Assembly (NCBI GenBank): GCA_012522795.1
Contig: JAAYJT010000014.1
Coordinates: 1,796-65,795 of the forward strand
DNA length: 64,000 nucleotides
Direction of reading: 5' to 3'
Origin: Bacteroidales bacterium
GTDB lineage: Bacteria; Bacteroidota; Bacteroidia; Bacteroidales; JAAYJT01
The first letter of the stretch is position 1, and each line of letters opens with the position of its first letter. The position numbers and the translations under genes were made by a program. The notes under the pieces are model-generated. The model was given only the letters and a program-made list of their open reading frames with translations, was not told the origin of the DNA and did no database searches. Below, piece by piece: positions 1-64,000 of this stretch.

Positions 1-1
1 T

Positions 2-1312
2 AATATCGGAATTCAGTATGTTGATGCCCTGAAGAATGGCCTCATGAATGGTAATGTTATGATAGTTCTTGATACAACTGCTGATCCGGGTGAAGAGGTT
101 CTTATTGAAATTGCAATAGATAACGTTGATCAGTTTGTCGCTCTCCAGTTTGATATTGTATTGCCGGATGGATTTACCTATGTTCCAAATTCAACAGAAT
201 TGAATCCTGAACGTAGTGATGGACACCAGGCACATGCAGCAATATTACCTAATACCAATACTTACCGTGCATTAGCATTCTCAATGCAAAATGCCTATTT
301 CTTAGGAAATTCTGGTGTAGTGTTGAGCTTTAAAGTAATTGCACCTGATACTCCTGGAGCTATTTATCCATTTAACCTTACTGATGCAATCATATCAAAT
401 CTCAATGCACAGCAGATACTTACAGGTGTAGTTAATGGAGTTGTAACAATGACAGGTGAACTACCTGGTAATTATTTGTTGATTGGTGATGTTGCCGGTC
501 AGGCCGGTTCAGTACAAACTATTGATGTTATAATAAGAAATATTGAAGAGTTTGTTGCGTTCCAGGCTGATATAATCCTTCCTGAAGGATTTGATTACAT
601 CCCTGGTTCACTGGTATTGAATGAAGACCGTGCAGTTGACCATGTGATTGAAACTGCTTTGATACCAGGTACAAACGATATGAGGATTGTTGCTTATTCA
701 ATGACCAATGCTGAATTCCTTGGCACTGACGGAGCCGTAGCATCATTCCAGTTTAGCACACCTGTTACATCAGGTTCATATACAATTGAGATTGAAAATG
801 CTATCATAGTCAGTCCAATGGTTGCCAACGTTATCACTGGCACTTATAATGGCACTGTATTGCTCGTAGATGGCTGGTTAAGCGTATCTCCAATGCTTGG
901 TAGTGTTTATGCCGGCGATATTGATGATTTAATCCTCACATTTGATGCTACTAATCTGCCAATAGGTAATTACTATGCTAATATCCTGGTTAATAATAAC
1001 GATCCGGATAATCCGCAAGTAGTTGTTCCTGTTCATTTACTTGTCGTTGATGGAGTTAACGAACTTGAGAAAGAAGTGGTTCTTGTATATCCGGTGCCTG
1101 CATCAGATGTATTGAATATTTCAACAAGTAAAGGAATTAATGTAGTAAGAATGTATAACCACGCTGGTCAAATGGTTTATGAAAATAACAATGTATCAGC
1201 TAACAGCCTGCTTAAAGTGGATGTTTCGAGATTCACTACAGGTGGCTATGTATTAGAATTTGTCAATGCTAATGGTAAGATCCATCATAAGAAGATCTTA
1301 ATCAGCAGATAA
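2..1312 (+). CDS. Surface protein with two cohesin-like modules, an Ig-like module and a T9SS C-terminal sorting domain (5' end lies outside the window)
   Basis: The reading frame is open from the window edge, with no stop upstream of the ATG at 44. Two ~130-aa internal repeats (..QFVALQFDIVLPDGFTYVP.. and ..EFVAFQADIILPEGFDYIP..) have a cohesin-like pattern. The C-terminal ~75 aa (VYPVPASDVLNIS...GGYVLEFVNANG) resembles a T9SS type A CTD. Confidence 0.6.
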   Translation, partial: NIGIQYVDALKNGLMNGNVMIVLDTTADPGEEVLIEIAIDNVDQFVALQFDIVLPDGFTYVPNSTELNPERSDGHQAHAAILPNTNTYRALAFSMQNAYFLGNSGVVLSFKVIAPDTPGAIYPFNLTDAIISNLNAQQILTGVVNGVVTMTGELPGNYLLIGDVAGQAGSVQTIDVIIRNIEEFVAFQADIILPEGFDYIPGSLVLNEDRAVDHVIETALIPGTNDMRIVAYSMTNAEFLGTDGAVASFQFSTPVTSGSYTIEIENAIIVSPMVANVITGTYNGTVLLVDGWLSVSPMLGSVYAGDIDDLILTFDATNLPIGNYYANILVNNNDPDNPQVVVPVHLLVVDGVNELEKEVVLVYPVPASDVLNISTSKGINVVRMYNHAGQMVYENNNVSANSLLKVDVSRFTTGGYVLEFVNANGKIHHKKILISR

Positions 1313-1335
1313 TATTCTTAATTCTATGTATAGTA

Positions 1336-1365
1336 AAAAGGGAGCTCAAAGGCTCCCTTTTTTTG
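1336..1365 (+). terminator. Rho-independent terminator after the cohesin-like gene
   Basis: A GGGAGC/GCTCCC stem (1340-1345 and 1352-1357) is flanked by an A-run and followed by a run of 7 T. Confidence 0.7.
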
Positions 1366-1528
1366 TAGTATACATGATGTGAATTTATAGTATTATAAAC
1401 ACGATGCCAGATACAACCCTTTAACAAAGCTTTTTTCAGAAAATCCGGTCCGGACTTTAGTGCATTGGATTTAATCCAGGGATTGAAATATGTATCAGGT
1501 GATACGAATTAAAGTTTCAACAGGAAGC

Positions 1529-4312
1529 TTAGTGAGCTTCAAGCCAGTTTTGCCCGGTTTTCATATCAACTTCAACAGGAATTCTCAAAGGCATTGCATT
1601 TTGCATGTTCGATTTCACTATGTTCATTAATACATCTACCTCCGGGCGATATACGTCAAATATCAGTTCGTCATGTACCTGAAGTATCATTCTTGAACGT
1701 AACTGTTGTTTCTCAATTTCCTGCTGTATTAAAATCATGGCAAGTTTTATCATATCAGCAGCCGAGCCTTGTATAGGAGCATTAACAGCATTGCGTTCGG
1801 CAAAACCACGAACAATAGAATTGTTTGAATTAATATCTCTAAGATATCTCCGGCGTTTCATTATAGTTTCAACGTAACCGTGTTTTCTGGCAAATGTAAT
1901 CTGGTTATCCATATACTTTCTGATACCTGGATATTTATTAAAATATTGATTGATAATGGCTGCTGCTTCTGACCTTGGGATATTAAGCCGTTCAGACAAT
2001 CCGAAAGCAGAAATTCCATAAATAATTCCAAAGTTCACAGTTTTTGCATGCCTGCGCATTTCAGAGCTAACTTCTTTTAAGTCAACATTGTAAACTCTTG
2101 AAGCAGTTGCAGCATGTATATCCGCTCCTTCAATAAAGTCGTGCATCATATTGGGATCTTCACTTAGTGAAGCTATGATACGAAGTTCAATCTGGCTATA
2201 ATCGGCAGCAAGAAGAACAAAATCTTCATTACGGGGAATAAAAGCTTTGCGGATTTCACGACCTTTTTCGGTTCTGATAGGAATATTCTGTAAATTTGGG
2301 TTATTTGAGCTTAAACGACCAGTTGAAGTAACAGCTTGATTATAAGATGTATGCAAGCGACCTGTGCGGGTGTTTACAAGCGCAGGCAATGTATTAACAT
2401 AGGTTGATTTAAGTTTGGTAAGCGATCTGTATTCAAGGATAAGAGGTATGATTGGATGTTTATTGACCATTTTTAAAAGTACCTCTTCAGCAGTGGAATA
2501 CTGCCTGGTTTTAGTTTGCTTTGGTTTCGCATCAATTTTCATCCTGTCAAATAAAACCTCTCCCAATTGCTTTGGAGATGCAATATTAAATTGCATACCG
2601 GCATATTCAAATATTTGCTTTTCAGTTTTCTGAATTTCCACTGACAGGGATTCAGAATAGTCTTTCAAATTTTCTGTATCCAGCTTTACACCTTCTGCTT
2701 CCATACAGGCAAGAACCGGAACCAACGGCATTTCAATGTTTTCAAACAATTCACGATAATCGTTTTCAATGAGTTTAGGTTCGAATTCATTTCTTAATTG
2801 CAGCGTGATATCTGCATCTTCGCAGGCATAGTCTTTCAGAAGTTTTGGCTCCACATTGCGCATATTACCTTGATTTTTTCCTTTTTTGCCAATTAGAGAT
2901 TCAATATTCAGAGTCTGATATTTAAGATAGGTAAGCGCCATATAATCCATATTATGCCGCAGATCTGGTTCTAGCAGGTAATGTGCCAGCATGGTATCAA
3001 ACATTTTCCCTTTTACTATGGTATCATAATACCGTAGCATGATCATGTCGAACTTCAGATTCTGCCCGGTTTTTTCTATTGTTTCATCTTCAAAAAGAGG
3101 CTTGAATTCATAAACGATCTGTAAGGCATCATTGTAATTTTCAGGAAGTCTAACACACCAGGATTCATGCGGCTTTACAGCAAAAGACATACATACCAGT
3201 TCGGCGCTGTGAATGTCAAGACCTGTGGTTTCAGTATCGAAACAAAAACTTTGATGTTTTTTCAAAACATCAATCAGTTGCCTGCGTTGCTCTGCATTGT
3301 CTACCAAATGATATTTGTGCTCAGTTGTATGAATATTTGCCGTACCATCATCATTATCAAAGATTTGAGCAGGAGTGCCAAATAAGCTTCCTTGTACATC
3401 ATTAATCTTTTTTTCAGTCTTTTCCGAACCGCTGCTAAGATCATTGAATACTCGTTTTGCAAAAGTCCTGAATTCCAGCTCGCCAAGTATTTCTTTCAAT
3501 TGTTCCTGATTTGGTTCAGTATATTTAAGCTCATCTTCATTGAAATCCACAGGTACATCAAGGATAATGGTAGCAAGCTGTTTTGAAATGACAGCCTGTT
3601 GTTTATGAGTTTCAATCTTTTCACGAAGTTTAGTATTTTTTATCTGTTTACTGTTTTCAATCAGGTTCTCAAGCGAGCCAAACTCTTTAAGTAATTTCCT
3701 TGCTGTTACTTCACCAACTCCGGGTATACCAGGAATATTATCAGAACTATCGCCCCATAATCCAAGCATATCAATAAGCTGTTCAGGTTTTTCTATCCCG
3801 AATTTTTCACAAACTTCCGTTACTCCCATTACGCTGGCTTTTTCTCCAAATCTTCTGGGTTTATAGATCAGGATATTATCAGAAACCAATTGACCGAAAT
3901 CCTTATCAGGGGTCATCATATATACCGTGAAATCCCTTTTTTCAGCTTCTTTGGCAAGAGTTCCGATTATATCGTCGGCTTCATAACCATCCATAGCCAG
4001 TATAGGTATATTAAAGGCTTTTAGAAGTTCAATGATATAAGGTATTGATGCTGCCAGATCTTCAGGGATCGCTTCTCTGTTGGCTTTATAATCAGCAAAA
4101 TCCTCATGCCTAACAGTAGGTGCATGTGTATCAAAAGCCACCCCTATATGAGTTGGTTTTTCATTTTTCAGAACATCATAAAGCGTATTTGCAAAACCAA
4201 GGACAGCGCTGGTATTCAACCCTTTTGAGTTAAAACGCGGATTACGGTTCAAGGCATAATACGCTCGGTAAATTAATGCCATGGCATCGAGCAGAAAAAG
4301 CTTTTTTTGCAT
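1529..4312 (-). CDS. polA: DNA polymerase I
   Basis: 927-aa ORF. It has an N-terminal 5'-3' exonuclease block (LLDAMALIYRAYYA) and C-terminal family A polymerase motifs (DYSQIELRI, QVHDELIFD). Confidence 0.97.
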   Translation of the reverse strand: MQKKLFLLDAMALIYRAYYALNRNPRFNSKGLNTSAVLGFANTLYDVLKNEKPTHIGVAFDTHAPTVRHEDFADYKANREAIPEDLAASIPYIIELLKAFNIPILAMDGYEADDIIGTLAKEAEKRDFTVYMMTPDKDFGQLVSDNILIYKPRRFGEKASVMGVTEVCEKFGIEKPEQLIDMLGLWGDSSDNIPGIPGVGEVTARKLLKEFGSLENLIENSKQIKNTKLREKIETHKQQAVISKQLATIILDVPVDFNEDELKYTEPNQEQLKEILGELEFRTFAKRVFNDLSSGSEKTEKKINDVQGSLFGTPAQIFDNDDGTANIHTTEHKYHLVDNAEQRRQLIDVLKKHQSFCFDTETTGLDIHSAELVCMSFAVKPHESWCVRLPENYNDALQIVYEFKPLFEDETIEKTGQNLKFDMIMLRYYDTIVKGKMFDTMLAHYLLEPDLRHNMDYMALTYLKYQTLNIESLIGKKGKNQGNMRNVEPKLLKDYACEDADITLQLRNEFEPKLIENDYRELFENIEMPLVPVLACMEAEGVKLDTENLKDYSESLSVEIQKTEKQIFEYAGMQFNIASPKQLGEVLFDRMKIDAKPKQTKTRQYSTAEEVLLKMVNKHPIIPLILEYRSLTKLKSTYVNTLPALVNTRTGRLHTSYNQAVTSTGRLSSNNPNLQNIPIRTEKGREIRKAFIPRNEDFVLLAADYSQIELRIIASLSEDPNMMHDFIEGADIHAATASRVYNVDLKEVSSEMRRHAKTVNFGIIYGISAFGLSERLNIPRSEAAAIINQYFNKYPGIRKYMDNQITFARKHGYVETIMKRRRYLRDINSNNSIVRGFAERNAVNAPIQGSAADMIKLAMILIQQEIEKQQLRSRMILQVHDELIFDVYRPEVDVLMNIVKSNMQNAMPLRIPVEVDMKTGQNWLEAH

Positions 4313-4552
4313 TGACTTATTTATTTATCTTGTTTACAGAATTTTATTAATAGTTGTTTGTTCAGAAAATAACTTTCTGGTTTTCGAGTATGTTTCAGTT
4401 TAATTACACTATTATTTCATCCCAAAAGTATACAATATTAGGGAACTTCAATTGGTTACTGAAACTTTGACAGGTTGGATCCTATTGTTATTTCAGACGG
4501 TTCCTTATAAAATGGCCGTATTTAACCTTTTTAGCCGGATTTAAATTACGTT

Positions 4553-6670
4553 TCAGAACTTAAACCTGATTTGTGCCTTAAGCTCACTTCTTGTATTGCC
4601 CGATATTTCATCTAATCCACTTCCCAGGCTGCTGACGTTTGAAAACCATGACCTACTGTACCGTAACCAGCATTCAAAGTGTTTTGAAACCTTATAATTC
4701 AACAGCAGATAAACCCTGCTACCTTTGTAATAATAAGCAGGAACACTGAAAGCGTATAGAATATCATTTTCATATGCATAAATCCTTTCGTCGAAAGAGT
4801 CAGTGTCGAATAAAGCATAGCGGGTTGTAAGAGAAAAAGGGAGTTTTACAGGTTTCCATATCACATCCTGATATATCAGATATCCGTTTTTCCTGACCTT
4901 ATCCGTTCCTATATTTATTACACGTTCAAACCTGTTACGCATGGTGAGTTGAGGTAAAGCCATATAACTTATATGAAACCTGAGACTTTGTTTTTCATAT
5001 GGATATATCGAGGTGATTTTCTCATTTCCTGCTAAATTTTGCTCACGTTGTTTATACCTGTATTTTAATCTTATTTCTGCTGTTCTGGATATTGAATATG
5101 TGAGCTCGCCGCTGTATTCCTTACCCTGTGAAGGTGCGTTTACCCGGAATCTCAACCACTGAAAGCGGAAATGGTCAACATAACCTGAAAAATTCAATCC
5201 GGGTGCAAGCATAAAGTACATACCCAGAAAAAGTCCGTTTTCGCCGGCGTTCGAACTTTCAGCAAAAGGTGCATTGTAAAGGTTCTGATAGTTTTTGTCA
5301 TATTTTCTGTAAATCCCACTAAGCACGAGTCGTGGTGATGGAAACAGCGAAGTGCCTACAAGTATTGCTGATCCACCTGAAGCGCTTCTTGAGATTTCTC
5401 CAAATAACTGTCCTCCCCTAAACAAATACAGTATATCAGCACCCAATGCGTGGTTCTCATTACCTCTGAAATAAAACTTATTGTAAAGCTGTGCTGAAGG
5501 TTCAAGATTGGCACTAAGTTTCATATTATAGAAAGTCAGCCCAGCCTGAAATCTTGTTCCGGTAAACGAGGCTCTGCCACCAAACAATGTTTCCGATATT
5601 GAATGTTGGTTGTTCAGTTCACGGGGTATGCGGTGTAGTCCGGTATATAATAATGCACTTACTTCAGTTGCTTTGCCACTAATACTATCAGTCTTGCTTA
5701 TGGTTGCATCTATTTTTTTGTGCGAACCAAAAGCTGTAAAAGTAAATCGCTTGTACCCAAATGTAACAGCGCTGCCTCTTAGAAATTGATTTTCGTTTAC
5801 CGAAGTATTGGGTTTGATTCCGCGCTGTGTTTTTCTTATACTTGTAACGTCTGAAGTTTTGCCAAAAGAATATGAAGTCCACAGAGTCAGCCCCTGTCCG
5901 AATTGCAGATGATAATCTCCGATTATTATTTCTCTTAAAAATTTATTGCCTTTGACAAAAACAAAACCTGAATAAAAATCGAAGCCATTTTTCTGACTTC
6001 CTTTAAAAAATTCCTCACCCGGGTCTTTTTCGGCCGTAAAACCCCAGCGTACTCTGTTATAGTAATTATATGCATAACGGGTGTAGAGTTTAAACGGGCT
6101 TCCCAAATATCTCTGATTAGGGTTCTTTATTAACAAAGAATCTTCAATAGGGGAGAACCCCAGTTGTGTTTCAAGTAATTGCTGATATCTTACAAATAAT
6201 TGATTCCTTCCATATTTAAAAGCCTGCCTAGGAGTGATCCTGGCCTTAGTTCTGGTATCTATAAATGTGATAAAAGGTTTCAGCATGGATATCACTTCTC
6301 TGTCGAAGCCATCAATATATGCAAGCTCGTAAATACTGACAATCTTCCCGTAATCGCTGATATATTTCAGCAGATTGTTGATTTGCAGATCGTTAAGAAA
6401 GAAAAGCTGCCTTAGCTCATCGAATGTTGCGATATTTACCGGCAAAGGATATGTAAGGAAATACTCCAGTTCAGCAAAAAGGTCGGTGTAATCGTATTCA
6501 CTTTCGCTTGCTTCAGCGTGATCTTCAAGTGCTTCTTCCATCTTTTGAGAACCTGATGGTGAAATTTCAGGCTCCTGTGCCCGGACAATAGTATAATGTA
6601 TGAGGAGTATCATTGTGAGTATCAATGATTTGCTGCTAAACCTTAGTAATATCTTACAGCACTCTGTCAT
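4553..6670 (-). CDS. Helix-hairpin-helix domain protein fused to a large predicted outer-membrane beta-barrel
   Basis: 705-aa ORF with an N-terminal signal-like segment and an HhH-like stretch (NIATFDELRQLFFLNDLQINNLLKYI). The long remainder has an alternating aromatic/polar pattern and ends ...AQIRFKF; a terminal Phe is typical of OM barrels. Confidence 0.55.
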   Translation of the reverse strand: MTECCKILLRFSSKSLILTMILLIHYTIVRAQEPEISPSGSQKMEEALEDHAEASESEYDYTDLFAELEYFLTYPLPVNIATFDELRQLFFLNDLQINNLLKYISDYGKIVSIYELAYIDGFDREVISMLKPFITFIDTRTKARITPRQAFKYGRNQLFVRYQQLLETQLGFSPIEDSLLIKNPNQRYLGSPFKLYTRYAYNYYNRVRWGFTAEKDPGEEFFKGSQKNGFDFYSGFVFVKGNKFLREIIIGDYHLQFGQGLTLWTSYSFGKTSDVTSIRKTQRGIKPNTSVNENQFLRGSAVTFGYKRFTFTAFGSHKKIDATISKTDSISGKATEVSALLYTGLHRIPRELNNQHSISETLFGGRASFTGTRFQAGLTFYNMKLSANLEPSAQLYNKFYFRGNENHALGADILYLFRGGQLFGEISRSASGGSAILVGTSLFPSPRLVLSGIYRKYDKNYQNLYNAPFAESSNAGENGLFLGMYFMLAPGLNFSGYVDHFRFQWLRFRVNAPSQGKEYSGELTYSISRTAEIRLKYRYKQREQNLAGNEKITSIYPYEKQSLRFHISYMALPQLTMRNRFERVINIGTDKVRKNGYLIYQDVIWKPVKLPFSLTTRYALFDTDSFDERIYAYENDILYAFSVPAYYYKGSRVYLLLNYKVSKHFECWLRYSRSWFSNVSSLGSGLDEISGNTRSELKAQIRFKF

Positions 6671-6674
6671 GTTT

Positions 6675-7535
6675 TTATTTTGCTATCCATATTAATGAGG
6701 CTTGTGGCGAATATCCAAGTACTTCATGCCTTACTGCCGAAATATCAAAAGTAAAGCTGCCAAAATTGAATCCAAAGCCAAAGGCATGGTTCAGAGGGTT
6801 GGTACTAATACCGGCTCTGACTGCTGCAAACTCTTTTATTTTATATTCAATTCCGGTTCGTACCGAAGGCTTGTAGCGCATATCTTTTTCCGCTTCGGCA
6901 GTAATGAACAGGTTTTTTTCAATTTTGTAGTGTAACCCCAGACGGTAAATAGCAGGGAGATATTCGTCAGAACCTTTAGCCATTATTTTATGTAGTGGAT
7001 TTGCCAGCATAGCGGCAATAGTCAGCTCATTGGTAAGGTCCACATTAAAACCGGCTGCAAATGAAATATCAGTACGGCTCCCATAATTTTCACTTAGTCG
7101 TGTGTGCAAAGCATTAAGCCTGACCCCGGCTCTCACAAGTTCTCCAAAATCTCGACCATATGCGAGACCAACGAAACTCTGACTATATAAATTTGAACCA
7201 ATCTGGTTGAAAGCTAATCCAAAAACGCCATAACCCGTGGGTAAAACGGCAGTAATACTGCTGATACCCATTTCGCGTACCAGAAAACGATTTTCATAAT
7301 TTACTGCGGCGGCAATATTTTCAATATCTGATAAATTTGCCGGATTATTAAATGCTGCCCATACATTTTTAACAGCAACTGAGGTTTTCGCCATACCGCC
7401 AATGTTAGCACCCACAGGTTCAAATGCAGCTTGTGTGTAGGCAGAATTGAAATGCAGTAGAGTGAAAAAATTAATAAGCAGTATAATATTACAATGCCTC
7501 AATTGTATTAAAATCATTATTGTTAATTTTGGCAC
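6675..7535 (-). CDS. Outer-membrane beta-barrel protein, PorV/PorQ-family-like
   Basis: 286-aa ORF with a signal-like N-terminus. The motif GGMAKTSVAVKNVWAAFNNPANLS parallels the ARAGSMGDVGVASSPDINSLHWNPAKYA motif of the PorV in this window. The rest has a beta-strand-like periodicity. Confidence 0.45.
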   Translation of the reverse strand: MPKLTIMILIQLRHCNIILLINFFTLLHFNSAYTQAAFEPVGANIGGMAKTSVAVKNVWAAFNNPANLSDIENIAAAVNYENRFLVREMGISSITAVLPTGYGVFGLAFNQIGSNLYSQSFVGLAYGRDFGELVRAGVRLNALHTRLSENYGSRTDISFAAGFNVDLTNELTIAAMLANPLHKIMAKGSDEYLPAIYRLGLHYKIEKNLFITAEAEKDMRYKPSVRTGIEYKIKEFAAVRAGISTNPLNHAFGFGFNFGSFTFDISAVRHEVLGYSPQASLIWIAK

Positions 7536-7559
7536 TAAGATACGTCATATAAACATGAA

Positions 7560-8240
7560 ATGCAATACATGAATTTAAGAAAAATTATTGATTTTCTGAA
7601 AGCCTTGAGAATTAACAATGACCGTGAATGGTTTCAGAAAAATAAAACACAATACGATCTGATAAAAGACGAAATGCTGGCTTTTATTGGCAGACTTATT
7701 CAGCAAATTTCAGTATTTGACCCTGAAATAGGTTTAGTAACTCCCAAAGAATGTATTTTCAGAATTTACCGTGATGTCAGGTTTTCGAAAGATAAATCAC
7801 CATATAAGAAACATATCGGGGCTTTTATTTCAAAATCGGGACGCAAAGGTAATAATCCGGGTTATTATCTTCATTTTGAACCAAATAATTCTTTTATAGC
7901 CGGCGGATTGTATATGCCACCTCCGGAAATTCTGAAAGCTGTGCGCGATGAAATTTATTATAATACTGAAGAGTTCGTATACATATTGTCTCATCCTGAT
8001 TTTTTGAAATATTTCGGGAAACTCGATGATTATGACAAATTAATAAGACCTCCAAAAGGTTTTTCAGCCGATTGGCAACATGTGGATCTTGTAAAATACC
8101 GTTCATTTGTGGCAACGCATTATTTGTCAGATGAAAACCTGTATTCTCAAGATCTGGAAAGTGTGATTTTATCAGTTTTTAATGCAATATATCCATTGAA
8201 TAAGTTTTTGAACCGCGCAAAAGAAAATATGGAGGGTTAG
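7560..8240 (+). CDS. DUF2461 (TIGR02453) family protein
   Basis: 226-aa ORF with characteristic blocks: NNDREWFQKNK, FRIYRDVRFSKDKSPYKKH and GGLYMPPPE. Confidence 0.8.
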   Translation: MQYMNLRKIIDFLKALRINNDREWFQKNKTQYDLIKDEMLAFIGRLIQQISVFDPEIGLVTPKECIFRIYRDVRFSKDKSPYKKHIGAFISKSGRKGNNPGYYLHFEPNNSFIAGGLYMPPPEILKAVRDEIYYNTEEFVYILSHPDFLKYFGKLDDYDKLIRPPKGFSADWQHVDLVKYRSFVATHYLSDENLYSQDLESVILSVFNAIYPLNKFLNRAKENMEG

Positions 8241-8281
8241 GCTCAAATCAAACAATTTAGCAACTTCAAAATCATAAAATC

Positions 8282-9697
8282 ATGTCGAAAAGATTTGACC
8301 GCAGAAAATTCATCAAAACCTCAATACTTGGAAGCATTGGGGTTTCAGCATTAGGTAAGGATATACTGGCAGAAAGTTCTCAGGTGCAAGGCAAGACAGT
8401 AGTATCAAAGCCAAAACAAAAAAAACAATATGAGAAGGATACACCTAAATTACGTGTTGGCTTTATTGGTGTTGGTTTACGAGGACGTTCAAGCCTTGGT
8501 TTGGTGTTAAGAAGAGGAGATTGTATTGTTCCATGTGTAGCTGATCCGGAACCAAAAGCCATTGCATCAACAATGAAGATGTTTGACGATGCCGGACAGA
8601 TCAAACCTGTTGCATATCAGAATGGCGATTACGATTACCTGAATATGCTTGATAAAGAAAAACTTGATGCTGTGATCATTTCTTCCCCATGGACCTGGCA
8701 TAGTCGTCAGTCAATAGCAGCAATGAACCGTGGCTTGTACACCGGATGTGAAGTGTCAGGGGCTTTTTCGCTGGAGCAATGCTGGCAACTGGTTAATACT
8801 CACGAAAGTACAGGCTCACATTTTTTCTTTCTTGAAAATGTTTGTTACCGCCGCGATGTTATGGCTGTTTTGAATATGGTAAGGAACAATGTTTTCGGCG
8901 AACTTATCCATCTTGAATGTGGTTATCAGCACGATTTGCGTGATGTGAAATTCAATGATGGTAAAACAGTTTACTCACGTGGTTCGGAATTTGGTGAAAA
9001 AGCTGTCAGCGAAGCAAAATGGAGAACTATTCATTCTTTGAACCGTAATGGAGATTTGTATCCTACTCATGGAGTTGGGCCAGTAATGAATTACATAGAT
9101 ATTAACCGCGGAAATCGTTTTGTTTATTTGGTTTCAATGTCAACCAAAGCACGTGGATTACATGAATATCTAAAAGGAATTGATCCTAATCATCCTAATG
9201 CTCAGCTTGAATGGAAGCTTGGAGATGTAGTTACTACTCTAATCCATTGCAATAATGGCGAAAAGGTACTTGTAAGTCATGATACTAGCCTGCCCCGTCC
9301 TTATTCATTGGGCTTCAGAGTGCAGGGTACTAAGGGCTTATGGATGGATATAAATGGTTCCGTTCATATTGAAGGCGTTTCAGAACCACACCGTTGGGAT
9401 AAGCAGCAATCGTGGTTTGAAAAATATGACCATCCTTTATGGAAACGCTATGAAAACGATGCTGCCGGAGCCGGACACGGAGGTATGGACTGGTTTTTAA
9501 TCAATGCTTTTGTTGAATCAGCTAAAAAGAATGAAGCACCACCAATTGATGTTTATGATGCTGCTACAATGCTGTCAATTACTGCATTAAGCGAAAAATC
9601 AATTGCAATGGGCAGCGCTCCCATGACTTTTCCTGATTTTACAAATGGCCGCTGGATAAGCAAAAAGCCAAACTTTGGGTTGAGTGATCTTTATTGA
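8282..9697 (+). CDS. Gfo/Idh/MocA-type NAD-dependent glycosidase, GH109-like (alpha-N-acetylgalactosaminidase family), with a Tat signal
   Basis: The N-terminus has a twin-arginine motif (RRKFIKTS). A Rossmann block (RVGFIGVGLRG) is present, and the length and overall pattern are typical of GH109. Confidence 0.7.
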   Translation: MSKRFDRRKFIKTSILGSIGVSALGKDILAESSQVQGKTVVSKPKQKKQYEKDTPKLRVGFIGVGLRGRSSLGLVLRRGDCIVPCVADPEPKAIASTMKMFDDAGQIKPVAYQNGDYDYLNMLDKEKLDAVIISSPWTWHSRQSIAAMNRGLYTGCEVSGAFSLEQCWQLVNTHESTGSHFFFLENVCYRRDVMAVLNMVRNNVFGELIHLECGYQHDLRDVKFNDGKTVYSRGSEFGEKAVSEAKWRTIHSLNRNGDLYPTHGVGPVMNYIDINRGNRFVYLVSMSTKARGLHEYLKGIDPNHPNAQLEWKLGDVVTTLIHCNNGEKVLVSHDTSLPRPYSLGFRVQGTKGLWMDINGSVHIEGVSEPHRWDKQQSWFEKYDHPLWKRYENDAAGAGHGGMDWFLINAFVESAKKNEAPPIDVYDAATMLSITALSEKSIAMGSAPMTFPDFTNGRWISKKPNFGLSDLY

Positions 9698-9758
9698 TGA
9701 AATAAAGAATTTTTGCCAGAGCAATGCCCTAAAAATATTTATTATGAACCAGATGTGA

Positions 9759-10862
9759 TCAAAATGCTGAAATCTGGTGCATTATCCCTTTAACGATCTC
9801 ATGCATGGCTTCCTGATTTTCTTTCATGCTTTCAGCAAGTTTGATCTGAGCACGTGTTCTTACTATATTATGTTCAGGATAATTTATTGTGTAGTACTTG
9901 TCTCCATTCAGATAATCAGTCAGAAATCGCATAGCTTGCATATACGTTATATACTGACTTGAGAGTGCCAGATGGTCAACTTCGGCAGGATTTAATATTT
10001 TATGGGTTTTAGTGATAAATCCTTCAGCGAAAGCTTTGAAAATATTTAAATCAATACTGATTTTACTCAGGTCTTTTTCGTCTTCTGCTGAACTTGCGGC
10101 AGTGGTTCTTATAGCATCTCCAAAGTCATTCAGAACAGTACCGGGCATTACCGTGTCCAGATCAATAACGCTTATTGCCTTACCGGATTCATTGAAAAGC
10201 ACATTATTGATCTTTGTATCATTATGGGTGATTCTGATAGTAAAATCGCCTTTGGATTCACGTGACTGTATATTCATCATCGGTTCAAACCAGTCGAAAA
10301 TGAATTCCAGTTCAGGTTTAACAGAATCTGATCGTTTTACGACATCATTTTTTAATGCATTTTCAAAATCAGCAAACCTTTTGGTCAAAGAATTAAAACC
10401 GGGTATTACAGGTTTTAGAAAATGAGCAGGTAAATCGTCAAGATTAAAAATGAAATTTCCGAAGGCTTTTCCTGCTTCATAGGCTATTTGTAAATCATTA
10501 ATTGTATCAAAGCTAAGCCCGGGAATGAAAATAAGAATACGCCAGTAGGCACCCGAATCATCTTTATAATAATTTTTTTCAGTATGAGTCTGAACCATCT
10601 GCGGAGCTATAAAGCCCTGAGTATTAGATTTCTTTGAATTCAGATGATTTATGACCAATGAAATGTTATTCATAAGCAAATCAATATCAGGAAAAACATG
10701 ATCATTGATTTTTTGTAAAATATAATCCGGAGTATCCAGTTCGGCAGTATTTATTAAATAAGTTCTGTGAATATGACCAGAACCAAATTGTTTCCCGCCA
10801 GAATATGTTCCGGATATCTTGAACTTTTCAAAAATATTTTTTAGTAATGCTTTCAATTTCAT
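9759..10862 (-). CDS. APH-family phosphotransferase, N-acetylhexosamine 1-kinase (NahK)-like
   Basis: 367-aa ORF with GSGHIHRTY near the N-terminus, the catalytic loop HNDTKINNVLF and the DLD metal-binding motif. Confidence 0.6.
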   Translation of the reverse strand: MKLKALLKNIFEKFKISGTYSGGKQFGSGHIHRTYLINTAELDTPDYILQKINDHVFPDIDLLMNNISLVINHLNSKKSNTQGFIAPQMVQTHTEKNYYKDDSGAYWRILIFIPGLSFDTINDLQIAYEAGKAFGNFIFNLDDLPAHFLKPVIPGFNSLTKRFADFENALKNDVVKRSDSVKPELEFIFDWFEPMMNIQSRESKGDFTIRITHNDTKINNVLFNESGKAISVIDLDTVMPGTVLNDFGDAIRTTAASSAEDEKDLSKISIDLNIFKAFAEGFITKTHKILNPAEVDHLALSSQYITYMQAMRFLTDYLNGDKYYTINYPEHNIVRTRAQIKLAESMKENQEAMHEIVKGIMHQISAF

Positions 10863-11349
10863 TGTGATTTATTGAATGCGAAAGTATGAAAGTTATGCAA
10901 AATAAAAGATTGCCGAGGATCATAATAATATGAAAAACGTTATCAACTCATTGATAATCAGTTTATTGATAGTCGTGTTCTTGCTGAAATTATGAGCATA
11001 ATATGTTGTCAATTATGAAAAGGTCATAGCCGGATATCTTTAATCCAAATCCAATTGCATAATCTGGATTATGGCGATAAATTAATCATTTGTTGAGATG
11101 GCTTTCCTGAATAAACCAGCTTTCCAAAACGTACATGAATGTGAATTATCATGTATTAGCGTCTGTGAACCCAAATGCGAATTATTTGCCATTATTAGTA
11201 CTATGGCAGAGGTATTTGATAACAGAACAATGAAGGATACTTACATAAAAGAATAAGGCAATAAAATCAAAGCATTCTGTTAACGCTTTAATTAAGTGGT
11301 GTTTATGAACCCTGAGAATATGTTAAACTGATTACACCCGGATATGAAA

Positions 11350-11883
11350 TCAATGATCATGATGATCAGCATCCGAATCTTCCTTAGTCAGGTGTACAGT
11401 TCTGTACGGATGTTCAGGTTTGGCATATATTGAATACAGTTTCAACGGTTCATCACCAATATTAATGATGTTATGCCATTTGCCTGCAGGAACCAGGATA
11501 ACATCATCATCTCCGGCAGTGCGTTCAAATGTTAATTCGTCTTCACTATCTCCCATCAGAACTTTTGCCTCGCCATCTTCAATGCGCAGAAACTGCTCAA
11601 TATCATAATGAACTTCAAGACCTACTTCGCTGCCTACGGGAATTGACATTACAGTGAGTTGTAGATGTTCTCCTGTCCAGATCGCTGTTCGGAAAGTCTG
11701 ATTTTCAAGAGTATAATCTTCAATGTTGATCACTAGTGGATTGGCGCCATGATCTTTTAAGATCACCTCTTCTTTTACTTTTTTAATATCGTCCACTATT
11801 GTTTCCTGTTTTTTTTCTGCTGCTGGTTCACATGCGGAGCAAACAAGCAAAATTACTGTAATTAAGGGTGTTAGCTTTCTCAT
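11350..11883 (-). CDS. Cupin-domain lipoprotein with a His-rich C-terminus
   Basis: A lipobox-like signal (LLVCSAC) is followed by a cupin pattern (GSEVGLEVHYDIEQFLRIEDGEA....VPAGKWHNI). The protein ends in DADHHDH. Confidence 0.7.
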   Translation of the reverse strand: MRKLTPLITVILLVCSACEPAAEKKQETIVDDIKKVKEEVILKDHGANPLVINIEDYTLENQTFRTAIWTGEHLQLTVMSIPVGSEVGLEVHYDIEQFLRIEDGEAKVLMGDSEDELTFERTAGDDDVILVPAGKWHNIINIGDEPLKLYSIYAKPEHPYRTVHLTKEDSDADHHDH

Positions 11884-11998
11884 AATACTTAATTTAAGGA
11901 GTTATTTATTAGATTTATTATTTTTGGATTGCAAGATAATAAAAAAACAGAATCCTAATGAATTTGGTTGCGGATTTATAGCAAACATTCAAATATTT

Positions 11999-13459
11999 TT
12001 AAGGACTGAGGATTTCTTCAACTTTATCAAAGCCTTCCTGATTTTCTGAAAGAACTACAAGAACATCAAATGCCTCAATAATTGTTGATCCATTGGGAGT
12101 AATATATTCTTCATTTCTTTTTATTATTGCTATCAGTGTATTAGGCGGGAATCCTAACTCAACAATTGGTTTATTGACTGCTTTGGAGTTAAGTGATATT
12201 TTAATTTCTTTCATCGCAGTTTTTGGGATATCATCAAGAAATTTATCAATTTTACTTTCAGGTCGTTCCTTGATAGGTAATGCCAGATTCAGCCATTTAG
12301 CTACTATCGGTAGCGATGTTCCCTGAATTAATACAGATGTAACAGAAATGAAAAATACAATATTAAAGATCATATTGGCTTTTTCAATACCTGCCAGTAA
12401 AGGGTAAGTTGCAAATACGATAGGAACAGCACCTCTCAAGCCAACCCATGAAATATAGAGTCGCCTCTCAAATTTCATTTTAAAAAATACAAGACTTAAA
12501 AAAACACTTATCGGACGGGCTGCAATAATTAAAAACAATGAAATAATTACGCCAATACTAATAATAGGAACTATTTGTGATGGAAAAACAAGCAATCCAA
12601 GTATAAGGAATAATACGATCTGCATTAGCCAGGCAAGACCATCATAATTTTTGTAAATAGTTTTTTTGTGTCTTAGATCCTGATTCCCCAAATAAATTCC
12701 ACAAATATAAATAGCCAAAAATCCGTTACCTCCAACAAAATCAGTGGCAGAAAAAGTAATAAACATTAATGCAATCACTAACGCAGGATAGAGACCTTCG
12801 TAATCAAGTTTGATTCTATTAATTACTATTTTACTTAACTTTCCGAACCCAAAACCAGCTAATCCACCAATTGTCATTTGCTGCAGAAACAAGGGAATGA
12901 TTGAAATTATATTTTGTGATTCATCAATGACCAGGGTTAAAAAGACTATGGTTAAAATATAAGCCATAGGATCATTGCTTCCGCTTTCCAATTCCAGGGT
13001 GGGTCTTAAGTCTAAATCCAGAGAAAGTTTTTTAGAACGCAAAATAGAAAATACTGCGGCTGCATCGGTTGAGGATACAATTGAGCCTAAAAGCATGCTC
13101 TCGTAATAAGTAAAGTCAGTAACAAACCATACAAATGTGCCAAGAATAATTGCAGTAAGCAATACTCCCAAAGAGGATAATATAAGTCCTTCTTTCAAAA
13201 TTGGCTTAACTGACGTCCAGCCTGTACTGAAACCTCCAAAAAATAAAATAAAGTTCAGCGCAATGATGCCAATAAACTGAGCTATCTTAGGATTATCGAA
13301 ATGTATACCTACAATTCCCTCAGATCCTGCCAGCATACCTATTGTAAGAAAGAGTAGTAATGTTGGAACACCAAATCTATATGAGGTTTTTCCGGCAATT
13401 ATGCTTACGAAAAGAAGTAGTGAACCAACAAGGAGTATGTTTTCAGTTGTTAGAGTCAT
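11999..13459 (-). CDS. Potassium/proton antiporter (CPA1, NhaP2/CvrA type) with a C-terminal TrkA-C domain
   Basis: 486-aa polytopic membrane protein with ESGSNDP and GLRGAVPIV blocks and a soluble C-terminal ~80 aa. Confidence 0.85.
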   Translation of the reverse strand: MTLTTENILLVGSLLLFVSIIAGKTSYRFGVPTLLLFLTIGMLAGSEGIVGIHFDNPKIAQFIGIIALNFILFFGGFSTGWTSVKPILKEGLILSSLGVLLTAIILGTFVWFVTDFTYYESMLLGSIVSSTDAAAVFSILRSKKLSLDLDLRPTLELESGSNDPMAYILTIVFLTLVIDESQNIISIIPLFLQQMTIGGLAGFGFGKLSKIVINRIKLDYEGLYPALVIALMFITFSATDFVGGNGFLAIYICGIYLGNQDLRHKKTIYKNYDGLAWLMQIVLFLILGLLVFPSQIVPIISIGVIISLFLIIAARPISVFLSLVFFKMKFERRLYISWVGLRGAVPIVFATYPLLAGIEKANMIFNIVFFISVTSVLIQGTSLPIVAKWLNLALPIKERPESKIDKFLDDIPKTAMKEIKISLNSKAVNKPIVELGFPPNTLIAIIKRNEEYITPNGSTIIEAFDVLVVLSENQEGFDKVEEILSP

Positions 13460-13778
13460 TCTTTATTTTTTAATCTGAATTTTCCTGAATTATTTCTGTC
13501 TTAGTTCTGAAAAAGTTCTTATTCTTCTCTTCACGTTGGTTTAAAGTGTTTGTTTTGAGTAATATAAGTCTTACTGATTTCAGTTAAAAAGTCCAGCACT
13601 CTTATTATCAAAGGCTAAAGTCCGGTATTTATTAAACATAATATACGTTTCCATTATACTGTGAGCTATGACGATTTGCAAGTATATTAGGGTTTTGTTA
13701 TTGTAGGTCAAAAGTACAATATTTTTTAATGAAATTGCATTAATGCTTTAAATTTCAAAAACGCTGTTTTTATTTTTC

Positions 13779-13786
13779 TATATTTG
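13779..13786 (+). promoter_or_regulatory. Bacteroidota -7 promoter motif (TAnnTTTG) upstream of rnhA
   Basis: TATATTTG lies 18 nt upstream of the ATG at 13804. This is a motif match only, and such motifs occur by chance in AT-rich DNA. Confidence 0.3.
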
Positions 13787-13803
13787 CTTAATATTACAGG
13801 AAG

Positions 13804-14436
13804 ATGAAAAATAACAAATTCTATACTGTTTGGATAGGTAGGGTTCCGGGGGTTTATCAAGATTGGGAAACATGTTCAGAGCAAGTCAATGGTTTCAAAG
13901 GGGCAAAATATAAATCGTTTCCTTCATTACAAGAGGCTGAAGCTGCATTTCAGGCAGGTCCTGATAACTATTTCATTAAAGAGCTAAAGCAGGAAAAGGC
14001 TTCGTGGAAGACTCTTGCTGAAGGCAGACCTGAAGCCAACAGTATCTCAGTTGATGCTGCCTGCAGCGGAAATCCGGGAGTTATGGAATATCGGGGTGTT
14101 TACACTGAAACCGGAACAGAGATTTTTCATCAGGGACCTTTTCAAAAGGCTACAAATAATATTGGCGAATTTTTAGCTATTGTTCATGCTTTAGCCTGGT
14201 TGAAAAAGAATGATCTCGAACTTCCGGTTTATACCGATTCAAGAACAGCCATTATCTGGTTAAAGAATAAAGAGGTTAAAACTAAACTGGTTCGGACAGA
14301 GGAAAACGAGAAGGTTTTTGAACTCATTCAACGAGCTTTATATTGGCTTGATACAAATCATTACAATGTGCTGGTTATGAAATGGAATACAAATCTGTGG
14401 GGAGAAAACCCGGCAGATTTTGGAAGAAAATCCTAA
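13804..14436 (+). CDS. rnhA: Ribonuclease HI with an N-terminal hybrid-binding (RNase H1 N-terminal) domain
   Basis: N-terminal FYTVWIGRVPGVYQDWETC...FKGAKYKSF motif. The RNase H core has SVDAACSGNPG, TNNIGEFLAIVHAL and VYTDSRTAI blocks. Confidence 0.9.
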   Translation: MKNNKFYTVWIGRVPGVYQDWETCSEQVNGFKGAKYKSFPSLQEAEAAFQAGPDNYFIKELKQEKASWKTLAEGRPEANSISVDAACSGNPGVMEYRGVYTETGTEIFHQGPFQKATNNIGEFLAIVHALAWLKKNDLELPVYTDSRTAIIWLKNKEVKTKLVRTEENEKVFELIQRALYWLDTNHYNVLVMKWNTNLWGENPADFGRKS

Positions 14437-14535
14437 AGGTGCGGAATTATAGGTAAAAGGGTTTTAGCATCCTTAAAAATTTGGATTTATTTCTCAGTGC
14501 AATCTCCCAGGATTGCTCAATCACCGCATCATATC

Positions 14536-15927
14536 CTATTCCAGATATATCTTTTTGCTGGCTTTAAGATTATCGTTATAAATAACTGCGATAAAAACTC
14601 CGTGTAAATTTTCTGGCAGATATACTGAGCTTCCGGGGTTCAATTTTGTTATGAAGACCATTTGACCGTTCGGTGCGTATAGTTTTAGCTCAATGGAATC
14701 AAATGAAAAATTATTTTCTTTTATTTCAATATAAAGGTGCCTATCTGATACTCTGATATTAATAAGCTGCTGGTCTTCAGTTTCCCGAATTCCGGATGCT
14801 TCTTTCAGAAACAGCCATTTATAAGCTTCAGTAAATTGTGAGCGCCAGAATTGTTCGTTATGCTGACCGCCAGGTACAACTTTCAGCAATAATTCCTCAG
14901 CACTGAAACCGGAAGCCAGTAAAGTGTCCATCATAATGTTCATCTGATGAACCAGACTGCTGCTTTCACTTGTTCCTCCCATCAGATAGTAGCGCATTGG
15001 TTGATTTTTTCCTGTTTCATAAGAGAAAATATAGGATGAATCACTAAACCAGAATGATGGAGAAAAGACTCCTGCCATGCTGAAAACATCCTGATATTTC
15101 AAGCCAATGTAATGAGATATCAAGCCACCAAGAGAGCTGCCCATAATTCCTGTATGTTCACGTTGCGGCAGGGTCCGGTAGTTTTCATCAATGTATGGCT
15201 TAAGTGTTTCCACGATAAAACGGGCGTAAAAATCACCTTCACCGCCGCCATGCTGAGGGTTTGTCCATGGCGTATATTCTGCTATTCTGTATTCACCACC
15301 ATTATCAATGCCTACAACAATAGGGACCTGTTTGCCGGTATCGTACAGTGAGTTTAATGATTCATCCACTTCCCACTCGCCGCTGAAAGAGGTGTATAGA
15401 TCAAAAAGGTTTTGACCGTCATGCATATACAATACGGGATAATGTTTTGTTGTGGAATCGTAGTCGGGTGGCAGGTTTAACCATATACGCCTTGTTCGGT
15501 TAAGTTGAGGCATGAAAAACGAATTGCTCATTACAACTACATTTGAAGCTGCTGTACTTCCTTGTCCCCCAGTATCTTCCCAGCTTTGAATTGCAAGATA
15601 CAGAGTATCAGTGCTTCCAAAAGTAAATTTTCGGTTTGGCAGGAAACCTCCGGTTGCACTTCCTTCTACACTTTGCCAGCTACCTCTGGTAAATTTGAAT
15701 TCAATAATACCAGTCCCTTCAATCACTATCTGAGGTTGTCCGTTATTATTTTGATGAAGGATAAAGTCAGGGTTCTCCGGATTCCAGTTATTGAAGTTAC
15801 CAGCTATATATATCTGGTCTCCATCAGGGGTATTTGCAGGTACTGAAGTAATGATCATGGTTACTTCAGCAGATTGAATTGAAAGAAAACTTAAAGTCAA
15901 CAAAAGCATTAACAGATTTGTTCTCAT
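14536..15927 (-). CDS. Esterase-family alpha/beta hydrolase with an N-terminal CBM20/48-like module and a probable T9SS C-terminal domain
   Basis: I place the start at the internal Met (MRTNLLMLLLTLSFLSIQSA, a signal peptide). The carbohydrate-binding-like block is IYIAGNFNNWNP..EFKFTRGSWQSVE. The esterase block is GIMGSSLGGLIS. The last ~80 aa have a beta-sandwich-like pattern. Confidence 0.65.
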   Translation of the reverse strand: MRTNLLMLLLTLSFLSIQSAEVTMIITSVPANTPDGDQIYIAGNFNNWNPENPDFILHQNNNGQPQIVIEGTGIIEFKFTRGSWQSVEGSATGGFLPNRKFTFGSTDTLYLAIQSWEDTGGQGSTAASNVVVMSNSFFMPQLNRTRRIWLNLPPDYDSTTKHYPVLYMHDGQNLFDLYTSFSGEWEVDESLNSLYDTGKQVPIVVGIDNGGEYRIAEYTPWTNPQHGGGEGDFYARFIVETLKPYIDENYRTLPQREHTGIMGSSLGGLISHYIGLKYQDVFSMAGVFSPSFWFSDSSYIFSYETGKNQPMRYYLMGGTSESSSLVHQMNIMMDTLLASGFSAEELLLKVVPGGQHNEQFWRSQFTEAYKWLFLKEASGIRETEDQQLINIRVSDRHLYIEIKENNFSFDSIELKLYAPNGQMVFITKLNPGSSVYLPENLHGVFIAVIYNDNLKASKKIYLE

Positions 15928-16151
15928 AAGTACAACTGTATTGTGTTTAACATGCTTGCAAAAATAATCAAATTGATTAGTTGAAAAACAGGGATATGGG
16001 GAGCAAATGAGCATGATTACAGTATCATAGGTTTTACAATAATTGAGTGTAGCACTCGTTTTAACAATTCGAGAACCTGATTCATTGATTTCAAAGAAAA
16101 CTTTGTGATTTTAACCCATCATCTGCCACTGCCAAACGATTAATTATTTTG

Positions 16152-19100
16152 ATGAAAAGATTTTTTCTACCTATACTTTTATCTTTTTTGATGCTTCAGG
16201 GCTATGTGTCCGGACAAGAATTTGTTGTAACACAAACTCTGAAATGGGATGAAGCTCCGACTCTTCTTCATACTGACCCTCCAACTTATTTTTTGAATTT
16301 TGAAGATGCTTACTACCCTTCATCGGTTGGTATTCCGGCTTTTCAGAATACGGTTTTCTTCCCAGAAAGAAATTCGGTTTTTGTTTCCTTTGATATCATG
16401 AACCTTGTTTTTGATTCAACTGACATGAGTTCTTTTATCAGTTATGAAAGCTTTGATTTAATTGAGAATGAGATAAATATTATTGCTGAACCGGTTAAAT
16501 CACGCAATCAGAATGGAGTTCATATTTCTTTTATTCCGCTTGTAACTGATATATCTTCTGAAAAGGTTTACAAACTTGTTGAATTTGAGATTCTTGTCAG
16601 GTATCAGACTGGAGAAGGCCATGACGGCAGATTTAAAAATAATTATACTACACAATCGGTACTTGCCACAGGGCGTTGGTATAAATTTTCTGTTACTGAA
16701 ACGGGTGTTTACAAAATAACTTATAATGATCTGGTAAGTGCAGGTATGAATCCTGCCAGTATAAATCCAAAGAATTTAAGGCTTTATGGAAACGGAGGTG
16801 GAATGCTCCCTGAACCCAATTCAATTCCGCGTCATGATGATCTTGTTGAAAATGCTATCATTGTGGTAGGGGAAGAGGACGGGGTTTTCAATACTCAGGA
16901 TTATATTTTATTTTTCGGGCAAAGTCCGCATGAGTGGAGTCATACGCCAGGTTCTCAAACATTTGAGTTCAGGCATAATATATATTCTGATCATAATTAT
17001 TATTTCCTTACTGCCGATCACGGACAGGGCAAACGAATAGCATTGCTGCCAAATGAAGGAAGGCCTGCAAATTATTTTGTCAATACTTTCGATGATTATA
17101 TGGTTCACAGTCTTAATACTGAGAACCTTATGAAATCGGGCAGACAATGGTATGGTGAGAAATTTGATGGTATTCTTACAAGAGATTTCAAATTTAACTT
17201 TCCGGACCGGGTTCTGGATTCAGCTTTTACTACTCAGATACATGTAGCCGCAAATTCCCTTAAACCTACCAAATTTGTATTCGATATCAACGGAACTAAC
17301 CTTCAGGCCAATATATCCCAGGTGAGTAGCGGAAATTATCCACCTGTTGCAAAAGATAATATTATTACCAGCAAATTGGTGAGTGCTCAGTCTGATATTG
17401 ATATTAAGATCACATATCACAAAAGTTCATCGCCTTCAAAAGGGTGGCTAGATTATATCTGGATACATGCTTTCAGACGTTTAAGAATGAGTGGAGATCA
17501 GATGTCGTTCAGAAGTCTCAATTCGGTTGCTCCCGACCGTGTTTCTGAATTTAGGGTTGCAAACGCCAATACAGCACATTTGATATGGGATGTCAGCGAT
17601 CCGGCTAATGTTGGTAAGGTTGATGCAGCATTGCAGAGCGGCGAAATGGTTTTCAGGCTTGGCACCGGACAAAAAAGGGAATTCATTGTTTTTGATTCTA
17701 CCAAAGCTTATAATGCTGTTTTTGTGGAAAATGTTGCAAATCAGAATCTTCATGGCGTCAATGTTCCTGATTTATTAATAATTACTCATCCTCTTTTTCT
17801 TGACGAAGCCCGTCGTCTGGCTACTTTTCATAAAAACAATTCCGGTATTGACACACTTGTGGTAACAATACCCCTAATTTATAATGAGTTTTCGTCAGGA
17901 AAGCAGGATGTAACGGCTATCCGTGATTTTGTCCGTATGCTGTATGAGCGTGATCAGGAAACTGAAAAGTTTCGTTATCTTCTGATCTTTGGCGATGCTT
18001 CTTACGATTATAAAGATAGGGTTGAAGAGAATACGAACTTTGTACCGGGCTGGATGTCGTACGAATCCCTTGAACCTGTACAATCCTACATAACTGATGA
18101 TTATTATGGATTTCTTGATATTTCCGAAGGTGGTACGGGGGCAAATATCATTGATCTGGGAATAGGCAGACTGCCTGCCGGTACAGTAGAAGAGGCAGCG
18201 GCAATGGTTAATAAGATCATTTATTATTCTGAAAACTCGGAAATAACTATGGGTGACTGGCGGAACAATATCTGTCTTATTGCTGATGATGAAGATAGTA
18301 ATATGCATATCAGGGACTCGGAAATTCTTGCAAAGATCATTGATTCAACATATAATGCTTTTAACCTTAGTAAGATATACCTTGATGCATATACTCAGGT
18401 TTCTGTACCCGGTGGTAACCGTTATCCTGAAGTTAATGCCGATATAAACAAAGAAGTGCAAAGAGGAGCGCTGATAGTTAATTATATTGGTCATGGTGGG
18501 ATTTTAGGGCTTGCTCACGAAAGGGTTCTTGAAATAGTGGATATTAAGAACTGGACAAATTACGATCGTATGGCCGTTTTCATCACTGCTACTTGCGAAT
18601 TTGCCTATTTCGACGATCCGTCACATACTTCCCCAGGAGAGCTTGTTTTGCTTAATCCAAATGGTGGGGGAATAGCCTTGTTCACTACTACAAGACCAAC
18701 GTATGCAACTTATAATTTTTCATTGAACAAACGAATGTTTGAAAATTCTTTCCAGCGTATTAACGGAGAGTACCTTCGTCTGGGAGATATAATGAGGTTG
18801 TCAAAACAACATTCAGGACTTGATCTTAACGCCAGAAAATTTGTGCTACTTGGCGACCCTGTGATTAGAATGAACATTCCTACTTATGATGTTAAAACTA
18901 CCCATGTGAATGAAATCGAGATTGGCGGTAGCATAATGCCTATAATGAAAGCTTTGTCAATGGTAAATATTAAAGGCAATGTCACCAACTTTGAAGGAAA
19001 TGTGATTGATGATTTTAACGGTACACTTGTTCCTGTTATTTTCGATAAATCACAAAAAGTAGTTACCCTCGCTAATGACGGAGGTGAGACTTATACATTT

Positions 19101-19964
19101 GAGGTTCAGGAGAATATTATTTACAAAGGGAAGGTGAGCATTGAAAACGGTGAATTTGATTTTTCATTCATTGTTCCTAAAGATATTGCATATATTTACG
19201 GTTCGGGTAAAATAAATTATTATGCAAGCGATGGAAAACGCGATGCCCACGGAAGCGAACCAAGGATAATAATTGGTGGATATAACGAAACAGCGGCACT
19301 TGACGCTAAAGGGCCGGAAATTGACCTTTACATTAATGATGAGAATTTTGAGTCAGGGGGAATTACCGATCAGAATCCCATACTTCTGGCTTTTGTGAGC
19401 GATGAGAGTGGAATTAATACTACCGGTATAGGTATAGGCCATGATATTACAGCCGTTCTTGACCATGAAACCGAGAAAGCATATCTGTTAAACGATTTCT
19501 ATCAGAGCGATCTCGATACTTATCAATCAGGAACTATACGTTATCCGTTTTATAAAATACCTGATGGACATCATCATCTGAAATTAAAGGTTTGGGATAT
19601 TTATAATAATCCTGGTGAGAAATCCATAGAGTTTGTAGTTGCATCATCAGGTAAAATAGCTTTGCAGGAAGTGTTTAATTTTCCTAATCCATTTCATGAC
19701 AGAACCAAATTTATGGTTGAGCATAATCAGGCTGCTGCTACAATTGACTTTGAAGTAAATATATATTCACTCGATGGGCGATTACGTAAAACATTTAAAC
19801 AAACTGTAATTACAGGTAATTACCGTTCGGTGATCTTCGATTGGGATGGCAGAGGCGATGATGGGCAATATCTTGAAAGAGGTACATATGTTTATAAAGT
19901 GATCATGCAAAATCCTGACACAGGCTATGAGGAAAAAGGTAGTAAACTTGTGATCATCAGGTAG
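16152..19964 (+). CDS. porU: T9SS sortase / C-terminal signal peptidase PorU (peptidase C25 family), copy 1
   Basis: ~1270-aa ORF with a signal peptide, a gingipain-like catalytic region (NYIGHGG and FITATCEF, putative His/Cys dyad), IYNEFSSGKQDVTAIRDF, and a C-terminal CTD-like domain (FNFPNPFHDRT). It lies upstream of porV. Confidence 0.85.
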   Translation: MKRFFLPILLSFLMLQGYVSGQEFVVTQTLKWDEAPTLLHTDPPTYFLNFEDAYYPSSVGIPAFQNTVFFPERNSVFVSFDIMNLVFDSTDMSSFISYESFDLIENEINIIAEPVKSRNQNGVHISFIPLVTDISSEKVYKLVEFEILVRYQTGEGHDGRFKNNYTTQSVLATGRWYKFSVTETGVYKITYNDLVSAGMNPASINPKNLRLYGNGGGMLPEPNSIPRHDDLVENAIIVVGEEDGVFNTQDYILFFGQSPHEWSHTPGSQTFEFRHNIYSDHNYYFLTADHGQGKRIALLPNEGRPANYFVNTFDDYMVHSLNTENLMKSGRQWYGEKFDGILTRDFKFNFPDRVLDSAFTTQIHVAANSLKPTKFVFDINGTNLQANISQVSSGNYPPVAKDNIITSKLVSAQSDIDIKITYHKSSSPSKGWLDYIWIHAFRRLRMSGDQMSFRSLNSVAPDRVSEFRVANANTAHLIWDVSDPANVGKVDAALQSGEMVFRLGTGQKREFIVFDSTKAYNAVFVENVANQNLHGVNVPDLLIITHPLFLDEARRLATFHKNNSGIDTLVVTIPLIYNEFSSGKQDVTAIRDFVRMLYERDQETEKFRYLLIFGDASYDYKDRVEENTNFVPGWMSYESLEPVQSYITDDYYGFLDISEGGTGANIIDLGIGRLPAGTVEEAAAMVNKIIYYSENSEITMGDWRNNICLIADDEDSNMHIRDSEILAKIIDSTYNAFNLSKIYLDAYTQVSVPGGNRYPEVNADINKEVQRGALIVNYIGHGGILGLAHERVLEIVDIKNWTNYDRMAVFITATCEFAYFDDPSHTSPGELVLLNPNGGGIALFTTTRPTYATYNFSLNKRMFENSFQRINGEYLRLGDIMRLSKQHSGLDLNARKFVLLGDPVIRMNIPTYDVKTTHVNEIEIGGSIMPIMKALSMVNIKGNVTNFEGNVIDDFNGTLVPVIFDKSQKVVTLANDGGETYTFEVQENIIYKGKVSIENGEFDFSFIVPKDIAYIYGSGKINYYASDGKRDAHGSEPRIIIGGYNETAALDAKGPEIDLYINDENFESGGITDQNPILLAFVSDESGINTTGIGIGHDITAVLDHETEKAYLLNDFYQSDLDTYQSGTIRYPFYKIPDGHHHLKLKVWDIYNNPGEKSIEFVVASSGKIALQEVFNFPNPFHDRTKFMVEHNQAAATIDFEVNIYSLDGRLRKTFKQTVITGNYRSVIFDWDGRGDDGQYLERGTYVYKVIMQNPDTGYEEKGSKLVIIR

Positions 19965-20024
19965 TATGCAACTATTTTATGGCTGAAGCAGTCTTTTTAT
20001 CACCCATAAAAACAAAAACTAACA

Positions 20025-27999: not shown

Positions 28000-30159
28000 T
28001 TATTCAATAATATTCATTTCATCAAGAAGATAACCTGCTCCGGCAAACTTATCAACAATGAAAAGGCAATATTTAATATCGAGTGAGATATTACGGCAGA
28101 TTTTCGGGTCATACATCAGATCGCTCATAGTTCCTTCCCAGTTCCTGTCGAAGTTTATACCCACAAGCTGTCCGTCTGCATTGAGTACCGGGCTGCCTGA
28201 GTTTCCTCCGGTAGTATGGTTCGAAGCAATAAAACAAATCCTGAGATCTCCGTTTTTGTCGGCATAGCGCCCATAATCACGATTGCGGTATAATTCTTTC
28301 AATTTATCTTCAACCACATAATCATAAATATCAGGATCTTCTTTTTCCATGATGCCTTCAATGGTTGTATAATGTTGATAATGAACGGCATTCATTGGAA
28401 TATAATCGTCAATTTTTCCGTAAGCTACCCGTAATGTAAAATTGGCATCAGGATAAAAACGATGATTTGGCTTCATTTCCCTTAAACCCTGAACATAAAT
28501 GCGTTGCAGGCTATCGAGGTTGTTTTCGTATGTCTCAGTCTGAAGATTTATATAAGAATTTAGATGAGTGACCAATCCATTGGCAAGCCTGTAAACCGGA
28601 TCCTTACTTATTTTTTTGTGATCTTTTGGCTTATAATTATTTAATAATGAGTTCAAACGACTCTGACTTGTAAAGTACGATTTTTCGAACACATGCTTGC
28701 TGAAAGCCTCAAAACTTCCTTTATATTTTCTGTAAATATCTGAAAGGATTGGTGGCCTGTAGTCTTTATCGAGTTCTGAATAATAGATCTGAAGTAACTC
28801 AGTCATTACTTTCTGGTCAATTGCGGTATTATAATTATTAAAGAAAACCTCAGCCGACTTTGAGAGTTCCTCAAGCGACTTATTAATCTGTTCTTCAGAA
28901 GTTTTCCAGTTTAAGCTTAATTTTTCCAGTCTTATAAATTGTATTGCAAACCTGACGGCTTCAATACCAAGGCCGGCTTCAAAAAGGTAGGTTCTGGAAA
29001 GGTTTAAAGGAATATAATGCTGATAAATTTCTTCAAAAGCCGGGAACAGACCTCCATATTTTGTTTTATAATTCGGGTTTGTATTTGTCCATGCTAAAAA
29101 CTCCTGTTCACGTTCCCTTTTAATATCAATTGAATTCATGCGTTTAATTCCGCGGTTCTCGCCTATCATTTTCTTCCATCCGTTCGCTATATTAGCATGT
29201 TTATCAGCGTATTGCAGACGAACATGAGCGTCATTACCGGTAAATGAATTAATTATATCGAGGCGGCGTTCGCGTAATTTTATAGCCACGGGGTTAGTAA
29301 CATTTACAATGCCGTCAACAGCTATGGCAGGAAGATATTGCTGAGTACGACCCGGATAACCAAAAACAAAGGTGAAATCATCCTTTTCTACTCCTTTCAG
29401 TGAGATAGGAAGAAAATATTTTGGTTTATAGGGAATGTTATCCAGCGAATAATCGGCAGGTTTATTATCTTTTCCTACATAAACACGAAACAACGAGAAA
29501 TCGCCGGTATGCCTGGGCCACATCCAGTTATCAGTGTCACCCCCAAATTTACCTATATTTGAAGGAGGAGCTCCTACAAGTCTTACATCGCGAAAAGTTT
29601 CGGTATAAAACATGTAATATTCCTTGCCGTAATAAAAAGGTTTGATCTGTACATCGTAGCCACTGGAATCGGCAGCATGTTTTTCAATAGCCTTGATATT
29701 CTCATTAATAATTGCCTTGCGTTTAAATTCAGAAATATCATCACTAACGCCTTCAAGAACCCGTTGGGTTACATCTTCCATTTTAATCATTAGTGTTACA
29801 GTAAGACCCGGACTTGGTAATTCCTCATTGCGGTTCATAGCCCAGAAACCATTGGTAAGATAATCGTTTTCAATTGAGCTTAAACGCTGTATTGAGCCAA
29901 ACCCGCAATGATGATTTGTTAGGATTAGCCCTTCAGATGAAATGATCTCGGCAGTACAACCCCGCCCAAAAATTAATATGGCATCTTTCAGGCTACTGTG
30001 ATTTACTGAATAAATATCTTCAGCCGTGAGCCTTAATCCCATTTGCTGCATTTCCTTTTCGTTAAGCTGCTGTAACAGAATAGGAAGCCACATACCTTCA
30101 ATTGCTGAAAGGCGCAGCGTTAGTATCAGTAAGCCAAAAATAAAACTGAGTTTTTTCAT
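28000..30159 (-). CDS. S46 family dipeptidyl-peptidase (DPP7/DPP11-like)
   Basis: 719 aa with a signal peptide, an N-terminal EGMWLP motif, LILTNHHCG (catalytic His) and GGNSGSPV (catalytic Ser). Confidence 0.9.
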   Translation of the reverse strand: MKKLSFIFGLLILTLRLSAIEGMWLPILLQQLNEKEMQQMGLRLTAEDIYSVNHSSLKDAILIFGRGCTAEIISSEGLILTNHHCGFGSIQRLSSIENDYLTNGFWAMNRNEELPSPGLTVTLMIKMEDVTQRVLEGVSDDISEFKRKAIINENIKAIEKHAADSSGYDVQIKPFYYGKEYYMFYTETFRDVRLVGAPPSNIGKFGGDTDNWMWPRHTGDFSLFRVYVGKDNKPADYSLDNIPYKPKYFLPISLKGVEKDDFTFVFGYPGRTQQYLPAIAVDGIVNVTNPVAIKLRERRLDIINSFTGNDAHVRLQYADKHANIANGWKKMIGENRGIKRMNSIDIKREREQEFLAWTNTNPNYKTKYGGLFPAFEEIYQHYIPLNLSRTYLFEAGLGIEAVRFAIQFIRLEKLSLNWKTSEEQINKSLEELSKSAEVFFNNYNTAIDQKVMTELLQIYYSELDKDYRPPILSDIYRKYKGSFEAFSKHVFEKSYFTSQSRLNSLLNNYKPKDHKKISKDPVYRLANGLVTHLNSYINLQTETYENNLDSLQRIYVQGLREMKPNHRFYPDANFTLRVAYGKIDDYIPMNAVHYQHYTTIEGIMEKEDPDIYDYVVEDKLKELYRNRDYGRYADKNGDLRICFIASNHTTGGNSGSPVLNADGQLVGINFDRNWEGTMSDLMYDPKICRNISLDIKYCLFIVDKFAGAGYLLDEMNIIE

Positions 30160-30323
30160 AATATAGTTGTTTTATGATGAGTATAATTCAATTTAAAATG
30201 ATTTTTAAGCATCCTTAAAAGTCTTTTATTCTTTTCCGGGCATAATTACCCGTGCCGATGGAACATCAGGGAAAACAGAATATTCCGCCAGTGTTGGCTG
30301 AGGCAAGTTAATGTTTTGTTGAG

Positions 30324-30701
30324 CTATTTGCAGGCAATAGTTTCAATTTCAACAAGGACTCCCATAGGTAGTTTTACCACAGCATATGCTGCCCGCGCCG
30401 GTTGTTCGTGCTGGTAAAACGAACCATAAACTTCATTCATGGCTGTAAAATCGTCCATAGTACTTAATAAACAGGTTGATTTCACCACATTCTTAAAATC
30501 GTAACCGGCAGCTTTCAAGATAGCACCTATGTTTTTTAAAACCTGCTGTGTTTGTTCTTTAATGCCACCTTCAACAATTTTGCCTGTAGCCGGATCAATA
30601 GGGATCTGACCGGAAATAAAAAGCATACCATTAAATTCAATAGCCTGGCTGTAAGGTCCTATGGCTTTGGGTGCATCAGGAGTGCTGATTACTTTTTTCA
30701 T
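30324..30701 (-). CDS. ridA: RidA family reactive-intermediate (enamine/imine) deaminase
   Basis: 125 aa with [20 protein letters not shown] and [19 protein letters not shown] blocks. Confidence 0.9.
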
Positions 30702-30755
30702 ATCTGTGTATTTTAGTTAGGTTATAATTATTTGGTTAAAATTTTACTTACGTAT

Positions 30756-32234
30756 TTATGATCCGGGTTTAACTTCGGGTTCCCTTACAAAAATCCAGAA
30801 AAATACTGAAACAGTAACGAAAATCCCACATAAAATATAGAGCAACTGATAATTTCCGGTTTGTTTTATTACATGAGCTACCCCGTTACTCATCATCTGC
30901 GGCAATACTACCGCAAGATTGAATACTCCCATGAAAAGCCCCATTTTTGCAGGGTTCACACGTTCGCTCATAATGGCAAAAACAATTGATATCACAGCCG
31001 ACCAGCCTATACCAGTAAGTAACATTCCCAGATAAAAATCTGTTTCGACAGTACCGAGGAAAGCTATGTAGAAATATCCGATCGCAGAAAATGAAAGCGC
31101 ATAGATATAAGTTCTGACCCTTCCGATTTTTTGGGCAATTTCCTGTAAAACAATGGGGAACAAGGCACCGACAAAATTTAATATCAGGAATCCAAGCGAA
31201 AGTATGTTCCCAATTGAAGAATCGGCAGTTTGAGCAACACCGGTGAGTTTTTCGGCAAACCAGTTAGCTATAATACCCGATATTTCAATGTTTGGTAGAA
31301 TACGGTTCTCAATGAAAAAGCCTGACATTATAAACATGCTTTGAAATGCAACCCATGTGAAGGAATGAGCAAGCATGATCTTGTGGAACTCATTGTTGTT
31401 CGATGGTTTTTTGTAACCTTTCAAAATGATGTAAATGCCAATAATCACCGAGTAAACCAGTGCTGCTATCAGTAAGGCATTGTGAACAGGGGTCAGGCTG
31501 TCGAAAAAATGATTGAAAACGCTGTAAACACCGAATACAAGGAATCCATAGAGTGGAAAGATCTCTTTGATGATCTGAAGCAAACCATATTTTTCTTCTT
31601 TTACATTTTGAGCCGATTTTAGGTCTCTGGTTTCTTCTATCAGCAAAACAGGAAAAACTGCCATGATAAATACCAGTACAGCAGCTATATACAGAAGCTT
31701 TTCGTTGCCGAAAACCATACTAAGAAAATAGGCAAAAACTCCGAAAAAGCCTGATATTATCTGCATCCACACATAACCTGCCGTCCTTTGTTTACCTTCG
31801 GCGGTAATGTCGGCAATGAGTGAACGTGCAGGATTGAACGTAACATTCACAGATAAATCGAGAAAAAGGGCTATAACTGAGGCTATAATTGTAATATCGC
31901 TGATACCTGTAATCCTTGAAATACCCTGAATATGGGGTAGCATAAGAAAAGCGACAGTACTTACTATTCCACCTATTATGATGAAGGGCCGGCGGCGGCC
32001 TCCCATAAACCAGACATTGTCACTGATGAGTCCTACAATAACCTGCCCGAAAATACCCGCTACCGGACCGGCAAGCCAGACAAAGGCAACTTCATGAATT
32101 TCAAGACCGTATTTTTTTGATAGGATCCAGCTTAATGCTGCTATCTGAGTTGAAAGTGCAAACCCGACAGCGGTAGCAGGAAGAGCAAGTATGGCGTAAA
32201 AGAAATTTGTGAGTTTTTTCTGAAAGTCGAACAT
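30756..32234 (-). CDS. MFS transporter (GPH/SLC45-like sugar:cation symporter type)
   Basis: 492-aa protein with ~12 TM segments and an RRRPFI motif after TM2. Confidence 0.75.
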   Translation of the reverse strand: MFDFQKKLTNFFYAILALPATAVGFALSTQIAALSWILSKKYGLEIHEVAFVWLAGPVAGIFGQVIVGLISDNVWFMGGRRRPFIIIGGIVSTVAFLMLPHIQGISRITGISDITIIASVIALFLDLSVNVTFNPARSLIADITAEGKQRTAGYVWMQIISGFFGVFAYFLSMVFGNEKLLYIAAVLVFIMAVFPVLLIEETRDLKSAQNVKEEKYGLLQIIKEIFPLYGFLVFGVYSVFNHFFDSLTPVHNALLIAALVYSVIIGIYIILKGYKKPSNNNEFHKIMLAHSFTWVAFQSMFIMSGFFIENRILPNIEISGIIANWFAEKLTGVAQTADSSIGNILSLGFLILNFVGALFPIVLQEIAQKIGRVRTYIYALSFSAIGYFYIAFLGTVETDFYLGMLLTGIGWSAVISIVFAIMSERVNPAKMGLFMGVFNLAVVLPQMMSNGVAHVIKQTGNYQLLYILCGIFVTVSVFFWIFVREPEVKPGS

Positions 32235-32600
32235 AGTCAGACTGTTATGAGTTTTAGGATGGTTTAGTTAAAGCTGTGAATTTTTAGAAGTCTCAAAATT
32301 AAAGTATTTCAGGATACTACAAGTCCTTAAATTGAAAATGTTTGAGGTGACACAACTATTGATTGCGGGATATTTTCCTATGAGAAGATGGTTGTTAAAA
32401 TTCAGGGGCTTTAATTTGCCGAGATCCGGCTGCAAGAAAAAGCTTCATCATCAGGTTTTATACCGGGATTATAGAGATGAATTGATACTTTTATTCATAT
32501 TGAAAGTTGAATCTCACAGCCATTTGTTTTGCAAAGGACATGTTTTTTCAATAATCCGAAAAAAGGGGCATTGATTGAGTTTTCAGATCACAAATGGAAT

Positions 32601-32632
32601 TGAAAATAGATCCGGCATTCTCACCGGATCTA
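32601..32632 (-). terminator. Rho-independent terminator downstream of the dockerin protein gene
   Basis: A 9-bp TAGATCCGG/CCGGATCTA stem (32607-32615 and 32624-32632) is followed on the minus strand by TTTTCA. Confidence 0.55.
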
Positions 32633-32708
32633 TCCGCAATTCTTTGAATAAGCAGTTAGTAAACGGTTCATACAGTGAAGATAAGCCAAGAACAGGAATT
32701 GAGTTCAG

Positions 32709-35483
32709 CTAACTGCCATTCATGATAATGCTCACTAAACCAATTATATCAAGCAAATCCACAATGCCGTTCCCGGTTACATCTGCATTATCAAAGCAGA
32801 ATGGCTGAGGATTGTTACCTAATATATAATTAGAAATAGTAATTGCATCCAAAATATCAACAACACCATCGCAGTTGGCATCGCCCAGTAGGCTCGAAAC
32901 TGCCGTACCTCCTGATAGACATACTACTTCTCCGTTTCTGCCTCCCACTACTACTTCCCAAGAATTATCACCTGTAACATCGGGTATGACGTTCAGAGCA
33001 TCAACAGCACTTGGGAAGCTCCTTGAAAAAAGTTCGGTTCCGTCAACAGCATCAAAATAATACACTTTATTGTTCTGGAAAAGTGTTCCTAGCACTATAT
33101 CAGCCTTACCATCGCCGGTGATATCCGGAATACGTGCTATATTCCAGGGTTTATCGGGTAATATCTGTGTCCATAAAGGTTGAGCATTTTGCCCGTTGAA
33201 AACCTGAACTGCAGTTCCACTGTTTGCTACAACAAAATCAACAAATCCGTCACCGTTCACATCGTCAAGCACCTGAATATCAAGGATAATATTGTTTCCG
33301 GCACTACCCTGAGCAAGTACAGTACCATTTACAGGATCCATGATATAGATAAAGCCATTGAATGAACCAGCTACAATTTCAGATATGCCATCGTTATTTA
33401 TATCACTTATCTGAGCCAGAGCATATCCTGATGATCCAGAAGTAGTATAATTCCACATTTGACTTCCGTTTGCACCGTTAATCCCGTACACCCTGCCCTG
33501 TGCCTGAGTAGCATTTGTTCCGGCTGCTACTACATCAGGAATACCGTCTCCATTAACATCCGGAATTCCAATTACCCGGTACATTGCTCCACCTAATGGA
33601 CATTCCCAGATTGATTGTCCGGTAAGTCCGTTAAGACAGTATACTCTGCGAGGACCCTGATTGTTGCCATCGTCTCCAGCGCAAGCCAATACATCGGGAA
33701 AGCCATCGCCATTATAATCGTATTCGGCAAACACCTGATAAACCCAGCCGCCTGAACCATAAGCGTTGGTTTGCTTTTTCCATAATACCTCTCCTGTTTT
33801 TCCGCTTAGTGCAATAATTGAACGGTCGCTGCCGGTGGTTCCTACCACCACATCTTTATAACCATCATTATTGATATCGTTAATTAATGTTACTGATTGC
33901 CGGTTATAGATATTGCCTGAATAAATATGTCTTTCCCATAATATATCTCCTGTACCCGATGCATTTCCATTAAAGCACCTTACATAATTATCTTCTGAAC
34001 ATACAATAACATCAGCTTTGCCATCACCATTGATATCGGGTATATAATGAATACCTTTAGGGCTGTTGTCATAACTTGTTGTTATAAGATAATTCCATAA
34101 TTCAGTACCAATTGATAAATCTTCGTCAGTACCTGCACCAGTAAGAGTCACAAGGTAAGGGCTTTGTGTTTGATCATTGCTTTCAATGCTTAAGTTTCCG
34201 CTATAACTTACAGCCTGTTTTGGCCAGAACCAGACATTAACAACCAGAGTATCAAGAGGAGCAAGGTTTGCTGGAAAGCCAGCGACTTCGTCAATATAAA
34301 AATCAAGGTTATCGCTTGATATTGATGATATTGTAAGCATAGCATTACCATTATTCTTAACCATCATTTTCCAGTGTTTTGTTGCATTGGTTCTGATTGT
34401 TCCATAATCATGGTTCGAAGAAGGTAGATAAATATTAGGTCCATCTATTACTGCCACTCCGGTTAAAGTAACATTGGTAAGAGGATTCAGAGGGTCGTTT
34501 GATGAAATTTGAATAGTGCCGTTTAGAGGTCCTGCAGTTAATGGTTGATAGGTTAATGGAATAGTCACCGATTGTCCGGCAGGAAGCGAGATTGGAAAAG
34601 TTGCTGAAGTGCTGACCGGGAAATCATGAGGGAAAATTATTTCATCAATTACAAGTGGTGCTGTGCCAACACTTTGAACCGGCATGTCCCATGTAACTGA
34701 ATTTCCTACCGTTACATTGCCATAATTGAATGAGTTTGAAGGAAGGGCAATGGCAGGAGTACCTGTTCCGCCAAGGTCTACTTTGTAAAGCGTACTATTT
34801 GCACTTAAAGGTCCAGCAATATACCACAGGTAAGTTCCGTCAAAAGTGATTCCTGCAGGTCGCTGAGTTTCAGAAGGATGACTTTCAAGTACCACCCCTG
34901 TATCATCTACTTTATATATCATATATGCGTTATAATCCACGATCCAGAGATCATCACCCTGTTTGCATATATCCCAGGTCTGATTGTTGGGTGGAAGAAA
35001 TTGGAATAAAACGGCACCTGTATTATCCACTTTATGTATCCATCCCGGGTCAGGATGATAGGTTCCAACCCAGAAATTACCATTATCGTACTCAATACCT
35101 GACATGTATTGATTTGGTAATGTGAACTGGGAAAGAATAGCACCGCTTAAACTAAGCTGTAGGGCATAGGATGGACCTGTTGTACCACGGTCAATTATCC
35201 ACAGCGATTGCCCATCCCAGGTCATACCATAGGAATCGCCAATTGTTGGATTAGTAAATAATAATTCAGCAGTGCCACTGACAGGATCAAAACGATAAAC
35301 CCTGTCGCCATTGGCTCCATAGATTCCATAATACAGATACGTCCCATCCGAAGCAAGCCCCGAAGCTTTTCCGGGAACCGTATAGGTTTGAAGGATGGTC
35401 CAATCGCGTGATTTTTCCTGGCTCATAACATTAAATGTTAATGTGAGCATGGCTAATGCAGAGAGTAAAATAATTTTTCTCAT
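32709..35483 (-). CDS. Large secreted beta-propeller / Ig-like / FG-GAP(VCBS)-repeat protein with a C-terminal type I dockerin
   Basis: 924 aa with a signal peptide and N-terminal propeller-like repeats (DGTYLYY, DGQSLWIID, GDDLWIVD, DGTYLWYI). Two Ig-like choice-of-anchor-D-like modules follow (NYGNVTVGNS.., ISSNDPLNP..VTLTG). Many DINGDGKADV / DVNGDGIPDV repeats are present. The C-terminus GDANCDGVVDILDAITISNYILG...ADVTGNGIVDLLDIIGLVSII is a duplicated dockerin Ca-binding motif. Confidence 0.75.
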   Translation of the reverse strand: MRKIILLSALAMLTLTFNVMSQEKSRDWTILQTYTVPGKASGLASDGTYLYYGIYGANGDRVYRFDPVSGTAELLFTNPTIGDSYGMTWDGQSLWIIDRGTTGPSYALQLSLSGAILSQFTLPNQYMSGIEYDNGNFWVGTYHPDPGWIHKVDNTGAVLFQFLPPNNQTWDICKQGDDLWIVDYNAYMIYKVDDTGVVLESHPSETQRPAGITFDGTYLWYIAGPLSANSTLYKVDLGGTGTPAIALPSNSFNYGNVTVGNSVTWDMPVQSVGTAPLVIDEIIFPHDFPVSTSATFPISLPAGQSVTIPLTYQPLTAGPLNGTIQISSNDPLNPLTNVTLTGVAVIDGPNIYLPSSNHDYGTIRTNATKHWKMMVKNNGNAMLTISSISSDNLDFYIDEVAGFPANLAPLDTLVVNVWFWPKQAVSYSGNLSIESNDQTQSPYLVTLTGAGTDEDLSIGTELWNYLITTSYDNSPKGIHYIPDINGDGKADVIVCSEDNYVRCFNGNASGTGDILWERHIYSGNIYNRQSVTLINDINNDGYKDVVVGTTGSDRSIIALSGKTGEVLWKKQTNAYGSGGWVYQVFAEYDYNGDGFPDVLACAGDDGNNQGPRRVYCLNGLTGQSIWECPLGGAMYRVIGIPDVNGDGIPDVVAAGTNATQAQGRVYGINGANGSQMWNYTTSGSSGYALAQISDINNDGISEIVAGSFNGFIYIMDPVNGTVLAQGSAGNNIILDIQVLDDVNGDGFVDFVVANSGTAVQVFNGQNAQPLWTQILPDKPWNIARIPDITGDGKADIVLGTLFQNNKVYYFDAVDGTELFSRSFPSAVDALNVIPDVTGDNSWEVVVGGRNGEVVCLSGGTAVSSLLGDANCDGVVDILDAITISNYILGNNPQPFCFDNADVTGNGIVDLLDIIGLVSIIMNGS

Positions 35484-35690
35484 AACTTTAATAATTTGGT
35501 GAAATGATTGATTTACTGTTGGTTATATGAGTAATATCAGTAAAACATGAATTAACAGGCAGTAAAATTAATAATTTTGAATGCAAAAACCTCTTTTGAA
35601 AATGAAAAACTTACAGAAAATGTTATAGAATATTAAGTATGGCTTGAAAATCAGCTAATTGTATAGAAAAAATGTTTTATTGAATATTTG

Positions 35691-35731
35691 CATAAAAATA
35701 AGATCATTCCAAACCCGGGAATGATCTTATT
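35691..35731 (-). terminator. Rho-independent terminator downstream of the 35855..36253 gene
   Basis: A 14-bp perfect stem (35697-35710 and 35718-35731, AATAAGATCATTCC/GGAATGATCTTATT) is followed on the minus strand by TTTAT. Confidence 0.6.
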
Positions 35732-35854
35732 GTATATCTATAAAAAATTAAACGGCTATATAAATATTACACATTTTATTTAACCGCTGCATATGTTGCT
35801 GAATTAATTCAGCAATTACTAAGTTATATTGAAGAAAATAATCGTTGTTTGATA

Positions 35855-36253
35855 TTAAAATTTATCAGTTCTGAATAATTCGAAATTACTCGGTTCAACA
35901 ATATTACCATAGTCTTCGGCGGTAATGAATAACTGAACCGGTTTAAAGGGTATGGAAGTTTTCATGCTTCCCGACATTGATTTGCTAATAGCCAAACGAC
36001 CAATATTTACATTTTCTGCTTCCTGGGTTAGTGCCCAAACAACGTACTGATTTTTTGGAGGTGAGAGTCTTTCAGGCTTTGCTAAATGTTTTACAGTGAG
36101 GCTGATTTGATAATTATCATTTTTATCAACATTAATTTTTGCAACTCCATCGGCTGCAGGAACAATCTTTGATATTGGAAATTTAACCGAAGTTGAACAA
36201 GAACCTAATGCTACCAATAGTAACATAACGAAAAAAGTACGTAAAGTCTTCAT
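35855..36253 (-). CDS. Hypothetical lipoprotein
   Basis: 132 aa with a lipobox (LVALGSCST). I do not recognise a family. Confidence 0.6.
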   Translation of the reverse strand: MKTLRTFFVMLLLVALGSCSTSVKFPISKIVPAADGVAKINVDKNDNYQISLTVKHLAKPERLSPPKNQYVVWALTQEAENVNIGRLAISKSMSGSMKTSIPFKPVQLFITAEDYGNIVEPSNFELFRTDKF

Positions 36254-36430
36254 TTTGGAAATATTTAGTTAATTATTAATTTTCTGCAAAAATCCGAAAT
36301 AAAACGATGTAAAAATCATTTGATAATTATTTTTATACCTAATTCCTGAATTCATATAAGAATAACGATTTTTATGGTTTTATACAAAAAATTACATTTG
36401 CCCGAACACCATGAAATCCCAATGATTTTT

Positions 36431-36438
36431 TAACTTTG
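36431..36438 (+). promoter_or_regulatory. Bacteroidota -7 promoter motif (TAnnTTTG) upstream of pdxJ
   Basis: TAACTTTG lies 17 nt upstream of the ATG at 36455. Motif match only. Confidence 0.3.
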
Positions 36439-36454
36439 TAACAAAATTTACAAT

Positions 36455-37171
36455 ATGACCAGATTAAGTGTAAATATCAATAAAATTGCCACGTTGCGAA
36501 ATGCACGAGGCGGTAATGTTCCTGATGTAATTGCCTCTGCAATAAATATTGAGCGTTATGGTGCTCAAGGTATTACGGTTCATCCGCGTCCTGATGAAAG
36601 ACATATTCGCCGAAACGATGTATATGAACTCAAAAAAGTGGTTACCACCGAATTCAATATTGAAGGATATCCTTCTGAAGATTTTATCAGGATGGTTATT
36701 GAAGTAAAACCGCATCAGGTTACTCTTGTACCCGATCCGCCTGATGTGTTGACTTCAAATGCAGGCTGGAACACAATCCGGCACCAGGAGTTTCTGAAAA
36801 AAGTAGTAGCCAGATTTCAGGATGCCGATATTCGTACTTCGCTGTTCATTGAAACTGACTCGGAACTGATATTCAAAGCTGCTGAAACAGGAACAAACAG
36901 GGTTGAACTTTATACTGAGCCTTATGCAGCAAATTATCACATTGATCGCGAAAAAGCAATTCATCCGTTTGTGGTGGCTGCCGAAGCTGCTGCAAAAGCT
37001 GGTTTGGGACTTAATGCCGGGCATGATCTGAGTCTAGATAATCTGAGGTATTTTGCTCAAAATGTTCCAAACCTCCTCGAAGTATCAATAGGACATGCAC
37101 TTATTTCTGATGCCTTATATCTGGGTTTGCAAAATACAGTACAGATGTATCTTGAAAAGATAAGATACTAA
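36455..37171 (+). CDS. pdxJ: Pyridoxine 5'-phosphate synthase
   Basis: 238 aa with [27 protein letters not shown] and NAGHDL blocks. Confidence 0.95.
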
Positions 37172-37210
37172 AAGGAATGTGGAGCCTCATTACGGGATTT
37201 ACATCCGCTT

Positions 37211-38020
37211 ATGCAACAATATTTTAAAATTTTAAGAATGCAATTATTTTTCAGAAAATATGGAGCCGGAGAGCCGGTTATAATCCTTCATGGTTTATTT
37301 GGTATTTCCGATAACTGGATCACACATGCCAAAAGGCTTGCTGAAAAATTTGAAGTGTTTGTTCCCGACCTGCGCAACCATGGACAATCGCCTCATAGTC
37401 ATGTTTTTAATTATCAGGTTTTGGTTGAAGATCTTTTGGAATACATGCAGGAACAACAGCTTGAAAAGGCGATTATTATAGGTCACAGCATGGGTGGCAA
37501 GGTAGCTATGAATTTTGCACTGGTATATCCGTATATGATCAATAAACTTGTGGTTATTGATATAAGTCCGAGGGCATATCCTGTAAGGCAAATCCATAAC
37601 GATATAATACAGGCAATGGAATCAGTAAATTTTGATGAAGTTGATTACCGTCAGGATGTTGAGGAAAAGCTGAAATCAAAAATACCATCGGAGAGGCTAC
37701 GCCTGTTTATTATGAAAAATCTTTATCGTGTGAACCGGGGACGCCTTGGATGGCGTATCAATCTGAAAGATCTGGCTGATAATATGGATTCAATTACTGA
37801 CTCATTATTGTATGACAGCATGTTCCCGGGACAAACCTTATTCATTCGCGGTTCGGAATCCGATTATATTACTGAAGATGATGAAGATCTTATTCTTGAT
37901 TATTTTCCAAATGCCTATATCGAAACAATTGAAGGGGCGAGCCACTGGGTTCACGCTGATGCACCTGATGAACTTTGTAAACTACTCACAAGCTTTTTGG
38001 GGAAAGAATGCGTTTTATAA
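37211..38020 (+). CDS. Alpha/beta hydrolase
   Basis: The nucleophile elbow GHSMGG and the HG oxyanion block (VIILHGLFG) are present. The true start may be the Met at 37238. Confidence 0.8.
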   Translation: MQQYFKILRMQLFFRKYGAGEPVIILHGLFGISDNWITHAKRLAEKFEVFVPDLRNHGQSPHSHVFNYQVLVEDLLEYMQEQQLEKAIIIGHSMGGKVAMNFALVYPYMINKLVVIDISPRAYPVRQIHNDIIQAMESVNFDEVDYRQDVEEKLKSKIPSERLRLFIMKNLYRVNRGRLGWRINLKDLADNMDSITDSLLYDSMFPGQTLFIRGSESDYITEDDEDLILDYFPNAYIETIEGASHWVHADAPDELCKLLTSFLGKECVL

Positions 38021-38047
38021 TTAATGAATCTGGTTTATGAAGTATAA

Positions 38048-38794
38048 TTATTGAACCGTAATTTGTTGTTTATCAGTGTTGTGTCTTTCAAAGACTGACA
38101 ATATTATATAAAGAAGCAGGATTGCCGGCGAAGATTGGAATCCTAAGAAAACAACCAGGATAAAAGTCAGAACCAGAAAGATCACTTTGAATTTAATAAA
38201 ATTCCATTTTAACGATTTTGTTTTCAAACCCATTAACGGGAGTTTCGATATCAGCAATATGCTGAGCAATATGGTTAATCCCAGAAGTGCAAAATAATTA
38301 TGAGTGAGGCTGGAAAGTAAATTCGCATAAAGCCCACCGGAATTGTTTTGCAGATAGATAAATGTGAGAGAAGCTATAAACAATGCATTTGCAGGGGTAG
38401 GCAAGCCTTTGAATGAAAAAGTTTGTGAATCATCAATATTAAATTTGGCTAAACGCAATGCTGAGAAAATCGCAATCAGAAAGGCAGGTAAAGCGTTATA
38501 GTTCAATATTTGATTTGCAGGGAAAGGTGAGGAATTGACCATTAACATATATAATATTCCCGAAGGTGCTACTCCAAATGAAACAACATCAGAAAGGGAA
38601 TCGAGCTGTTTGCCGATCTCACTTTTTGCATTTAATAAGCGGGCTGCAGTCCCATCAAAAAAATCAAATATTGAAGCAACAAATATCAATACTGAAGAAT
38701 AAATGTATGATCCATTAAAAATCAACACAATAGCTATGCATCCACTGAAAAGGTTCAACAGTGTCAGTAAATTGGGAATGAATCGTACGACCAT
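38048..38794 (-). CDS. pssA: CDP-diacylglycerol--serine O-phosphatidyltransferase
   Basis: The CDP-alcohol phosphatidyltransferase motif DFFDGTAARLLNAKSEIGKQLDSLSDVVSFG is present in a polytopic membrane protein of 248 aa. Confidence 0.85.
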   Translation of the reverse strand: MVVRFIPNLLTLLNLFSGCIAIVLIFNGSYIYSSVLIFVASIFDFFDGTAARLLNAKSEIGKQLDSLSDVVSFGVAPSGILYMLMVNSSPFPANQILNYNALPAFLIAIFSALRLAKFNIDDSQTFSFKGLPTPANALFIASLTFIYLQNNSGGLYANLLSSLTHNYFALLGLTILLSILLISKLPLMGLKTKSLKWNFIKFKVIFLVLTFILVVFLGFQSSPAILLLYIILSVFERHNTDKQQITVQ

Positions 38795-38933
38795 GCCATC
38801 ATTTTTTTGCGAAAATAACTTTTAATCCTGTATCAGATTATTCTTAGTCTTTTATTTTGTTTGTCATTCAAGAATCAAAATACCTGAAAGATTAAAAAGT
38901 GCTTATTAAAAGCTTTGATTAATAACTTATATA

Positions 38934-38941
38934 TATTTTTG
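38934..38941 (+). promoter_or_regulatory. Candidate -7 promoter motif (TAnnTTTG) for the cytochrome/rhodanese cluster
   Basis: TATTTTTG lies ~80 nt upstream of the ATG at 39022, with a TTTG at 38914-38917 upstream of it. Motif match only. Confidence 0.3.
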
Positions 38942-39021
38942 CATACGTTTTAAGGATTTTATATGAGTGTTAAGATTTAACTAATTGTAATTAAAGTAAT
39001 TAGCAACTTATATTAAGGATT

Positions 39022-40608
39022 ATGCAACATTTGAGAACCATTATCACTTTTTTATTGGCGGTGGTAGCTCCGTTGGCAATTATTACCCTTGTTCTTCGGG
39101 AAGCGCGACAGGATCATGCTTTACTTGATGGATTGCAGGAAGAATATAATAAGGTTCATCAGTTGGGGGTTGATCATGGTAAACATGCCGTACTTCAGCA
39201 GGATTTTACTAATCCTCATTTGATCACGGCAGCATGTCTTTCATGTCATACTGAAAGGGGAAAAGAGGTACTTGAGAGCAGCCACTGGAAATGGGAACGC
39301 GAAGCCTATATACCCGGTAAAGGTGTTACTTATCTTGGCAAAAAGTCGTTGCTAAATAATTTTTGCACCGGTATTGCTTCAAACGAAGGCTCATGCAACC
39401 GTTGTCATCCAGGATATGGCTGGAAAGACAAAACATTTGATTTTACAAACGAGTATAATATTGATTGCCTTATCTGTCATGATAATACCGGTTTGTACGA
39501 GAAGGCTCCCGGTAGTGCTGGTTATCCGTATATGGATGAGAATGCGCCGGATTATAAAAAGATACTTGCAAATATTGGCAGACCCAAGCGTGAGAATTGC
39601 GGTTATTGCCATTTTAATGGTGGCGGAGGCAATAATGTAAAACATGGAGACCTGGAAATAGCTTTACTTAGTGCCGACAGAACTATTGATGTTCATATGG
39701 GCGTTGACGGAACTAATATGCAATGTGTAGCATGTCATCCGGCTGAGAACCATAAAATGCTTGGAAGATATTATGGTGTTTCATCATCAAATACACAAAG
39801 GGCTACTTGTGAGCGCTGTCATACTTCAGTGCCGCATACCAATAATAAGCTTAACGAACACACAATAAAAGTAGCATGTCAAACCTGCCATATACCGATA
39901 TATGCCAAGGTAAATGCCACTAAAACCGAATGGAACTGGTCAACTGCCACACAACGCAAAGAGGGGTTGCCTTATCAGGTTCTCGATTCTTTGGGTAACG
40001 AAATGTACACTTCTATCAAAGGCGATTTTACATGGCAAAGAATGGTGAAGCCTGAATATATATGGTTTAATGGAACTGCTGATCATCATCTGGTAACAGA
40101 AAAAATTAATCTTAATGATTTGCCAATGAAAATCAATACTTTGAACGGAGAATACCGTGACAGGAACAGTAAAATTTATCCGACAAAAGTTCACAGAGGA
40201 AAACAACCCTATGATCCTGTGAATCTGACTATTATTCAACCAAAGCTTTGGGATGCCGAAGCCAATAAAGGTGCATTATGGATAGATCTTGATTGGGAAG
40301 CAGCTTTACGAACCGGAATGGAATATCTTGATTTGCCTTATAGCGGCCAGCATGATTTTATTCCTACTGAAATGTTTTTGCCCGTAAACCATATGGTGTC
40401 ACTTGCCAGCGAATCGTTACAATGCAGCGATTGCCATACCCGAAATGAAGGACGACTTGCAAATCTGACTGATTTCTACATGCCCGGTCGTGATTATAAT
40501 GCTGGTATTGATACTTTAGGAAAACTGCTTATTATATTCTCAATATTTGGAGCTATTATTCATGGTTCTATCAGAATTATTACACACCGAAAAAGACAAG
40601 CCAAATAA
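39022..40608 (+). CDS. otr: Octaheme c-type cytochrome, tetrathionate reductase (OTR) family, with N- and C-terminal membrane anchors
   Basis: It has exactly eight CxxCH motifs (CLSCH, CNRCH, CLICH, CGYCH, CVACH, CERCH, CQTCH, CSDCH). The N-terminus is hydrophobic (IITFLLAVVAPLAIITLVL). A C-terminal hydrophobic helix (LLIIFSIFGAIIHGSIRII) is followed by HRKRQAK. Confidence 0.8.
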   Translation: MQHLRTIITFLLAVVAPLAIITLVLREARQDHALLDGLQEEYNKVHQLGVDHGKHAVLQQDFTNPHLITAACLSCHTERGKEVLESSHWKWEREAYIPGKGVTYLGKKSLLNNFCTGIASNEGSCNRCHPGYGWKDKTFDFTNEYNIDCLICHDNTGLYEKAPGSAGYPYMDENAPDYKKILANIGRPKRENCGYCHFNGGGGNNVKHGDLEIALLSADRTIDVHMGVDGTNMQCVACHPAENHKMLGRYYGVSSSNTQRATCERCHTSVPHTNNKLNEHTIKVACQTCHIPIYAKVNATKTEWNWSTATQRKEGLPYQVLDSLGNEMYTSIKGDFTWQRMVKPEYIWFNGTADHHLVTEKINLNDLPMKINTLNGEYRDRNSKIYPTKVHRGKQPYDPVNLTIIQPKLWDAEANKGALWIDLDWEAALRTGMEYLDLPYSGQHDFIPTEMFLPVNHMVSLASESLQCSDCHTRNEGRLANLTDFYMPGRDYNAGIDTLGKLLIIFSIFGAIIHGSIRIITHRKRQAK

Positions 40609-40624
40609 CTATAACTAATCTACT

Positions 40625-41269
40625 ATGAGCAAAACTTATAAAGCATACGTTTACAAGGGCTTTGAAAGGTTCTGGCACTGGACACAGGCTTTCCTTATTA
40701 TGTTTCTGGCATTAACAGGATTTGAAATCCATAGCAGTTATTCCCTGTTTGGTTTCGAAACTGCAGTTGATCTGCATAGCAAGGCTGCATGGGCTTTTAT
40801 AGTACTTATTGTATTTGCAATATTCTGGCATATTACCACAGGTGAATGGAAACAATACCTTCCGACTACAAGGAATTTGAAAGCCCAGATAGAATTCTAC
40901 ATTACCGGGATTTTCCGCAATGCACCACATCCTACAAAGAAGACCCTGATAAGTAAGTTAAATCCTTTACAGCGTCTGGTATACCTTGGTCTTAAAGTTT
41001 TCATAATACCTGTTATGGTTATTTCGGGATTGTTATACTTGTTTTTCAGGTATCCGCAATCAGGCTCCATTAAATCATTAGCAGTCGAAAATCTTGAGAT
41101 CATAGCATTAATACATACTGCAGGAGCATTCCTGCTGGTAGCTTTCCTGATTGTACATCTTTATCTAATAACCACTGGTCATACCATTACTTCGAACCTT
41201 AAAGCCATGATAACCGGATGGGAAGAATTAGAAGAAGATGAACCAGATACTAACGAAGCCAAGCAATAA
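40625..41269 (+). CDS. Membrane cytochrome b (PF01292 / thiosulfate-reductase PhsC-like family)
   Basis: 214 aa with 4-5 TM segments, an N-terminal FERFWHWTQA motif and conserved His residues in the TM helices (FWHITTGEW, IHTAGAFLL, VHLYL). Confidence 0.75.
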   Translation: MSKTYKAYVYKGFERFWHWTQAFLIMFLALTGFEIHSSYSLFGFETAVDLHSKAAWAFIVLIVFAIFWHITTGEWKQYLPTTRNLKAQIEFYITGIFRNAPHPTKKTLISKLNPLQRLVYLGLKVFIIPVMVISGLLYLFFRYPQSGSIKSLAVENLEIIALIHTAGAFLLVAFLIVHLYLITTGHTITSNLKAMITGWEELEEDEPDTNEAKQ

Positions 41270-41290
41270 ATTTTAAATCACCGAATATAA

Positions 41291-42406
41291 TTGAAAATGC
41301 ATAAATTAAATACATACAGTATGTATGCACAATATTTTCGTAAAGCATTGTTAATGCTTTTTCTTGGATTTTTGGGAACAACCTTTTTATCTTGCGGCAA
41401 AAAAGGTTCTTCAGAAATAAATGAGTCAGCCGGAACAGAAAAAACCATAATACTTGCCAAATGGCTGGAGGAAAACGGCAATTACACAAATAGCCCTGAA
41501 ATTCCTTCTATTGTTGATTCTCATGTAGTGTATTCAATGAGGAATGATAATATTCTGGTTATTGATCTTCGTCCTGAAGCCGATTTTAATGAAGGACATA
41601 TTGAACATGCAATAAATTTAAAACAATCAGAAGTGATTGACTTTTTCAAAAACAAAATAAATCCCGGATCTTTTAAGGGTATCTTTTTTGTTTGCAACAA
41701 TATGAGTCGGTCTGGATATACTGCGGGAGTCATGCGTTTATTGGGCTACGACAATGTTTTTGCTATTCGTTTTGGAATGAGCGGATGGGATAGAAAAGTA
41801 GCTGAAAAATACTGGATTGCTAATGTCAGCAACCAATTACTTGGCAAACTTGAAAGCACAGTCAATCCTAAAAACAAGCCTGGTAAACTGCCTGAAATAA
41901 AAGTTTCCGGAAATACCGGATATGATATTGCCATGGAGAGGGCAGAGGAGATCCTGAAAAACAATGAAAATTATGGTGTTACAATAAAGGAATGGCTTGA
42001 GAACCCTGAAGCATATTATACTATTTGTTACTGGCCCGAAGATAAATATATCAGTAACGGACATTTGCCGGGATCAGTTCAGTACCAGCCAAAAAGTTCA
42101 TTGGGTCTGGATATGGAACTTAATACACTGCCTGTAGATAAGCCAATAGTGATTTATTGTTATTCCGGGCAACACAGCACTTATGTTACTTCATACCTAC
42201 GTATGCTTGGGTATGACGCACGCTCACTGGTATATGGATCCAATGCTTTTATACATGAAACAATGGCTAAAACCGAACCTAGACCTACCCGTACTTTTAC
42301 TGTGAATTTAATCCAGAACCTTCCGGTGGTTAGTACCGAAATTACTGAACCTGCTGAGGTTGATATTGTAAAAGAAGAGAAGATCAAAGTAATGGGCGGT
42401 TGCTAA
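41291..42406 (+). CDS. Lipoprotein with two rhodanese domains and a C-terminal ...VMGGC tail
   Basis: It has a lipobox (GTTFLSCGKK). Domain 1 has VIDLRPEADFNEGHIEHAIN and the active-site loop FVCNNMSRS. Domain 2 has the loop IYCYSGQHS. The protein ends KIKVMGGC-stop. The real start is probably the ATG at 41297 or later. Confidence 0.75.
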   Translation: MKMHKLNTYSMYAQYFRKALLMLFLGFLGTTFLSCGKKGSSEINESAGTEKTIILAKWLEENGNYTNSPEIPSIVDSHVVYSMRNDNILVIDLRPEADFNEGHIEHAINLKQSEVIDFFKNKINPGSFKGIFFVCNNMSRSGYTAGVMRLLGYDNVFAIRFGMSGWDRKVAEKYWIANVSNQLLGKLESTVNPKNKPGKLPEIKVSGNTGYDIAMERAEEILKNNENYGVTIKEWLENPEAYYTICYWPEDKYISNGHLPGSVQYQPKSSLGLDMELNTLPVDKPIVIYCYSGQHSTYVTSYLRMLGYDARSLVYGSNAFIHETMAKTEPRPTRTFTVNLIQNLPVVSTEITEPAEVDIVKEEKIKVMGGC

Positions 42407-42498
42407 ATGGCTTTGAATATTAATTGCCAGACATTAAAAATTGAATAAGAATATTAGATCATAAAAAATATAAGAGAATAACAAACGAATAAAATATT

Positions 42499-43020
42499 AT
42501 GGAAAATAAATCAACTTCTTACATGAATTCATACCTGGCGGGTTTTCTGCTTGGGTTGGTTCTGATTGCTGCATTTTTTGTTACAGGTCGGGGATTAGGG
42601 GCAAGCGGTGCAGCTAAAAGCGTTGTAATATCTTCGGTGGCAACAGTAGCCCCTGAATATGCGCAATCGCATCCGTTTTATGCTGAGTTTTTCCGTGAAG
42701 GTCCCGGCCCAATGAAAAACTGGCTTGTTTATCTGACCCTTGGAGTGCTTGCCGGTGCATTCTTTTCAGGTGCCATGTCAGGCAGGCTGGGTTTAAAAGT
42801 AGAGAAAGGGCCGAGGATCAGTTCAGCCACACGACTTGTTTTTGCACTTTTAGGTGGTTTAATGTTTGGACTCGGAGCACAATTCGGGAGGGGATGTACC
42901 AGTGGTACTGCCCTTACAGGTATGGCTGTTCTTTCAACAGCCGGATTCGTTACTATGATGGCTATTTTCGGAACCGGATATGTGCTTGCTTATTTTTTCA
43001 GAAAACTTTGGCTTAAATAG
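42499..43020 (+). CDS. YeeE/YedE family sulfur-compound transporter, half-size subunit
   Basis: 173 aa with ~4 TM segments and the characteristic Cys motif GRGCTSG. Confidence 0.8.
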   Translation: MENKSTSYMNSYLAGFLLGLVLIAAFFVTGRGLGASGAAKSVVISSVATVAPEYAQSHPFYAEFFREGPGPMKNWLVYLTLGVLAGAFFSGAMSGRLGLKVEKGPRISSATRLVFALLGGLMFGLGAQFGRGCTSGTALTGMAVLSTAGFVTMMAIFGTGYVLAYFFRKLWLK

Positions 43021-43033
43021 AAAGGAGTAAATA

Positions 43034-44260
43034 ATGGGACCATTAATACCTCATGGATTCATCAATCCCGACCTTAATCTTTTCTTTGCTTTTATAATAG
43101 GTTTGGGCTTTGGTTACGTTCTCGAACAGGCAGGTTTTTCATCTTCACGAAAGCTTGCAGGCGTGTTTTATGGTTATGATTTTGTGGTGCTTCGCGTGTT
43201 TTTTACAGCAGCTATCACAGCAGCTACAGGTTTGTTGTTACTGAGTTATCTTGGTTGGCTTGATTACAGTATATTGTATATTAACCCTACATTTTTGTGG
43301 TCGGCTATTGTTGGTGGTGTTATTATGGGCTTTGGATTTATCATGGGTGGGTTTTGTCCGGGAACAAGCCTTGTGGGAGCTGTTATCGGAAAAATTGATG
43401 CCATGTTTTTTGTGATAGGTATGTTTATCGGGATCTTTATTTTTGGCCAGTTTTACGAAAGTTTTGAAAGCATTTATCTGGGTTATGGCCTGGGACCAAT
43501 ATTTGTGTATGAATCTCTTGGCATAGACCGCGATTTGTTTGTTCTGATCCTGGTACTTGTTGCACTTACAGCCTTTTATATTACACAGCGTATTGAAGAC
43601 AAGGTTAATGATACTCCTATAAATGTAAGGGAATCAAGACCATCATATGCCATACCAGCTTCATTAATTATTCTTGCTGCTGTTTTGCTTCTTGTTCTTC
43701 CTTCGAGTCCGCGCAATAGCTGGGATGAAACTGATGCTGAAACCATATTAAGCGAAATGGCAGCCCGTAAGCATTACACCAGCCCTGATGAAGTAGCATT
43801 TAGCATTATGCAGGGTAAGGATTATCCGGCTTTGCTTGTTGATGTGAGAGCACCTGAAGATTTCAAGTATTTTACACTTCCAGGTGCTATAAATATTCCT
43901 TTGAATCAAATATTAAACCGTCGCTGGGAATCAACATTATTGAATCCTGAATATAAAGTGGCATTGTTCTCATATTCCGATACTCATGCTGAAGAGGCAT
44001 GGCTACTTACACGGCGTGCCGGATACAAGGACATAAAAGTTCTGGAAGGCGGGCTTAATAATTTCTTACATACTGTTTTTCTTAGAGATATTGAGCCTGA
44101 AAGAAAACGTCCGGACTGTATTGAAATGCATACCGCAAGATTTCAAAAAGAAGCAAAAGAATACTTCAAGATGGGGAAAGCTATTAAAAAAGTGGAAAAA
44201 GCACCCACCCCGGTTATTAAGATCGTAGAAATTGAAAAACCTGTTTCAGGCGGATGTTAA
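43034..44260 (+). CDS. YeeE/YedE half-size subunit fused to a Cys-less rhodanese-like domain, with a C-terminal ...VSGGC tail
   Basis: The N-terminal ~220 aa are polytopic and carry the GGFCPGTS motif. The C-terminal rhodanese-like domain (LLVDVRAPEDF...GAINIP) has the loop ALFSYSDTH, with Ser where the catalytic Cys is expected. The protein ends KPVSGGC-stop. Confidence 0.75.
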   Translation: MGPLIPHGFINPDLNLFFAFIIGLGFGYVLEQAGFSSSRKLAGVFYGYDFVVLRVFFTAAITAATGLLLLSYLGWLDYSILYINPTFLWSAIVGGVIMGFGFIMGGFCPGTSLVGAVIGKIDAMFFVIGMFIGIFIFGQFYESFESIYLGYGLGPIFVYESLGIDRDLFVLILVLVALTAFYITQRIEDKVNDTPINVRESRPSYAIPASLIILAAVLLLVLPSSPRNSWDETDAETILSEMAARKHYTSPDEVAFSIMQGKDYPALLVDVRAPEDFKYFTLPGAINIPLNQILNRRWESTLLNPEYKVALFSYSDTHAEEAWLLTRRAGYKDIKVLEGGLNNFLHTVFLRDIEPERKRPDCIEMHTARFQKEAKEYFKMGKAIKKVEKAPTPVIKIVEIEKPVSGGC

Positions 44261-44279
44261 TTTATAAAAACCTCTAGTT

Positions 44280-44891
44280 ATGAATAATTCTCAGACTCAG
44301 TTATTAAATATAGGTGCTTTTCTATTTGTTGGATTAGCTGTTCTATTTATGCTTGTTCAATATTTAATAGGACCGGACTATAAAATGAACAATGCTGGTA
44401 TGCTTGACGAAGCCGTAAATCATAATCGTTGGGTAATGCCTGTAGATATTAAAAACATGGCAGAATCAAGTCGTTTGCAGGATTATCTTCTCGTTGATCT
44501 TCGCGAAACTGTGGATTATAATCATGGTAGCTTACCTGGTGCTATAAATATTCCTTTTGATGAATTGCTAGAAAAAAAGTCGTTAAAGCATTTTAAAACT
44601 AAGAAGCCTTTGTTGCTTTTTTCAGAAAAAGAATCCCGGGCTTCGGTTGCAGGATTATTACTGTCAGGCAAAGGCATTAATAATGTTTTTGTAATGGCAA
44701 ACGATTATAATTATGTGAAAGAAAATGTTTTGGAAAATTACAAACCTTCTTCCGCATATATAAACAGCGAAAAGGCTGAATATGATTACTCAAGATTTTT
44801 CAAGGCAGCACCCCAACAAGCTGTTCAGCCTGCTGCTTTGAAACCAAAGATCATAAAAACAGAAGTAATTTCTGTGGGTGGAGGATGCTGA
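44280..44891 (+). CDS. Membrane-anchored single rhodanese-like domain protein (Cys-less loop), with a C-terminal ...VGGGC tail
   Basis: It has an N-terminal TM helix (IGAFLFVGLAVLFMLVQYLI) and LLVDLRETVDYNHGSLPGAINIP. The loop LLFSEKESR lacks Cys. The protein ends VISVGGGC-stop. Confidence 0.7.
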   Translation: MNNSQTQLLNIGAFLFVGLAVLFMLVQYLIGPDYKMNNAGMLDEAVNHNRWVMPVDIKNMAESSRLQDYLLVDLRETVDYNHGSLPGAINIPFDELLEKKSLKHFKTKKPLLLFSEKESRASVAGLLLSGKGINNVFVMANDYNYVKENVLENYKPSSAYINSEKAEYDYSRFFKAAPQQAVQPAALKPKIIKTEVISVGGGC

Positions 44892-45131
44892 TTTGTGTTT
44901 GAACAGACTTAAGAATAGTTAGCTGATCCTAAATCAGCCAGTTTCTGACTATTATGCTGCCTGTGATTGACTATTGAAAAGGCAGGTGATTTATTGCTTT
45001 TACTTTGGCAATTTCTGAAAATTGTGTTATTTCGCCATTTGCTTTATTTTAGGAGTTGTTTTTGAATTTGTTTTATTAAACACAAACACTAAATGTTTGT
45101 TAATTAATTGAACTATCAAAATTAACCATCT

Positions 45132-45857
45132 ATGAAAGATAAAATTGAATCAATTGGTACTTTATGGAAGCGTGAGAAACTCGCCACATTGGAATGGGAA
45201 GTTGAATTTGACGAATTATTGCTAGAGGATAAAGATCCTTTGCCCGGATATTATGATCATTTTGAGATCCCATCGCAGGAAAAAGATTTTCTGCCGCGCT
45301 GGATCTTTGCTGTTTTACGTCAAACCGGTCCCTGCGATACTGATCACCTGATTGATGTTGCGACACATATTAAAAAAGAAAAAGCTTTTTCTTTTGGTGC
45401 AGTTCCAGGCTATCTCACACTTAATAATGAAGTTGTGCCATGTATCCGTTTTCAACTCGATGATTACAAGCATCTTGCAGAACTTATAAAAAGTTTTTTA
45501 AAGCATGGTTTTGAATTTGTTAGTGATCGAAAAGTTCCTGCGTATGACAGCCTTATCAAAATCATCAAATTTTTTGATCTTACATTTGTGGATGATTCTA
45601 TTTACAAAGACAATGATTTGCCTGATACTCACTATATTATAATACCCAAAAGGGTTGATTGGGATATTTTTGAAAAACTGACTATCAGTGTTAAAAACAA
45701 TTGTAGTCATAAAATATTTGATGCAGCATTAGTTTCTGCTTACGATAAATCAGGCTTGATTAACATGGTTCGAATCTACGACAGGAAACAGCATATTGAG
45801 AATATCAGGGAAATACGTAATAGGTATCATAGTGAAATAACTTATCTTGACAAATAA
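45132..45857 (+). CDS. Hypothetical protein (no family recognised)
   Basis: 241-aa ORF with normal composition and no TM segment or signal peptide. Confidence 0.55.
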   Translation: MKDKIESIGTLWKREKLATLEWEVEFDELLLEDKDPLPGYYDHFEIPSQEKDFLPRWIFAVLRQTGPCDTDHLIDVATHIKKEKAFSFGAVPGYLTLNNEVVPCIRFQLDDYKHLAELIKSFLKHGFEFVSDRKVPAYDSLIKIIKFFDLTFVDDSIYKDNDLPDTHYIIIPKRVDWDIFEKLTISVKNNCSHKIFDAALVSAYDKSGLINMVRIYDRKQHIENIREIRNRYHSEITYLDK

Positions 45858-45893
45858 ATTCTTGTTTCGGAAAGATAAACAAATCCTTTATAA

Positions 45894-46160
45894 ATGATCT
45901 CTGCAAAAGCTTTCATGGCAATGACGGTACTTGAGCGGGCTGCTACCGTTCTTGAACACGGTACTGAGCTTAGTAGCCGTATTTACATGTTTTATGTGGT
46001 GAAACTTTATTGTCTGGGTGACTTTCTTGTTGAACTGTGGTACAGGCAAAATGAAAATAAGATTGAAAAGATCGAAGTGGTGGATAGTGAGGAGATCTTT
46101 CACTTTTATGAAAAAGAAATTGATATCAGCGATTTATTCAGGCATAAAGACAATATCTGA
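45894..46160 (+). CDS. Hypothetical small protein
   Basis: 88-aa ORF starting 36 nt after the preceding gene. No family recognised. Confidence 0.4.
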   Translation: MISAKAFMAMTVLERAATVLEHGTELSSRIYMFYVVKLYCLGDFLVELWYRQNENKIEKIEVVDSEEIFHFYEKEIDISDLFRHKDNI

Positions 46161-46284
46161 GAATTCCAATAAAAGTTCTGCCGTAATAATCTCATGCATT
46201 TAGCATTGTTTCCTATATCTGCATCTTTACTTCCGGCTTATCAGAAATAAATTCAATATTTTTGGCGCTCATTTCTTTTTATCA

Positions 46285-47514
46285 ATGAGTGATCCACGAC
46301 ACATCAGAATACAGGATTATGATTACAAACTGCCGTTGCAGCAGATAGCTCAATATCCGCTTGAACAAAGGGATAGCTCACGTTTGCTTCTGCATAACTG
46401 CGGAAAAACCGAATCTCATCCTTTTCTTGCTTTGCCTGATCTGTTACCTCCGGAATCATTTCTTGTTTTTAATGATACACGTGTTATTCGGGCAAGATTT
46501 TTATTTTATAAAACCTCTGGAGCAAGAATTGAGATTTTTTGTCTTGAACCGGCTCATCCTACTGCCGATCTACAGCTTGCTTTCAGCGCCACTACTGAAA
46601 GTTACTGGAAATGCTATTTAGGCAATGCCAGAAAATGGAAAAACGGCAGACTTGAGTTATCAGTAAATACAAAGGCAGGAGAAACCCTGGTTTGGGCTGA
46701 AAAAATTGATGTGGAGAATGATACTGCAATTGTTCGGTTCAGATGGAGTAATAACGAGCTGAGTTTTTCAGAAATAATGGAAGCCTGTGGTCATATACCT
46801 TTGCCACCCTATATTGACAGATCTGATAATGAGGATGATATAGTAAGATATCAAACCATTTTTGCCCGCGTACAGGGATCAGTGGCTGCACCAACGGCGG
46901 GGCTGCATTTCACTGGAAAAACTTTTGCCCTTCTTAAACAAAAAAATATCCTTACTCACTGGCTTACCCTACATGTTGGAGCCGGAACTTTTAAACCTGT
47001 GAGTTCAGAGACGATAGGAGGGCACAATATGCATTTTGAAAATTATATCGTTACCCGCGAACTTATTCTTAAACTTTTATTACATGATAATAAACCGGTG
47101 ATTCCTGTTGGAACCACTTCCATGAGAACTCTGGAAAGTATTTATTGGTTAGGAGTCAGAATCCTAAATAATGAGCTTCATAATGATTTGATTACCAATC
47201 AGTGGGAGCCTTATGATAAAGATCGTGATAATGTTTCGTTAAATGCAGCATTGCAGGCACTGTTAAGTCATTTTGATAATTACGGACTTTCTTCATTGAA
47301 TGCTTCTACGGGACTGATAATTGCGCCGGGATATAAATTCAGGGTGTGTTCGGGTCTGATAACAAATTTTCACCTTCCTAAAAGCACATTGCTTTTGCTG
47401 GTAGCTGCACTCATAGGGGATGACTGGCGTAAGGCTTACGACTTTGCTCTTGAAAACGATTTCCGGTTCCTGAGCTATGGCGATTGTTGTCTTTTTATTC
47501 CTTGTACGCAATGA
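46285..47514 (+). CDS. queA: S-adenosylmethionine:tRNA ribosyltransferase-isomerase
   Basis: 409 aa with YDYKLPLQQIAQYPLEQRDSSRLL, FNDTRVIRAR, IPLPPYI, YQTIFA, APTAGLHFT and GTTSMRTLES blocks. Confidence 0.92.
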   Translation: MSDPRHIRIQDYDYKLPLQQIAQYPLEQRDSSRLLLHNCGKTESHPFLALPDLLPPESFLVFNDTRVIRARFLFYKTSGARIEIFCLEPAHPTADLQLAFSATTESYWKCYLGNARKWKNGRLELSVNTKAGETLVWAEKIDVENDTAIVRFRWSNNELSFSEIMEACGHIPLPPYIDRSDNEDDIVRYQTIFARVQGSVAAPTAGLHFTGKTFALLKQKNILTHWLTLHVGAGTFKPVSSETIGGHNMHFENYIVTRELILKLLLHDNKPVIPVGTTSMRTLESIYWLGVRILNNELHNDLITNQWEPYDKDRDNVSLNAALQALLSHFDNYGLSSLNASTGLIIAPGYKFRVCSGLITNFHLPKSTLLLLVAALIGDDWRKAYDFALENDFRFLSYGDCCLFIPCTQ

Positions 47515-47657
47515 AGCCGTTAATTTATATTATTACAGGAAACCAGGGTAAAAGAAAAACAACTTTTGTAAAGGAACTGGCAGCTTTATTTAAAAAAGAT
47601 GGTTTTAAATGCAGCGGCTTTTATCCTGATGATAGCGTTTTATCGTATGTGTCCTGA
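47511..47657 (+). pseudogene. Truncated P-loop NTPase-like ORF (48 codons), translationally overlapped with queA
   Basis: Its ATG overlaps the queA stop (ATGA). MKPLIYIITGNQGKRKTTFVKELAALFKKDGFKCSGF looks like the first ~40 aa of a small NTPase, then stops. Downstream frames carry no obvious continuation. Confidence 0.35.
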
Positions 47658-47779
47658 ACGTGGATTGATATTGCATGCCAGAGTCATTTGTGCGCAGATG
47701 AAATCGGTATCACCAAGTGTAAATATTCTTGGACCATTGCTAAGGCATAACCATTGAGGCTTTTCTCCTCGATATTACT

Positions 47780-48040
47780 TTGCGTTTGATCGGTAAAAAT
47801 TTGATCTCATTCATGGTTGCCGGTAGGATAACTGTGATGTTAGCTTTTGCGATCAAAATATTCAATATACTGGTCGTATTTGGGTTGAACATGGTTGCTT
47901 TATATGAAAATGTGATCAATGCTGCTGCAAAGCAACTGGGTTTTGTAAATTCCGAGCCTTTAAACCCGATATTGGCGATTGCGGGATTTTATTTTCTCCT
48001 GGGAATGATAGCTGCCATAATTGGTTTCATTATCGGATAG
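47780..48040 (+). CDS. Hypothetical small membrane protein (possibly a gene fragment)
   Basis: 86-aa ORF with two hydrophobic helices. It lies in a poorly coding 1.3-kb region. Confidence 0.3.
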   Translation: MRLIGKNLISFMVAGRITVMLAFAIKIFNILVVFGLNMVALYENVINAAAKQLGFVNSEPLNPILAIAGFYFLLGMIAAIIGFIIG

Positions 48041-48075
48041 CGATATATAAAAAACTGCCTGAAAATGAAAGAGTT

Positions 48076-48333
48076 ATGGCACTTGCAATGCAGAATACTG
48101 ATACTGAATTCGGACATAGCCGCCATTCAATATGGTTATTGTTTTTATATCTTGTGTTTGTTCCTGCTGGCATATTGGTTCTGAATAAAATGATATTTTT
48201 TTATGCCTTGTCATTAGTGTTTGTTTATCTGGTTTTGCATAGTACGGTATCCGAATATATGGCGAAGGATCAGCAAACCGTTTTTATGGGTACAGTTGTT
48301 AATAATGAAACTTCTGGCAGGCTTGTTTTATAG
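48076..48333 (+). CDS. Hypothetical small membrane protein (possibly a gene fragment)
   Basis: 85-aa ORF with two hydrophobic helices. Further hydrophobic reading-frame pieces follow at ~48430-48570 in another frame. Confidence 0.3.
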   Translation: MALAMQNTDTEFGHSRHSIWLLFLYLVFVPAGILVLNKMIFFYALSLVFVYLVLHSTVSEYMAKDQQTVFMGTVVNNETSGRLVL

Positions 48334-48816
48334 TGGTTAAGATATTGATAATGGTTCGAATCTTTATCAGATCTGGTTTGCCGGATTACAAATTCTTTTC
48401 AGAGCAATGTTGGTTATAACTGCTTTTTCAGGAATTTCAAATGAATTGCTAAACCCTTTGATAAGAAAATATCTTACGCAAGGTGGTTTTAAACAGATTT
48501 ACAGTGCTGTTCCTCTGGTTTTTATGGCTTTGCCGGCTATGTTTTGGGAGAATGTAAAGCCTCATTAATTGATCCTTCACCCATTTTATGTTGTTGCAAC
48601 TATACTTGCTTGTGCAGGTAATTGGGAAAGAACATTTAAACAAAATGAAAATAATATGATGCCAGTTGAAAAACCTTAGATCTGAATTATTTGAATAGCT
48701 TCTAGTAATAGCCACTTTATTTCTTAGAACTAAATAAATTGACAAATACATTAGTCATATTTAAATAAAGGAATAAATTTGTTAAAATTTTCTAGTTGCG
48801 ATTCTGAGAATTCAAG

Positions 48817-49644
48817 TTGATAATGAATAAAACAACAGTGGGCAGGAAGAAGGATAAAAAATCTGAAATGAGCTTCTGGGAGCATCTCGAAGAGCTACGG
48901 TCAACAATAGTACGCTCGGTATTTGCTATTATAGCATTATCGGTTGTGGCATTTATCAATCGTAGTATTATTTTCGATAATGTGATCCTGGCTCCCAAAG
49001 ATTCTGAGTTTATTACTAATGTTTTGTTATGTCGTCTTGGTAAATTTCTTAACTTTAAGTCTCTTTGTATTGATAACCTTTCGCTACAGATCATCAATAT
49101 ACATTTGTCAGGTCAGTTTCTTACTCATATGTATGTAAGTATGGCTGCAGGTTTTATTATTGCTTCTCCTTATGTTATATATCAGTTCTGGAAATTTATT
49201 GACCCGGCTCTTAAACCTGACGAAATGAAATATAGCAGAAGAGCTGTTTTTGTGATTTCATTGCTTTTCATCTCCGGGGTTCTTTTTAGCTATTTTATTA
49301 TTGTTCCGCTTACCATTAATTTTCTTGGCACATATCAGGTCAGTGGTTTTGTGGCTAATCAGATATCTTTACAATCCTATATCAGCACTGTGATATCAGT
49401 GACATTAGGAGTGGGGTTGGTTTTTGAATTACCTGTTCTCATTTATTTTCTTGCAAGGATAGGTATGGTTACTCCTGAATTTTTACGAAAGAATCGTAAA
49501 TACACCCTTATAATTATTCTGATGATTGCTGCTATTATTACTCCTCCCGATATTTTTAGTCAGATCCTCGTTAGCATTCCATTGCTGGCTCTTTACGAAG
49601 CAAGTATTTATATTGCCAAAAGAGTAAATCCGGGAAATGAATAA
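48817..49644 (+). CDS. tatC: Twin-arginine translocase subunit TatC
   Basis: It has the canonical MSFWEHLEELR block, so the true start may be the Met at 48868, and six TM segments. Confidence 0.9.
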   Translation: MIMNKTTVGRKKDKKSEMSFWEHLEELRSTIVRSVFAIIALSVVAFINRSIIFDNVILAPKDSEFITNVLLCRLGKFLNFKSLCIDNLSLQIINIHLSGQFLTHMYVSMAAGFIIASPYVIYQFWKFIDPALKPDEMKYSRRAVFVISLLFISGVLFSYFIIVPLTINFLGTYQVSGFVANQISLQSYISTVISVTLGVGLVFELPVLIYFLARIGMVTPEFLRKNRKYTLIIILMIAAIITPPDIFSQILVSIPLLALYEASIYIAKRVNPGNE

Positions 49645-49718
49645 AAGATGTAACTTTTTCGATTTTACATCGTCAAACTAAATGAAAACTGTCATTAATT
49701 AATAAAAATACTACGATC

Positions 49719-50216
49719 ATGACCTATCAGAAATTATACAGAAGTCCTATTCAAAAGGTATTCGGAGGCGTTGCAGGCGGCATTGGGGAATATTTAAATG
49801 TTGATCCGGTAATTATACGTTTGATTTTTGCAATTGCTATTATTTTCGGTGGCGGTGGATTATTGATTTATCTGATACTCTGGATTGCTATTCCTCTAAG
49901 ACCAATTGCCGATCCCATGTTCAAATCTGATAAAACTCCCCCTCCTCCCGGTAGTGCTGGCGATAATCAAGAGCAATTCAATGCGGATGATTGGAGTTCA
50001 GAAAAAAAATATGAAAGCTCATACAGAGGATATGAGGTAAAACAAAGAAATACAAGCGGATTGATTGTTGGTATAATTCTAATATGCGCCGGAGCATTGA
50101 TTTTGGCATCCCGCCTGATACCTGGGATATACTTTCGCAATCTGTGGCCTTTTATTCTCTTAATAGCCGGAATAGCACTTATACTAACATCGTTTAGTTC
50201 CTCTGGCAGAGAGTAG
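49719..50216 (+). CDS. PspC domain-containing membrane protein
   Basis: The N-terminus LYRSPIQKVFGGVAGGIGEYLNVDPVIIRLIFAI is the PspC signature, followed by TM helices. Confidence 0.85.
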   Translation: MTYQKLYRSPIQKVFGGVAGGIGEYLNVDPVIIRLIFAIAIIFGGGGLLIYLILWIAIPLRPIADPMFKSDKTPPPPGSAGDNQEQFNADDWSSEKKYESSYRGYEVKQRNTSGLIVGIILICAGALILASRLIPGIYFRNLWPFILLIAGIALILTSFSSSGRE

Positions 50217-50254
50217 ATTTTGATAGTTTGAGTAAATGAAATCTTTTAATTCAA

Positions 50255-51196
50255 ATGAAAATGAATCATAAAAAATTAATCTGGGGTGTAATTCTGATCC
50301 TGGTCGGGATACTTTTTATCCTAAAAACCACCGGCGTCCTATATTTTAATTGGTATCATATAATTTATCTCTGGCCTTTATTACTTGTATTTTGGGGTAT
50401 TTCAATTCTGCCTGTTAAGGGGCTGCCAAAGTTTTTGCTGTCTATTTTAGTCGTCGTTGCAGGGATATTTATAATGTACAAATACAATGGTGAAGATTGG
50501 TATGAATATAGAAGCCCATGGAGATATTATCATAAGGAATATCGGGACAAAGAACCTGATTGGGATAAAAGTGAAAATGAGAAACAAAATTTGATCTTTC
50601 CATACGATCCTGAAATACAGAGTGCCGTGTTGAAATTGGATGCTGCGGCAGGAAGTTTTGAATTAAAGAAAACAACCACTGAATTAATAGAGGTCAATAA
50701 TGAAGGAAATATTGGAAAGTACAGCCTTACTACGCATGAAAGCGATGATATACACATAATAAACCTTTCGATGGAGAAGGTTTCAAAGCAAGTGTTTAAA
50801 ATGAAACATAAGGTAGATATAAAATTGAATGAAAATCCGCTTTGGGAAATGGATATGAACATTGGAGCAGCAAGTGTTGATATGGATTTAAGCGGGTTCA
50901 AAACAAAAAACATTAAAATTTCGGGCGGAGCTTCATCTGTATTGCTGAAAACAGGTGATTTGTACCCCCAAACAACTATTGATATTGATGCTGCTGCATC
51001 TTCCATTACTATTTATGTTCCTGCAGAGTCAGGTTGCAGGATTCAAACCAGCGCTGTTTTGTCCGGTCGTAAAATGAAGGATTTTAAAAAAACTGAAAAT
51101 AACGACTATGTGACAGATAATTACGAGGATAGCGAAAATAAGGTCTTTATTATTGTAGATGTTGCTGTTTCAAGTATTGAAGTAATAAGATATTAA
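50255..51196 (+). CDS. LiaF-like / DUF5668-type membrane protein with a C-terminal beta-rich (toastrack-like) domain
   Basis: It has N-terminal TM helices (LIWGVILILVGILFILK). The C-terminal repetitive beta pattern has AASVDMDLSG / GGASSVLL / AAASSITIYVP blocks. It follows a PspC gene. Confidence 0.6.
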   Translation: MKMNHKKLIWGVILILVGILFILKTTGVLYFNWYHIIYLWPLLLVFWGISILPVKGLPKFLLSILVVVAGIFIMYKYNGEDWYEYRSPWRYYHKEYRDKEPDWDKSENEKQNLIFPYDPEIQSAVLKLDAAAGSFELKKTTTELIEVNNEGNIGKYSLTTHESDDIHIINLSMEKVSKQVFKMKHKVDIKLNENPLWEMDMNIGAASVDMDLSGFKTKNIKISGGASSVLLKTGDLYPQTTIDIDAAASSITIYVPAESGCRIQTSAVLSGRKMKDFKKTENNDYVTDNYEDSENKVFIIVDVAVSSIEVIRY

Positions 51197-51305
51197 TCTT
51201 CGGATATAGTTTGAATCATCTTTGTGCACAGGCGTCTGTATTAAGAATGGGTGCCTGTATTTTTATTTTTATTACATTTGTGGCATTAAAATATTTTATC
51301 AGCTG

Positions 51306-52712
51306 ATGAATTTTTCCAACACTGCATTTCTAAAAAAGATTCTGGCGGTATTTATTTTTCTTTTATTGGTTACCTCTCCTGAAATTCTTTCAAGGAGCGC
51401 CCATCCCTCTTATATTGAATCACTTTCACAAAAAGAAGAAAATCAGCTTTTTAGATCGTTGTTAAGTAAGAACAAACTTGGATTTGATGAGCTGATGAAT
51501 GATTATTCATGGTTCAATGGTAATATAATGCTTATTAAAAATCACAGGGTGATTTATCAGCATTGTCAGGGTTATGCCAATTTCCGAACCCGTGAATTAC
51601 TTACGCCTGAATCATCTTTTGAATTGGCTTCGGTAAGTAAGCAGTTCACTGCTGTGGCAATTCTTCAGCTATATGAGCGAGGACAATTGGATATTGACGA
51701 TAAGTTAAATAAATACATTCCTGAACTTACCTACGATGAGGTAACCATCAGGCATTTGCTTAATCATACCTCCGGCTTGCCTAATTACATGTGGTTTGTT
51801 GAGGATTCATGGGAAAAACCATATTACCCCGATAATGAAGATATGATCGCTTTGCTTGTGGATGAGAAAGCCAAATTACTTTTTCGTGCCGGAACCATAC
51901 ATAGTTACTCAAATACCGGTTATGCCATATTGGCTTCAGTTATTGAAAGAGTTACAAAACAAAGTTTTACCCGGTTTTTATACGAAAATATTTTCGATCC
52001 GCTTGAAATGTATAATACTTTTACGAGTGCTGAGCTGATTGATTCAACGATACAGATTAAGTCTATGGCTCTGGGTCACAGAACGATACGTAGAGGCCTG
52101 CTTTCAATTACACCCTCGGTTCATAATAGAATTCTGGGTGATAAAGGAATTCATTCAACACTGGAAGACCTTTATAAATGGGATCAGGGGTTGTATTCTG
52201 ATAAAATTCTATCACAGGAGACTCTTAAGCAGGCTTATGAACCAACAATGCTGAGCAAAAAACGCAATGTGCCTTATGGATTTGGTTTTCGAACTGGTGA
52301 TTTAGAAGGGGAGAGATATGTTTACCATCATGGATTATGGGAAGGTTTTCGAAATGCTTTTGTCAGATATATCAATAGTGGAGATGCCGTTATCATCCTC
52401 AATAATGCTAATCAAAGAGGTTATAACTATGTTTTGGACAAATTTCAGAAAATAATTGAGGAAGATGATTTTCAGTTAACCCCGGTTCAGCAGATTGCAT
52501 TTGATATTGCAACAGAAGGCAGATCAGCTGTTGAGTTCATAAGTAATAATAACGTAGTTGATAAATTGTCAGTAAACGAGAAGGATATTCTGGAAATAAC
52601 CAGTTTACTTGTTGAAATGGATAAGCCTGCAATAGCCGGATTGATTTATGAGTTTTTTGAAAACAATGGTTTAATAAAGCAGTCAACTTCTAACATTGTT
52701 TCCGTTGATTGA
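51306..52712 (+). CDS. Serine hydrolase of the beta-lactamase / PBP4* family
   Basis: I place the start at the internal Met (MNFSNTAFLKKILAVFIFLLLV). The SxxK motif (ASVSKQF), a YSN motif (YSNTGY) and the LLNHTSGL block are present. Confidence 0.8.
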   Translation: MNFSNTAFLKKILAVFIFLLLVTSPEILSRSAHPSYIESLSQKEENQLFRSLLSKNKLGFDELMNDYSWFNGNIMLIKNHRVIYQHCQGYANFRTRELLTPESSFELASVSKQFTAVAILQLYERGQLDIDDKLNKYIPELTYDEVTIRHLLNHTSGLPNYMWFVEDSWEKPYYPDNEDMIALLVDEKAKLLFRAGTIHSYSNTGYAILASVIERVTKQSFTRFLYENIFDPLEMYNTFTSAELIDSTIQIKSMALGHRTIRRGLLSITPSVHNRILGDKGIHSTLEDLYKWDQGLYSDKILSQETLKQAYEPTMLSKKRNVPYGFGFRTGDLEGERYVYHHGLWEGFRNAFVRYINSGDAVIILNNANQRGYNYVLDKFQKIIEEDDFQLTPVQQIAFDIATEGRSAVEFISNNNVVDKLSVNEKDILEITSLLVEMDKPAIAGLIYEFFENNGLIKQSTSNIVSVD

Positions 52713-52719
52713 CTGGGAT

Positions 52720-53445
52720 TTATCTTCTAAGTTCAAAGTTTTTACCTAGGTAAACCTTTCTTACCTGCTCGTCTTCAGCAAGTTCTTCTGACGTTCCTGA
52801 TTTAAGTACCGCACCCTCATATAATAAATATGCGCGGTCAGTAATACTCAGTGTTTCGTGAACATTATGGTCAGTTATCAGGATTCCGATATTTTTGGTT
52901 TTAAGTTTTGAAACAATGTTTTGAATATCTTCAACAGCAATGGGATCAACGCCGGCAAATGGTTCATCAAGTAGCATGAACTTAGGGCTTACGGCAAGGG
53001 CACGTGCTATTTCGGTACGTCGACGCTCTCCCCCTGAAAGCATAACTCCCAGACTTTTTCTTACATGTTGTAATCCAAATTCATCAAGAAGCGATTCAAG
53101 CCGCTCATGCTGTTGCTGACGTGTTAATGAAGTGAATTCAAGAACCGCTTTTATGTTGTCTTCCACACTTAACCTGCGAAAAACGGATGCTTCCTGTGCC
53201 AGATAACCAATGCCAAATTTAGAACGCTTGTACATAGGCTCATTGGTTATCTCCTTATCATCAAGAAATACCCGCCCTGCAAATGGTTTTATCAATCCTA
53301 CAATTATGTAGAAGGTAGTGGTTTTTCCTGCACCGTTGGGTCCAAGTAAGCCAACAATTTCTCCCTGGTTAACTTCAATACTTACATTGTTGACCACTGT
53401 GCGGTTGCGATATTTTTTAATGATATTGTCGGTTCGTAGTATCAT
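52720..53445 (-). CDS. lptB: LPS export ABC transporter ATP-binding protein
   Basis: 241 aa with Walker A (GPNGAGKTT), the signature LSGGERRR, Walker B (LLDEPFAG) and the typical LptB C-terminus (VRKVYLG..F). Confidence 0.9.
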
Positions 53446-53510
53446 GAAGTTTCTTGATGAAGATTTTATGTTACAAATAAGCAGGACTAAGAAAGTTAAT
53501 ATTGTTAAAG

Positions 53511-53876
53511 TTATGATTTGCTCAGTTCATCCCAGAATTCAACTGCTCTTCGGGTATAGGGTATAACTATAGTGCCTCCTACCAGATTTGCAATGGCAAG
53601 TAACTCAAAAAGTTCCTCCTCTGTAACATCGTTTTCGCTACACCTGATTAAATGATACTTAATACAATCATCGCAGCGCAACACCAATGAAGCAACAAGT
53701 CCCATCATTTCCTTGGTTTTAACACTAAGTGCACCTGTCATATAGGCATTGGTGTCAATATTGTAAATTCTTTTAATTACTTTATTATCAGCACTGAGAA
53801 TGCGATCGTTCATCTTTTGCCTGTATGCATTGAATTCATTAACCATACTTTTTCTGCTTTCAGGTTTTGCACTCAT
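53511..53876 (-). CDS. Carboxymuconolactone decarboxylase (AhpD-like) family protein
   Basis: 121 aa with [26 protein letters not shown] (the CxxC of the AhpD-like fold). Confidence 0.8.
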
Positions 53877-54844
53877 ATTATTCCTTCTTTTAAAATATCA
53901 TGCAAATGTATTACTCCAATATATTTACCCTCATCTACAACCAGTAATTGGGTAATATTATTATACCGCATCAGGTTAAGTGCATCAGAAACCAGAGCAT
54001 TCTTTTCAATAGTTTTAGGGTTTGCTGACATTATATCAGCGGCTGTATGATTACTTATCTCTACATTTTTTAACAACATTCGTCTTATATCGCCATCAGT
54101 AATAATCCCCGCAAGTTTTGATTTATCCAGTACAGCCGTTGCTCCCAGACGCTTGGAGGTTATTTCTATAATAACAGTCTTGATACTGTCATTAAGCTGT
54201 ACCATAGGTACTTCATTATTAATACATATATCCTGAACACGCAGATAAAGTTGTTTTCCAATAGCCCCTCCGGGATGAAAACGTGCAAAATCCTGAATTG
54301 AGAAGCCTCTGCATTCCAGGAGGCATACCGCGAGTGCATCACCCATGGCAAGTTGCGCTGTAGTACTTGATGTGGGAGCCAGATTGTTAGGGCAGGCTTC
54401 TTTTTTTACTGATACATTTATAATATAATCCGCTTGTTTTGCCAGATACGATTCAGTGTTGCCAACCATTACCACAAGTTTGTTTACCAATAGTTTGAGT
54501 ATTGGAATTAAAACCTTGATCTCAGGTGTATTTCCGCTTTTTGACAGACAAATTACTATATCATCCCTTCTGATGGTGCCTAAATCACCGTGTAAAGCAT
54601 CGGCAGCATGCATGAAAATAGCAGGAGTTCCTGTAGAATTAAGGGTTGCAACAATCTTTTGTGCTATATTAGCACTTTTCCCTATCCCGGTCATTATAAC
54701 TCTTCCCGAAGAGTTTAAAATCATTCTTACAACTTCAACAAAATCATTGTTTATATGCGAAACAAGGCCTGCCACTGCCTCAGCTTCATGCTTCAGAGTT
54801 GTACGGGCAATATCTTTTATTTCATCTACAGATTTCAATTTCAA
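53873..54844 (-). CDS. kpsF: KpsF/GutQ family arabinose-5-phosphate isomerase
   Basis: The SIS domain (GRVIMTGIGKSANIAQKIVATLNSTGTPA) is followed by tandem CBS domains. Confidence 0.9.
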   Translation of the reverse strand: MKLKSVDEIKDIARTTLKHEAEAVAGLVSHINNDFVEVVRMILNSSGRVIMTGIGKSANIAQKIVATLNSTGTPAIFMHAADALHGDLGTIRRDDIVICLSKSGNTPEIKVLIPILKLLVNKLVVMVGNTESYLAKQADYIINVSVKKEACPNNLAPTSSTTAQLAMGDALAVCLLECRGFSIQDFARFHPGGAIGKQLYLRVQDICINNEVPMVQLNDSIKTVIIEITSKRLGATAVLDKSKLAGIITDGDIRRMLLKNVEISNHTAADIMSANPKTIEKNALVSDALNLMRYNNITQLLVVDEGKYIGVIHLHDILKEGII

Positions 54845-55269
54845 AAGGTTTGTTCTTTAAACTTACAAAGATAAATAATTTTAAATCGTTAGGATTTTAT
54901 GTTTTGGCACCTGATTAATTGTATATTAACTGTTTTTTATTGAAATAATTTCACAATAGTATTGTTTTATTTGGAAAATCATTTTATTTGCCGATTTTTG
55001 TGAAGTCATATGAAGAAAAGTTTATAATTTCGTTGAAGAATATTTTGTTTGTTATTTCTATATTGTTGATAATCAAAGTAATGTAGGTTTGAGAGAGAGA
55101 AAATATTTAATAAAACGTCATACATTTAAAAAAAACAATATATTTGTGCTGAACACATTAATATTTCTGTTATAAATGGCTGTGTTAATTTAATAAGCCG
55201 AAGAAAGAGAGATACTAAAGTTCTGTTATTTAACTGTTTGTTAAGGGAATTAATTAAGTAAGTAAGTCA

Positions 55270-57468
55270 ATGGCATCAAAGACCAAATATCCGTTACATG
55301 ATCTATTAAAGCAGATTTTTGGTTTCGAAAGTTTTAAAGGGAACCAGAAAGAAGTTATCGAAAGCGTATTGGAGGGCAAGGATACATTTGTGATCATGCC
55401 TACAGGTGGTGGAAAGTCATTATGTTATCAATTACCTGCATTAATTTTTGAGGGTACGGCAATTATTATTTCTCCTCTAATTGCATTGATGAAAAATCAG
55501 GTTGACGCTATTCGTAATTTTGGCGCTGAAATAGGAATTGCACATGTCTTAAACTCATCATTGAGTAAGCTTGAGATTGCCCAGGTGCGTCAGGATTTGC
55601 TTAGTGGTAAAACCAAATTGCTTTATGTTGCTCCTGAATCATTGACAAAAGAGGAAAACATAAAGTTTTTTCAGGAAATTGGTATTTCATTTTATGCTAT
55701 TGACGAAGCTCATTGTATTTCGGAATGGGGGCATGATTTCAGACCTGAATATCGCCGGTTAAGACCCATAATTGACGCAATTGGGAAAAAAGTACCGGTT
55801 ATTGCACTTACTGCTACAGCTACTCCAAAGGTGCAGCAGGATATTCAGAAAAACCTCAATATGCTGGATGCCAACATTTTTAAATCATCATTTAATCGTC
55901 CGAACCTGTATTACGAGGTAAGACCTAAAACTGATGATATTGTAAAAGATATAATCAAATACATAAAAAATAATTCCGGGAAATCAGGTATTATTTATTG
56001 TTTGAGCCGCAAAAAAGTTGAGGAAATATCAGAAACACTTCAGGTCAATGGAATTAAGGCATTGCCTTATCATGCAGGGTTGGATTCCTCGACCCGAAAG
56101 ATCAATCAGGATAAATTTCTGATGGAAGAGGTTGATATCATTGTGGCTACCATTGCTTTTGGTATGGGAATTGACAAGCCAGACGTTCGTTTTGTTATCC
56201 ATTATGATATTCCCAAAAGCCTTGAAGGTTACTATCAGGAAACAGGCAGATCAGGCCGCGATGATGGAGAAGGGAACTGCATTGCATTTTATTCATACGA
56301 TGATATTCAGAAACTTGAGAAATTTCTTAAAGGCAAACCTGTTGCCGAACAGGAAATTGCAAAGCAACTTCTCTTAGAAACCGTTGCTTATGCCGAATCA
56401 TCAGTGTGTCGCCGCAGGCAGTTATTGCATTACTTTGGCGAAATATACAATAAAGATAATTGTAATAGCTGCGATAATTGTTTACATCCAAAAACCAAAT
56501 TCGAAGCCAAAGAATATGTTGTAATGGTTATTGAAGTTATTCTGGAAGTCAAGCAATTATTCAAGGCAAAACATATTATTAATATTCTTACTGGAAAAAA
56601 TACAGCCACTCTTAAGAATTTCAAGCATCATAAACTTGAATCTTTCGGCAAGGGTATGGAAAAAGATGAAAAATTCTGGAATGCCATTATCCGCCAGATG
56701 CTTATTGAAAGATTGTTGATTAAAGATATTGATAATTATGGATTGCTGAAAGTTAGCCCTGAAGGAATAAAATTTCTGAAAAAGCCAACCTCAATAATGC
56801 TTGCCCTGGATCATGACTATGATAATGCGGATGATGAAGACTTTTTTACAGGTGGCGGTAACAAAACAAGTACTACTGACAAAACTTTGTTCGCATTGCT
56901 TAAAGATCTTCGAAGAGATATTTCAAGAAAAGAATCATTACCTCCGTTTGTGATTTTCCAGGATCCTTCACTTGAGGATATGGCAACACAATATCCCATA
57001 AATCTTGATGAGCTTAAGAATATTACAGGGGTTGGTTTGGGTAAGGCTCAGAAATATGGTAAACCTTTTGTGGATCTTATAGCTCAGTATGTTGAGGAAA
57101 ATGAAATTATTCGTCCGCTAGATATGGTTGTAAGATCAGTAATAAATAAAAGTGGGTTGAAAGTTTATATAATTCAGAATATTGACCGCAAGATAGCTCT
57201 TGAAGATATAGCTTACGCAAAAAATTTAACTATTGATGAATTGCTTACCGAAGTTGAGCGGATAGTATCAAGCGGTACAAAAATAGACCTTAACTATTAT
57301 GTAAACGAATATATTGACCCTTACCACCAGGAAGAAATATTCGACTATTTTAAAGAGGCAGAATCCGACTCAATTCTTGAAGCACAACGTGAGCTAGGTG
57401 AAGATGAATTTAGTGAAGAGGAAATTCGTTTAATGAGAATCAAATTTATATCAGAATTGGGTAATTAA
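55270..57468 (+). CDS. recQ: ATP-dependent DNA helicase RecQ
   Basis: 732 aa with FGFESFKGNQ, MPTGGGKSLCYQLPA, DEAHCISEWGHDFRPEY, a zinc-binding Cys cluster (CRRR..CNSCDNC) and a C-terminal HRDC domain. Confidence 0.95.
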   Translation: MASKTKYPLHDLLKQIFGFESFKGNQKEVIESVLEGKDTFVIMPTGGGKSLCYQLPALIFEGTAIIISPLIALMKNQVDAIRNFGAEIGIAHVLNSSLSKLEIAQVRQDLLSGKTKLLYVAPESLTKEENIKFFQEIGISFYAIDEAHCISEWGHDFRPEYRRLRPIIDAIGKKVPVIALTATATPKVQQDIQKNLNMLDANIFKSSFNRPNLYYEVRPKTDDIVKDIIKYIKNNSGKSGIIYCLSRKKVEEISETLQVNGIKALPYHAGLDSSTRKINQDKFLMEEVDIIVATIAFGMGIDKPDVRFVIHYDIPKSLEGYYQETGRSGRDDGEGNCIAFYSYDDIQKLEKFLKGKPVAEQEIAKQLLLETVAYAESSVCRRRQLLHYFGEIYNKDNCNSCDNCLHPKTKFEAKEYVVMVIEVILEVKQLFKAKHIINILTGKNTATLKNFKHHKLESFGKGMEKDEKFWNAIIRQMLIERLLIKDIDNYGLLKVSPEGIKFLKKPTSIMLALDHDYDNADDEDFFTGGGNKTSTTDKTLFALLKDLRRDISRKESLPPFVIFQDPSLEDMATQYPINLDELKNITGVGLGKAQKYGKPFVDLIAQYVEENEIIRPLDMVVRSVINKSGLKVYIIQNIDRKIALEDIAYAKNLTIDELLTEVERIVSSGTKIDLNYYVNEYIDPYHQEEIFDYFKEAESDSILEAQRELGEDEFSEEEIRLMRIKFISELGN

Positions 57469-57498
57469 ATCATCAAAGATCTTAATTTTAATAGTTTT

Positions 57499-58143
57499 AT
57501 GACAGATAAGCTTGAAAATCAGGGCGGTAAGAATGTGCCTAAACTATCAGTTATTAATATAGTTCTGTTAATTGGATTGATAGTCCTTTATATTTTGCAT
57601 TTCAGCAGTGTTAAGAATACCAAAACAGTTGAAAATATCCCTCAGCAAAAAGAAATGCCTTCTGAATTCCCTCGAATTGCCTTTATTGATTCCGATGTAT
57701 TAATGGATCAATATGAAATGGTTTCAAGTATGGTTACTAAATTTGAGAATAGTACTAAGGGAAAAGAAGCAGTGATAAGAGAAAAACAAAGTTCACTTGA
57801 AAGGCGTTATACTGATTTACAGCAACGTGTTCAAAGTGGCAGTATTTCTTTAGAAATTGCTCAAATTACTGAAGAGCAGCTTATAAAAGAGCAGCAGGAA
57901 CTGATGATGTTGCGCGATGAACTTTCTGAGCAGCTTTCAAAAGAGGAATACGAAATGAATCTTGAGTTGTATGATATTGTTTCAAGATTTCTTGAAGAGT
58001 ATAATCAGATACATAATTATGACCTGATCTTTAATTTTAAGAAAGGCAATAATTATTTTATTGCAAACCATGCCTATGATATTACTCCGGAGGTAGTTGA
58101 ATTACTGAATCAGGATTACCGTCTTAAACAGCCCCGGAAATAA
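57499..58143 (+). CDS. OmpH/Skp-like periplasmic chaperone family protein
   Basis: 214 aa with an N-terminal anchor, then IAFIDSDVLMDQYEM followed by a long coiled-coil-like Glu/Gln-rich region. Confidence 0.65.
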   Translation: MTDKLENQGGKNVPKLSVINIVLLIGLIVLYILHFSSVKNTKTVENIPQQKEMPSEFPRIAFIDSDVLMDQYEMVSSMVTKFENSTKGKEAVIREKQSSLERRYTDLQQRVQSGSISLEIAQITEEQLIKEQQELMMLRDELSEQLSKEEYEMNLELYDIVSRFLEEYNQIHNYDLIFNFKKGNNYFIANHAYDITPEVVELLNQDYRLKQPRK

Positions 58144-58161
58144 ACTGGAGTGATTTTGTAT

Positions 58162-58590
58162 ATGCATAAGGCTTGCTTTAAACAGCTGATAATCACTTTT
58201 CTGCCGATTATCTTTTTGTTGTTTTCTTGTGACTCAGACAAACAAAAAGTAGTGCGTCCAGCAACTTTGATCAGTAAGGATTCTATGCCTCTTATACTTA
58301 CTGATGTACATCTTATAGAAGCTGTATTATCAGGAAAACAGATGGAGAAAAATATGACTGCAGGATTATCGCAGATATATTACGATTCGCTTTTTGCTAA
58401 ATATAATATTACCAGAACAGTTTTTGACAGTAGTTTATATTATTATAGTCAGGATCCCAAATCATTTAATGCTATATATGATATAGTTATCAGTAATCTT
58501 ATGAGAATTGAAACTGATTCAATCAGGACTGATAGTACCATTATTATTGAAACTAAGGATAGCCTTACCAGCTCCTATCCTGATAATTAA
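58162..58590 (+). CDS. DUF4296-like lipoprotein
   Basis: It has a lipobox (LLFSCDS) and the LISKDSMPLILTDVHLIEA block typical of this family. I prefer the ATG at 58162 over the GTG at 58150. Confidence 0.6.
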   Translation: MHKACFKQLIITFLPIIFLLFSCDSDKQKVVRPATLISKDSMPLILTDVHLIEAVLSGKQMEKNMTAGLSQIYYDSLFAKYNITRTVFDSSLYYYSQDPKSFNAIYDIVISNLMRIETDSIRTDSTIIIETKDSLTSSYPDN

Positions 58591-59009
58591 GTTTTTTCTG
58601 CTGTTGCTGTGTAGGTTATCTCATCGGCACCATCGTTAATTGTATATGTCCAGTTCATGATTCCGGTAGATGAATATGTGCCTGTTCCACTAATCTTAAT
58701 AGATACAACTAATTGATTTTCAATAGATATTCTGTTTGTTGTAACTATTCCATAGGTTGTATAGAAATTCCCCAAATTTCCAAAATTCTTTAGTAAAACC
58801 TGTGCTGAGTTAGTGGGATCTTTGCTTATTAAAACACTATAGAATGCAAGATCGCTTTTTTTCTTTTCGTCTTCATTAAATTTCCAGGTACCTATAAACT
58901 TATCACGCAGATCGTTACTATCAGGCTCAACATCTATGAGTTCGCATGCCGGAAACAAAACTAGCATTAAAGCTATAAATAAAACATATTTTTGTGCTCT
59001 TGTACTCAT
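58587..59009 (-). CDS. Hypothetical lipoprotein (lipocalin-like size and pattern)
   Basis: 140 aa with a lipobox-like signal (LVLFPACE) and a beta-rich pattern. It overlaps the convergent DUF4296 gene by 4 nt. Confidence 0.55.
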   Translation of the reverse strand: MSTRAQKYVLFIALMLVLFPACELIDVEPDSNDLRDKFIGTWKFNEDEKKKSDLAFYSVLISKDPTNSAQVLLKNFGNLGNFYTTYGIVTTNRISIENQLVVSIKISGTGTYSSTGIMNWTYTINDGADEITYTATAEKT

Positions 59010-59060
59010 TGCTTTATGATGGGGTTATTTAATACTATTAAGCACACAAAAATAATAAAA

Positions 59061-59094
59061 AAAGAAAGGCTTCAATTGAAGCCTTTCTTTTTTG
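59061..59094 (-). terminator. Strong rho-independent terminator (bidirectional, better on the minus strand)
   Basis: A 13-bp perfect stem AAAGAAAGGCTTC/GAAGCCTTTCTTT with an AATT loop. It is followed by 7 T plus a T-rich run on the minus strand and by 4 T on the plus strand. No CDS ends next to it on either strand. Confidence 0.65.
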
Positions 59095-59107
59095 TTTCTG
59101 GATAACA

Positions 59108-59242
59108 TCTTTGGTAGTATGTATGTACACTTAGCAGGCTAACCAACAAAACCTGAAAAGTGGTTTTTTAAAAGCGCAGTAAACCAGTGTGATTTTAGCG
59201 TATGGAGGCGTAATGAGTAATTTTAAAGTCTACTACCAAAGA
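59108..59242 (-). other. 135-bp element bounded by a perfect 12-bp inverted repeat; candidate small RNA (closing stem) or MITE
   Basis: TCTTTGGTAGTA (59108-59119) and TACTACCAAAGA (59231-59242) are exact reverse complements. The element abuts the terminator at 59061-59094 and lies in a 580-bp non-coding gap. Confidence 0.3.
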
Positions 59243-59591
59243 ACTTAATTTCCTGAAACACAAATCAATATTTCATGAAAAACAATGCAAAGATGCTACT
59301 TTTTTTTGACCTGCCAATCCTAAATTGTTCATTAAACATAAAAATCCAAGCAATGTGATGTAATAAAGGTATGAAAGGTAGGTGATTGATAAACAAGGTG
59401 TTAATAAAAGCAACAAAGATGCCGTGTTAAACATATTAAAATCTTTATATCTTTGAATTACTTGAGTTTACATCAGTTCTTGTAATTTGAATTATATTTG
59501 CTGTCTTAAATATTCAAAAGTATATTGACCTGTTTTTCTTATTTTTTTGCTTCAATATGCTTAACTAAACGAGAACTGTAAGAATAAAATT

Positions 59592-61127
59592 ATGATAAAG
59601 AAAAATGAATATCTTTTTCAGCTTATTAAATCGTTGACAAAAGAAGAGAAAAGAAATTTTAAACTGTTTGCCGGAAGATATAATACTGCCAGGCAAAACA
59701 ACTATATCAGATTGTTTAATGCTATTGACAAACAGGACATTTATGATGAAGGAACTTTAAAAAAAGAATTTCATGGCGAAACTTTTGTCAAGCAACTTAC
59801 TGTTACAAAAAATTATTTGCAGCGACAAATTATTAAAAGCCTTCAAAATTTACATAGTGAGAATTCAGTAGGAATGCTTGTTTTATCTTTACATCAGCAG
59901 GTTGCGATATTGTTTGCTAAAGGTCAGTATGAATTATGTCGTGAAATTGTTCAGAAAGGAATAGATATAAGCTCACGGCATGAATTGTTTCTTGAAATGA
60001 TAGGCTTCTTAAAATGGGAACTTGATCTGATAAACAAAACTAATCTGACTGATTATAAAATAAGTCTTGAAAAATATTTTGAAAGAACTAGCCAGTTACT
60101 TAACTGGTATGATATAAATACCAGGGGAAATCATTTAATGAATGAACTTCAGATCTTTTCTCTTGACACTCCTACTTTTGGGATTTATAATACTCAATAT
60201 CCTGCTTTAATTGAAAAAATAAACAACTTCATAGATACTGTTGATGTTGATTCATTACCGTTAAAAGCACGTATAAATTTATTGTATCCGTTAGCGCAAT
60301 ATTATTTAATGCTTTCTGATTTTAAAGAAGCATTCAATATTTATTATCGGTTATTTGAAGAGCTTAAAGATGAATATCGGCAAAAAATGCTCCATGAGCC
60401 TTATATAAACACGCTTACAGGTTTGATATATTCCAGTGATGCAAGAAAAAAATCGGATACTTTGAAAATTGCTTTTAGTGAATTACAACAGGTTCCAGAA
60501 ATTAATCTAAGGGTAAAGTACAAAAAAGCTGAGAGCCTGTCTTTTTATCCTTTGTTTTTATGTGCACTAAATGGGGATTTCCATGCCGGTCTTACTGCAA
60601 TTGAAATTGTTGAAAATTTTCTGGAAACTTATTGCGATGATAATATTTATGCCCAATTCATGTATGCATATTATTATACTGCCTATATTTATTTTGGAGC
60701 CGGCAATTTAACACAAGCATTAAAATACATAAGAAAAACCGATGCTTATTATAGTAAGGAGCTTTTACCAAATTTGAGGTTAGCTATTCAGATAATGGAA
60801 ATGATAATATTTTATGAACAGAAAAAATATGATTTGGCTAATTCGAGGCTTCGTAGATTACAACGGCAAATTCAAAAAGAAACAAATATCAGAACGTTCC
60901 TCAGGCATTTTCTCAGATATTTTCGTAAACTTATTTTAAGTGGGATGGATCTAACTGAAAATACTCAACATTGTCAGCAATTATTAAACAGACTTTTGCA
61001 AATGCCTGTTAAAGACCAGATTACAATGCTTATTAATTTTGATTTAATATCCTGGACTCAAAGCAAACTTGAGAATTGTACATTTGGTGAAAAGATAAAG
61101 GAAAATTCAGACCGGCTATTGAGATAG
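59592..61127 (+). CDS. Hypothetical all-alpha (TPR-like) protein
   Basis: 511-aa ORF, helical and rich in Leu, Lys, Glu and Tyr, with no TM segment or signal peptide. TAnnTTTG motifs lie at 59448-59455 and 59493-59500 upstream. Confidence 0.6.
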   Translation: MIKKNEYLFQLIKSLTKEEKRNFKLFAGRYNTARQNNYIRLFNAIDKQDIYDEGTLKKEFHGETFVKQLTVTKNYLQRQIIKSLQNLHSENSVGMLVLSLHQQVAILFAKGQYELCREIVQKGIDISSRHELFLEMIGFLKWELDLINKTNLTDYKISLEKYFERTSQLLNWYDINTRGNHLMNELQIFSLDTPTFGIYNTQYPALIEKINNFIDTVDVDSLPLKARINLLYPLAQYYLMLSDFKEAFNIYYRLFEELKDEYRQKMLHEPYINTLTGLIYSSDARKKSDTLKIAFSELQQVPEINLRVKYKKAESLSFYPLFLCALNGDFHAGLTAIEIVENFLETYCDDNIYAQFMYAYYYTAYIYFGAGNLTQALKYIRKTDAYYSKELLPNLRLAIQIMEMIIFYEQKKYDLANSRLRRLQRQIQKETNIRTFLRHFLRYFRKLILSGMDLTENTQHCQQLLNRLLQMPVKDQITMLINFDLISWTQSKLENCTFGEKIKENSDRLLR

Positions 61128-61269
61128 CAGGTTGTTATTGGCCTTAAAGGTTAAAGAATATAGGGATAACTAATGGTTTCGATAATTCCTGTTTTTATAT
61201 AAATATATATTTCAATACAGAAAGGTTAGTCAGAATATATTTTGTTTAAAGGCTGTCGCCGTCTGATAA

Positions 61270-62424
61270 TCATTGCTTTACAGCCTTACTTATCCAGACT
61301 GAATCTGAGTTGATTACTTCAATTAAATATACTCCGCCGGGTTTGGCTGTTAAATCTAATTTTGTTTCAACCTTACCAGAAACTATTTTTTCCATGATCA
61401 ATTGCCCATTCAGATTAAATATTTTAATGGTGAAATCTGTGTCAGGAGCTTTTTCTGAGAATCTAAGTGTGAAAATACCGGAAGAGGGATTTGGAAGTAT
61501 ATGATAAACATCATTTTCATATGATAAATGCTTAAAGATGTTTTCAGAAATATCAGACTCAATATTTTTTGCAGGTATAACTTCAGGTTTCTTACAATAA
61601 TCCAGATCATCAGTTATAAATGCGTGAAAATAAGCTCCGGATTCAATTTTACTTTCAGAGATCAGTGAAATACTATATCCGGAAAGCAGATTAACCCTGG
61701 CACCATCTTCTACATATATTGATGAAGCAACAATAGTATGTTGGGCAGCTAAACAGGTATCCGAACCTGAAAGCACTGAGAGATCGTTAAGAAATATATC
61801 ATAAGGTATCAGAGGTACAGGTACGATTGAAACTGTAGAATTAATAGCTTGTGTAATAATATTAGCCGGTTCAATATTGCCAATGATCGGGTCCACGATA
61901 ATTAAATCGTAATTCCCTGTATCATTAGGTGCAATAAGCGAAAAAGAAACAATAATCCCTAAATTACCAATATAAGCAGTATTTGTAAATGAGTACGACA
62001 AAACTCTCAGAATATTTGTGTTCGGCACAATTCCAATACTTAATTCATGATCAGTAATGCGTTCAGGGCTAAGAACCCCGGAACCCGAAACAAACTGAAA
62101 TCCATTATTTATTGGTATATCAAACTGAAATCCAACAAAGACATCATCATTGATTATTTCAACATCAATTATAAGAGTATCTTGGGGATAACCTGAAGCA
62201 TCATGGATCATCAGAATATTTTCGCTTTGCCTTGTATTACCATCAGTAACCGGTATTTCGTTAATCAGGCTTTTATATGATCCTGTGTTAATTGGGCTAT
62301 TAATGTTTATAGGACTTATAGACGATATTACAGAGTAGTTTATGAGGAATAAACCAAGAAAAAGGATCATGGTTTTCTTTGTGATTGTTCTTATGATTCT
62401 TGACATAAGTTTACTTCTTAGCAT
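61270..62424 (-). CDS. Surface protein with one cohesin-like module and a T9SS C-terminal sorting domain
   Basis: The module IIDVEIINDDVFVGFQFDIPINNGFQFVSGS...LRVLSYSFTNTAYIGNLGIIVSFSLIAP is homologous to the two modules in the 2..1312 protein. The C-terminus VYHILPNPSSGIFTLRF....GGVYLIEVIN is a T9SS type A CTD. Confidence 0.65.
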   Translation of the reverse strand: MLRSKLMSRIIRTITKKTMILFLGLFLINYSVISSISPININSPINTGSYKSLINEIPVTDGNTRQSENILMIHDASGYPQDTLIIDVEIINDDVFVGFQFDIPINNGFQFVSGSGVLSPERITDHELSIGIVPNTNILRVLSYSFTNTAYIGNLGIIVSFSLIAPNDTGNYDLIIVDPIIGNIEPANIITQAINSTVSIVPVPLIPYDIFLNDLSVLSGSDTCLAAQHTIVASSIYVEDGARVNLLSGYSISLISESKIESGAYFHAFITDDLDYCKKPEVIPAKNIESDISENIFKHLSYENDVYHILPNPSSGIFTLRFSEKAPDTDFTIKIFNLNGQLIMEKIVSGKVETKLDLTAKPGGVYLIEVINSDSVWISKAVKQ

Positions 62425-62464
62425 TATGTAAGTTAAATTTGTTTAGCCTATATAATTATCCAAT

Positions 62465-63019
62465 TTACTTCCATTTAATATTGCAACCCATACTAGGAAT
62501 TTGATTTTCGGGAACTGGTTCGCCATTAAGTAATAAATCAAGTGCTTGCCGTAAATCTTTTCCGGTAACCGGTTTATTACTCTCAGGACGACTTTCGTCA
62601 AAACGACCGCGGTAAACCACTTTCTCATTTTGGTCAATCACATTAAAATCGGGTGTACAGGCTGCATCATAGGCTTTTGCTATTTGCTGGGTTTCATCAA
62701 AAAGATATGGAAAAGGGAAATCATTATCAGCAGCAAATATTTTCATGTTTTCCGGTGAATCGTCAGGGTACTTTTCAACATCATTTGAGTTTATCATTAC
62801 AAAGGAAACTCCTTTTGGTATGTAATCCTTGCCCGTTTGAACCAGTTCCTTAATGATATGACGGACATAAGGGCAGTGGTTGCAGATAAAAACAATCACA
62901 GTAGCTTTATCTGATCTTAATTCGGCAAGGCTTAATGTTTTACCGGAGATAACATCGGGTAGCTGAAAGTCTGGGGCATCAAAGCCCAGATCAATCATTT
63001 TTGTAGGTGTAAGAGCCAT
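62465..63019 (-). CDS. Thioredoxin-fold (AhpC/TSA-like) thiol-disulfide oxidoreductase family protein
   Basis: 184 aa with APDFQLPD and the CxxC motif FICNHCPYV. Confidence 0.8.
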   Translation of the reverse strand: MALTPTKMIDLGFDAPDFQLPDVISGKTLSLAELRSDKATVIVFICNHCPYVRHIIKELVQTGKDYIPKGVSFVMINSNDVEKYPDDSPENMKIFAADNDFPFPYLFDETQQIAKAYDAACTPDFNVIDQNEKVVYRGRFDESRPESNKPVTGKDLRQALDLLLNGEPVPENQIPSMGCNIKWK

Positions 63020-63047
63020 AAGTTTTTCTTACACTAACGTATTTAGC

Positions 63048-64000
63048 CTACTGTTTGTTCGGTAAGTCAAGTCCGAATCCTTTATTTTTATCAACAGATT
63101 TTAGAACCAGCGAAAGGATCATTGCGGCAACACCAAAACCTGCAAAAATAAGTTCAGGAACAAAATAATTATATTTAGCTCCTTCAATCCCGGCAGATAT
63201 CTGCTCAGAAACACCTGGATTTGAGGCTGATAAGGACCAGCCAATCAAAATAGGAACTGCAAGCAGCCCAATGTTTTGTATCCAGAAAGTCAATCCATAG
63301 GCAGAGCCAAGGAATCGTTCTTCCACTATTTTGGGTATGGAAGGCCACATTGAGGCAGGTACAAGAGAAAAGGCAAGCCCAAGAATTACTATAGTTGAAT
63401 AAGCTATGGCATGATTAAACACTGATGCCGGAACGAATGCAAAGATAAGGTGTGATACTGTAAGTAGAATGGCTCCGTAAAACATCATAGTAGCACCATA
63501 ACCTTTATTATCAAGAAAAGCTCCTATAAAAGGCGTAAGTATCATTGCACCTATTGGAAAGTAGGAGAACATGGCTGCTGCATCTCTAATACTTATATCA
63601 AGTTTGGAGGCGAGCATATCAGTAGCAAATTTCTGGAATGGGAAAATTGCTGAATAGAAAAGCACACATAATCCTGCGATAGCAAGGAATCCCGGATTTT
63701 TAAGAATAAGCCACAAATCGCTAATCTTAAATGCTTCTTCATGTTCAAGTTCTTTTTCTTCGCCAAGCTGCCTGTCAAGGCGTAAATCCATTATGGTATA
63801 AATCAGGAATAACAGCAACCCAACGGTAAGAAATGCTACTCCCCATGCTACTGAATTCACTGCGCCACCTTTTTCGGCAAATATTGGAGAAAGACGGAAA
63901 ACTGCAAAAACACCAAGACGGGCAGTTGCCATTTCAAGTCCCATTGCAAGGGCTAATTCTTTTCCTTTAAACCATTTTACTATTGTTTTAGAAACAGTGA
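63048..64000 (-). CDS. MFS transporter (N-terminus lies outside the window)
   Basis: A polytopic membrane protein. The frame stays open upstream of the first Met through to the window end (..VSKTIVKWFKGKELALAMGLE..). Confidence 0.75.
   Translation of the reverse strand, partial: TVSKTIVKWFKGKELALAMGLEMATARLGVFAVFRLSPIFAEKGGAVNSVAWGVAFLTVGLLLFLIYTIMDLRLDRQLGEEKELEHEEAFKISDLWLILKNPGFLAIAGLCVLFYSAIFPFQKFATDMLASKLDISIRDAAAMFSYFPIGAMILTPFIGAFLDNKGYGATMMFYGAILLTVSHLIFAFVPASVFNHAIAYSTIVILGLAFSLVPASMWPSIPKIVEERFLGSAYGLTFWIQNIGLLAVPILIGWSLSASNPGVSEQISAGIEGAKYNYFVPELIFAGFGVAAMILSLVLKSVDKNKGFGLDLPNKQ

Follow-up and report, generated by a model that had tools for sequence, protein, structure and literature searches.

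The window, by which we mean the whole 64,000-nucleotide stretch of DNA that was analysed, contains a forward-strand gene cluster that brings together a multiheme reductase, the two halves of a YeeE-type channel and three rhodanese-like proteins.

39022..40608, forward strand: octaheme tetrathionate-reductase-family cytochrome c (OTR; TIGR04315, 548 bits, cutoff 375)
40625..41269, forward strand: membrane cytochrome b (PhsC/cyt b561-like; PF01292, 100 bits)
41291..42406, forward strand: lipoprotein with two PF00581 rhodanese domains and a disordered tail (lipobox L-S-C35)
42341..42403, forward strand: C-terminal arm of the lipoprotein, ending V-M-G-G-C (about residues 351-371; coil, pLDDT about 50)
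42499..43020, forward strand: YeeE C-terminal-half homologue, "YeeEa" (PmpA-like; PF04143 profile positions 174-309)
43034..44260, forward strand: YeeE-half/rhodanese fusion, "YeeEb" (PF04143 positions 10-196 plus PF00581)
44171..44257, forward strand: C-terminal arm of the fusion, ending P-V-S-G-G-C (about residues 380-408; coil, pLDDT falling from 67 to 47)
44280..44891, forward strand: 203-aa protein with an N-terminal TM signal anchor, one PF00581 rhodanese domain and a tail
44805..44888, forward strand: C-terminal arm of the 203-aa protein, ending S-V-G-G-G-C (about residues 176-203, after RFFKAAP, conserved in the alignment)

Three rhodanese-like proteins with a common C terminus

According to the sequence and the ORF list, the products of 41291-42406, 43034-44260 and 44280-44891 all end in V-x-G-G-C directly before the stop codon: ...KEEKIKVMGGC-TAA (GGC codons at 42395-42403), ...IEKPVSGGC-TAA (44249-44257) and ...EVISVGGGC-TGA (44880-44888). 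This confirms the shared end and the codon positions given in the first-pass annotation, whose three architectures (a lipoprotein with two PF00581 domains, a PF04143-half fusion and a TM-anchored single domain) and four active-site loops (FVCNNMSRS, IYCYSGQHS, ALFSYSDTH and LLFSEKESR) were also recovered. As a control for chance, we used the 208 stop-to-stop ORFs in the six frames of the window that reach 60 aa or more; none of them, apart from these three products, has GGC or even GC at its end. Among ORFs of 150 aa or more (44 ORFs, 18,635 residues; 6.6% Gly, 0.76% Cys), the tripeptide occurs three times, each time at one of these C termini, and a GGC terminus is expected by chance at about 3e-5 per protein. 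The shared tail is thus real and far beyond chance, as had been supposed.

AlphaFold2 (AF2) places 21-29 disordered terminal residues after the folded domains, and the flexibility envisaged in the first-pass annotation appears as low-pLDDT coil on the lipoprotein and fusion arms. The lipoprotein model has a mean pLDDT of 91 (95-98 in the core); its lipobox Cys35 is invariant among aligned homologues, and its two rhodanese domains (Cys135 and Cys290) are predicted to be periplasmic and catalytically competent. Because P0133, a 96% identical homologue, begins MHKLN, the start codon is more likely ATG 41297 than TTG 41291. In the fusion, the PF04143 YeeE half is followed by TM helix(es), a rhodanese domain (AF2 pLDDT 90-95; Foldseek matches to single-domain rhodaneses), a helix and the tail.

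Conservation of the tail and its cysteine

The GGC end is kept in all 11 orthologues of the 203-aa protein, in 118/120 homologues of the fusion and in 93/120 members of the lipoprotein family, in which G369, G370 and C371 are invariant across 90 aligned homologues. An exhaustive search of the short family found GGC at the end of 87 of 100 representatives and GGC plus one residue in a further seven; GGCS, GGCL, GGCM and GGCN ends occur in some members of the families. Hundreds of bacterial species carry the tail. It is also specific: in 80 loci of FCB-group species with 4,154 ORFs, 170 ORFs end in GGC(x), and 168 of these encode the rhodaneses. The conservation anticipated in the first-pass annotation therefore holds, although the lipoprotein family contains a tail-less sub-branch. 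These tail-less relatives lie in unrelated gene contexts, whereas distant relatives with the tail are located in the full cluster; one GGC-tailed lipoprotein (P0252) stands alone with no module nearby, and one relative (P0338) terminates in the SoxY motif GGCGG.

The lipoprotein retains the active-site loop Cys in domain 1 in 112/120 sequences and in domain 2 in 120/120, as had been noted for the window. A Cys-to-Ser change had been proposed for the other two proteins: the loop Cys is indeed absent from both membrane-anchored families, but Ser is the rule only in the 203-aa family, where Ser115 is invariant, while the fusions have Ser, Gly or other residues at this position. The terminal Cys is the sole invariant Cys of the 11 orthologues of the 203-aa protein, and in the fusions no Cys other than C108 and C408 is invariant, so that in both anchored families the terminal Cys is the only conserved one outside the channel motif.

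Within a genome, the rhodanese bodies of paralogues share about 28% identity (range 22-45%), whereas identity within 10-14 residues of their tails reaches up to 100%; all three families show strong purifying selection on the tail. Residues at position -4 match in 61/112 within-genome paralogue pairs, compared with 12.5% in shuffles; 0/2000 shuffles reach the observed value, in a statistic that ignores kinship. Since 66 of 143 codons for identical residues (46%) in these near-identical tails differ synonymously, selection acts on the peptide, as would be expected if one partner reads all arms.

Channel and reductase partners

The constant partner of the GGC-tailed rhodaneses is a split, two-cysteine YeeE-type channel. 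YeeEa is predicted from its loop charges to be N-in/C-in, with one Cys in a periplasm-facing G-R-G-C-T-S-G loop, equivalent to C293 of StYeeE; this Cys is conserved in 79 of 80 sequences and is the only one in 74. YeeEb has six hydrophobic segments and carries Cys108 in G-G-F-C-P-G-T-S, the equivalent of C91, which is kept in 83/83 sequences. An H7-equivalent TM helix and one extra TM helix precede its rhodanese domain, which mapping onto the YeeE crystal structure (topology as in PMC7449682) and family-wide positive-inside statistics place in the periplasm. By predicted topology, all rhodanese domains would be periplasmic. For the 203-aa protein of the window this orientation rests on its relatives, which have MK-type signal-anchor N termini, because its own N terminus lacks Lys and Arg. 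In Ignavibacteriota, Kapabacteria and Calditrichota, the module occurs in a minimal form that has just one arm, tethered to the channel.

The OTR matches Shewanella OTR (PDB 1SP3) with 425 bits and has eight CxxCH motifs, an N-terminal TM/signal segment, a periplasmic heme domain, a C-terminal TM anchor and a basic C-terminal tail. The cytochrome b starts 16 nt downstream, scores 103 bits against NF011582 (thiosulfate reductase cytochrome B; below cutoff) and accompanies OTR in every OTR-type locus; it is presumed to be the quinol-oxidising partner of OTR. Upstream DNA is long enough in 59 loci, of which 34 encode OTR and cytochrome b, 24 a PhsA/PsrA-like molybdoenzyme ABC and one neither, and in that locus the tail has also been lost from the fusion and the lipoprotein. 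Of the co-occurrence suggested in the first-pass annotation, the YeeE pair is constant, but OTR is not obligatory, being replaced by the molybdoenzyme in those 24 loci.

Tail charge follows the reductase type (+3.9 for Psr-linked versus +0.7 for OTR-linked tails, p = 6e-11, a statistic that ignores kinship), and the difference also holds inside the two genomes that have both types of module. Channel outer-loop charge does not covary with tail charge, which is a weak argument against the channel as the reader of the tail's variable residues. A polybasic tail sits oddly with an anion-selective Psr funnel.

A putative sulfur-carrying arm

We favour, at a probability of roughly 55%, the reading in which each G-G-C-COOH tail is a flexible swinging arm whose terminal thiol would be the working residue of a periplasmic sulfur carrier, i.e., a SoxY/DsrC-like arm cysteine on a rhodanese scaffold; that sulfur is bound covalently to this Cys is what we infer. 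From the conserved anatomy, one carrier would be tethered or fused to the heterodimeric two-cysteine YeeEa + YeeEb channel, the further carriers being the signal-anchored single-domain protein and the lipoprotein with its two catalytic rhodanese domains. The terminal Cys may attack the S-S bond of tetrathionate, polysulfide or S0, or may be loaded from thiosulfate via the lipoprotein rhodanese, giving Cys-S-S(n)- or Cys-S-S-SO3-. The slim Gly-Gly-Cys tip, threaded into the quinol-linked periplasmic reductase encoded alongside (OTR + cytochrome b in the window, elsewhere a PhsA/PsrA-like Mo enzyme), could then bring its sulfur to the active site, where the S-S bond would be cut by reduction. 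In addition, or instead, sulfane sulfur or thiosulfate might pass to the periplasm-facing Cys of YeeEa, on to that of YeeEb and so be imported. The residues upstream of GGC would serve as the recognition element for the partner.

SoxY, whose intermediates are carried on its C-terminal arm (PMC11237559) and a variant of which is encoded adjacent to otr in lucinid symbionts, is likewise a periplasmic carrier with a reactive Cys on a flexible, Gly-Gly-flanked arm, preceded by alternating hydrophobic and polar residues. Its arm is visited by several enzymes, as we propose for the GGC arms. However, a rhodanese fold replaces the Ig-like sandwich of SoxY, the window carriers have the Cys at their very end, they are membrane- or lipid-anchored with one fused to a channel, and OTR or Psr-like reductases take the place of the oxidative SoxXA/B/CD enzymes as partners. 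A profile search of the window found neither a SoxY Pfam match nor a SoxZ partner.

DsrC and TusE are small proteins with a Cys-tipped flexible C-terminal arm, and the proposed role as a protein-bound sulfur co-substrate is similar. DsrC, however, is cytoplasmic, has another fold and two arm cysteines, whereas the window proteins are predicted to be periplasmic, with one Cys per arm and up to three different carriers per module. The sulfur-loaded trisulfide form of DsrC is reduced by a quinone-linked membrane complex (equations in PMC6378623). Sud of Wolinella and SbdP of Aquifex, like the proteins described here, have the rhodanese fold; they supply sulfur to Psr/Sre-type reductases, with which they act or are encoded. 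The window's membrane-anchored carriers lack a loop Cys and have their sole conserved thiol on a disordered C-terminal arm, and a heme enzyme (OTR) and a YeeE channel also belong to the association. Sud and SbdP hold sulfur on the canonical active-site-loop Cys. Rhodaneses are known to feed sulfur to sulfur reductases (PMC6378623).

YeeE-YeeD (TsuA-TsuB), SoxT and PmpA/PmpB share with this module a Cys-lined YeeE/YedE channel that needs a dedicated single-Cys partner; channel-partner fusions occur naturally, PmpA/PmpB are also split into halves, and the YeeE-like SoxT is a proposed importer of sulfane sulfur from SoxYZ (PMC11582611). Unlike YeeD, a TusA-fold partner on the cytoplasmic face, the partner here has a rhodanese fold on the predicted periplasmic face. 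YeeEb also keeps an H7-like helix and one further TM helix, which would export the domain; no TusA-like gene was found in the cluster by Pfam/NCBIfam profile searches. ThiS, MoaD and Urm1 also have a flexible, sulfur-carrying C-terminal Gly-Gly, the latter role being only proposed here. They are cytoplasmic ubiquitin-fold proteins whose terminal Gly is adenylated at the expense of ATP and then holds the sulfur as a thiocarboxylate. By comparison, a Cys follows Gly-Gly in these periplasmic rhodaneses.

Alternatively, the terminal Cys could be a thiol-disulfide (electron) relay forming mixed disulfides with the channel Cys pair, for which a single terminal Cys is enough. YeeEa/YeeEb would then pass reducing equivalents across the membrane in a CcdA/DsbD-like manner, keeping periplasmic sulfur enzymes or carriers reduced or sensing redox or sulfane stress. 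One conserved Cys per split half in an inverted-repeat topology, the C22-C91 disulfide of the YeeE crystal in the literature and a weak match of these rhodanese domains to the NCBIfam rhodanese/DsbD-like fusion selenoprotein TsoB are in line with this. We nevertheless consider it unlikely: characterised YeeE members transport thiosulfate or sulfane sulfur, not electrons, and a relay explains neither the strict pairing with S-S-cleaving reductases, themselves supplied with electrons by quinol, nor a tail charge that follows the reductase type. A disordered arm directly tethered to the channel, the docking site implied by co-evolving tails and the minimal single-arm modules would suit a pseudo-substrate, plug or regulator in the channel mouth or reductase funnel, possibly responsive to sulfane sulfur, that carries nothing in the catalytic cycle. 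Yet the same arm sits on two to three different carriers, including the putatively catalytic lipoprotein, which fits shuttling better than gating, and a gate has no obvious need for an invariant thiol at the extreme terminus; we give this idea rather poor odds.

That the terminal Cys ligates a metal or cofactor, for instance by donating its thiolate to heme iron, Mo or Cu/Zn during reductase maturation or catalysis, or that it belongs to a metallochaperone, seems very improbable. A metalloenzyme does lie beside the arm in 58/59 loci, a C-terminal Cys provides both thiolate and carboxylate, and TsdA, SoxAX and MccSep have catalytic His/Cys-ligated hemes; but the same arm occurs both with c-type hemes and with Mo-bisPGD, which are unrelated cofactors, the tails offer no further His, Met or Cys as a second ligand, and fusion to a sulfur channel is left unexplained. 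The alternative raised in the first-pass annotation, a signal for sorting, processing or lipidation (by an anchor at the C terminus, a cut behind Gly-Gly or S-acylation) in a shared maturation pathway, has lost ground and now appears the most remote. It would account for a short motif common to co-encoded exported proteins and for the extra residue past Cys in some members, but each of the three proteins is already anchored at its N terminus by a lipid or a TM helix, GlyGly-CTERM, PEP-CTERM and T9SS CTD signals need a TM helix or folded domain past the motif that is absent here, the 80 loci share no conserved candidate for a processing enzyme, and tail charge follows the reductase type. Gly-Gly activation that depends on ATP is, moreover, not known to be possible in the periplasm.

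Altogether, the first-pass interpretation is partly supported: all of its predictions that were open to computation held, with amendments for the OTR partner, for the loop residue of the fusions and for the tail-less or solitary lipoproteins. A Caldithrix abyssi Psr/Phs adjoining two single-domain sulfurtransferases, the same gene neighbourhood, has been mentioned in passing, and we found no earlier description of the GGC tail in the literature. As the tail is conserved and lies beside a channel and a reductase, it would most likely be a sulfur-carrying arm between the two, and one that has most likely gone undescribed so far.

A rhodanese operon with three Gly-Gly-Cys termini

The first-pass annotation had proposed that three architecturally different rhodanese-like proteins share a C-terminal V-x-G-G-C tail, and the ORF list and the raw sequence bore this out: the products end in V-M-G-G-C, V-S-G-G-C and V-G-G-G-C, each with the stop codon immediately after. 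The genes are consecutive as GGC-ending ORFs, with a gene for half of a YeeE channel lying between rhodanese genes:

41291-42406, + strand: lipoprotein with two rhodanese domains, ending in GGC
42499-43020: YeeE C-half (YeeEa)
43034-44260, + strand: fusion of a YeeE N-half (YeeEb) with a rhodanese domain, ending in GGC
44280-44891, + strand: 203-aa membrane-anchored rhodanese, ending in GGC

Pfam and NCBIfam confirmed the three architectures, namely two rhodanese domains in the lipoprotein, a YeeE N-half (PF04143) joined via transmembrane (TM) helices to a rhodanese domain in the fusion, and a signal anchor followed by one rhodanese domain in the 203-aa protein. PF00581 scored above its gathering cutoff of 22.2 bits in all three (84, 46.7 and 41.3 bits). 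Across the 18,635 residues of the 44 long ORFs in the window, the tripeptide GGC occurs exactly three times, always at these termini, which excludes a chance origin of the tails, as the annotation had argued. For the lipoprotein, the ORF begins with a TTG (41291), and the 96%-identical homologue P0133 starts at an ATG two codons downstream (41297, MHKLN...), which is probably the true start.

The operon is tightly packed, with intergenic gaps of 13-92 nt, and begins with a cytochrome of the octaheme tetrathionate reductase (OTR) family followed by a PhsC-like cytochrome b. We assign the 39022-40608 product to the OTR family on the basis of its profile score (TIGR04315, 548 bits versus a cutoff of 375), its eight CxxCH motifs and its homology to Shewanella OTR 1SP3 (425 bits over residues 57-475). 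Directly downstream of the operon lies a 241-aa ORF (45132-45857, + strand) that Pfam and NCBIfam did not match; it is kept only in the nearest relative, L001, and elsewhere in L035 and L068, and was rejected as a module member since it is not conserved with the module. A scan of 38700-45200 for sigma-70 promoters and terminators gave 24 sites against 23.1 in shuffled sequences and was thus uninformative, as expected for Bacteroidota, and Rfam and tRNA scans of the whole window gave no match.

Conservation of the tail and composition of the module

The terminal GGC is conserved in the homologues of all three proteins. The 203-aa protein has 11 orthologues (48-95% identity), all of which end in GGC and keep the Ser of the rhodanese loop, with the terminal Cys as the sole invariant cysteine. 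In the fusion family, 118 of the 120 best homologues end in GGC (one ends in AGC and one is truncated), and the only invariant cysteines are C108 of the channel motif and the terminal Cys. For the lipoprotein, 93 of 120 homologues end in GGC and four in GGC plus one residue, and about 20 distant members are entirely without the tail. When 1.84 billion cluster representatives were searched exhaustively with a profile, 100 short TM-rhodanese representatives came up among the best 150 matches; of these 100, 87 end in GGC, 7 in GGC plus one residue and 3 in another terminal Cys. The same search recovered P0338, a 401-aa lipoprotein rhodanese ending in ...PPLPSSGGCGG, the exact SoxY C-terminal motif, as well as relatives ending in GGCD, GGCG, AGCG or xEGC. 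Selenocysteine variants (GG, then TGA and a short extension) were sought in 80 related loci and none was found.

The annotation had further read the catalytic loop Cys as replaced by Ser in both membrane-anchored proteins. This holds for the 203-aa family, in which Ser115 is invariant, but not as such for the fusion family, where the position varies (Ser, Gly and others) and a conserved Cys is never present. The lipoprotein family retains the loop Cys as proposed, in 112/120 sequences for domain 1 (Cys135) and 120/120 for domain 2 (Cys290), so that the nucleophilic loop Cys of a catalytic rhodanese is found in the lipoprotein alone and in neither membrane-anchored protein.

AlphaFold2 models computed with alignments of 90-98 sequences agreed with the suggestion that the tails are disordered. 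In the fusion, the rhodanese domain (pLDDT 90-95) is followed by a helix (362-379) and a coil (380-408) in which pLDDT falls from 67 to 47; in the lipoprotein, a two-domain core at 95-98 gives way to residues ~351-371 at ~50. As modelled, each tail is a flexible arm some 21-29 residues long. Foldseek matched single-domain rhodaneses only, and a PDB sequence search with the lipoprotein profile returned only generic rhodaneses.

A scan of one genome per GTDB species showed that at least 496 genomes encode a relative of the fusion, and we analysed the best 80 loci, from Bacteroidales, Lentimicrobiaceae, Flavobacteriaceae, Ignavibacteriota, Kapabacteria/Chlorobiota and Calditrichota. Among their 4,154 ORFs of at least 60 aa, 170 end in GGC or GGC plus one residue; 168 of these are homologues of the three rhodaneses, and the remaining two belong to the same kind but are divergent. 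The invariant core of these loci is YeeEa, YeeEb and at least one membrane-anchored rhodanese with a GGC terminus. In many genomes YeeEb is a separate protein (196 aa) followed by one or two signal-anchored rhodanese-GGC proteins of ~205 aa, and the fusion in the window is therefore one of two arrangements. Ignavibacteriota, Kapabacteria and Calditrichota have a minimal, single-arm module.

The expected association of the tail with YeeE and OTR neighbours stood only in its first half: the YeeE pair is constant in the 80 loci, but OTR was found in only 34 of the 59 loci with at least 4.5 kb of upstream sequence, to which the count of reductases was restricted. These 34 carry OTR and cytochrome b, 24 carry a Psr/Phs-like enzyme (a PhsA/PsrA-like molybdoenzyme) and one has neither. 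Where OTR is absent, its upstream position is held by genes for a twin-arginine-exported Mo-bisPGD enzyme, a 4Fe-4S subunit and an NrfD-type anchor; the best model for the Mo enzyme is PhsA (NF012032) at 473 bits, below its cutoff of 694, and the score does not distinguish between the Psr, Phs and Ttr types. Both modules are present in L005 and L008, where each has a separate YeeE pair and a separate rhodanese bearing the arm. Cultured organisms that carry the module are Yeosuana aromativorans JCM 12862 (L059, Psr type) and Perlabentimonas gracilis (P0247, OTR type).

Several loci depart from this scheme. L021 (8429-11717) and L022, from soda-lake sediment Bacteroidales MAGs, represent the sole locus type without an upstream reductase and the only one in which fusion and lipoprotein both lack the GGC tail, with the third rhodanese keeping IGGC; the module there looks to be decaying or re-purposed. 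Viewed from the lipoprotein side, the gene contexts mostly fitted the scheme: two tail-less lipoprotein relatives lie in unrelated contexts, and two distant tailed relatives lie inside complete clusters. P0252 (L087:5181-6245) breaks the link between tail and module: this lipoprotein rhodanese, which ends in GGC and shares 38% identity with the window protein, lies between MutS2-like and TatD-like genes with no YeeE or reductase within 5-8 kb. The gene for P0012, a distant two-domain lipoprotein rhodanese ending in ...GAASCG (L085:9001-15953; Logan contig SRR28275960_4401), immediately precedes those for a PhsA/PsrA-like Mo enzyme, an FeS subunit, an NrfD anchor and a TorD-like chaperone, in a locus that also holds a three-domain rhodanese lipoprotein without a terminal Cys and no YeeE; the protein may be an independent near-terminal-Cys rhodanese tied to a Psr-type reductase outside the FCB group.

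Two further neighbours recur. A gene for an outer-membrane beta-barrel (PF13372, Alginate_exp), absent from the window, was noted at L088:6671-7948, in L014, L015, L017 and L018, distantly in L035 and L039, and at L081:1856-3214. It is inserted beside the lipoprotein rhodanese in 6/80 loci, with one copy also adjoining the tail-less lipoprotein relative P0244, and could provide an outer-membrane entry route for anionic sulfur compounds. In Flavobacteriaceae, a gene for a Crp/Fnr-family regulator lies directly downstream of the Psr-type module (L059:12071-12721, from Yeosuana aromativorans, L062 and L080), a hint that these marine flavobacteria, otherwise aerobic, place the module under anaerobic or redox control.

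Predicted topology and concerted evolution of the arms

The two channel halves matched PF04143 with 64.9 and 61.1 bits (cutoff 27) and carry the two essential central cysteines that mark YeeE/YedE proteins (C91 and C293 in StYeeE), with the Cys of GG[FY]CPGT present in 83/83 sequences and that of [GA][RK]GCTSG in 79/80. The periplasm-facing Cys of YeeEa is found in 79/80 sequences and is the sole Cys in 74/80. TsuA models scored far below their cutoffs (33 versus 400 and 28 versus 645); TsuA-type transporters consist of one nine-TM polypeptide with a TusA-like YeeD/TsuB partner, and Pfam and NCBIfam found no TusA-like gene in the cluster. As in PmpA/PmpB, the channel is split into two half-proteins.

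In the YeeE crystal structure the chain starts outside and ends inside: H1-H6 are N-out/C-out with their Cys loops entering from the cytoplasmic side, H7 reverses the topology, and H8-H13 are N-in/C-in with C293 on the periplasmic side (PMC7449682). The fusion has six hydrophobic segments, which we mapped to H1, H3, H4, H6, the H7 equivalent and one extra TM helix. Its loop charges agree with this mapping, and in ~80 homologues the predicted cytoplasmic loops carry a net charge of +1 to +5 and the predicted periplasmic loops 0 to -2; the extra helix is therefore predicted to export the fusion rhodanese domain to the periplasm. The stand-alone rhodaneses have classic MK/R-rich signal-anchor N-termini, although that of the 203-aa protein has neither Lys nor Arg, so that its orientation rests on its homologues; a lipoprotein is by definition an exported protein. 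The OTR heme domain and the YeeEa Cys would thus share the periplasm with all three arms. Foldseek with a low-confidence half-channel model did not recover YeeE.

The most informative new result is that the arms evolve in concert. Between genomes, the 10-14 residues ahead of GGC vary widely, from acidic and strand-like (...IVEIEKPVSGGC) to polybasic (...KKKKKAPAEGGC), ...EEEEGGC or ...GGGGGGC, and yet paralogues in one genome agree. Of the 112 pairs of paralogues, 61 are identical at position -4, whereas class-preserving shuffles give 12.5% (0/2000 shuffles as high), and identity at positions -5 to -12 is likewise elevated. Tail identity is 60-100% in pairs whose rhodanese bodies share 22-45% identity, and among 12 non-redundant pairs with a tail identity of 80% or more, 66 of the 143 codons for identical residues (46%) differ in DNA. 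Recent duplication or gene conversion was rejected on these two grounds, and it is therefore selection at the peptide level that keeps the tails identical. Most simply, all arms of a module would be read by a single partner site.

The charge of the arm follows the type of reductase: the last 15 residues have a mean net charge of +3.9 in Psr-linked and +0.7 in OTR-linked arms (Mann-Whitney p = 6e-11, phylogeny ignored), and the same split appears within L005 and L008, at +6 for the Psr-linked arm against +0 to +2 for the OTR-linked ones. Charge complementarity between the tails and the YeeE halves was not borne out: no difference in periplasmic loop charge was found between OTR-type and Psr-type loci, which lends no support to a reading of the variable tail segment by the channel. 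Since tail charge tracks the reductase but the channel loops do not, the data weakly favour recognition of this segment by the reductase.

A possible role as carriers of bound sulfur

Taken together, the arm is conserved, predicted to be disordered, co-evolving and the bearer of the only conserved thiol, on rhodanese scaffolds predicted to be periplasmic; the arms are tethered to a YeeE-type channel with two cysteines and are strictly co-encoded with a quinol-linked S-S reductase, which belongs to either of two unrelated types. Swinging-arm Cys carriers such as SoxY and DsrC are central to sulfur oxidation and sulfate reduction; we know of no equivalent carrier for the periplasmic reduction of tetrathionate, polysulfide or thiosulfate, and to our knowledge the physiological substrate of OTR is uncertain to date. 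By analogy, the GGC arm may be classed with these carriers and would resemble the arms of SoxY and DsrC in function. It differs from SoxY in fold, Pfam and NCBIfam finding only rhodanese and YeeE domains here. Next to the G-G-C-G-G motif of SoxY, the tails read G-G-C-COOH and lack the trailing G-G, a minority have one residue more (GGCS/L/M/N), and one relative, P0338, ends in GGCGG. SoxZ, SoxXA and SoxB were not found among the six cluster genes or the recurring neighbours in the 80 loci. DsrC/TusE have two arm cysteines and a fold of their own, as opposed to one conserved Cys per arm on a rhodanese fold, and YeeD, the obligatory single-Cys partner of YeeE, likewise differs in fold. The gene context resembles that of Sud-Psr.

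The arm thiol would carry sulfane sulfur or thiosulfonate and would present it to the active site of the reductase, pass it to the channel cysteines, or both, and thiosulfate may be the source from which the catalytic lipoprotein rhodanese loads the arms. With Gly-Gly, the tip would be slim enough for narrow funnels, for which the Gly-Gly arm of SoxY is a precedent. Rhodaneses are described as sulfur suppliers to sulfur reductases (PMC6378623), a SoxY variant is encoded next to otr, and the YeeE-like SoxT has been proposed to import sulfane sulfur from SoxYZ (PMC11582611). It is tempting to speculate that OTR and the Psr/Phs-like enzyme of the FCB group act on sulfur bound covalently to the terminal Cys of a carrier, and not on free tetrathionate or polysulfide, and that the carriers also begin a channel relay. 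We regard this as tentative, with a probability of roughly 0.3. The relay would run from the arm Cys to the YeeEa Cys and on to the YeeEb Cys, moving sulfane sulfur across the membrane.

Other roles for the terminal Cys explain less of this pattern, whether in a thiol-disulfide relay, as a gate or regulator, as a metal ligand or as part of a sorting signal, the last two of which the annotation had named. C-terminal sorting signals consist of a motif followed by a TM helix and a basic cluster, or of a folded CTD of ~80 aa. In contrast to GlyGly-CTERM, PEP-CTERM and T9SS CTD signals, the Cys here is the last residue or has one residue after it, and the tail is predicted to be disordered, with no TM segment.

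Neither the GGC tail nor a YeeE-rhodanese fusion is described in the literature searched, where genome papers mention in passing only neighbouring sulfurtransferase genes or an Otr and cyt b561 cluster. Four elements are combined here, none of which that literature contained: a terminal G-G-C arm in place of the lost catalytic loop Cys, a rhodanese fused to a channel half on the predicted periplasmic side, the pairing of the module with OTR or a Psr-like enzyme, and arms evolving in concert. If the carrier reading is true, these proteins would form a third class of carrier, with a rhodanese as scaffold and the catalytic Cys moved to the C-terminus, which would explain the "inactive" rhodaneses beside OTR and Psr/Phs genes in hundreds of genomes of Bacteroidota, Ignavibacteriota, Calditrichota and Chlorobiota. 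It would also give OTR a concrete, testable and protein-bound physiological substrate, and the natural fusion would fix the place where the partner docks on a YeeE-type channel, which bears on how such channels pass sulfur. As a sequence marker, the G-G-C terminus offers a simple way to annotate these modules in metagenomes. If the reductases do act on protein-bound sulfur, the module would mirror the Sox carrier system in a reductive, membrane-tethered form.
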